Assembly: GCF_000315625.1 (NCBI RefSeq) | Contig: NW_005434563.1 | Location: forward strand, 48,085 to 99,322 | Length of the DNA: 51,238 nt | DNA from: Guillardia theta CCMP2712 | Lineage: Eukaryota > Protista > Cryptophyta | Direction: 5' to 3' | Shown: in pieces, positions 1 to 51,238 of the stretch | Layout of the letters: the number at the start of each line of letters is the position of its first letter | Position numbering within the stretch: position 1 is the first letter of the stretch | Position numbers and translations under genes: made by a program | Notes under the pieces: model-generated | Databases searched by the model: none | What the model was told of the DNA's origin: nothing | Seen by the model: only the letters and a program-made list of their open reading frames with translations

Positions 1-1636
<1,636 letters not shown>

Positions 1637-2116
1637 AGGAGGACGGGAAGGAGGACGGGAAGGAGGACGGGAATGAGGACGGGAAGGAGGGCAAGGCAGA
1701 AAGGAGGAATTGAAACATCCTCGTGATCTCACGAGGATCAGGCGGAAGAGGAGGAGGGGGTCAAAAAACGAGCTCGAGAGACGATACCGAAGGAAGCGTC
1801 TTACGAGGAGGAGCAACGTCACAGGCGTTGCACGGGGGAGGAAGAGGAAGAGGAGCCGCAGGCTCGGGCCACATGCGGGTGCTGGAGGGTTGACGAGAAG
1901 AGGCAATAAGGGGAAAGAGACAGTCGAGGACGGGGGAGGTCGGAGGAGCAGCGAAAATGACGAGCGCAACTGCTGCTGAGTTGCTGAGAAAGATGTAACG
2001 AGTCGTGTGGGCAGGAGGAGGAGCTTGCGACAAGAGTGTAAAAAGATTTATCTATGTAAAAAGTTCCCTTCACAATCGAGAGAAAACAAGAACACAAGTG
2101 GAGAAGTCATCTTCAA

Positions 2117-2184
2117 CAACATCAACTACAGGAACAACATGAAAAAACTTCAACATCAACTACAGGAACAACATGAAAAAACTT
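2117..2184. repeat. 34-bp direct tandem duplication (CAACATCAACTACAGGAACAACATGAAAAAACTT x2)
   Basis: Two exact adjacent copies at 2117-2150 and 2151-2184, between convergent gene ends. Confidence 0.9.
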
Positions 2185-2223
2185 GATAACACAATCAACA
2201 ACAACACAACACAAGTCTCTTCA

Positions 2224-3811
2224 TCACATTACGCGCATGGAGCTCCTGTGAGGAGGTTGGGGGGAGGAAAACTTGCAGCCTGGCGGAGTGGTCAGTAGCT
2301 TTAAAATGTAGAACGAGGGATCAATCTGATCAGGGAGGGAGGGAGAGGAGGGAGGGAGGGAGGGAGGGAGGGAGGGAGGGAGGGAGGGAGGAGCGGGGGG
2401 GGGGGGGGTTAACAAGCAGGGAACCAGGAGGGGGGCTTNNNNNNNNNNNNNNNNNNNNNNNNNNNNNNNNNNNNNNNNNNNNNNNNNNNNNNNNNNNNNN
2501 NNNNNNNNNNNNNNNNNNNNNNNNNNNNNNNNNNNNNNNNNNNNNNNNNNNNNNNNNNNNNNNNNNNNNNNNNNNNNNNNNNNNNNNNNNNNNNNNNNNN
2601 NNNNNNNNNNNNNNNNNNNNNNNNNNNNNNNNNNNNNNNNNNNNNNNNNNNNNNNNNNNNNNNNNNNNNNNNNNNNNNNGAGGAGGAAATGCGTATCCCA
2701 TGCTCGGGGTCTGAGGGGAGGAGGGGAAGGAGGTGGCAGGCGCCATCTTGTAGCTGCCTGGCCCAGTGAGGTAGAAGGAGTTGTCGTCCTCGGCCTTGTC
2801 AGGGAGAATGTTTCTCTTCCGCAGGTCAGCTTCCAGGTCAAGGAGCTGCTATGACGTTAGATCCTACAGGGGAGAGGAGGGTGGGAGGACGAAAGACAGG
2901 AGAGTGGAGGTGATGGAAAGTCGTCTCAAGAGACATGGAGGGGAAAGAAGAGCACCGAACAGCGCAAGGCAAGAGAGAGAAGGGAGGGAGGTTGTAGGAG
3001 ACCTGGATCATGAAGCCTGTGTTGGGGTTTGCGATGGGCCTTCCCGTTCTCACTTGCTTCAGCGCGTTGACGAGCGTCATGGCCTGGTACTCCATCAAGT
3101 AGGCGCAGATGCAGGTGGAGCTGCGGGGGATCCCAGCGAAGCAGTGAACCAGCACGCCGCCGGCTCTGATCGTAAGATACTGTGTAAGAGTTCTGCGTGC
3201 AGGAGTGGAGAGGAGAAAAGCAGAGGGGAGGAAGGGTAGGATGCAAGGTGGGATGCTAGAAGCAGAGTTTGCTCACTTTCTCCCCTCATCGATGAACTTT
3301 GACGTCTCGGCGAAGAATCTCGAAAGGTTCTGCAAACAATCGTAAGAGATGAGCTGGTCCGATCCTCTACCCTCCTCCTCCTCTCTATCCTTTCACCTCT
3401 TCGGGCATGTCGTGAGAGTAGATAACTTTGTAAACAAAGTCATCGGGAGCATATGCTTCGCTCCGGCCTCCAAGCTCAGGCCTGTATGCTCCCCAGCCGA
3501 GCTGGTAAAGTTGTCAGCGAGAGAGTTGCCCACTCATCATCATTTTCACCAAGTTCAGCACGTGCGAGACGCCGAGCTGCTTCAGGCATGCAGTCTCGCA
3601 CGCTCCTTCCAGCCCACTGATGTACATCCCATCATACACCTGAGCCGGCATCAGCAAAATCCGCACAACCATTGCAGTGCTCTCAAACCTCCCATACGTT
3701 GGAGCAAGTAGGCTTCTTGTTCTGAGAGACGCCATGTCAACATATTCATCACCGCACAAGAGGGGACGAGGTTACAAGGTTTGCTTGATACGATGAAAAA
3801 CAGTTTCCCAT
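2224..3811 (-). CDS. Atypical dual-specificity protein phosphatase (DUSP15/22-like) with N-terminal MGNC acylation motif; 3' end uncertain (gap)
   Basis: Spliced: MGNCFSSYQANL|NKKPTCSN|VYDGMYISGLEGACETACLKQLGVSHVLNL|...FVYKVIYSHDMPEE|NLSRFFAETSKFIDEGRK|AGGVLVHCFAGIPRSSTCICAYLMEYQAMTLVNALKQVRTGRPIANPNTGFMIQ|LLDLEADL. The HCx5R motif, general-acid Asp, AYLM and PNxGF motifs are all present. Confidence 0.9.
2439..2679. other. Assembly gap (N run)
   Basis: Ns in sequence. Confidence 1.
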
Positions 3812-6602
3812 TTGCTCCGCTAGTACTCCACAGGCACCGAACTCATCCACGTCACCACCGCCTTCCTGCTTTCTCACTAGCGTCACCAGCAACAAACTCG
3901 ATCCTTCAAGAGATTTCATGGTGGTGGAGATGCGTCAGTAGTATCTGAATGTGTGATCATGCGGAGTGACAGCAGCAGTCTATGCAGGCAGGCATCCCTT
4001 CTGTCTAGAGCGCGTCTCAGAGGACAGGCAACAGCGCGCATGTCAACAGAGCTCCTTATGTCCGTTGCCCTCATGCATGCGATGCTGAGTGAGCGAGGGA
4101 TAGGACACGCTCTCTCCTATTCATGAGCCCTTGCGAGCTCTTTTACACCAGCCTTTCCTACCCACCCTTGCTCTACGATGGGTCGGCGTGTAATGGTGAG
4201 AAAATCTATGCTCGGCCTTACCCCACTGCATCATTGACCTCAAGATGCACGAGAAGATTTCAAGCAACAGGGTTGGCATGCGATGCTGCACTTGCTCACA
4301 TGAGATGTCTCGCACTGCTACACACAAGAGCTGCCGCATGCAGGGAGGCCATGCCGACGACACCTCAGACCTTTTACGGGTTCATCGTTCGCATCCCAAC
4401 CACCACATGAGATCCGAATGTGCAGATGCTGAGCTACATCACCTTGTTGTGCAGCAGCAAGGCTTCGAAGCCTGCAGATCAAGACCGTTAGATGTCATCA
4501 CAAAGATCCATTTCCTTGCAGTCGTCTGAGCAAGCATTACACTCAGGATTCGAATTTTCCGTTATGCTCTCTATCGAAAGCGTCCACTCTCAAGACCAAC
4601 CATGATAAACAAGTTCAGCCATTGAGAACAAGATTTAGACAGATGACATGCGCGCAAAGAACATAGAGTCCCGCCAGCTTTCCTCTACAGCTTCCTTCCT
4701 CCCCATGTTGCATGCCCGTCACCGCCGCTCAACTATACAAACAGCCATCCTCCTACCATTCTCAGACGTGACATTAACAAGTTTGAATTCAGCATCGTAT
4801 ATCCATGGATTCCTTCTTCCAGCATTCTACACTCCCTTCAACCCACAATCTTTCTCCTCCTCTGCCCATGAAGCAACGGGTTCCGCCGGTTGTCGGCATG
4901 TCCACCCCAGATCCCGCTTGTCCTACAATACAGGTCATAGCAGTACTAGGACCCGATCACCCCCCTTGCTACCTGATCCCCCGCTTGCTGACTACAGGAC
5001 AGCGATCACCACCCACAAAAAACCAGGCAATACTACCCCTGGGCATTCAAACACCCTACCCCCGCTCCAGCCAATTCATCCCTGTCAATTGGAACCCTGG
5101 AGGAAAGATAGCAGCACCTACCCCTACTCTTACAAGAAGCAGCATTGGTACCCCCATTTTCATACTCTGGTACCCCACCATTTGTACTGTGTATATTGAT
5201 GTAAAGTAAACAGCACCCGTCCTTTGACCATCTCTGTGACCCACCCTACCCTCTGGGAGTTGACCGGGCCAGCGTGCGAGGGTCGTGTCGATCAGCCCGT
5301 CGGACCCGGCGGCCCGGAGTCCCCATAACGGTTATGTAACGGCAGCACTGCGCAAGACTTCGCTGAATAATAATAACAGATTGTAGCGGGAACATTTAAA
5401 AATGAAGGCCGCATCTCTGGGTACTGAACATATAAAAATAGTTTTTATAATGTTATTAATACATCGTTTTACTGATATAGTGTACCTGAATGGTATTCAG
5501 AGAAAAATGTTTTAAAAAGCATTTCAGGTTTCTTTCACATCACCCTGCATTTCTCCTACAAATGGGAGGGTGGGGGGACCCAGGGGCTGTTTAGGAAGGG
5601 AGGGGTGCTCAAGATAGATGAAAGTGGGGTACATACACTGTCCAATGGAGGAGTGGGTAGTCATCGTACCCCCTATTTCGGGAGGAGAAATCCTTACAAT
5701 CACACCGGTGTGGGTCTTGAGATCGTCGTTTCTTGGGGGTAGGGGTGGCCCACAAAATTGGGGAAATGCTGGGGGTGGCAATAAAGTATTTCGAATTGGT
5801 GGGGTAGGGGGTGGGGGGCTTAACCACCCTTGGACATTGAAGGGGTGCTATAGAAGTCAAAATACGGGGTAGTCAAGGTGATTGGGTATGGAGAGTGGGA
5901 ATATGAGGGGTATTTTGGATCTGGGGGTTGGAGGAGGCTAGCGTACGAGTGGGGAGGAGGGGTGAAGAGGATAGCCAGGCGGCGGAATGCCGCGCGCTTT
6001 GCCAGTGACGGCAGAGAGGAGGATGAGGAGGATGAGGAGGAAGATGAAGGGATGTCGAGGAAATCGCATGAATGCATTGCATGCAACAGTGAAAATTCTG
6101 CATCTATCCCCGAACACTCTCCTGTGATCCCGACCGCTTATTGAAGGCTGGGATGCAGGGAGTGGAGGAAATGATGAGCAGTACAGGGGATGGTCGGAGG
6201 ATCGTGATCAGAGAGTGGTTAGGACAGGTCTTAAGTTGCTCGACTATGTAACTTGAATGTCCCCTCACTTTAAACTCAAAAACTTCGCATCACTTGAAAG
6301 CATCACAAATTTCTCCAAAATCCGTCCTGTGACTGATTCCCGATACCCCCCGGATGTTGTTTGATACCATTGCTGCCCAGCTCTTGTGTGATGGTGTGCT
6401 GGTTTATCCTCTTCACACCTCAAGTTGTTGTGTGCATGGCCGTCTTTCCTGTGAGTGACCTCTGGCTGAGCAGATCAGATTGATTGGTTCATGATTGCAC
6501 AAAGGCCCGGAGCGCCGGGCTTGGCAAGGTTCCACTGGAGAGATTCATGGCCTTATCTTTGACCTGTCTCCGTTTCTAGCTCAGTCTGATTTCTGACCAA
6601 AG

Positions 6603-9600
6603 ATGGACCTTACTTCATACCCAATGAACGCTCCTACTCGCCCGTTGGTGAGTCTTGGTTGCCTTTCCTCTCTCGCTCTGCACGATTGCCTACGGAGAGC
6701 TCACATGATCTTTCTAGGGCGAGTGGACTGTTGATGATGTCACAAACTTCATCGAAAGTGGCAGAAGAAAATTCGGGGAGAGGACCGATGCTTACAAGCA
6801 GCTGATTATTGAGAATGACGTGGATGGGGAGGTATTGTTTACATGCTAGTCTGTGGGCTGTCTGACTTCGTGTCAGCTTCTTGTGGACATGACAGACGAT
6901 CAGCTCGTTCGCCTTGGAATATCCAGCTTCGGCCATCGCCATTTCATTCTCAAGCGAATCCAGACAATGACGGGCGGGAACAAGAACATGTCTTCGCCCC
7001 CTGGTGCCTCTACTACAACGACCTACGCCAGCTCGTCGTCTACTCTGCCAAAACAAGCTCCGCAGTCGAGCAGCTCGTCTGCTCAAAGTATGTCAGCCGG
7101 TGGAATTCCCAACCTCGTGGTCAGGGATGACAAGCTCGTGTCTCAAACGCGACAAGCTCAGCCCAGACTGCACCAGCCTACTCCTCGGATCAACGAGGCT
7201 CAAGTTACAGTAGGGCGTAAGATTGGAAGTGGATCTGTTGGTCATGTATACGAGGGGAAATATGAGCAACATCCTGTTGCGATCAAGAAGCACAAGTTGG
7301 ATGGAAGCATGATGGATCAAAAAGCATTGATAGAATTCGAGATTGAAGTTGGCAAGATGACTGCTGTCAACCATCCTTGTATAGTACGATGTTATGGAAT
7401 GCTGGAACCTTCCCCTGGAATTGTGATGGAGCTTGTGCAAGGGGGTAGTCTGTTTCAAATCTTGCATGGCGAGCGAGGTGAAACGTTTGCGCAATATAAC
7501 CAAAGGCTACACTGGTTCACACGGCTCCGATTCCTCCTCGATGCGATGTATGGACTGAGGGCAGTGCATAATGCTGGACTCATTCACGGGGACTTCAAGA
7601 CTTTGAACTTGCTTGTTGGGCCGGATCAGCGCGTCAAAGTACTATCGTGATTCCACATCTCCTTGCGGTCTCGCTAACATCGTCACCAGGTTGCCGACTT
7701 TGGACTCTCGAAAGTGCTGGACGCACTTTCTGTGCTACCAGGAACCAAGACCATCACGGGAACTCCGCAGTACATGGCTCCCGAAGTCATGCTCACACAG
7801 CCACAGGGAATGCGTGTAGACATTTACAGCGTTGGTATCGTCATGTGGGAAGTGCTTACGGGCGCCATACCTTGGAAAGGGATGGACATCGTGCAGATTA
7901 TTCACCAGGTTACGCAGGAGGCAAACAAGACCCAGAAGCCTCCACCAGGACGTCCTCCCGTGGACAACATGCACTTGCTGTGCGCTCCCTTGGGATACGT
8001 GCAGGTCATGCACGAATGTTGGTCGCATTACCCGAACGAAAGGCCAAGCACGGATCAAGTCGTAGTGCAACTGGAGGCGATTCAAAGGAATGTGTCGCAG
8101 CAGAGATCAAATACGCAGAAAGTCCCAGCATTTGCAATGGGCGGAATGCCAGGAATGGAATGCCAACAGGTAATCCTTTCGCGATTCTTATTACAAGTCT
8201 CTTGCGCCGTTTCTTTCGTGTGATCGTGAACTCACACTTGTCTTGCACCAGGGTATGCCAGCTGGCTTCGACCATATTGCAAAAAGGCAGAGGATCGGAG
8301 ATCCACAGCTCCAAAATTATCCCCCGAACCTGATGGTGAGGGCGGGCGATATGGGACCCCCTGCTGCCCCTGCCTGGGCTCCTCCGATGCCGACTGCTCC
8401 CATTCTCAGTGGGCCCAAGGTTGGCTCTCTGAACCCTCCTCCTATGTTCTTGGCAGCTGGTGGTATGGACTACCTGGTGGACATGATGCAAGGCCAAGAT
8501 GTGAAGCAGCAAAAACAGGCTGCCCAGGTTGTGTTCGAGGCGTGTACAGACAATCCTTCAAATCAAGAGCTCTTGAAACAAGCTGGTGGAGTTCCTCAGA
8601 TGGTCAAGCTGTTGAAGGATGGGTCCACTGAAGTTCAAAGCAAAATGGCAGCTGCCATTGCTGCCGCCTGTGCTGACAACAGAGACAATAGGAATCAAGC
8701 CCTCAAGGCCAACGCCATGGCTCCTCTGATTGACTTGCTCGACTCCAAGAGCTCGCAAGCACAAGAGAATGCTGCCAACGCCCTTGCTAACATTATCAAG
8801 AAGAGGACGGATAGCATGGCCGATGCTTCGGGCGATGCTGAGTCGGATGCGGATGGCTCTCGCGGAACAGGTTCGAGTGGAAACGAGTCCTCAACCGAAG
8901 AGGGAAGAGGAGATAATGTCAAGTCTGGACAAGCTGAGCTTAATCGCCGTGGTGGATTGGATAAACTCCTTGGTCTATTGCAGAGTGGGGCCCCGCGTGT
9001 GAAAGAAGCAGCGGCAGCAGCGATCGCCAACGCCATGGCCGACAACAAAGGAAACCGCGAGGCCTTCCAGCAAGCGGGAGGAGTTGCCCCCATGCTTGGC
9101 TTGCTCAAAACCGGAGATCCTATGGCTCAAGAGAATGCCACGACTGCCCTTTGGAATGCGATGGTGGACAACGAGGCGTGCAAGAACGATCTGATCCGAC
9201 AGCAAGGCATGCCTGTCCTTGTACAGGTTCTGTGCACTGGCACAGACGCTGCCCAAGAAAGGGCGGCTGGCGCTATCTGGAAGTCATGTGTGAACGACCC
9301 GTCGATCAAGGAGCAGGTCAAGCAAGCCATCCCTGGGTTGGTTCAGCTTCTCCGTACTGGCTCCCCGGCTGCCAAGGTGCAGGCTGCTGGAGCTCTGCGA
9401 AGTGCTTGTATCAACAGCGCCCCGAACAAGAGGGAACTGAACAGAGTGAATGGAATCTCTGCCTTGGTAGCTGCAAACATGGTGTGACGCCAGCCAGTGA
9501 ATCTCTGATACAGGTTGAGTGCCTGCGGAACGGAATGACGCGTGCAAGGGAGCAGGCAGGAGCTGCTCTGGCGAATGCCTGTGCCAACAGCCCTGACAAC

Positions 9601-10557
9601 CAGGTAGGAGATCATTCCCTTTGTCATCCCTTGCGCACCATGACTCTCGTCTCCAGAATGCAGCCCGTCACGCGGGGGCGATGCAAGTGCTTGTCGATAT
9701 CCTGAGGAACAGGGAGTGCCCCGAGCTCCTGGAGTGTGCTGCTGCTGCCGTCCGCAACCTTTGCGTCAACTCGATGGAGAACAGAGAGGTTTGCTGGAGG
9801 GGATGGCACCATTCCCGTGAATTCACCGTCACACAGGAACTGTTCCGATGCGGTGGCATCCAGCCCCTGCTGATGATGATGCGTCCTGAAGTCAAACCGC
9901 AGCTGCTGGAGTACACGGTAACCACCCCCACTCTCTTCCTGCCTTGGTCTCGATCCCTACAGCCCTCTCTCCATCTCCCAGTGTTGGGCGTGGACCTGAA
10001 GCTCCTGGCAGATTGGGGCTGTATGGAAAGCCTGTACTAAGTGCGACGCGAACAAATCGGCGGTACTGGCCAACGGGCTGAAAGTGATCGAGGAGCTGGT
10101 CAACAACCCCAACCTCTCCGATGAGATTAAGAGGTCAGTTACGAATCTTTCAGTCAAACTGATCTCTAGTTAGAACCTCTCTTCATCTTCTCATCACTAT
10201 TTATCTCCCTTTCTCTTCCTCATCTCCCTTCTTTGCCTTCTTCCATCGCTTGCTTCTTCCCTCCCTCTCTCCTCCTCCCCCATCCAGCTTTGGACCTCCC
10301 TCTTCTTCAATCTATCCCCCTTACATGGCAACAGATGCGCACAAGGGCTGCTTTCGGAGCTTCAGAAGACGGAGCCGCAGGAACAGGCTCGAGCACCAGT
10401 AACGAGTGAGTTCGACGGTGCTGCTCAGCCGCTAGAAGATCCGGTCGCGACGGAGAACGCGGGAGCAGGAGCAGTAGGAGCAGTAGGAGCAGCAGGAGCA
10501 GCAGACGCTTTGCCAATCACGGAGTCGGCAGATGTGCCAGTTGCTGGGAACGCATAA
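6603..10557 (+). CDS. SAM domain - tyrosine-kinase-like (MAP3K/Raf-like) kinase - Armadillo repeat protein
   Basis: SAM: GEWTVDDVTNFI...IIENDVDGE|LLVDMTDDQLVRLGISSFGHRHFILKRI. Kinase: GSGSVG, VAIK, HGDFKTLN, VK|VADFG, GTPQYMAPE, DIYSVG, ECW...RP. About 9 ARM repeats follow (GGVPQMVKLL...AAAAIAN...). Canonical GT-AG introns; stop TAA at 10555-10557. Confidence 0.92.
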
Positions 10558-10989
10558 CATTGAGCTAGTCACTTCCGTTCCTTGCTAGTAAAAACCCTTT
10601 CAAGTTTACATCTCAAATCCCTACTAACATTCCCGCGTCTTTCAGCTCAGTGCAGAGTGGATTGTATGAAAACATTCATCGTGATTTACTGCATCAACAA
10701 CGTTGCATACCTCATCTTGCTGTTTGCTGACTCCGCTTGCTCTGACACTTGACCACCCCCCCTTTCCCCCTCTCCCCTTCTCCTGCTCCCCCGCCCTGAC
10801 CCCTCCCCCGCCCTGCCCCTCCCTCCTGCTGCTTTCTATCCGACATTAGCTCTCATCCTCCTTGCCCCCTCCCTCTCCCTCCCTCCTCCTCCCCAACCTC
10901 CCCTTCAACCCCCTCCTCTCTCACCTCCCCTCACTCTGTCTCTCTGTCTCTCACTCTGAGTATGTCTGTCTGTATGTCGCTCTTCCTAC

Positions 10990-11095
10990 TCCCTGCTCCC
11001 TGCTCCCTGCTCCCTGCTCCCTGCTCCCTGCTCCCTGCTCCCTGCTCCCTGCTCCCTGCTCCCTGCTCCCTGCTCCCTGCTCCCTGCTCCCTTGC
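10990..11095. repeat. Microsatellite (CTCCCTG)n
   Basis: Directly visible heptamer array; the same unit recurs at 33852-34140. Confidence 0.9.
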
Positions 11096-11173
11096 TTCTC
11101 ACCATGATTCTCAACCTTGTTCGGCCTCCTCCGACTTAAAGTTTTCCTCCGACTGCAGACGTACAAAGTTGGT

Positions 11174-11273
11174 NNNNNNNNNNNNNNNNNNNNNNNNNNN
11201 NNNNNNNNNNNNNNNNNNNNNNNNNNNNNNNNNNNNNNNNNNNNNNNNNNNNNNNNNNNNNNNNNNNNNNNNN
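11174..11273. other. Assembly gap (exactly 100 N, probably an unknown-size placeholder)
   Basis: Ns in sequence. Confidence 1.
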
Positions 11274-11608
11274 GCAAGAAAGAAGTTCGGAGGAGTGAGG
11301 AGACGATATGGAGTCAACCAGCGCAAGGGGGAGCAGCTCCACTCGTTGAGGAGGGTGGCTGGAAGGCTTTCGTCAGCGTCCGATTGGAAAGGATGAAGGT
11401 AAACAACGAGAGCAAAGGGAAGCTGAAGCTTCAGACGAGCATCGACACAATCTGGTGCCCGTCAAAGGAGCTTTTTGAGGACTTCTTTGGGTATTGCCCG
11501 AGCCTGTCGCCGAGCTCGACGAGGGAGTCGGTCTTGTACAGCTTTAACAGGTTTGAGTCCGTGGAAGAGTTTGAAAAGGTCGTTGAAGAGAGTTTGAAGA
11601 CACCGTAG
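11274..11608 (+). CDS. 3' exon of an unidentified protein (5' part lost in gap)
   Basis: Open, non-repetitive frame of ~110 codons (…GGWKAFVSVRLERMKV…IDTIWCPSKELFEDFFGYCP…FEKVVEESLKTP*) with coding-like composition. No family recognised. Confidence 0.55.
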
Positions 11609-11824
11609 TATACGAGACAGACAAACAGACGGAGGAGACTGAGAACTAGTACATGATGGAGGTGGTGTTGGTGTGGGAGTGGTGGGAGAGGATGAGAATG
11701 AAAGGTAGCGGAGGATGAGGAGGATGCGGAGTAACGCGGGTAGACAACGTGATCTCTTTTCATAACTTGGTGTAATATATTCTACTTTACATCACCATCA
11801 CTTCCACCCTCTCCTCTGCCGTTC

Positions 11825-21317
<9,493 letters not shown>

Positions 21318-21729
21318 CCCGCCATGGCGCCCGCCAAATCCAAATTTCCGCCATGCAGGCCGTTATAAACCGTGACAGACTGTAGCATGACCGTTATCTC
21401 CGTTATTCTGCTTTCTGGGCCCGCCCCGACATTACTACCTCGGCCGCTGGGGATGCGGGCCAGGAATTTCTTCCATGGAGGCGTAGAGCGAGGGGGCCGA
21501 AATGCACACGGGGGGAGGGGAGGGAGGGGAGGAAGAGGAGGGAGAGGAGGGAAGAGCGAAGGCGGAGAGATGAGAGGAGACATCGTGGTTGATCAAGAAA
21601 GGAAGAGAGAATGGAGGGGACCATGCATGAAAAGGGATAGTTGATGATAGAGGACAGGTCGGCGACATCTGCCTTGCAACCTTTGACGCTACTTCACTGG
21701 AGCTGGCTACATTGCTCAAACTTCAGAGC

Positions 21730-24700
21730 ATGTCGAACACAGGAGCATGTCTTCGCCCCCTGCCTCCGATGCCGGTGGTAGCTGAGAGAGGCGACATCAA
21801 CTCGATGAAGGCAAGAGAACCCTCTACGCCGGCAAGCATGCCCGCCTTACTATGTGGCAGGCGCTGTTGGAGGAGGGGACGCACGTAGACGATAGAGGCA
21901 CGGGGTCCAAGACTGGGTAAGAAGAGTTGTCCTGCTGACATGTTAGAGGGCATAAGGCTATCAGCCTTTCAGTCCGACATCACCATCACACTCTTGCTTC
22001 CTTGCTTGAGCTGGTTGCCTCCCCCAACTCTTTGGTGGTAACACTTCGAGCGCAGCATCATGCTTGCGGCCAAGAACAGCAAAGGCGATGCGGTTGACTT
22101 CCTGATTGGTGCAAAGTGAGGAAAATGGAGAGGAGGAGGAGGGAGAGGAGGAAGGGGAGGAGAGATAGCGAGGGTTGAACTGTTACGATCTGACTTGGTG
22201 TTGCTTCTCCTCCTGCTAAACAGGGCAGATGTGAACGGTGTGGACCCAAACACGCAACAAGATGTTCTTCAGCATGCGTGCCAGGGGAAAGACGCAACGA
22301 TCGTACTGAAGAGGCCGTGTCGCATTCCTACAAGTAACACCTTGGGCAGATTGTAGCACTCATCAATGCGGGTTGTAAGGTCTCGCATGCGGGTAGAAGA
22401 GTGCGAGTGTTTCGAAATCCTCTTGAGTCTTTTTACCGCAGACAAGACGGGAAGGAACTGTCTTGACTTCGCGCAAGAAGCAAAGATGAAGCACGTGGGG
22501 CTGTTTGAGTTGTGTTCACTGATGAGAATCGCACGTTCGATGCTTGTCTATATGAAATCATGATGATGAAATCTATATGAGATCATGATGATGAAATCTA
22601 TATGAGATCATGATGATGAAATCTATGTGAAATCATTGATTTTATGATGATGGTTTCATCTGTACACGTGATGATTAATTCTCCTCCTCCCTCCGCTTTC
22701 TGCTCTTCCCAGTCTCCTCTTTTGTTTTTACTCTCGGTCTCCATCTGCATGCTCTCGGAGGGTTACAACCCTTGCCCCCCCCCTGACGCGCCTCCTATCA
22801 ACTAGGCGATCTTGACCTCCCTCATGTCAAGGATGGACCTAAGACGTTCACCGTCGGAGCAAGAGGACGCGACCATCGCCCTCCATGCCGCCGCCTCCAT
22901 CGGAGATGTGATGAGCACGAGGAGGGAGGAAGGGAGTGAAGGAAGTTACAGATTGAAAGGGCAAAGGAGCTCCTTCATCCCAGGGAGGGGGATAGGACGG
23001 TCAGCGTGACGGTAGACTCGGTTGCCCTTCTTTGTTTGCAGACACCATCAAGGTGCAAATTAGCTGACTGACTAATCAGGTTGATCACCTTGGAAGGACA
23101 TGCCTACATTGGGCTTGTTTCCTCTCCATGAGCAACTCCATCGATTTCCTTATCGGTGATTCAGAGCTCTTCATGTTCCTTCCCGCCCCCCCCCCCCCCC
23201 CCCCGCGCCCCTTGCCATCCATTCTGTGTTTGCTCATCTTGTTTCTTTCCTTTCTCTCCGCTTACAACGTTGGTTCCTCAGGAGAAGGAGCCGATCCGGA
23301 GAAACGAGCAAGCGTCGGTCTGGACGCGATCTGGGGGGCAGGGCTTTGGGACTTCCGCTTAAAGTGAGAGAGCATGCGAGCGATCTGGAGAAACGTGACG
23401 GGTAGGAGCAGGTCCAAGGCAGGGGATGCGAACGTGGCCTCCGATGTCACTCCCCTTGGGCCTTGTCCCGTCGACTTCATCCATCGGCAGCACGTCCTGC
23501 CACTGCTCTCCTGCCCTGCTGGCTGCTGAGACCTGCCTGCAGTCCGGACGAGTCCTAGCAAAGAGCGTCATTGACATGTCGTTGGGGAGGAGACAGGTCC
23601 CTTCACTCCTCCTTCCCCTCCTCCTTCCTCTCTTCCTCCCCCTCCTCCCCTTCCTCCTTCCCCTCATCCTCATCCTCCTTTCATACTTTGAAATTCTCGT
23701 CGCTTGTCAGGAAGACGATTTCGTCGCTGCCTCTTGCAGGTGCCCTTGAGCCTGCTCTCTACCTCACCCGCTTCTGCCTGTGTTTGCTCATGACGCTGCT
23801 TCTGCTCCTTCCTACTCTCCCTTCTCGCTTCCTCTTCGCTTCCTCCTCCTCCTTGTCTCAAACTTCATCGCCGGTGTCTTGTTCACCACTTAGTTCCAGA
23901 GCTCTTGCCGCGGAATCACGAGTTGCAAAGGAAGCTTCTAGACTGGAAGCTGAGGTGTGAAACACCTTCCCTCCTCCTCCTCCTTGCTCTCCTCCTCCTT
24001 GCTCTCCTTCTCCACGCTCTCCTCCTCCACGCTCTGGTTCACTACCTTCTCTTCTTCCTTGCTCGCCTTCACCTTTGTCTTCTCCTCCTTCCTCTCCTCC
24101 ATCTTCTCCTGCACCAGTAATCCTCTACACGGACTCTCAAAAACTGTGCAGGGTCTACAACCTGACAAGGACATCGAAGAAGTAGCCCGCCCAAGGAAGG
24201 AGGATGACGAGCAGGAGGAGAAGCAGGAGGAGGTGACGGTCGAGAAATCTCTGCAAGACCTGAAACTGGGAGGAGGAAAAGACCCCCAGGTCAGTAACGT
24301 CCTCCCAACCCTGCTCTCTTCTCCTCCCCTTTCTCCACCTCTCCTCCCCTCTCCTCCCCTCTCCTCCCCTCTCCTCTCCTCTCCTCTCCTCTCCTCTCCT
24401 CTCCTCTCCTCTCCTCCACTCTCCTCTTCTCTCCTCTCATCCTTCCTCCCATCTTGTCTTGTCTTGTCTTGTTTGTTCCAGTCCCTCGTCTCTCTTCCTC
24501 TCATCCTCCTTTCCTTCACATCGTCTCTTTTTGATCGCTCTTGTAGCATCTGCTAGAAGTGGCTCTAAGGCTTGCATCCATATTCGGTACCATCCTCTTC
24601 ATCTTCCTCCTCCTCCTCCTCCCATCTCAAAATCTCTATCTTATTTTCCTTCAATTCTTTCTGTTCTATTTCCTTCCTCCCTCCCAATCGCCTTTTCAAT

Positions 24701-25627
24701 GCTGAAACGTCTTCCCTTATTACCACCGTCAACCCCCTCCTTCGGTACCGCTCTTGTCCTCCTCCCTCTTGACCCCGCTCAACAGTTCTCAGCGACGAGG
24801 CCAAGGAACTGATCGCTGCAGGAGTGAACATCAAGTCTGCCGAGGTCTGCCTCTGTCTTGCTCTTCTTCTACCTCGGCTCTCCTTGTCCTCTCTACTTTC
24901 CTCCTCCTCTCCACACTTCTTCTCCTCTCTTCCCTCCTCGTATCCTCCTCTCTTCCCCTTTCCAGTGCCTTATTCCTGGCTTGTGCCTGCCTCCTCTCCC
25001 ATCCCCCCAACCCCCGCACCCACCCACCCGCCTCTTCCTCCTCCTCCTTTTCCTTCTTCTCCTCCTCCTCTTCCTCCTCCTCCTCTTCCTTCTCTTCCTT
25101 CTCCTCCTCCTATCCGCCTTCTCTTTTCCTCGGCTAACTCTGTCCCGCCGCCAGCCTCACTCGGGCATGACTTCCCTTCACCTCGCCTGTCACTTCGGAG
25201 CTGCGGAAGTCGCAAAGATGCTGATAGACGCCGGTGACCCCCTGAAACCTGCTCACCTGCTCTCCGTCCTCTACCACTTCCTCCTCCTTCTCGCGTCCCA
25301 CTCCGCTCTCTTTCCCCCTCCCACTTCCTCCTCCTTCTCGCGTCCCACTCCGCTCTCTTTCCCCCTCCTTCTCTTCCTTTTCTTTTCCTGCAAATCCTTC
25401 ATTTACCCAAACTTTTCCGATCTCTTTTCCTACCTTGCCCTCGCTCCTCCTCGTCCGCACACCTTCCCTCCTTTCCACTCCCCATCCTCCTCCCTCTTCA
25501 CTATCGCCCTTTCTATGCTGTAGCTCACGGACTGTCAGGAGGGGAGAAAGACGCCAGGGACGTTTACGGTCGGACGTGCCGAGACGTCTGTCCTGAAGGA
25601 AGCAATTTGATCGCAATGCTCGACTAG
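21730..25627 (+). CDS. Ankyrin repeat protein
   Basis: Spliced ankyrin motifs: VAERGDINSMK|ALLEEGTHVDDRGTGSKTG|IMLAAKNSKGDAVDFLIGAK|ADVN; DKTGRNCLDFA; ALHAAASIGD; DHLGRTCLHWAC; SGMTSLHLACHFGAAEVAKMLIDAG|GEKDARDVYGRTC...MLD*. Stop TAG at 25625-25627. Confidence 0.85.
22548..22637. repeat. Intronic AT-rich 25-bp minisatellite (CTATATGAGATCATGATGATGAAAT) x~3.5
   Basis: Near-identical head-to-tail copies with no spacers. Confidence 0.9.
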
Positions 25628-25859
25628 CCTGACCTTCACAAGACGCTACAAGACGCTCATGTGATGCAAAGGGATAGAAGACAGGAGACGAAATGGAGGA
25701 GGAGGAGGAGGAGGAGAAGGAGGAGAAGGAGGAGGAGAGATATAGTGGAGTCCGCAGACGAGGACGTAGGGAGAAAAGTAGAGGCGAAAACGTGGGGGCA
25801 GGATACATTACAACGATACTAATCGTTATATGACCTAGAGTACATTGGGACAGACGCTA

Positions 25860-26393
25860 TCAGCAGACGCATCCGTCAGTCCTTACAACGTGACCAGCCC
25901 GTTGGGCGTCACTGAACATCCTGAGCAGCTCGAGCTCGTCGGTGAAGATGGAGGGGATCGACCCTGCGCACGACCTCCCGCTCCTCGTCCTTGTCGCGGG
26001 ACACTGATGCTCGGCTGACGTGGTGGAGGCGCGTCGGTGGCCGCCGATATGTAGCTGCTCCCTCCTATGCGTGAAGGACGTGGAATTCCTGACAGGTTGG
26101 CCCTCATGGTGGTCGCCGAGGAAACACTTCCTGTTGGCTGCAGCATCTGTCTCCTCGTTGCACGACGACGTCCGAGAGTCATACGAGTTCAGGATCTGGA
26201 GCACATGCAACAGGCGGTGGTCTGCTGAGGCGCATCGCCATATCTCCGCTGTATCGAGCACGCAGGGTGCCCTCTTGTCGCAGGTTGCTGCTCTGCCGCA
26301 TTGTCGAGCGGTACTTGCGAAGAACTCATCGAACATCTGCTGCGAGACCGGCTGGATGAGAGATGGCTTGGGAGACTGTGAGCGATTGGTCAT
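25860..26393 (-). CDS. Hypothetical single-exon protein (177 aa)
   Basis: ATG-initiated, non-repetitive ORF between purine/pyrimidine tracts. No recognisable domain. Confidence 0.45.
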   Translation of the reverse strand: MTNRSQSPKPSLIQPVSQQMFDEFFASTARQCGRAATCDKRAPCVLDTAEIWRCASADHRLLHVLQILNSYDSRTSSCNEETDAAANRKCFLGDHHEGQPVRNSTSFTHRREQLHIGGHRRASTTSAEHQCPATRTRSGRSCAGSIPSIFTDELELLRMFSDAQRAGHVVRTDGCVC

Positions 26394-27539
26394 GGGTCCA
26401 AGGATATCGAAGGGCGTGATGGGGAAGTGAAGGATAGATGGGGAAGAGAACGAGTGGCAGTAGCGGGAGAGAGGGAGGCAGGAAAAGGGGCTGTGCGATA
26501 GAGCACCACTGGAGGTCGGGGCCCAGGAGATACGGATGGATTGTAGGAGGAGGAGGAGGAGGAATGTGGATGGATCACGAGAAGGATGAGAATGATCACG
26601 AGAAGGAGGGGGAGAAGATTAAGAAGAAGAAACGACAAGCAACGGTGGAGCAAATAGAAGGCGGGCGGAGCGGAAAGAGGCGGAGGAGCGGTTTAAAGGG
26701 TTTAGGGAGGTGTGGGGACCCAAGGTAGGAGGAAACGAAGGAGGCAAGCATTACAGAACACCGGTGCAAAGAAGTCTGAAAAAGTAGGTAGGGTAGTATA
26801 CCCTACCCCCTGATTGTGAGGGGTAAATTACTCCTTGGATGATATTTAGAAACAGGGGATATGTACCGGTACTTGTTAGGGGCGAAGTTGCGGTGGAGAA
26901 GAAGGTGGTGTGCTTGCTGACACAAACGCTGACAACTGCTTCCGTGAAAAGATGTTTTTTGATGATGTACGTTGGAGGATAGCTTCTTTACGCCATGTAT
27001 GAACGGATACAAGGGTACCAATTATCGAAACATATCCTTTTCGAAAATGCCAGTCAAATGAACTCTGCTCCTACTCCCCTCCTGCTCACATCAAGGACCC
27101 ACCCCCGGATCGTGGCGATAAATCCTTCCAAATCTGTTGTAAAAATAGATTATTTCTGTCTCCACTCCGCCTCTGCTACAGAACTAACAAGTTTAAAAAG
27201 ACAGAAATTGTAACTAGTCAAGAAACAGTCCTTTACAGCACTGTCTTGATGGTAGTCATGCATGGGACAGGTGCAGTAAATACTAATAAAAAGGCCGTTT
27301 ATGTTCGAGCCCCCAAGCGAGCTCTCCATATTCCCTCCTCATACCCTTAGCCTCTTCACTTATACTTCGACTTAAGATTTCTCTGTGCTCTGCTTCCTTT
27401 TCCACACCCACGATTCCTCGAAATCCACCCCATCAAAGGACCTCTTGCTCTTGCCTGTCACCTTGACCATTTCCCATTAGTGTCTCTATTGTAAGATATC
27501 TCACCTTGACCCCTACCTACCTGAGCCCTTCTTACCACA

Positions 27540-28090
27540 GTCAGTGCGCCGCGGCATGCGGCACCGAGTCTGCGAGTCTCACTGATATGACTGGCCTAGT
27601 ACGGCCGAGGGCCGCCGTTCAAGTGACGCCCCGGGCCGGTGACCGTACGGTACGGTCCGCCCAGCCGCGCTCCCGAGCCTCGGCCCTGAGGAGTCCGACT
27701 CAGCGGCCCGGGGAGGCCGCGTGACTCAGTACGCCGCCGCCGTCACGCCCGGGACCGTACTGTGGGACTCGCCGGGACTCCGGATTCCCGTAGCCCCGGA
27801 CCTTCCGAAGCCTTCGCCGCCAGGCCGGCAGCCCGACTCGGGGTCGCAGGCTGAGGGACTGGACCGTACCGTCCCGGCGGTAGTACAATTGGTCATCTCA
27901 GGCTCATCCTGAAGTTTCAATGATCACCATGGCTGGCACCGCCTGCGGCAGTGCGACAGTATTCGGGAACAACTTGGCAAGCCTCGCCGAAGTTTATGGC
28001 AATGATTTCACTTCACGTTCAAGGCTGAGTAAAGTCAAAGATCGGGCCTGCCATGCCCGGGCCGGGCCTGGCCGAAGTTGCCAGGCAGTG
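27540..28090. repeat. GC-rich, short-palindrome-rich intergenic island
   Basis: Dense CCGG/GGCC/GTAC/GACTC words, e.g. GACCGTAC-G-GTACGGTC at 27641-27657. Same vocabulary as 39640-40700. Confidence 0.6.
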
Positions 28091-28107
28091 AGAATGGTCC
28101 TGAAAGT

Positions 28108-29906
28108 TCAGATCTCACTGTGAGCAATCGACCGGGATCCGTCCTCCTCCTCCTCCTCCTCCTCCTCCTCCGAATCTGGTCCGCTCCTCAAGAAATGCAC
28201 ATCAACCTCCCCCAGGCTCACCGTCCTCCCGATCCCTCCCTTGTGTGGCCGCACAGAGTTGCTAGTAACCTCTTGCCCCCCGCTGCGACCTGGCTCGGCC
28301 TTGCTGCTGGGGTCTGCAACTCGGCTCACGCAGCTGAACCTGGTCTTGTACGATTGGATCTTGTCTAGAAGCTCAGCATGCTGCTGGGCCCTGCTTGCCA
28401 TCGCCGTGTCGTCGCCGTTCGTGCTGTGAACGTGAGTGTTGAAGCGCCTGATGCGGGGCTTGTTGAGCTTGCTGGGGCCCTCGTGGAGCAAGAGCTCGGA
28501 GCTCGATCTCCCTCCCCTCTTGAATCGCTCCATCTTTTGCTGGGAGGTGGAAACAATGAGGTCTTCGTTCTGGAGGAAAGTTTGGAAGGGGATGAGCTTG
28601 GTGGAGGAGATGGCGATAGGTAGAGAAGCGGAGTCGTTTGCCATCCCTTCCCTCGTCTGATTCCCGTTGGCCAGGTCCCCCTTCACCTCCTCCCTCCTTG
28701 CTGGCTCCTTCTTCTCCTCTTCCGACCTCTCCTCCTCCCTTGATCCGCCGACATCCTGGAGCTTCTGCTGCCTGTTGACAACCTGGTGTGGTCGGGGAGG
28801 GACGGGGGAGGAGGGAAGCGAGGAGGATGGCAGCACCATGGTCATGATCACGTCAAGCTTCTGGTTCAAGATGTCCATGGCTGCGAGCTTGTGGGTGAGG
28901 GAGCGAGACTGATGCTCGACCCGCCGCTCCAGCGTGTCCATACGCGCCATGAGCTGCTTGCCCAAGTCCTGGATCCCCATCTTGTCGCTCCAGTCACTCC
29001 TCTGGGCAGGAGAGTTCCCTCCTCTCTCGATGCTTTCCCCTTCCTCTCCGTCCCCATCTTCGTCCCCGTCCTCGAAGCTCCCACGGTTCTTGACCATGTC
29101 CCTCCACTCCTTGAAAGCAACGTAGGAAGAGGAGCGGAAAAGTTTGCGGAGGATCAATTTCCTGCTCTCCATCTTCTTGTTGCCGACCTTGTTCTCAATG
29201 GAGACCTTGAAGTGGTCGATCGCCGACAAGCTCATCTTGATGGCAAACAGGATTTCCCGCGAGGTGTCGTCCTCCACTGTGTCGATCGAGCTGACCATCT
29301 GTGAGCATCGGGCACGTCAGCTGTAAGGAGGAGCGGACAGACTGTTGGGCAGGGAGCAGCGGAGGTGAAGGAGGTAACACTGGGAGAGGAGAGGAGCCAA
29401 AGAATTGGTCGATGAGTATGGAGGGCAGCAGGCAGGATGGGATAGAGAGTTAGTGAGCGAGGGGGCAGCGGCAGAGGACATGGAGGGAGGACAGAGGGAG
29501 ATGGCCCGGAGGAGAGGTAGGGCAGGGAGGGCTAATGAGGGCCGAAGGAGGGGCAGTGGGTGGGAAGCAGGGAGGAGGAAGGAAAGGAAAGAGGGAGTTG
29601 AGACGCAGGGAGGAGCAAGGACGGAGAGGACACGGGAAGGCCGTCCGGTTCCCACCTTCCTCCTCACGTAGCTGTCCAGCTGCATAAGGATCATCCTCTC
29701 GAAGTTGGACGGGGTCAGCTCGCCGTCCTCGTCCAGCAGGGTCCTCCCCATCGTGAGCATGTCAAAGTCCTCCTGGGTCAGCCGGACGGGGTGCGACAGG
29801 TTCACCTTCCTCAACCCCTCGTTGATCTCCTGCAGGTTCAGAGACCCGTTCTCATCCAGGTCCAGCCTCTGCCAGGGCCGTCAATGCCTGCCCCCATCCT
29901 TTCCCC

Positions 29907-29961
<55 letters not shown>

Positions 29962-32125
29962 TTCACTTCCTCTTCCCCGTCCTCTTGTGCTGCGGATGCA
30001 TGCTTCCACCCTCTTTCCCCCTGACTCCGCGCGTTGCTCCATCCTCCCTCGAAATCCCTTTTGCTCCCCTTCCTTCTCTCTCCCGCCGACTAGAACTCCA
30101 CCTCCCTTTCCCTGTCACCAACCTGCATCTTTCCTGCCACTGATCCTATACACCCCGGCTGCTCCTCCTCCCTCTCCTCCTCGTCCACCCCCCCTTGGGC
30201 TCACCTGGTAGAGCTGGTAGATCCTGTTGGAAAGCTCCTGGATGGTAGCGAACTCAACGAGGCCTGCCAGGAGGGGATCGAGAGGAAGCTGATTGAAGTG
30301 CTTCGAGTTCTGCTTTGCCTGCCGGTGCGTTAGAGGAGACGGAGTAGGGGAAGGGGGAGATATGGAAGGAAGATGGAAACATGGAAAAGACCGATACGCT
30401 GGCTGAGCCCTAGGGGTACAAGGGAGGATGAGGGAAAAAGGATGAGCAGGAGGTAGAAGGCAGGAAGGAAAGGAGGAGGGAGGGATTGCAGAGTTGGGAA
30501 TTGCGAAGAGGAAGCAACTGACAAGTTCAGCCTTGAACTTTGCTCTCCTCTCTTCCTTCTCCCGCTCAACCATGGTGATGAACTCGTCGAGCAGAACAGC
30601 GACAACGATGTTCATGAGCACCTGCAAAGATGTGAGCGAGAAGAAGACAATGAGAGAAAAGAATGCAGAGACACGAGAGAAGCAAGTGGTGTTGGAGGGG
30701 ACGGGAAAGGAAAGGAGTGTTATGATGAGAAGGAAAGAGAAGGACGGGGGAGCAGCAACAACAGAATGTTTTTGACAATGAGAACCGGAAGGCAAGAGAT
30801 GCAGCGCTAGAGAGAAAAGACAAGGAAGGGCATAACAGACAGGAGAGAGGAGGAGAGAAGAAAGGGAAAGAGAGAGGAGAGGGGGAAAGGGAGTGGGGAA
30901 GAGAGGAGGTGTATTGAGCTCAAGAGCGCATACCATGCCAACCAGCAACATGTACGAGACGAAGAAAAATCCAACCTGAGACGATACAACAATCAGGCAG
31001 TGTGCCGATACAAGATGATACGCTTGCTCCTCCTCCTCCTTTTCCTCCTTCTCCCTTCCCTGCCCCCTCCTTACTTGATTCTCTCCTCACCCCCCTTCCT
31101 CCTCGTACTCTACCTTCCCTCTTCCTCCTCGTACTCTTCCTTCTCTCTTCCTCCTCCTCCTCCTCCTCCTCCTTACCCCAAAGTTGAATATCTGAGACTC
31201 GTGCTCGTAATCCAGCACTGAGCGCGCTATGATCGAACCCCAGGCATCGCCCGTGGAGATCTGATACATCTAAGGCAGACAGTTAGAGCCAAACAAGAGG
31301 AGAAGAAGAGAAAGAATGAATGAAGGAGTGAGATGTGACAGAATGGAAGACGACGGGAAAAAGAAGAAATGGAAAAAACATGGAAGACAAGGAAGAAGAT
31401 GGGAAGGAAAATGCAAGAAAGATGGGGGACGGGGGAGGGAGGAGGAAGAGGAAGGAAACAGAAAGGAAGGAAGAAGAAGGGACGGGAAGGAAAATAAGGA
31501 AAGGGGATAAAAGAGGGAAGGCAAGAGAAGAAAATAAGAAGATCACCGTGAACATTGACTTGAGGAAGCCACCGAAGAAGTCAGGTTGTCGTTCGCTGAA
31601 GAGGTTGGTTGCAATGATGGCGTAGATGGATGTGACGAGCGATAGAATGGTGAGAGCGTTGACGACGGGAATGACTTGAATCACTTAGTTAGCCGAGAGG
31701 ACGGGGAAAGGATAGAGAAGGAGGGGGAGCGGGTGAGATGGGATGGAAGAGGAATGGAGCTGAAGGAGGATGCAGGTAGAAGAGATTAGGAGCTTCTATG
31801 AAGCAGGCAGGAAGGATTGAGGTAGACAATGAAACTCAAGGCTGAAAGTACAACATGAGTACAGATGGAAGGGAAGGAAGGGATGCAAGACAGGAGGGGG
31901 AGCACGGGGAGAGCATCGTGAGAAGACAAACCTGAGGCTGCTAGGGCGTTGATAAGGATTCTCAAGGATGCAAGTTTCCTGAGAACGTCACCATCATCAT
32001 CCAGCAGCTCGCATCTCCATCACTTCCTTGCATGCACCATGATCTACATCTCCGCCTCCGAAGTTCATCATCATCTTCGTCATCATCGTTGTCATGATTA
32101 TCATCACCAGCATCACCAGCACAAG

Positions 32126-32169
<44 letters not shown>

Positions 32170-33666
32170 GCATCATCATCATCATCATCGTCGTCGTCGT
32201 CGTCGTCGTCGTCATAACTGCCACCACCAGCATACCGGAATAGCCTGAGCATCTTGAAAACCCTCGCCAACCTCAGCACGCTGATGCCAGTCAACCCATC
32301 GACAAACTGGGAGATGAGGGATAGAACGACCACAACGATATCTGCAGCGCGAGCATGTCAGGCATCTTGGAACCTCTACATGTCACTAGAGTTTGCCTGC
32401 AAGGTTCCATCCATCGAGGAAGAAGGCAACGGAGAAGTGACCAAAGATATTCAGCACCAGATCCTGTTCAGAACCTCTCAGCCCGCGGGCAAACATTCAC
32501 TCTCAGGCAAGCAATGACACTGTAGAGATTGTTTGTGATCTTCCTATGTGGTATGCTTGTCTTCTTATCTTGCAGACAGTACTTCTCTTCGCTTCACTCT
32601 CTGAGCTGACCGTGCTTCGCTCTCCATTCGCCCATTCTCCCTCTCTTTTCCCCTCTCAACATCCTAGCCTGCTCTCGGGTGCTTTCCTTGCCTAATCCAT
32701 CACATCAATATCTTGCTCATCTCCAACTCAATCTGCACCTACGTCTCCATCATCGTCACCACTACCACTACCACTACCACTACCACTACCACTACCACTA
32801 CCACTACCACCATCATCATCTTCATCTTCTTCTTCTTCATCATGTACATCATCTTCGTCATCATACCACTGTGAAGCTGATGTTGAAGAACCATTCCATG
32901 GTGCTGAAGGCTTTGCTCTGGGTTGAATTCGCTTCCGGCAGCACCTGCGCATTCACCAGCGCATTGACGTAGGAGGCGACTATCAGCAGCCCTACAATTC
33001 CCTGACAGATGTTCCCATCGTAGAAATCCCTGACAATCCTTCTCCACTTGGTCAAAGCTGTCGTCTCTGACTTAGCCAACATGTCCGCCTTGCACTGCTC
33101 GATCATCGTCTCCAGGGTATGCACCACATCATCGTAGACAGCCTTGTTCTGCGTTGCCAGCACCGTCGGCCTACCTGAGTTGTGCCCGTCCTCTATGGTG
33201 AAGATGGTGAGGATATGTAGTTCCTCGTCGTCGTCGTCCAGCGCCGGGACGGCCTTGAGCTTCTGCTCCGTCCGCGGCTTGCTGACAACGTTCTTTGACT
33301 TGTACGATTTGGCAGAGAAAACAAGCTTCGTGTTGGGCTCAGCCATGCGGACCTCGCTCGTTCGGTGCACTTGCTCCACCTCGAGCAGCGGGATGTAGTC
33401 CAACATCTCCGTGCTATGCATCTTCCCGAAGCAGATCCTCTCCTCCGTCACGATAACCCGCCGCTTCTGCCATGTGACTCCAATGTCGCTGCATGCGCCG
33501 TCAGCGGAGCCTACCTCCCTCCCCTCCTTCCACACCTCAGTGCCTGCCGTTCGAGCTCGAAGCTTCGGACGAAATCAGCCTCATCTGGCAGTGTCGGCAT
33601 GATGTCTGGTGTTTCCTCAGCCACCCTGGCCTTCGCATGCTTGATGCCGACAATGGCCGAGGCCAT
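28108..33666 (-). CDS. Single-domain 6-TM voltage-gated cation channel (EukCat/BacNav/CatSper-type) with N-terminal PH domain, C-terminal EF-hands and coiled coil
   Basis: PH: FELERQALS|DIGVTWQKRRVIVTEERICFG...LDYIPL...LTIFT...GRPTVLAT. S1-S3: QGIVGLLIVASYVNALV, EWFFNISFTV|DLVLNIFG..FFLDGWNLA|DIVVV. S4: VLRLARVFKMLRLFR|KLASLRILINAL. S5: IYAIIATNLF. Pore: KSMFT|MYQISTGDAWGS. S6: FFFVSYMLLVGM|VLMNIVVAVLLDEF. EF loop: DLDENGSLNLQE. Confidence 0.92.
32060..32215. repeat. Intronic (CAT)n/(CGT)n microsatellite
   Basis: Directly visible, in the intron immediately after the S4 exon. Confidence 0.95.
32757..32810. repeat. Intronic (CCACTA)n microsatellite
   Basis: Directly visible. Confidence 0.9.
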
Positions 33667-33851
33667 CGATCCTGGCCAGGCGCGTCAAATCGAAAGCGAT
33701 TACTGCAGCACATTAGCAATGAAACACTCTCACTCATGTGAGCCATTCTCCATTGCCAAGTCCGCTCATACATCTTGAGTTTACACCACTTTCGTCTAAA
33801 CCACTTCCGTGCCTTTATCTCACTGATCATCTTCCTTCTTCCTTTTCCATT

Positions 33852-34140
33852 CTCCCTGCTCCCTGCTCCCTGCTCCCTGCTCCCTGCTCCCTGCTCCCTG
33901 CTCCCCCCTTCTCCCTGCTCCCTGCTCCCTGCTCCCTTCTCCCTGCTCCCTTCTCCTTGCTCAATGCTCCCTTCTCCTTGCTCCCTGCTCCCTGCTCCCT
34001 GCTCCCTGCTCCCTTGCTCCCTGCTCCCTTCTCCTTGCTGCCTGCTGCCTGCTCCCTTCTCCCTGCTCCCTGCTCCCTGCTCCCTGCTCCCTGCTCCCTG
34101 CTCCCTGCTCCCTGCTCCCTGCTCCCTGCTCCCTGCTCCT
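33852..34140. repeat. Imperfect (CTCCCTG)n array upstream of the channel gene (possibly in a 5' intron)
   Basis: Directly visible heptamer array. Confidence 0.9.
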
Positions 34141-34814
34141 TTCACTCTTTTCTCCTCGTTGCGCTTCACTCGCACACCATTTTTCCCTTCCCCATTCTCC
34201 CTGGCCGACGCTTGTCGAGCTCATTGACTGGCATAATTCCATCTGCCATACAAAGTTGCGTCGCATGTTACTACTAAGAAGTGACCATTTTTTTTAAAAC
34301 TTCCTCACGACCCCACCCCAAATGGCCCACCCCACCTGGCCGCCCACCCCACCCTAGGCTGCCAGCGTACTTGGCGTCCCAAAGTTCCGCCGGGCTCCCT
34401 GAACGCGCAGATGAGGGGCCCTGGGTTATTTACCTTGAGGAGATAAGGGCTCACTCATCCACCAGAGTACCCCCTTGCGAGTCACTTCCGAATCCCAACT
34501 TCCTACCCACCCACACCCTACCCCCTACCCCCTACAGTAGGGCTCTTGGACCCTGACCCCGGCGGTCAACAAGGTTTCACGGTACCCCTACCCGGTAGTT
34601 TCTCTCTTTGAAGCATGACGCCTTCCCTTGACAGCAAGTAAACTTCCGCAGCAATCAGCCAGACCTGGTAGTACCCGGTTGTCTCCTCTCCAAAGTACCC
34701 GTACCACTAAGTGATAAAATAACTATTTTATGACCGTTATTTGGCAGTTTTCTTAATTAGCTTCACCATTTTATTAATCAGTAGTGAGCTGAAAGACTTT
34801 CACTCTCAACCGCC

Positions 34815-37506
<2,692 letters not shown>

Positions 37507-37759
37507 CGGGTGTAGGTTACTGCTGGAATTTAATTAAAAGAAGAAAACGAAGAAAGGGAAGGTGGCAAAACGTCAGGGAGGGAGAGAGGAGGAGGAGGGG
37601 ACGAGGGAGGAGGAGGGGAGGAGGGAAGTAGGGGGGGTGTCAGGAGGAGCACAAACACAGCAAAAGATACGAGTTTAAGTGCGTCTTGCCTCTTTGAAGT
37701 TGGGAGGGGGGCTCCTCCTCCAGTCGCAGTGCGGAGATCTGCCCAGCGGGTGCCTCTCG

Positions 37760-38770
37760 TCAACTCCCCTCTTGCTCTATAGCAGAGGGCTCGTCGCAGA
37801 TCTCTACCCATATGCTGCTGAACAGATTGTCTTCGCTGTGTTCCGTCCCCTCAGCCTCCTTCTCCTCCCCCGCCGGCTCCGCCGTGAAATCCGCCCGTGC
37901 TGACAGCCCCACCCCCCTCACTATCTCACTCCCATGCTCCACCTTCATCATCTTCAGCGGGGGCTCCGCGCGCTCGAGAGCTTCCCCCAGCTGCTCCTGA
38001 GAAGAGGTGGACAGCGAGCTTGGAGAGAGCCGATCCCTCTTCTGCGCGTCGCTCTTCTTGCTGCAGCTGTGGACCAGCGTCTCCCACTGGTCATGGAACG
38101 TCTTGCTGACCGTCATAAACTTGTCAAGCGCGCACTGCCCAGCGAAGGGGATGGAGCTCGACTTGATCGCCTGCCAGCTTGCCTCCAGCTGGGCAGCGTC
38201 GTCCGGGTCGTCCGGGTTCCTCCACCTCCTCTCGGCGAAGTAGTGCCGAACCTCTGCCATCGTCCAAGTCAGCCAGAAGGACCGAGCGAGGGACAGAGGG
38301 AGAGAGGAGGGAGGGACGGAGGGACGGAGGGAGGGCAAAGCATTGTTCACAGACCGTTGGTTTTTGCTGGCGCTGCTGGCTCTTGATCATCCTTGGGGTA
38401 AGTGATGATGTTTGACCTCCTATCCCTCACCTTCTTGAAGTTGTTCCTCTCCAAGACCTTGTTGAGCTCTACCTCCGTCAGCCCCAGCCTCCCGATGAAG
38501 GGGTCGTCGTTCCTCACGGCCGACGGGCAGCACTGCTGCAGCGCTGCAAAGATGCTCAACTTCCCTGTACGAGCAATGAAGTGATGCCGGGTATGCTCAT
38601 AGCTCACTTCCTTGCCGTGAGGGACGGTGACCTGAGACTGCTTCAGCACCTCACATACTCTGTCTCATCATGCTACCGCTTCAGCAAACTTGAGCGCAAG
38701 CCTCTTGTTCTCTTCTGAGCCAGCTGGTCGCACCATCGTCTCTTTGTCATCTTTCTTTGACGTCCAACAT
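37760..38770 (-). CDS. Hypothetical spliced protein of unknown family
   Basis: MLDVKKDDKETMVRPAGSEENKRLALKFAEA|...LSIFAALQQCCP...LTEVELNKVLERNNFKKVRDRR...|EVRHYFAERRWRNPDDPDDAAQLEASWQ... with GT-AG junctions and coding-like GC3 bias. Confidence 0.65.
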
Positions 38771-39639
38771 CTCTCCCGAGCTTCTGAGATCAAACTATCA
38801 GTTGAGTTCTCAGCAACCTCGTCACTGGAAGTAGTGTGCTGGTTAGATGTAAGTGAGATATGATGTCAACAGCGCTTGCTTTGTTTTTGTTGGTTTGTAG
38901 TATGTTCGAAGATGTTTACAGGTTGTGTTTCATGATTCCGATCTCGTCCCTGTGTACCTATTTCACAGCTCAAAGCTATCGTTGTTTGTTCTGATGATCT
39001 CATTGCAACATGTATACCTATTCATGGCTTCCATTCTTCATCTCCCCGACCCCGCCACCTTAGTCAACATTACACCTCAAATTCCGCTGCTGCAACTTCA
39101 TCTTTGATCGCTGCCGTTGAAGGCCGCAGCTATGGCTCCACTACTTTATATCACGAGCATCTTCCTCCTCTGCTGTTGTTGTAACTCATCACTCCAACTA
39201 CTCGCATGCTCTTCCTCCTCTTCCTCCTCTTCCTCCTCTTCCTCCTCTTCCTCTATCCGACGGCATGTCCCGCTGAGTCAAGTTCAAGGTTGACTCTATC
39301 TACCCACCCCCGCTACCAAAAAATCACCCTACCCTTTTGATCTTTTAACACTTTCATGTGTGGCCGATAATTTTTTGCTCAACTTAATACGGTACTAGAT
39401 TCTGTTGTATAACTTATTTAAACTTCGAAATCACTCGTTTTCCCATAGTTGATCGCTAAATTCCGTACCATGACCCCTCCTGAGTAGAACTTGGGCCCCC
39501 GACTTGAAGTGCAGCCTACCGGTGGGACCAGGCTACTGGGCAACTTTACTGACCTCGAGTACCAGGCAGCCTGAGCCTTGGAGAAGAGAGATTTCTCGAG
39601 TCAGGTGTTAACCTGAAACGCGTAGGGTCCGACGGTCCG

Positions 39640-40700
39640 TCAACCATCCGCCGGATGAATCAGTAGTGGCTGCTCATTGGCTGAGTCAGTTCTCACGGAA
39701 CATTTGGGACCCCTCGGGGGGGTCCGTTCGAAAATTTCCGTGAGGGGGTAGTCAGGGCTTGATACGGTTCCGACGCCCAAAAAAAAGCCTACGGTCGCCG
39801 ATACCGTACCCGGTCGTCTACTGAGGGGGGCCCGGGCCCGGCCCGTGTACGGTTTCAACACTGGCACAGGCTCAGTGCAGTGCCGCCCGGCGCCGCCGGG
39901 CGGGGGGCCAGGGGCCCGCCGGGGGACTGAGGGGGGGGGGCACTGGCCGCTGCGGCCACGACGGCACGGTGACTCTGGCTTGCCCGACCCTGAGTAGTGA
40001 CAGTGACTCGGACCGTACTCAGTGACTACCGTACGGTATCATAGTATCATGATCGGCCCAGTGACCCACGGTGTCGGATCGGACGGGGGCCCCCGGCGGC
40101 CGGGGCCGCCCGGCCCGGACCCGGGGCGGGGCTGCGGTACGGTCACTCAGCGGTCCGGGCCGGCCCGGGGGGGGGCCCGGGGCTCCGGCGACTCAGACTC
40201 CGACGGGGCATCGGCCCGTGCCCTGAGTCACTGACCGTACTCCGTACTACCGCCGATGATGGTCGGCGGCGTGCCAGTCAGATAGTCCGATCTGTGACAC
40301 GGTCTGGAAGGCCCGCAGTCACCGTGACATCCTAGCATCTTGTTGCCGAAACTTGCCAGCCTGGGCTACTAGGCTAAGGTCGATGTCACGTGATATCTGC
40401 ACAAGTCACAGGCTAACAAACTTGTGCTCGTGGGCTGGCCGCAGCGGCTCACTGAGTCACAGTTTCGGTCGGATTGCCGCAGTGCGCCGCGCCGCGCAGC
40501 AGCCGGCGCGGCGGCGCCCCCGGGCCGCGTGTTCTCAGTACTGATCTTTAACTTAACTTTGAGTAAAGTGAAAGTATGGCCCGAGGCTGGCACCACTGGG
40601 CCCGCCGGGTACTGCGGTACGGTACCGGCGGGGGGCACTGAGCCCGCCCAGGCACTAGGCTCCGCCCGGGGTCGGATTGCAGTTATGCAGTTGCGCGGCT
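39640..40700. repeat. GC-rich, short-palindrome-rich intergenic island
   Basis: GGGCCCGGGCCC (39828-39839), TACCGTACGGTA (40027-40038), several TGAGTCA/GACTCAG and CCCGGG words. No credible ORF. Confidence 0.65.
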
Positions 40701-40714
40701 GTAGTCCCGCAGAG

Positions 40715-43700
40715 ATGAGCGGACCGTCCACGACTACGCGAAGCTGGAGGAGCCTCAGAGGACGAAGCCAAGGGTGAGACAACTTCGGCTGGCAACTAAA
40801 GGAAGCGAACGAGTCGCCGTCAGCCTGACCCTCCTGCATGATGGCAGTGGCTGAGACGAGCCTACTCCAAGTTGCTCTAGCCCGCAGCGTACATGAGTTC
40901 TAGTCCGAGGCTCCTTCCCTGTGCTGCTAGTTTGTCTGTATCTTGTTAATCCGCCGGGCATGCCCAAGTCATCTGTGAAGAGGAGCAATCATGTGTGGCC
41001 GAACAGCTCCTTCTCCGAGGACAGGTTGCCTTCACTCCAGCTCCTTGGGCAGCTCTGACCTGCCTTTCTCGCAGCTCTGACTCTCTCCCCAGCGTCAGTG
41101 AGAAGTGGAAGAGTCCAGCTCGGAGCTCGGACTCGCCCTGGAAGCATCGCAAGTCCAGCATGCAGCACAGCAACATCCTGCCGCCACTGACGGTAGTTGA
41201 CGACGAAGAGATAGTAGCGATGTTGATGGCAACAAGCAGGACGGAGGCTTCTTTGCAGTCTTCAACAAATCACCTCCGTTGCAGCATGGAGTCCAGCGCA
41301 AGTAGAGCAAACAAGAGCAGGGGAGGGCAGGGGGTCTGAGACGTGCCCTAGGTCAGCATTCAACTTCAACTCGCTCGCTATCGAGCTGGAGTCGGAGTAC
41401 CACGAGCTTGACCTGAGAGACACCGGGGAGCATTCCACGTGGAATATAGTTTCCCGAGCTATCAAGTGTTTGGGTAGCTCCTCTAGTGTGCGAATATCCC
41501 ACATGACATGCCTTGCCTGCCTCAAGATTTCCTTCATAGGATCGCCGAAAAGCCCGGCCCGCTTCAGAACATTCTTGTAATCATCCACAAGCACGTGAAG
41601 GAGGCTATCTTTGCTCCTGTTCGTACACACGTGACGTCGCGTATTGGAGTGTTTGATGCTCCTGCCAGGGCTCGGACGACAGCGAACAGACCGAGGCGAC
41701 GACGATCACTTACCTCGAGCTCTGTAACAAGCTGAGGGTGCGATGATTTTGTCATCAGTGTTGTTGGAAGGATGAAGTCCTTTGTAGGCAGACAACCAGG
41801 ACTTGTTCGAAGAGAGGAGCTCGCTCACAAAGAAGCTCTCGCACTTCAGCCTGTCCTCGGTCCACAAGCAGAACCCAAAGGCGGCGCCCGCCATCTCGCT
41901 CTCAATGTCGAAACTCGATGTCGAGGACGTTTCTCAAGGATCAGGGTCGCACCCGCAAAGGTCTGCTCGGCCGGGGCGGGAGGGACTAGACTGACGACGG
42001 ACTTTCAGGCTGACGATGGTTGAGGGGAGGACAGGGAGCTCTGAAGGAGGCGCTTCGTCCTCCCTTGACAACCAGTTTGTGCTGGAAAACCTGGTCAAGG
42101 AGAAGGAGAAGCTGGAGGCAGAGCTGCAGGTCCCAGCTGGCTGTCCACCTCCTCCATGGCTCACGCGTGCTCTGGTGCAGGCCAGACAGTTGCAGATGCA
42201 CACGTTGGAGTACGAGCTTGAAGCTCATTGCCAGAAGTACGATCAGCTCATGAAAGAGTCCACGGAGCTGTCAGTGCTGAGCTTGTGCTGAGCTTGTTCG
42301 TCACTCTCATGACAGGAAAGGAGCCTTCTTGCGCCTGAAAGACGAACATCTCAACCTGCAAGATGAGTCGAAGCAGCTGGAGAACGAGAAAGAAAGATTG
42401 TTCGACTCCATTCAAACCATGGTGAAGTCTCCCGAGCTGACCTTGCGGGCTGACCGGTGTCAAGGTTCCCAAAGCCGACCTGCAAAAGATGAAGGAGGTC
42501 AGCTGCTGCTGGGTGCAGCATCACATTCGGTGACAGTTTCCTGCAGGACTACGAGATGGAGCTGGACAAGATAAGAGCATCTCAGGGCTCCTCGGCCCCC
42601 CAGGAGATTCCCCACCACCTCACTCCTCGTCCCGAGTGGAAGCGAGCAGGCGAGGGCCCGTGTTGGAGGAGAGGTCAGCTGACGGCGCGTGCAGGGATGG
42701 CGAAGCAAGTGCTCCTGGACTGTGGGGTGCAGCCTCAGTCCGACTCTTCATCAGCTGTGGGACAGACGAGCATGTCAGGTTTGACTCTGAAGTTCTGGCA
42801 GGCGGTGGACAAGGTGATCAAGGGATACCTCAAGATCCTCGAGAAGAAGTTCGCGAGGGACCCGTCGCTCGAGCTCATCCGACAGGACTCTGCCAAGCTG
42901 ACGCATGGCTTCAAGGAAGAGCGGCGATGTCGAATGTGACTGTCTTGACTCTGGTGTCCAGTTGGAGATAAACGACAAGTTCATTGAGTGCTTGGGGGAC
43001 AGCCCGGAAGTCCCGATCTTCCTCAGGTGCGAGCTTGTTCTGCCCTGCTCGTCTCAGTGCGCGCAGGTACAACGGACAAGTGAGAAACATGCGGATGAGA
43101 AAACGAGATGCTGAGAAGGCGATCAGGCAGGGGATGGCTTGAGCGTTGAGGGAGCTGACGTGCTTTCAGGGACATATGGCAGTCGAAGATCAAGTCCGAG
43201 GAGCGCAAGCAGGCTAAGGACAGAGCGTCTCTGGAGAACTACCTCCACAACTACTCCATGTGAGGGCCTTGTGCTGTTCTGACGTGCCCGACAAGTTTGA
43301 CTCACGGGATTGACGCAGGGAGAAATTTCTTGGCAAGTCGCAGAAAGCAGCAGAGTAATTAGTTGAGGAGTTTCTTGCCAAAATCTCACCTGCTGTCAAG
43401 GTGGTGCTACAACCTCATAGTATGTCTACAGTTCAACTCGCATGACACGGGTGATGCCAGTGTTGTTGTGCGCTTTCTCACTTAAACTTCTCAGATTGTG
43501 CGCTCTTCCTCAAGATCCTTCTGGGAGATCTTGCAGAGGATGTTTACTTGGACGAGGTGTGTCTGTTGTCTGTGATGTAGGTTCTGGTGACAACCCTGCA
43601 GCGTAAGCAGATTGACTCTTGCATTCACCTTGCACACGTTGTTGATCATGACGATCATGATGGTACGAAGAGACTTCAAGTCGTCTCATGACCCGCCTGC

Positions 43701-44683
43701 AGGCGTGAAGACGGGGATGGCGAGCAAGGAAAAGTTCCTCATTGCCATTCAGAACTTCTTCCACAAGTCATACGATCAGATGCTCCAGCTCAAAAGGTCT
43801 TCCGCTCCTCCTCTCTGTCGAGTCTGACGCGCCTCCAGGGCCCTCGATCTGGCGTATGGGGAGGAGAAGACGTTTGCCTATGGCAACCTGTTCCAGGACG
43901 ACTCCAACTTCTCGCAGAACGAGTTTGCGGAGGAGTTTCGATCTCAGGTGCGGGGTAGAGCCCCTCGACTCGTAGGGGCTGAGTTGCTTTCCTTCAGACC
44001 ATTCAGGAGCGCGAGCAGCACATGGAAGAGCTGAGAGGCATGGTAGAGTCCATCTCTGACGCCAGCAGCCGTCGAATGTCGATCGAAGAGTTCAGGTACC
44101 CGCCCCCTGCTGCTGGTGCTGGTGCTGGTGCTGGTGCTGGTGCTGGTGCTGGTGCTGGTGCTGGTGCTGGTGCTGGTGCTGGTGCTGGTGCTGGTGCTGG
44201 TGCTGGTGCTGGTGCTGGTGCTGGTGCTGGTGCTGGTGCTGGTGCTGGTGCTGGTGCTGGTGCTGGTGCTCCTTACCCCATTGCTGCTGCAACTCCTTAC
44301 CCCATTGCTGGTGCTGGTGCTGGTGCTGCTCCTCCTCCTCCCTCTCCCTCTCCAACGCCTCTCTTACTGCTCGTCCTGCAGTAGCAGGATGCGTCTTCTT
44401 GACCCGGTCAAGTCGGAGGAGGACGTGGAGATCTACGTGTAAGGAGGAGGAGCCGTCAGTGGCGACTTGACTTGGGAGCAGGCGGCGAGGATGCAACTGC
44501 CCGTTCCCCAAGAGCCTTCCTGAGGAGGAGGACGCAGACTTTTTCCTACGCAACCTCCTGCACGGGGTCTGCAAGCCAGGGAAGCTGAAACAAGTTTCTG
44601 TACAGGACATGACGGAGGAGCTGCGAAGTTCGGGAACTTTATTCGCAGAAAACAATCAACACAAGCAAGCAGGGGAGCACTAA
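40715..44683 (+). CDS. TSNAXIP1: Translin-associated factor X-interacting protein 1-like (TSNAXIP1 family); start and last exon uncertain
   Basis: Coiled-coil exons followed by family-like motifs HLTPRPEW, FIECLGDSPEVPIFLR|YNGQVRNMRMRKRDAEKAIR|DIWQSK, WCYNL, DCALFLKILLG|..EDVYLDE, NLFQDDSNFSQNEFAEE, LLDPVKSEEDV. The assignment rests on recalled family motifs. Confidence 0.75.
44110..44270. repeat. Intronic (GGTGCT)n microsatellite
   Basis: Directly visible, between the GT donor near 44096 and the acceptor near 44381. Confidence 0.95.
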
Positions 44684-44723
44684 CGCACGAGGAGAAGGGA
44701 GCATGGAAGCGAGTCAGCCGCGT

Positions 44724-47700
44724 CTACCAGTAGTCGACGGGCTTGGCGGAGGCTCCATGCCGAGACATGTCGCTGGAAGTGATTTGAACGTCGAGGAGAG
44801 AGGCAGACTTGTCGGTCGCCCACTCGCGTTCGACCTCAGCCGCACTGATGGGAGCAGCGGTCGTCGCGATCCTCAGCTGGCTCTGAGACCTTGAGATGTC
44901 GAAGGGCAGAAGGGGGAAGGAGGCGACGCGCTTGGCCATGGCATGGAAGAAGACGAGGAAAGCGACGTACCTCTCGAGCGACGCGAACCTGTTCTCGTAC
45001 ATGATCTCTACAAGGTTCGTCTTGCCCAGCAAATCTAGCAGCTGCCCGCTCGCCTTGTCAAGCGCTCGGTCGAAGACCGTCGGCCCTGCAGCCTCGGCGA
45101 GGTTGTGTGAGGACTCGTCTCCTCCCTGTCCGCGCTTGAAGATCCGCCCAATGGTCTTGTCCAGCACGCCCCCATGGTGCTGGTCCGAATGAACCAGGTT
45201 GGCGCCAACGTGCGCCACTCGGCCATGGGAGGAGAGCGACTCGGCGTCGTTCCTCCTCGAGCTCAGGTCACTGTGCCTGCTCTTGTCGTGCCTGCTTCTG
45301 TCGTGCTTGCTGTTGTCATTGCTATAGAAGACTGGGGCGCTTGCGTCAGACGTCTTGTGAACTCCGATGTCGGCCTCTGCCGCCGCCCACTCGGTGAGGG
45401 ACTGGAACTTGCTCCTGAGCCTGTTGATGTCATTGGGAGCCATCTCCTGCAAGGGGGTCAGGAAGGAGGAGGAGGAGAGTCGACAGCAATCACCTGGAGG
45501 TAGGAGGAGCCGATGGGCTCAAGATTCTCTCCCTGGGCGAAGCTCTTGTTGTCGAAGTGATCGGCGTAGCTCGTCTGAGCTGACAGCATGTTCTTGTTGA
45601 GCTCCTTGATCGTTGCCATCCTCGACATGGGCTCGTTCTCGTCCACCCCTGCCAGCGACTCGCAGAGGAAGTGGGGCCGGAGAGTCTCGAGGGTAATGTT
45701 GCCGTCTCCGAGCATGGTGTTGCGGAACGGGTTGTGCCCGACGGTGATGATCTCGGGAGGTGAGAGGAGGTGAACAATCGCCTTCGCCTGCTGCATCGCC
45801 ATCATCACCCAGCTCTCTGCCTTGGTCTGCGAGAACAGCCTTCCGTCTGGACGCCCCACTGCCAGCAGGACCCCACGAGCCACCCGGTGCGTGAAGCGAT
45901 GGACAAGGTGATCGACGGCGTTGGCTCCATGGACGTCGATGGAGGCGATTGAGTAGCTGAGGGAGAAGAGCTTGGAGACGTAGCTTTCCAGCAGCTGATG
46001 CACGTAGGGGACGTCCCCGATGACCAGAGTCCTCTTGCCCAGCCTCGCAAACTGCTCCCTCCCCTGGAGAAGGCGGAGGATCATCGAGAAGAAGAGAGGA
46101 AGGAAGCTGTAGAGGAGCGAGTCGAAGGCGAGGAGGAGGTACTTGAGCCACTCAGGCCCCGTGTCATGGGTCACCCCTCGCATGATGCCGGTGAAGATAG
46201 GGTAGCCCGAGACCACCGTCCCGAAGATGTACATGGCGCTAAGACACCAGGAGTACGGCCCCTCCAGCACGTGCAAGGCCCAGAAGCGTCCCTGGAGCAG
46301 GACGTGAGGAGAGTGAGGAGAGAGTTGAGGAGAGAGATGGAGAAGGCGAACACTGGAAGAAAGAACGAGAGCAAGGAATGCAGGTAGAGGGAGCAAAAAA
46401 GGAGGACAAGGAGGGGAGAACAGGAAGAAGAGAGGATTAAATGAATTTACCTTGCGAACGAGTTTCTCGTGGGTAGCAGAAGGCATCTTGCCGCCATTGA
46501 GGTCGCAGCCAAGGATGTTTGGTATCGCCTTCACGCAGCAATCTCTGTTCAGCCGGTAGAGGTCCTTCACGTCCTCCTTTCTGAATCGATTCCCCGCCGC
46601 TTTGATGAACTGGACGTCCTCGTCGCAAACCACATGCTCTGCCAGGTACAGCAGCAGCTCGGTTAGCACGTGATGCGCTGCTACAGTAGACACTGTCAGC
46701 GCTTCCGAAGGCCTCCATCCCGCGTACGTCGTCCACACCCTCCCTGTCCATGGAGCGCCGATGTAGGCGTGCTGTCCTACAGCCGCCGACATCTTGGAGT
46801 CCACGGAGCCCGTGAGCACGAAGACTCGGTCGCCGCAGACTTTGCGAAGAGCATGGGTGGCGTGTAGGGTAGGGAAAGTCTGACCAGAGTGCGAGATAGA
46901 CACGACGATAGTCTCCTTGAGCGACATGGTGGTAGAGCAGAAGGCAAAACCTGACATGGGAGCCTCCCCGCGGGTGTTGGAGAGTACTCCGATGATCTTG
47001 TTGGAGGACATGGGGATGACGCGGAGGGTCGGGAAGAGCGACTGGAGGTCGGAGGCGAACTGCTCACCGAGCCACAGGGAGGCCTCTGCTCCTGTGACGA
47101 GCACATCGATCATCAGCCTCTTGGCATCGTCGCCTTTGCACTGCTCCTTGTCGAGGACCTTCTGGCGGATCATCTTGAAGAAGTGGCGGGACGTAGTGCG
47201 GTTCTTGCCATTCTGCTCGCTAAACTCCTTCCTCAGGAAGCTGAGGATGGGTGGGATGTCGGCAAGGTCCGCAGCTACCTTGTCCTTGGCCTGACTTGCG
47301 TCCCTGCTCAGCGACGGGCCATCTCCTCCGACTCCGACCAGGGAGAGGAGGGTCTCAGGCGCGATGAACTTCTCCTTGGGCATGAATCCTTGCTCCTTCT
47401 GCCGATGCACACGAAGGAAGAGGTTATTCTGCATGGAGAAAGGGGAGAACCGCCCAAAGTTGGGAGACGACTCTCCAAACTGCACCTGCATCCTTCCTGA
47501 GGCACACCAGGCTGCCTCCTGCGCCATCCTGTCCTGAGTGTTGGTGCAGATAGCGATCTCGATCACTTCCCCTCCATCTTCGTCCAAGTCGTGGCGATGC
47601 GTACACTTGGGGACCATGTTTGACTGGCCGCCCTGACTTTCTATGTCTCTCCCTCCTCCTCCTCTTCCTCCTCCCGACACGAGGCCGATCGGGACCATCT

Positions 47701-49573
47701 GAGCCGAAGCCTCTGAGCCCCAGAGCACAACTCCGAGGTCCTCGTTGAACGAGACGCTCATGGCCTGCCCGCGGGAGGCGATGGCGACGACGTTGGGGTC
47801 GAGCGTACAGCATGCGGTGATGCCGAACGATCCGTGGGCGCAAGAGAGGAACTTGTCAAGGGCAGTGAAGATGTCGTTCTCCAGGAAGTAGCATATTGAG
47901 TGCTGCGCTAGGAGCTCGCAGGTGCCGCAGCGATTGCGCAGCTCTCCCCCGATATCATACCAGGCCTTGGCCAGCACGGCAATCAGGTCTTTTACCTGCC
48001 TGCTGTCCTGGAGCACGGAAGAGGCAGGAACGCCTGTCACGTGCTGCTGGAAGATATTCTCAGCTATGGCAGTGATCTGATTCAGCAAGCTCTCCTCCAG
48101 GAGCATCTCCCCGTTGAGCGTGTGCTGGAAGGATGGCTGCACGCTCGTCTGGTACGCCAGCCGGATGGAGTGTTTCCATATCCCCTGCGTCCTCAGCAGC
48201 TCCATCATCCCTGCTACCTTGACGCTGTCACATGAAGCTATGGTCTTGTGCATATTCAACACGTTCTGCAGCCACCGCCCAAGGTCCTTCTGCGTCCGCA
48301 GGCTGTCAAACAGCTCCCAATAGTCAAAGTCCCCGTTGTGCGTCACGTACACCTCGTAGTTCTCGTCTGTCGCTTCCCACCCTTGACCCCCCACTCGCCA
48401 TACGCGAACGGTCTGCGGGCCGCTGAACCTGTGGGGGTGACTCTCGTTGAGTCGAGGAGCACTGGAGGTAGCAAAGCGCGTGTGCCCAAGGAACATCCTG
48501 CAGACCGCCTTCTTGTATTGGCTGCTCTTCATGATCCTGTTTCTGCAAAGATAGAAGCAGCAGAAGAAGGCGCGAAAGAGGGAGGCGAAGAAACCGTAGA
48601 TGGCGTTCACAACGAACCCAAGGCGGAAGCGAAACAGGAGGCCGCTCGCTAGATCTGCTCGCTTGCTCGGGACGTACCGAGTCCGATGCCCCGTCCCGTT
48701 GCTGAGTACCGTAACCAGTCCTCCGGCCTGCCCTCCACGAGCAGCGGTAGCCCCAGCCATGGCTCGGAGAGTCCGGGAGAAGTCAACAACACTCTTCTGT
48801 GCGGCCTCTATAATGAGCATCCCAAAGTTCCCGCAGTGAAAGCTGTCCCATCCCTTGACCCCAAGGTGCAGCCAGTCTGATGCGAGCGCCCCTGTTGCTA
48901 TCGCCATGGTTCCCGCAACGTTCAGAGTTCCCAGCAGCTCCCCGCTCTGGTATGAGACAGCAGCGACCGAGGCGAGGGAGCAGGACGCCAGCAACCCCGC
49001 CAGCTCGATCATCTTCCTCTTTTGCTCGCAGGGGCTTGCCTGTACCTTGACATGCGGCTCTTCTGCCTCCTTCGGCCATCTTGCAAACGGCGCAAGGCAA
49101 ACCAACCAGCTCGTCAAGGGCACGTGAAAGAGAGATCCTTGCCGGCTGCTGACCTTGCAGCCTAGCACCCATGCGGCGAGCACGTGGGCGCTCTCATGGA
49201 TCAACACAGACGCAACCATGACGCATCTGAGATAGAAGCCAACCAACATCGAGAGAAAGAACGTGTCGACAAGTTGATCCAAGCCATGACAGAGTGAGTA
49301 TGATATCATCATTACTATGGGGACCCAGCTCGGTAGCACTGCAACGACGCAAAGAAGGGGCATGGAAGGAGAGGATAGAGGAGAGAAGGAAGAGGAGCAA
49401 CAAAAAGACACAAATGTCAATATCTGCGAATCTGCATACAATGAGAATTCACCTGTTACTGTAGCGAGCAAGTGAAGCACTGCCATTCTTGCAACATGAA
49501 CTTTGCTCTCTTCTCCCACCATTTGTCCTTGCAGACACTCTGGCAGCTTGCTTGAAAACCACTCGCCAAGCAT
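44724..49573 (-). CDS. Membrane-associated GlmS-like fusion: HExxH (M50-like) TM region - class II glutamine amidotransferase - SIS - TM hairpin - SIS-like (start approximate)
   Basis: IHESAHVLAA in a hydrophobic N-terminus. GATase-II motifs CGNFG, RGGQAGG, GHTRFATSS, SHPH, THNGDF, CDS. SIS motifs TGAEASLWLG and SISHSGQTFPT. Hydrophobic hairpin YSWCLSAMYIFGTV...LLYSFLPLFFSMIL. Introns at 46292-46450 and 45447-45493. Confidence 0.85.
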
Positions 49574-51238
49574 TTTCCTGTGTCGACATATCATCAGAAC
49601 AAGAGCGTGTCTACAAGCAGGGATGCACAATGATGGAGAAACGATCCCTCAAGGGCAAGCTAAGGTGTGAAGGAATCATTAGAAGTATAGCGTAAGACAG
49701 TGGGTACAAACTACGCTCGAGGCGTTGAGCATTACGCGGGACTAAACAAACAACACAGCGAGAATGAAACTGGTGAAAGAAGAGTTCCCATAAGGAGAGC
49801 GAGGAGGGGAACGGGGAGGAGGATGAGACGGCAGCGGCGGCAGTAGCGGCGGCAGCAGTGGGAGTGAGAGCAGGACGACGGCAGGAGGTGTATGTTCGAT
49901 GGCAAGGTAGAGGAAACATGGGGGCGGATAGGGCAAGGAACTCCATTAAATTGGGGGTGGTGCCATTTTAAGGGGAGGGGGTCCCTGTTCGGGTGCTGTC
50001 CTTTGGTTTACAGGGGTGTAGGGGTACGATGCAGAAGTCAAAAGGGGGTAGTATGTATCACGGGTAGCCTGTCACGAGCTCATCGTAACACATCGTTGGT
50101 GATAGGTGTAGATAGTTGGGGGTGGAGGTATTTCACTGTGTAACAGGAGATCATATCGCTATGGTATTGAACTCGAATAGATGATTTTGACCACATACTA
50201 GGTTATGGTTGGAACATAGAAACATTTTCCAAGATTGCTCCAAAGGACGGGGTAGGGGTATTCAAAACAGGTGTCCATTATCAAGTGCCAGAATCAGCAA
50301 GGGTGTGAGAGTAAAGGGTGGGGTACTAGTACCCTATCATCCTTGCCGATCAACAAATTTCTATGAAAGAGGGGGGTACTGATGGTGCTACACCGGTACC
50401 ATGGTCAGTTGGTCCCTTGCAACTATCCATTTATACAATAAATATTAAATAACAACGTTTCGAATACACGGCCTCACGGATATCTAAATTTAGAAGAACT
50501 TTTCATCCACGGGTACGTAGACGGGGGCGGGGCTAATGTTTTCCTAGAATGGGGGGTTCTGGTCCTCATCGAGGTTGCAAAGTCGACCAGGGTGGTTATA
50601 CATAGAAAAACGTTCAAATGCAGCTAAGGAAATACTGAGACTTCTTCACGATGTCTGTAACAAGGAGGTGTACAAACATGTGTAGGTGGTAGGGGGTAGA
50701 CAAACTTGTAAATGTTTAAAAGTGTTTTACAATGCCCCATGGGGAATAATCGGTGGGTGCTACGAGCTTGTCAGAGGGGTACTTGATGGGGAGGGTAGTG
50801 TATCGGAAGATTTCCGCAGGCGATCGATTCAGCAGGTACAGCTGACACAACAGAAGTTGGCGGGAGGAACGCCAGCTAGGGGGCCCTGAAAGGGTAGGGA
50901 TGAAAGGGTCTGAATTTTCTATAAGGGTCTACCACATGATTATCAAGCCTTTGATATCAAGCCTTTGATAGAAGAAAAATGAGCGGACAATCATTCAACC
51001 GTCGTCAAACGGCTAGCCCCCCTACCAATGACTACCGTGTTATTAGTACCTACTCTATCCTCAAAGTTAAGTTAAAAATCCGATCATTCCACTCAAGGTT
51101 GTGGCAGCCCGACCCGGCACGCTGGTAGTCGCGCAAAAAACGGGCCCCGGCGGGGGACAGCCCGAGGTGAGCTTGCCTCAGAGACGAATAAGCCGCCAAA
51201 TGGTTGCCGGTCGGAGCAGCACGGCTTGCGCATCAGCT

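Follow-up and report, generated by a model that had tools for sequence, protein, structure and literature searches.

Single-domain voltage-gated cation channels of algae have been described at the functional and structural levels. The closest solved single-domain channel to the gene analyzed here is NaVEh, that is, EhEUKCATB1 of Emiliania huxleyi (PDB 7x5v, 8j7f and 8j7m) (Helliwell 2020; Zhang 2022, PMC9114117). In NaVEh, residues 2-13 comprise a hydrophobic stretch of two turns and, after it, a cluster of basic residues; a channel from which they are deleted loses fast inactivation (PMC9114117).

The gene lies on the minus strand at positions 28108-33666 of the window, which is the whole stretch of 51,238 nucleotides of Guillardia theta CCMP2712 DNA that was analyzed. 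Its 12 exons sum to 2862 nt (953 codons), and the frame check found no internal stops in the predicted 12-exon frame. Ten of the introns are GT-AG introns in the splice table, and the remaining one, intron 3 (55 nt), is a GC-AG intron because the donor of exon 3 is GC. When ten homologues were compared with the window by local tblastn, the alignments backed exons 2-7 and 9-11; exon 8 had no such support because it is too short. A search with exon 2 alone against 1.84 billion cluster representatives returned 194 relatives with E <= 0.001, far beyond chance. The analysis confirmed, as a predicted gene model, that the locus codes for a 12-exon channel subunit with a PH domain, six transmembrane (6-TM) segments and an EF-hand. 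The order of the domains was shown to be N-helix, spacer, PH domain, S0-S6, EF-hand pair, heptad helix and disordered tail. The features are listed in Table 1.

Table 1. Features of the predicted channel gene, in window positions.
Feature	Position	Strand	Evidence
Exon 1: start codon, ball-like N-helix, P-x-x-D/E-motif spacer, PH strand beta1; ends in phase 2	33536..33666	-	sequence, frame check, paralogous first exons
Candidate inactivation ball (N-helix), residues 1-14, M-A-S-A-I-V-G-I-K-H-A-K-A-R	33625..33666	-	fit to NaVEh N-helix; motif counts
PH domain, residues about 37-185, split by intron 1	33068..33558	-	AlphaFold2, Foldseek, VIA-align, profile, Pfam on homologues
Intron 1, 47 nt, splits PH domain	33489-33535	-	
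G-H-N-S-G-R (family G-x-N-S-G-R), most conserved PH motif, hairpin before last strand	33170..33187	-	alignment A1; DSSP of model
Exon 2 end: pre-S1 (S0) helix, S1, S2 start	32867..33067	-	model helices, A1 profile match to NaVEh
Exon 3: last part of S2, first part of S3 (…F-F-L-D-G-W-N-L-A), GC donor	32397..32463	-	tblastn of P0011; splice table
Exon 4: S3 and S4, five charges	32236..32341	-	sequence, tblastn; Pfam Ion_trans E 0.011 from this ORF alone
S4, R-L-A-R-V-F-K-M-L-R-L-F-R; last Arg codon completed at 31978	32273-32236	-	
Exon 5: S4-S5 linker, K-L-A-S-L-R-I-L-I-N-A-L-A-A-S	31932..31978	-	tblastn of P0005 and P0011; frame check
Exon 6: S5	31547..31683	-	tblastn, nine homologues, 45-55% identity
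Exon 7: pore helix and selectivity filter	31177..31269	-	sequence, tblastn, frame check
Filter, T-G-D-A-W	31254-31240	-	
Exon 8: S6 first half	30934..30975	-	sequence and frame only; by-eye likeness to homologues' F-F-V-S-Y stretch
Exon 9: S6 end, then acidic post-gate stretch (…A-V-L-L-D-E-F-I-T-M-V-E-R-E-K-E-E…)	30523..30621	-	tblastn, 60-94% identity
Exon 10: L-D-P-L-L linker (conserved), then EF-hand 1 entering helix	30205..30318	-	tblastn; L-D-P motif
Exon 11: EF-hand pair	29656..29868	-	PS00018 on loop 1, AlphaFold2, Foldseek
EF loop 1, D-L-D-E-N-G-S-L-N-L-Q-E, canonical	29862-29827	-	exact PROSITE PS00018 match
EF loop 2, D-E-D-G-E-L-T-P-S-N-F-E, degenerate	29733-29698	-	breaks PS00018 at position 6
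Exon 12: 396 codons and stop; conserved post-EF helix, heptad helix, low-complexity tail	28108..29298	-	open frame; by-eye likeness to P0033 and P0114
Heptad (coiled-coil-like) helix, L-M-A-R-M-D-T-L-E-R-R-V-E...	28953 to about 28834	-	

The original prediction, made from the DNA letters, had described one 6-TM repeat with a five-charge S4, and both are present. The charges of S4 stand at every third position, and the voltage sensor is complete. No second channel-like match was found elsewhere in the whole window; the second repeat being absent, the channel is not a TPC, the class that had been named beforehand as the alternative. The homologues match Pfam Ion_trans at 1e-27 to 1e-42. For the homologue P0005, the best single-domain solved match was NaVEh (98-103 bits, against about 66 bits for NavAb chimeras and NavRh), and no CatSper chain was found among its 60 best solved matches. 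The S0-S2 stretch of the A1 profile also found its best match in NaVEh chains 8j7f and 7x5v (E about 1e-8), and the AlphaFold2 model has helices in this stretch, at model residues 144-157, 159-182 and 189-206, with pLDDT > 90. We think that the product of the locus, 953 residues long, is one subunit of a tetrameric cation channel that opens on depolarisation and belongs to the algal single-domain clade that includes NaVEh/EhEUKCATB1. Taken as a whole, with the Ca2+ pore, the ball and the roles of the PH domain and EF-hands described below, this is the best explanation, and we consider it fairly probable. What the channel does is, throughout, what we infer.

A PH-like fold had been expected at about 33090-33560, with AlphaFold proposed as the check. 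The fold was found there, with intron 1 inside it. The AlphaFold2 model built on alignment A1 (pLDDT 86) has six strands and a C-terminal helix, and between the fourth modelled strand and the next there is a low-confidence loop of 47 residues, first Lys/Ser-rich and then Asp/Glu-rich. The best 50 Foldseek matches were all PH, PTB or FERM-F3 folds. VIA-align superposed the model on the GRK2 PH domain with Z 11.8 and an rmsd of 2.0 A over 92 residues; the values for Akt1, TAPP1 and DAPP1 were similar (Z 11-11.8 for GRK2, Akt and TAPP1). The A1 profile matched the PH domains 1v89 and 1eaz at E 1.6e-4, and the homologues P0114 and P0033 pass the gathering threshold of Pfam PF00169. The Guillardia theta copy by itself gave no Pfam PH match, and its PH helix has Val where the family consensus is Trp. 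The beta1-beta2 spacing agrees with that of 77 homologues. Across the 74 sequences of A1, G105 never varies, and conservation reaches at least 90% at G101 and R106. The long C-terminal helix of the PH domain runs straight into the pre-S1 helix in the AlphaFold2 model, and therefore the PH domain must lie at the membrane. It would be placed below the voltage sensor, on the inner face of the membrane.

A ball-like helix at the N-terminus, absent from the original prediction, was also observed. Residues 1-14 form two turns of small or hydrophobic residues, followed by K9, K12 and R14. The basic cluster of this copy is weak, consisting of three Lys/Arg and a His and then two Glu, and a stricter net-charge ball criterion does not select this copy. 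A ball motif was present at the extreme N-terminus of 29/81 PH-bearing and 15/36 PH-less relatives, compared with 0.9% of internal Met windows, as counted with criteria that were both written after the sequences had been seen. Six paralogous loci, L002-L006 and L008, also have this first exon; it lies upstream of their PH exon by 180-200 nt, its intron position is identical, and it keeps the ball-like pattern. Residues 1-14 resemble the N-helix of NaVEh, and paralogues conserve the first exon; the PH domain therefore lies within the "chain" of a probable ball-and-chain inactivation gate. The first 14 residues may thus be the ball, plugging the open gate to give N-type fast inactivation as in NaVEh, and the acidic stretch after S6 may be its docking site.

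On the C-terminal side, the canonical EF loop, its degenerate partner and the terminal coiled coil were all recovered as anticipated. PS00018 fits loop 1 only, and the pair folds as an EF-hand pair (pLDDT 93.5, AlphaFold2), of which the best 50 Foldseek matches were all EF-hand proteins (TM 0.4-0.65); the Pfam EF-hand_1 score, 16.6 bits, is under the gathering threshold. An L-D-P motif precedes the pair in 31 relatives. For the tail alone, no relatives of 218-693 aa were found. Loop 1 might sense entering Ca2+ and feed back on gating; even for the relative that has been characterised, control by the EF-hands is not established, since the effect of Ca2+ on NaVEh, in function and in structure alike, is negligible.

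The PH-channel design is common in cryptophyte algae. The Guillardia theta genome has 32 family matches, with at least 12 paralogous loci spanning PH and S1, and relatives in Hanusia, Hemiselmis and Cryptomonas are built the same way, two named cryptophyte relatives being called "PH domain-containing protein" in UniProt. The statement that no channel of this layout had been characterised holds for the PH fusion; it does not hold for a channel with a C-terminal EF-hand, which is already characterised and solved as EhEUKCATB1. That is, only the PH fusion is new, because NaVEh has the channel and an EF-hand-like domain without PH. A full-text literature search found no papers joining EukCat with pleckstrin or "PH domain".

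Asp378 of the filter occupies the high-field-strength position, and T-G-D-x-W is the filter of nearly all PH-bearing relatives. This Asp would make the pore Ca2+-permeable and not Na+-selective. We infer such a pore because the Glu-to-Asp change E305D, by itself, had exactly that effect in EhEUKCATB1, giving permeability to Ca2+ and Ba2+. In favour of a fast Na+-selective channel like the coccolithophore EukCatB channels, the gene has the clade, the T-G-x-x-W filter frame and the N-helix in common with the T-G-E-S-W-S-E channels, but its filter T-G-D-A-W-G-S has Asp instead of Glu and lacks the following Ser, and Na+ and Ca2+ both pass through those diatom EukCatA channels that have Asp; we regard Na+ selectivity as quite improbable. 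As to the PH domain, its ligand is probably anionic, an inner-leaflet phosphoinositide being the likeliest candidate, and the contacts would be made by conserved basic residues of beta1/beta2 and by the conserved G-x-N-S-G-R hairpin; once bound, the ligand would modulate voltage sensing or ball availability. The Arg near the start of beta2 and that of the last hairpin presumably lie near the spots where classical PH domains bind lipid head groups. The domain could instead be a protein-binding or targeting module and no lipid sensor for gating; it might, for instance, tether the channel to a scaffold (flagellar, ejectosome or cortical) or bind some other region of the channel, perhaps the EF pair. 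Its best structural matches include protein binders (GRK2 PH with G-beta-gamma, CCM2, IRS-1 PTB), family members adhere only loosely to the phosphoinositide motif K-Xn-(K/R)-X-R, and the most conserved motif is family-specific, without a known lipid role. However, the beta2 Arg belongs to the family consensus, the hairpin Arg is highly conserved as noted above, and the helix leading into pre-S1 implies a membrane position. We therefore think protein binding possible but doubtful, and prefer the lipid ligand.

With dozens of paralogues in one genome, a homotetramer is not a given, and the subunit might join paralogues in heterotetramers in the manner of CatSper, without forming homotetramers. 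The closest characterised relatives (EhEUKCATB1/NaVEh, SaEUKCATB1 and BacNav) are, however, working homotetramers, and the sensor, filter and gate of this copy are complete, so that no partner is needed on sequence grounds; obligatory mixing seems unlikely to us. The same expansion raises the idea of a silent or decaying paralogue, since some paralogous loci contain stop codons and the Trp of the PH helix is lost here. This is highly improbable: 12/12 exons are in frame with usable splice sites, all of the nearly invariant family positions that were checked are kept, and a 74%-identical Hanusia phi orthologue, derived from a transcriptome, carries the same Trp-to-Val change. One Guillardia theta paralogue is also transcriptome-derived.

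Compared with known systems, the predicted channel is most like NaVEh, with which it shares the algal origin, the single 6-TM repeat, the filter frame, the pre-S1 helix and S1-S2 motifs, the hydrophobic-then-basic N-terminal helix and the C-terminal EF-hand(-like) pair. NaVEh is 542 residues long and lacks a PH domain, its N-helix directly precedes a short chain, its basic cluster is five consecutive Arg, and its filter, T-G-E-S-W-S-E, has Glu and is Na+-selective. In contrast, the Guillardia theta gene has Asp, about 150 residues of PH domain are built into its chain, one EF loop is canonical, and the tail brings an extra 280 residues. NaChBac, NavAb and NavRh also have one 6-TM repeat, an expected four-fold assembly, a T-x-E/D-x-W filter and, in many, a C-terminal helical bundle; unlike the present gene they lack the ball, PH domain and EF-hand, their kinetics are slower, and they score below NaVEh (about 60-67 bits compared with 98-103). 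Diatom EukCatA channels, compared here by published description, are likewise algal, single-domain and voltage-gated; some of them have Asp at position 0 of the filter, let both Na+ and Ca2+ through and give rise to Ca2+ signals activated by depolarisation, but they form a separate clade in published trees and no PH domain is reported for them. CatSper has single-repeat subunits and a Ca2+-conducting T-x-D-x-W filter, but it assembles obligatorily as a heterotetramer, has many auxiliary subunits and depends only weakly on voltage. Membrane phosphoinositides can reportedly restrain the ball of A-type K+ channels; to our knowledge, N-type inactivation under lipid control has no closer precedent. 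Shaker-type K+ channels and MthK resemble the predicted channel in having, at the extreme N-terminus, a hydrophobic tip and then positive charges tethered by a chain; in those channels the ball itself is what the lipid acts on, at the end of a disordered chain, whereas here a folded PH domain lies within the chain.

The gene treated here was assembled by hand from the sequence as 12 exons on the minus strand, and its frame and splice sites were then checked with a local script. Joined, the exons form a frame of 2862 nt (953 codons) that is free of internal stops; ten of the introns have GT-AG borders and the remaining one has GC-AG. When ten homologous proteins were compared with window positions 28000-33800 by local tblastn, exons 2, 3, 4, 5, 6, 7, 9, 10 and 11 were matched in the right order and frame. 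The open frame and this order of exons bear out the channel gene that was originally predicted at this place. For exon 8 (42 nt), the support is its frame and its resemblance alone. Paralogues keep both the start codon and the first exon, and these agree with the N-termini of complete transcripts. The gene region is free of assembly gaps; runs of N lie elsewhere in the window and account for its blocks of low-GC composition. Because of the microsatellites in introns 2 and 4, either strand shows long open frames that are spurious, and another long microsatellite lies immediately upstream of the start codon. All database searches were run with single exons or with relatives, and the exons were joined solely for the local check of frame and landmarks. 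The positions of the features are collected in the table.

Positions of the channel gene, its landmarks and neighbouring sequence features in the window
Feature	Position	Strand	Remark
Channel gene	28108-33666	-	
Intron 1	33489-33535	-	47 nt; position kept in paralogous loci
Intron 3	32342-32396	-	55 nt; GC donor
Loop of PH domain	33220-33360		residues ~88-134
S4 charges	32273-32236 and one base at 31978		
Pore filter	31254-31240		T-G-D-A-W
EF loop 1	29862-29827		exact match to PROSITE PS00018
EF loop 2	29733-29698		fails PS00018 at position 6
C-terminal heptad helix	begins at 28953		
Microsatellites in introns 4 and 2	32100-32235 and 32740-32860		(GAT/GAC)n and (GGTAGT)n
Microsatellite upstream of start codon	33830-34150		(GGGAGCA)n type
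Assembly gaps (runs of N)	2439-2679, 11174-11273, 18584-19546		outside gene

Exon 2 encodes 207 residues, which comprise the PH domain from beta2 onward, a linker, S1 and the start of S2. A search with this exon among 1.84 billion cluster representatives found 194 relatives at E <= 0.001, and 91 of these span the PH domain, the linker and S1 together. In the long relatives, Pfam shows PH, Ion_trans and EF-hand domains. The Pfam gathering cut-off for PF00169 (25.1 bits) was passed by two relatives, P0114 (32.9 bits) and P0033 (32.5 bits); this copy alone gave no Pfam PH match at E <= 0.1. One entry among the relatives, P0013 (1958 aa, 11 matched stretches), was discarded as a spurious match, because it is a bacterial Ig/cadherin-repeat protein.

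An AlphaFold2 model of exon 2, based on an alignment of 74 sequences, had a mean pLDDT of 86, with values above 90 outside one loop. The model shows six strands (beta1 lies in exon 1), one long loop of low confidence and a C-terminal helix. This helix, of 26 residues, is predicted to continue into the pre-S1 helix and S1. The best 50 Foldseek matches of the PH model were all PH, PTB or FERM-F3 folds, with E values of only 0.007-0.08. Alignment with VIA-align gave Z values of 11-11.8 at ~2 A over 85-95 residues against the PH domains of GRK2, Akt1, TAPP1, DAPP1, ARAP3 and Avo1, and at the sequence level the family profile matched solved PH domains with an E value of 1.6e-4. Thus the N-terminal PH domain, for which an AlphaFold check had been proposed, is upheld by the predicted structure, by both structural comparisons and by the family profile, and, with beta1 of exon 1 added, the six modelled strands and the C-terminal helix fit the seven-stranded sandwich of the PH superfold. 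The spacing from beta1 in exon 1 to the W-x-x-R of beta2 agrees with that in 77 relatives, an agreement in favour of intron 1 with its 47 nt.

The strongest family-specific motif of the PH domain is G-x-N-S-G-R in the last hairpin. In the PH helix, the usual Trp is replaced by Val both in this copy and in the orthologue of Hanusia phi (P0001). We also observed that the low-confidence loop is 47 residues long, is rich in Lys and Ser and has D-D-D-D-E-E at its end. Despite its predicted disorder the loop is well kept in P0001, and it could serve for phosphorylation or for contact with the membrane.

The channel domain agrees with a single voltage-gated repeat. All of the segments S1-S6 align to homologues which themselves match Ion_trans (PF00520) at E 1e-27 to 1e-42. 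When exons of this gene were taken singly, Ion_trans scored only E 0.011; Pfam is nearly empty on lone exons and open frames because the introns split the domains. The five charges predicted for S4 are present, one at each third position. The pore filter fits T-x-[DE]-x-W between S5 and S6, and T-G-D-x-W is found in nearly all PH-bearing relatives. In its extended form the filter is T-G-D-A-W-G-S, which differs from T-G-E-S-W-S-E with Glu at position 0, the filter of the Na+-selective EukCatB subgroup of coccolithophores. It had been anticipated that a second repeat upstream would make this gene a two-pore channel (TPC) instead of a single-repeat channel. A tblastn search across the whole window found no channel-like match outside the gene. 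No further channel-like exon being present in the window, we regard the gene as encoding one 6-TM repeat, and a TPC or another multi-repeat channel is ruled out.

As to the C-terminal region, both the canonical EF loop and its degenerate partner were found as predicted. Throughout the family, loop 1 is conserved and loop 2 is degenerate; loop 1 is canonical by PS00018 in 12 of 31 relatives. Exon 11 alone scored under the Pfam gathering threshold for EF-hand. Its model, built with 18 relatives, had a pLDDT of 93.5, and the best 50 Foldseek matches were all EF-hand proteins (TM 0.4-0.65, rmsd 2.5-5 A), with weak E values of 0.06 and above for a model of only 71 residues. The model has the paired helix-loop-helix fold. 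The terminal coiled coil was also recovered, as a heptad helix. The exon 12 tail had no match among proteins of 218-693 aa, a range that leaves longer proteins outside, and comparison of exon 9 with solved structures gave chance-level matches only.

Relatives of the same layout occur in Hanusia phi, Hemiselmis andersenii, Cryptomonas curvata and the G. theta transcriptome, and two of them already carry the UniProt label 'PH domain-containing protein'. The G. theta CCMP2712 protein GUITHDRAFT_107287 occurs at 100% identity in the genome to which the window belongs, which identifies this genome as G. theta. The name EukCatB stands for clade B in Helliwell et al. (2019), with single-domain channels of haptophytes, cryptophytes and pelagophytes; the published surveys took in the G. 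theta genome and assigned cryptophyte channels to EukCatB. A quick tree was computed by maximum likelihood from 66 channel cores, a set without this gene and without reference EukCatA, EukCatC, BacNav and CatSper sequences. In this tree, a single algal group with strong support (SH-aLRT 100) took in the rows with a PH domain together with a PH-less clade that contains T-G-E-S-W-S-E channels. Within it the PH-bearing rows form a grade around the PH-less clade, which holds the T-G-E-S-W-S-E, prasinophyte and two-repeat channels; the support of the backbone is weak, and some of the rows counted as PH-less are incomplete sequences.

The two-repeat channels deserve a remark of their own. Several PH-less relatives of this algal clade have two 6-TM repeats per protein, each with a T-x-D-x-W filter: P0184 (Cymbomonas tetramitiformis CYMTET_25237), P0147, P0183, P0188, P0189, P0191 and P0192. 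Their N-terminus is often of the same ball-like kind. The quick tree pairs the repeats of P0147 with each other, and likewise those of P0188; the repeats of P0189 and P0192 cluster in a small group of their own, and the two of P0184 are placed close together. This pattern suggests that two-repeat channels arose inside this algal clade, separately from classical TPCs. Another unusual fusion in this channel clade is P0219, an environmental relative in which the channel domain is joined to ubiquitin-family Pfam domains (PF00240, PF11976).

We then consider the N-terminus. In NaVEh, which is EhEUKCATB1 of Emiliania huxleyi, residues 2-13 plug the open gate, and their deletion abolishes fast inactivation (PMC9114117). 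The N-terminus of this gene is M-A-S-A-I-V-G-I-K-H-A-K-A-R. Small or hydrophobic residues fill its first two turns (residues 2-8) and K9, H10, K12 and R14 follow, and in this it resembles the N-helix of NaVEh. Many relatives open alike, for example with M-A-A-A and four hydrophobic residues followed by K or R. From the description of NaVEh we derived a rule (residues 2-7 small or hydrophobic, with at least two K/R in residues 7-16). This gene passes it. Among the relatives whose sequence begins with Met, 29 of the 81 with a PH domain and 15 of the 36 without one also pass, compared with 0.9% of internal Met windows. A stricter rule on net charge is passed by 23 of the 81 but not by this gene, since its basic residues are followed by two Glu. 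Both rules were formulated after the sequences had been inspected, and many database entries are incomplete, so that the counts are lower bounds. In addition, six paralogous loci of the genome keep a like first exon, which lies 180-200 nt upstream of their PH exon and has an identical intron position; these first exons give independent support for the ball. A complex predicted from four copies of the Hemiselmis homologue pore and the first 40 residues of that homologue scored 0.00 and has no bearing either way; exon 1 gave chance-level matches only against solved structures. The ball-like N-terminus lies upstream of the PH domain, which places the PH domain inside the chain, between the ball and the voltage sensor. 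To judge from these sequence comparisons, both this position and the ball itself are probable.

From the above, we hold the following mechanism to be the most likely. On depolarisation the tetrameric pore would open and Ca2+ would pass its Asp filter, and the open gate would then be blocked by the N-helix. The PH domain would be kept at the inner membrane face by the helix continuous with the pre-S1 helix; it would bind an anionic ligand, for which a phosphoinositide is the most likely candidate, and in this way may set the voltage sensitivity or the availability of the ball. EF loop 1 would report the incoming Ca2+.

Other explanations have to be weighed against this mechanism. The channel may be Na+-selective, as is EhEUKCATB1. 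That fast channel ends in a pair of EF-hands and has T-G-E-S-W-S-E as its filter; with the change E305D it lets Ca2+ and Ba2+ through, and the filter of the present gene has Asp. The PH domain may serve for scaffolding or targeting. With regard to the phosphoinositide-binding motif K-Xn-(K/R)-X-R of beta1-beta2, this copy has an Arg in beta1 and K-R-R at the opening of beta2, and among 77 relatives the beta2 Arg is common and the rest is variable. The subunit may also assemble heteromerically with paralogues: exon 2 has 32 matches in the G. theta genome, at least 12 of which cover PH and S1 in one exon. Finally, this may be a silent copy; the Hanusia phi orthologue, with 74% identity, is derived from a transcriptome. 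We speculate that a PH domain in the chain ties N-type inactivation or voltage sensing to inner-leaflet phosphoinositides, so that a Ca2+-permeable channel of bacterial type would be a self-contained coincidence detector of lipid, voltage and Ca2+ with dozens of cryptophyte variants. We hold this full reading to be rather unlikely at present.

Algal single-domain voltage-gated channels are recent discoveries, and the sole well-studied relatives, EukCatA and EhEUKCATB1/NaVEh, are without a lipid-binding module. Our analysis indicates a subfamily that is conserved and has greatly expanded. Its PH domain lies between the voltage sensor and a probable ball, and its filter predicts Ca2+ entry. Such a subfamily would allow a direct test of lipid control as a built-in property of a voltage-gated channel, and would be a likely molecular basis of the excitability and rapid behaviour of cryptophytes. 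It may also offer a compact natural scaffold for channel engineering, of a size that suits the HEK293/cryo-EM pipeline used for NaVEh.

To the author of the original prediction no functionally characterised channel of this layout was known, and this stands in part. Full-text literature searches found no paper linking EukCat with pleckstrin or 'PH domain', and a search for Guillardia, voltage-gated and pleckstrin homology returned only an unrelated paper; the PH fusion is thus absent from the literature covered. The combination of channel and EF-hand, however, is already known from NaVEh/EhEUKCATB1. NaVEh was the top single-domain solved match both for the S0-S2 profile and for the homologue P0005. 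Its 542 residues comprise the N-helix, S1-S6 and an EF-hand-like domain (PMC9114117), and a later paper on NaVEh found the effect of Ca2+ to be negligible. Past the end of S6, at the cytoplasmic mouth, both channels have an acidic stretch, which in this gene is D-E-F…E-R-E-K-E-E in exon 9. One difference between them is the PH domain, which is present in this gene and absent from NaVEh.

What the first reader, a model, noticed from the sequence alone, without database searches (positions are those of the whole stretch)
44724..49573. Membrane-tethered GlmS-like enzyme whose Ntn catalytic cysteine sits behind a ~250-aa HExxH metalloprotease-like pro-domain
Seen: a hydrophobic N-terminal region carries HESAH (49184-49198), IELAGLLAS and ALASD, resembling the site-2/M50 protease pattern HExxH...AGPxxN...D. 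Immediately after it comes CGNFG (Cys codon 48833-48835) and an intact class-II GATase motif set (RGxxAG, GHTRFAT, HPH, HNGD), then SIS-type domains. Established: class-II (Ntn) amidotransferases such as GlmS, PurF and AsnB need Cys1 as a free N-terminus, and some PurF enzymes remove a short propeptide to expose it. Inference: this protein must be cleaved before the Cys to be active, either by Ntn autoprocessing or by its own fused intramembrane metalloprotease. That would make it a self-contained, proteolysis-gated amidotransferase or sensor, distinct from cytosolic GFAT. I recall similar long uncharacterised proteins in cyanobacteria and algae but cannot verify this.
Basis: partly seen in the sequence, partly recalled or inferred. 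Interest (0 to 1): 0.85.

Follow-up and report, generated by a model that had tools for sequence, protein, structure and literature searches.

The report
Amidotransferase hidden behind membrane protease-like domain
This alga makes one large membrane protein in which a small site-2-protease-like module sits directly in front of the catalytic cysteine of a GlmS-like glutamine amidotransferase. The enzyme therefore probably has to be cut before it can work, and the same uncharacterised design is conserved in cyanobacteria and many algae.

Summary
The window is Guillardia theta nuclear DNA. Spliced transcript contigs from three studies join four exons (44724-49522, minus strand) into one ORF of about 1,492 aa. 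The public gene model is cut short at its N-terminus and lacks both key features.

- **Residues ~25-181** are a minimal peptidase-M50/site-2-protease fold, supported by a profile hit to RseP (E 3e-5) and by the top four structural matches of 48,161 chains. HESAH and the Asp ligand are present.
- **Cys192**, 14 residues after that Asp, aligns with Cys1 of GlmS. It heads a class-II glutaminase fold with all catalytic motifs invariant.
- **The downstream SIS assignment** rests on a motif and weak scores only.

The family occurs in about 111 of 185,579 prokaryote species genomes, mostly cyanobacteria, and in many algae.

The comparative data give two results. First, the N-domain was lost at least 7 times independently in cyanobacteria, and each time the gene starts exactly at ATG-Cys. 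This argues that the Cys must become N-terminal, so fused forms need cleavage. Second, the HExxH glutamate is kept in every algal member (31 of 31 in the alignment) but is HGxGH in about 62 of 80 prokaryotic loci. A canonical fused-protease mechanism therefore cannot hold for the whole family.

Who makes the cut is unresolved: Ntn self-cleavage about 0.4, M50 cis-cleavage about 0.3. No paper describing this architecture was found.

The parts
44724..49522 (-). Whole coding region, four exons, about 1,492 aa. The start codon is uncertain: in-frame ATGs lie at 49573, 49522 and 49486.
   Evidence: Spliced contigs in runs X1, X3 and X4. One X4 contig spans 44600-49535 with all three introns removed. 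Translation has no internal stop.
49453..49522 (-). Exon 1, encoding the start of the first membrane helix.
   Evidence: Joint 49338/49453 in three runs. GT at 49452-49451.
49339..49452 (-). Intron 1, 114 nt, GT-AG.
   Evidence: There is a gap at this place in the alignment with the transcript-derived orthologue P0001.
46451..49338 (-). Exon 2. It carries the M50-like domain, the linker, Cys192, the glutaminase domain and the first SIS-like region.
46292..46450 (-). Intron 2, 159 nt, GT-AG.
45494..46291 (-). Exon 3. It carries the membrane-helix insert and the second conserved (SIS2-like) region.
45447..45493 (-). Intron 3, 47 nt, GT-AG.
44724..45446 (-). Exon 4. It carries a variable region, the conserved C-terminal hydrophobic helix and tail, and the stop codon.
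   Evidence: It matches the C-terminus of P0002 and of cyanobacterial homologues.
48866..49336 (-). Minimal peptidase-M50/site-2-protease-like membrane domain, residues ~25-181.
   Evidence: Pfam M50 at E 1.5e-4, below the cut-off. Profile against PDB hits Aquifex RseP at E 3.3e-5. AF2 pLDDT 87.9. VIA-align top four are SpoIVFB, KkRseP, MjS2P and AaRseP at Z 8.6-6.8. The ESM Atlas neighbours listed (10 rows) are mostly annotated Peptidase_M50/M50B, the rest unnamed.
49184..49198 (-). HESAH (H71, E72, H75), the putative metal ligands and catalytic Glu.
   Evidence: The two His are conserved in at least 90% of 71 homologues. The Glu is E in 31 and G in 35.
48983..49000 (-). AGLLAS, the counterpart of the M50 'GPxxN' helix motif.
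   Evidence: It aligns to GGPLFN of Aquifex RseP. Gly is near-invariant. The last position is S in E-type and N in G-type members.
48875..48877 (-). Asp178 codon, the putative third metal ligand at the cytosolic end of the last helix of the N-domain.
   Evidence: D in 70 of 71 sequences. The model range aligns with the SpoIVFB core.
48836..48874 (-). 13-residue linker ending in F-H before the Cys. It contains the presumed scissile bond H191|C192.
   Evidence: pLDDT below 50 in the two-domain model. Position -2 is F or L, and position -1 is Y, N, F or H across the family. The Asp-to-Cys spacing is exactly 14 in 34 of 35 G-type members.
48833..48835 (-). Cys192 codon, equivalent to the Ntn nucleophile Cys1 of GlmS.
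   Evidence: Invariant in 71 of 71 sequences. hhalign places it on GlmS Cys1. The preceding codon is CAC, which is not a start codon.
47396..48835 (-). Class-II (Ntn) glutaminase domain, GlmS/GFAT-like, with a helical insertion of about 110 aa.
   Evidence: AF2 pLDDT 84.9. Foldseek hits GFAT-1 and the GlmS glutaminase domain at E about 1e-6, with 1xff at TMt 0.69, then PurF. RG.Q..G, H.R..T, H, HNGD and DS are invariant.
46865..46897 (-). ISHSGQTFPTL, a SIS-type phosphate-binding-like motif in the first SIS-like region.
   Evidence: S-G-Q-T-F is invariant in 40 homologues. It aligns to GlmS SQSGET with weak statistics. Protein-language-model neighbours are SIS clusters at 0.87.
46058..46291 (-). 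Hydrophobic insert with about 2-3 membrane helices, lying between the two SIS-like regions.
   Evidence: Hydropathy peaks at residues ~996-1020 and 1039-1057. The region is conserved in homologues.
45839..46039 (-). Second conserved block, from GKRTLVIGD through YVSKLFSLSY to GRPDGR. It is collinear with the second SIS subdomain of GlmS by eye only.
   Evidence: Invariant columns in alignment A3. hhalign is not significant.
44844..44996 (-). Conserved C-terminal hydrophobic helix and S-Q-S tail.
   Evidence: Invariant or near-invariant columns 736-784 of A3, shared with cyanobacteria.

Best explanation
The region is one expressed Guillardia theta gene. It encodes a polytopic membrane protein of about 1,492 aa that belongs to an uncharacterised family found in cyanobacteria, purple sulfur bacteria and algae.

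**Architecture (shown).** The order is: a four-helix minimal M50/site-2-protease fold with H-E-x-x-H and an Asp ligand; a 13-residue linker; Cys192 heading a GlmS-type Ntn glutaminase domain; a SIS-like region; membrane helices; a second conserved region; and a conserved C-terminal helix.

**Mechanism (inferred).**
- The protein is a zymogen. The glutaminase can work only after the conserved F-[YFNH]|Cys bond is cut and Cys192 becomes the free N-terminus. I put this at about 0.75.
- By the positive-inside rule and site-2-protease topology, that bond lies on the cytosolic face, 14 residues from the metal-ligand Asp.
- I think the most likely catalyst across the family is the Ntn domain itself, through autoproteolysis as reported for PurF/GPRAT propeptides. 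I put this at about 0.4.
- In that reading the M50-derived domain acts as a membrane-embedded, metal-binding pro-domain that masks or gates the enzyme, and is dispensable once lost.
- In algal members such as this one, which keep the full HExxH...D set, the M50 module may itself make or assist the cut. This is listed as the main rival, at about 0.3.

**Cellular role.** The role is unknown. Prokaryotic neighbours are mostly signalling genes (hybrid two-component proteins, GGDEF, Crp, Ser/Thr kinase) and diatom members carry EF-hands. This points to a signal-controlled enzyme that works in addition to housekeeping GlmS.
For: - **One transcript.** Three GT-AG introns are removed in contigs of three studies. 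One contig covers 44600-49535. Transcript-derived orthologues P0001 and P0003 have the same fused ORF. Two G. theta paralogues carry HEAFH...SD...FH-CGNFG in a single exon.
- **M50 fold.**
- **Ntn glutaminase.** Fold match to GFAT/GlmS. Cys aligned to Cys1. Catalytic motifs invariant in 71 sequences.
- **The Cys must be N-terminal.** Ten of 80 prokaryotic loci start at ATG-Cys, with stop codons 2-16 codons upstream and no N-domain ORF. These genomes have no separately encoded N-domain. The short forms arose at least 7-9 times, and monophyly is rejected at p-AU 7e-89.
- **No internal start in the fused forms.** The codon before Cys is TAY, AAY, TTY or CAY, never a start codon.
- **Autoprocessing precedent.** GPRAT propeptides are described as autocatalytically cleaved to expose the N-terminal Cys (PMC7056826).
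- **Evidence against canonical M50 catalysis family-wide.** E48 is Gly in about 62 of 80 prokaryotic loci, and E and G interchange among close Chromatiaceae relatives.
- **Extra enzyme, not a GlmS replacement.** All three genomes checked also hold a canonical glmS.
- **Signalling context.**
Against: - No protein-level data exist, and cleavage has not been observed.
- If self-cleavage were constitutive, the strong conservation of the M50 metal ligands would be unexplained. These are H, H and D in at least 90% of members.
- The same applies to the exactly fixed 14-residue Asp-to-Cys spacing in the prokaryotic type, and to many invariant polar residues in the membrane domain. These features fit an active or ligand-binding site better than a passive anchor.
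- Algal members keep the Glu in 31 of 31 aligned sequences.
- The known self-processed class-II propeptides are short, about 11 aa in B. subtilis PurF (from my own knowledge; PMC7056826 says only 'short'). None is a membrane domain.
- The SIS assignment, and therefore the acceptor substrate, is unproven.
Confidence: 0.42

Rival explanations
1. Cis-acting intramembrane protease switch. The fused M50 module is an active, single-turnover site-2-type protease that cuts its own linker at H191|C192. This is comparable to SpoIVFB removing the pro-sequence of pro-sigma-K. Glutaminase activation would then be a regulated proteolytic event.
For: - The M50 fold and its three metal ligands are conserved.
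- The HExxH Glu is present in 31 of 31 eukaryotic members aligned and in both G. theta paralogues.
- The scissile bond lies 14 residues after the Asp ligand on the same (cytosolic) side. The spacing is fixed at 14 in 34 of 35 prokaryotic-type members, with a conserved [TS]-G turn and a conserved F-[YN] at P2-P1.
- AF2 puts F-H in a beta-bridge at low confidence, and the linker is otherwise flexible.
- The best structural match is the SpoIVFB:pro-sigma-K complex.
- Cyanobacterial HGxGH members carry an invariant Glu (35 of 35) about 19 residues downstream, in N-[IL]-x-E-x-R. Algal members lack it, so it could be a relocated base.
- The gene neighbourhood is signalling-related.
Against: - Most prokaryotic members lack the canonical Glu.
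- Proteobacterial HGxGH members show no alignable substitute Glu, and they sit next to HExxH relatives.
- The E-type has Ser where M50 proteases have the GPxxN Asn.
- Pfam M50 scores stay below the gathering cut-off.
- No model coordinates were available to measure the metal-to-scissile-bond distance.
- The Ntn domain has a documented ability to self-process.
Confidence: 0.3
2. No cleavage. The protein works as an intact chain. The glutaminase-like domain binds or senses glutamine, or uses the internal Cys without a free alpha-amine. The M50-like domain is a pseudo-protease membrane anchor or metal sensor.
For: - The canonical Glu is lost in most prokaryotic members.
- The neighbourhood is signalling-rich and some members carry EF-hand fusions, which suits a sensor.
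- No cleavage data exist.
Against: - Every residue needed for Ntn catalysis is invariant.
- Every independent loss of the N-domain ends precisely at Met-Cys. That precision is hard to explain unless the free N-terminal Cys matters.
- One Cys-less variant (P0075) and one with an in-frame stop (L082) are rare exceptions.
Confidence: 0.18
3. Artefact. The N-terminal membrane part belongs to a separate gene or to the untranslated leader, as the public gene model starting at MFLGHTRFAT implies.
For: The NCBI model GUITHDRAFT_155261 (P0002) starts 116 residues after the Cys.
Against: - Spliced contigs join everything in one frame.
- Orthologous transcripts, paralogues and more than 60 prokaryotic genes have the same continuous ORF.
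- The truncated model would lack the invariant Cys and the R-G-x-Q motif.
Confidence: 0.02

Closest known systems
GlmS / GFAT (glutamine--fructose-6-phosphate amidotransferase, class-II Ntn GATase plus two SIS subdomains)
   Same: - The glutaminase fold is the best structural match.
- Cys aligns to Cys1.
- The R-G, H-T-R-x-A-T, H-P-H-like, N-G and D-S/T motifs appear in the same order.
- A S-x-S-G-[QE]-T motif follows at the expected distance.
   Different: - The glmS model scores 20 bits against a cut-off of 418.
- The Cys is internal, behind a membrane domain of about 190 aa.
- The glutaminase domain has a helical insert of about 110 aa.
- Membrane helices are inserted between the SIS-like regions.
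- The isomerase catalytic residues cannot be aligned.
- The genomes checked keep a normal glmS as well.
PurF / GPRAT with N-terminal propeptide (self-processing class-II amidotransferase)
   Same: It is a class-II Ntn glutaminase made as a precursor whose Cys is exposed by removal of an N-terminal extension (PMC7056826). PurF is the second-best fold match.
   Different: - The known propeptides are short and soluble. Here the extension is a folded, conserved four-helix membrane domain with a metal site.
- The acceptor domain is different.
Site-2 proteases (peptidase family M50): SpoIVFB, RseP, MjS2P
   Same: - The core fold is shared.
- HExxH lies in a membrane helix, there is a G-x-x-x-[NS] helix, and an Asp ligand sits at the cytosolic end of a later helix.
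- SpoIVFB likewise removes an N-terminal pro-sequence to activate a cytosolic protein.
   Different: - Only the minimal core is present, with no PDZ or CBS domain.
- Pfam scores are below the cut-off.
- The Glu is replaced by Gly in most prokaryotic members.
- The presumed substrate is fused to the protease in the same chain.
Two-chain Ntn hydrolases (penicillin acylase, gamma-glutamyltranspeptidase, glycosylasparaginase)
   Same: A long polypeptide precedes the nucleophile and is separated from it by autoproteolysis. The N-terminal piece can remain as a subunit.
   Different: - The Ntn sub-fold family is different.
- Their N-terminal chains are soluble parts of the same fold, not an unrelated membrane protease domain.

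Membership tests
Class-II (Ntn) glutamine amidotransferase domain | Four-layer alpha-beta-beta-alpha Ntn fold matching solved class-II glutaminase domains | tested here: met
   AF2 model pLDDT 84.9. Foldseek hits GFAT-1 at E 8.5e-7 and the GlmS glutaminase domain 1xff at TMt 0.69, then PurF.
Class-II (Ntn) glutamine amidotransferase domain | Catalytic Cys equivalent to Cys1, with the Arg26-type, Asn-Gly oxyanion and Asp123-type residues | tested here: met
   hhalign aligns Cys168 (A1 numbering) to GlmS Cys1 and RG.Q.GG to RGYDSAG, at probability 93% and E 3.4e-7. C, RG, H.R..T, HNGD and DS are invariant in 71 sequences. The Asn-Gly and Asp correspondences are by motif order only.
Class-II (Ntn) glutamine amidotransferase domain | Cys is the first residue of the mature protein | not testable with these tools
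   The gene encodes about 191 residues before it. The only indirect support is that independent N-domain losses always give Met-Cys.
GlmS (TIGR01135 / PRK00331) | Whole-protein score above the curated cut-off | tested here: not met
   20.1 bits against 418 for TIGR01135, and 27.8 bits against 381 for PRK00331. Only the GHTRFAT stretch matches.
GlmS (TIGR01135 / PRK00331) | Two SIS subdomains carrying the isomerase catalytic residues | tested here: inconclusive
   - The profile against PDB gives nothing.
- Pfam SIS hits 2 of 40 members at E about 0.03.
- hhalign aligns only the SQSGQT motif, at E 0.006-0.02 and probability 2-6%.
- Language-model neighbours are SIS clusters at 0.81-0.92.
Peptidase family M50 (site-2 protease) | Core membrane fold of solved M50 proteases | tested here: met
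   VIA-align against 48,161 chains ranks SpoIVFB at Z 8.6, KkRseP at 8.3, MjS2P at 7.4 and AaRseP at 6.8. The next, unrelated chain scores 6.0. The Foldseek top two are MjS2P and SpoIVFB, though not significant by E-value. Of the 10 ESM Atlas neighbour rows listed, most are annotated Peptidase_M50/M50B and the rest are unnamed; TM 0.52-0.62.
Peptidase family M50 (site-2 protease) | Sequence score above Pfam's gathering threshold | tested here: not met
   The window domain scores 21.6 bits against 27.2. Ten of 69 members hit at E up to 0.1, the best at 2.7e-6. The profile against PDB sequences does reach E 3.3e-5 for Aquifex RseP.
Peptidase family M50 (site-2 protease) | HExxH plus a downstream Asp as the zinc site, with the catalytic Glu | tested here: met
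   Met for this protein: H71, E72, H75 and D178. Across the family, H, H and D are at least 90% conserved. The Glu is conserved only in the algal type, at 31 E against 35 G, and in 3 of 80 prokaryotic loci.
Peptidase family M50 (site-2 protease) | Proteolytic activity | not testable with these tools
   No biochemical data exist.

The most novel reading that the evidence does not exclude
The M50 module is a working site-2-type protease whose only or first substrate is its own chain. Regulated intramembrane-type proteolysis would unmask the Ntn cysteine and switch on a membrane-bound GlmS-like amidotransferase. This may happen under Ca2+ or two-component control. In cyanobacteria it might use a variant active site, HGxGH plus a relocated Glu. 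It would be the first enzyme zymogen activated by a fused intramembrane metalloprotease.
Probability: 0.25. Interest if true: 0.88.

Novelty: new variant of a known kind. Interest (0 to 1): 0.7.

Why it matters
Ntn amidotransferases are textbook enzymes, and their nucleophile must be residue 1. The known precursors carry only short propeptides.

This family is conserved from cyanobacteria to cryptophytes, diatoms and green algae. It places a folded site-2-protease-like membrane domain exactly in front of that residue. Evolution has also run the deletion experiment several times, always ending at Met-Cys.

This gives a directly testable system for two open questions. One is how Ntn precursors are processed. 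The other is what minimal site-2 protease cores, with or without the canonical Glu, can do.

The work also corrects a truncated public gene model. It marks an uncharacterised, signalling-linked enzyme that is found mostly, though not only, in aquatic phototrophs. About 689 cluster representatives at 50% identity match the N-domain profile, and many of these are fragments.

Tried and rejected
- **Single-sequence PDB search.** phmmer of the ORF against PDB sequences gave nothing.
- **C-terminal half.** The profile against PDB and Pfam gave no significant hit. hhalign of its slices against three GlmS sequences aligned only the SQSGQT motif.
- **Complex prediction.** N-domain against linker plus glutaminase domain gave no verdict (score 0.00). 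This is not evidence either way.
- **Separately encoded N-domain.** A search of five genomes with Met-Cys forms found only weak hits (E about 1e-3) to ordinary 410-550-aa M50 proteins.
- **Stand-alone N-domain proteins.** A search of 1.84 billion representatives returned many short hits. Most reach the CGNFG end of the profile and look like contig fragments, so they are not evidence of free-standing domains.
- **Relocated glutamate.** Cyanobacterial HGxGH members have an invariant Glu in N-[IL]-x-E-x-R. Proteobacterial HGxGH members have no alignable counterpart. The apparent E48/K70 swap in L058 depends on the alignment. I kept this as a lead only.
- **Giant members.** Pfam on the extra ~700-1,100 N-terminal residues of giant members (Elusimicrobia, P0039 and others) found nothing.
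- **Raw RNA reads.** Run X22 covered only the 3' part patchily, so there is no information on the 5' end.
- **Literature.** Four searches found no description of this architecture or family.
- **Earlier findings.** A search near this place returned nothing.
- **Plastid targeting.** No long presequence is possible upstream, because an in-frame stop lies at 49631-49633. Localisation is left open.

Full report
**What is there**

The window is nuclear DNA of the cryptophyte Guillardia theta CCMP2712. The annotated protein GUITHDRAFT_155261 (P0002) is 100% identical to part of the region.

The 1390-aa ORF at 45458-49630 (minus strand) and the 242-aa ORF at 44724-45452 are pieces of one gene.
- Alignment with a transcript-derived orthologue (P0001, 79% identity) showed two in-frame gaps.
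- The DNA at those gaps, and at the end of the big ORF, has GT...AG borders.
- Assembled contigs from three public runs of three different studies skip exactly 49339-49452, 46292-46450 and 45447-45493.
- One contig runs from 44600 to 49535 with all three introns removed.

The spliced coding sequence from ATG 49522 is 4,479 nt and encodes 1,492 aa with no internal stop. ATGs at 49573 and 49486 are alternative starts, and an in-frame stop lies at 49631-49633.

The public model starts at MFLGHTRFAT. It therefore lacks the membrane domain, the catalytic Cys and the R-G-x-Q motif, so it is truncated at the N-terminus. The codon before the Cys is CAC.

**The N-terminal domain is a minimal site-2 protease (M50) fold**

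- The single sequence gives only a sub-threshold Pfam M50 hit: 18.6-21.6 bits against a cut-off of 27.2.
- A profile of 69 homologous N-domains hits the solved RseP orthologue of Aquifex (E 3.3e-5), then those of Kangiella and E. coli. It aligns the HExxH helix and the 'GPxxN' helix.
- An AlphaFold model of the domain has pLDDT 87.9 and pTM 0.84.
- Against 48,161 PDB representatives, its four best matches are SpoIVFB (Z 8.6), Kangiella RseP (8.3), M. jannaschii S2P (7.4) and Aquifex RseP (6.8). The first unrelated chain scores 6.0.
- The Foldseek top two are the same family, although not significant by E-value.
- Of the 10 ESM Atlas neighbour rows listed, most are annotated Peptidase_M50 or M50B and the rest are unnamed.
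- H71, H75 and D178 of the full protein, and the Gly of AGLLAS, are at least 90% conserved in 71 homologues.

Hydropathy and the positive-inside rule put the HExxH and Asp ends of the helices, and the chain that follows, on the cytosolic side (and my inference from site-2-protease topology).

**The Cys heads a GlmS-type Ntn glutaminase domain**

- A model of N-domain plus the next 480 residues has pLDDT 84.9. The nine residues before the Cys fall below 50.
- Foldseek matches the second part to human GFAT-1 and the E. coli GlmS glutaminase domain (E about 1e-6, 1xff TMt 0.69), then to PurF.
- Profile-profile comparison with three GlmS sequences puts the Cys on GlmS Cys1, and RG.Q.GG on RGYDSAG (probability 93%, E 3.4e-7).
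- C-G-N-x-G, R-G-x-Q, H-x-R-x-x-T, H, H-N-G-D and D-S are invariant in 71 sequences.

**The rest of the protein**

The C-terminal half is highly conserved, with about 47 invariant columns in 40 sequences. Sequence evidence for SIS is weak:
- a S-x-S-G-Q-T motif aligned to GlmS SQSGET at poor probability;
- two of 40 members touching Pfam SIS at E about 0.03;
- a MurR/RpiR hit at E 0.16;
- language-model neighbours annotated SIS at 0.81-0.92.

Hydrophobic helices lie between the two conserved blocks. I call this half 'probably SIS-like, unproven'. The glmS family model is far below its cut-off. Three genomes that carry the family also have a normal glmS. This is an extra enzyme, not GlmS itself.

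**Distribution**

- 115 homologues were found among 5.8 billion clusters. They come from cryptophytes, green algae including Klebsormidium, haptophytes, diatoms, dinoflagellates and cyanobacteria.
- 111 loci were found in 185,579 prokaryotic species genomes. Most are cyanobacteria, with some Chromatiaceae, one Celeribacter and Elusimicrobia MAGs.
- 689 representatives at 50% identity match the N-domain profile, many of them fragments.
- G. theta has two further copies as an inverted duplicate on another contig. Both carry HEAFH...SD...FH-CGNFG in one exon. An earlier first-reader note, s1-437116, appears to concern these copies.

**Comparative evidence on mechanism**

1. *N-domain losses.* Ten of 80 prokaryotic loci, and a clade of eukaryotic sequences, lack the N-domain.
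   - In every prokaryotic case the gene begins ATG-TGY, with stop codons 2-16 codons upstream and often the neighbouring gene ending 7-55 bp away.
   - Those genomes have no separate N-domain gene.
   - On a tree of the glutaminase domain, the Met-Cys forms need 9 changes (at least 7 forced by well-supported branches). Holding them as one clade costs 856 log-likelihood units, p-AU 7e-89.
   - Repeated deletions that always stop exactly at the Cys are what one expects if the Cys must be the mature N-terminus.
   - In the fused forms the preceding codon is never a start codon, so only proteolysis can expose it.
2. *Two N-domain types.* They covary perfectly.

| Feature | Type E | Type G |
|---|---|---|
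| Metal motif | HExxH | HG[LF]GH |
| 'GPxxN' helix | G-x-x-x-S | G-x-x-F-N |
| Asp-to-Cys spacer | 12-69 residues | exactly 14 in 34 of 35 |
| Linker | variable | conserved D-x-x-A-x-x-[TS]-G-x-A-[DE]-x-[FL]-[YN]\|C |
| Found in | all algal members aligned (31 of 31) and 3 of 80 prokaryotic loci | about 62 of 80 prokaryotic loci |

   - Both types keep F or L at position -2 and an aromatic residue or Asn at position -1.
   - Type G also has many invariant polar residues, including a Glu in N-[IL]-x-E-x-R.
3. *Proteobacterial members.* They have a near-canonical AGPAAN motif. They switch between HGxGH and HExxH among close relatives, and show no alignable substitute Glu.

**Reading**

I put the zymogen inference, that cleavage before the Cys is required, at about 0.75.

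For the catalyst there are two live candidates.
[quoted passage not shown] It does not depend on the missing Glu. I give it about 0.4.
- *M50 cis-cleavage.* It is favoured by the conserved metal site, the fixed spacing, the conserved P2-P1 residues, the universal Glu in algae and the SpoIVFB/pro-sigma-K analogy. A single-turnover intramolecular cut may also tolerate a poor general base (my inference). I give it about 0.3 overall, and somewhat more for the Guillardia protein itself.
- *No cleavage.* I give this about 0.18.

**Context**

In prokaryotes the immediate upstream neighbour is often a signalling protein.
- Multi-receiver/HisKA hybrid proteins lie on the same strand 7-60 bp away in one cyanobacterial clade. 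Receiver domains occur in 11 of 61 upstream neighbours.
- GGDEF-PAS proteins are divergently placed in Pleurocapsales (7 of 61).
- Crp-type regulators occur in picocyanobacteria.
- A Ser/Thr kinase lies next to the gene in Pleurocapsa PCC 7319.
- Diatom members carry an EF-hand pair in the variable C-terminal region.

These loci are not independent samples. Still, the theme suggests a signal-controlled enzyme.

**Novelty**

No Pfam family covers the protein beyond the weak hits. Sources call it 'hypothetical' or 'glutamine amidotransferase type-2 domain-containing'. Four full-text searches found no description.

Both modules are known kinds. Their fusion, with the protease-like domain as pro-domain of an Ntn enzyme, appears to be new.

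**Limits**

- There are no protein-level data.
- The C-terminal half was not folded.
- The run types are guesses by the tool, although the splicing shows that the contigs derive from RNA.
- The trees are FastTree and quick IQ-TREE trees, and the root is unknown.

Noticed in passing
window 44724-49522 (-) compared with P0002: The public gene model GUITHDRAFT_155261 starts at MFLGHTRFAT (about 48487). It omits the M50-like domain and the catalytic Cys. Introns 2 and 3 agree with the model.
   Followed up: yes
G000:C1:1085763-1087579 (+) and 1100115-1101931 (-); loci L094-L096: There are two further G. theta copies of the family, arranged as an inverted duplicate about 15 kb apart. Each has HEAFH...SD...FH-CGNFG in one exon. 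Two TAG codons fall inside one matched stretch, which may mark an intron or a break.
   Followed up: partly
L050:293-7362, L009, L025, L034, L037, L045, L054, L057, L083 (upstream of the family gene): Two or three tandem genes of 600-850 aa lie on the same strand, ending 7-60 bp before the family gene. They comprise a Tll0287-like/HAMP/HisKA/HATPase/REC hybrid kinase, a REC-HisKA-ParA-like protein and a triple-REC/PAS protein. This looks like an operon.
   Followed up: partly
P0094, P0097, P0027 (diatom-type members): An EF-hand pair is inserted in the variable region between the second conserved block and the C-terminal helix, for example at P0094 residues 1175-1238.
   Followed up: partly
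P0083 (950 aa, metagenome): Here the N-domain and glutaminase domain are followed by a cation-diffusion-facilitator zinc-transporter domain (residues 655-934) instead of the usual C-terminal half. It may be a real fusion or a chimeric assembly. It is of interest given the metal site of the N-domain.
   Followed up: no
P0075; L082:7400-8700: There are rare degenerate members. P0075 begins M-Y-G-N-F-G and has no Cys. The Cyanobium locus L082 has an in-frame stop inside RGAQA*GG.
   Followed up: no
L005, L063 (Elusimicrobia MAGs); P0032, P0039, P0056: Giant members of 1,900-3,000 aa carry 700-1,100 extra N-terminal residues with no Pfam match. Some have C-C-G-N-Q-G or C-G-N-E-G instead of C-G-N-F-G.
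   Followed up: partly
window ~48557-48634 (residues 263-288): The helix inserted in the glutaminase domain between K-R and GHTRFAT is strongly hydrophobic in G. theta (LGFVVNAIYGFFASLF...) but amphipathic in cyanobacteria. It may be an extra membrane contact.
   Followed up: no
window 44110-44290: A long (GCTGGT)n microsatellite lies about 430 nt downstream of the stop codon.
   Followed up: no
window 2439-2679, 11174-11273, 18584-19546: Runs of N mark assembly gaps. The last one explains the apparent low-GC block at 18-20 kb in the composition profile.
   Followed up: yes
window 49611-49946 (-): A 111-aa ORF in another frame lies just upstream and overlaps the candidate start region. One transcript contig continues through it without a joint. 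It is probably a 5' leader or uORF and does not look like a targeting presequence.
   Followed up: no
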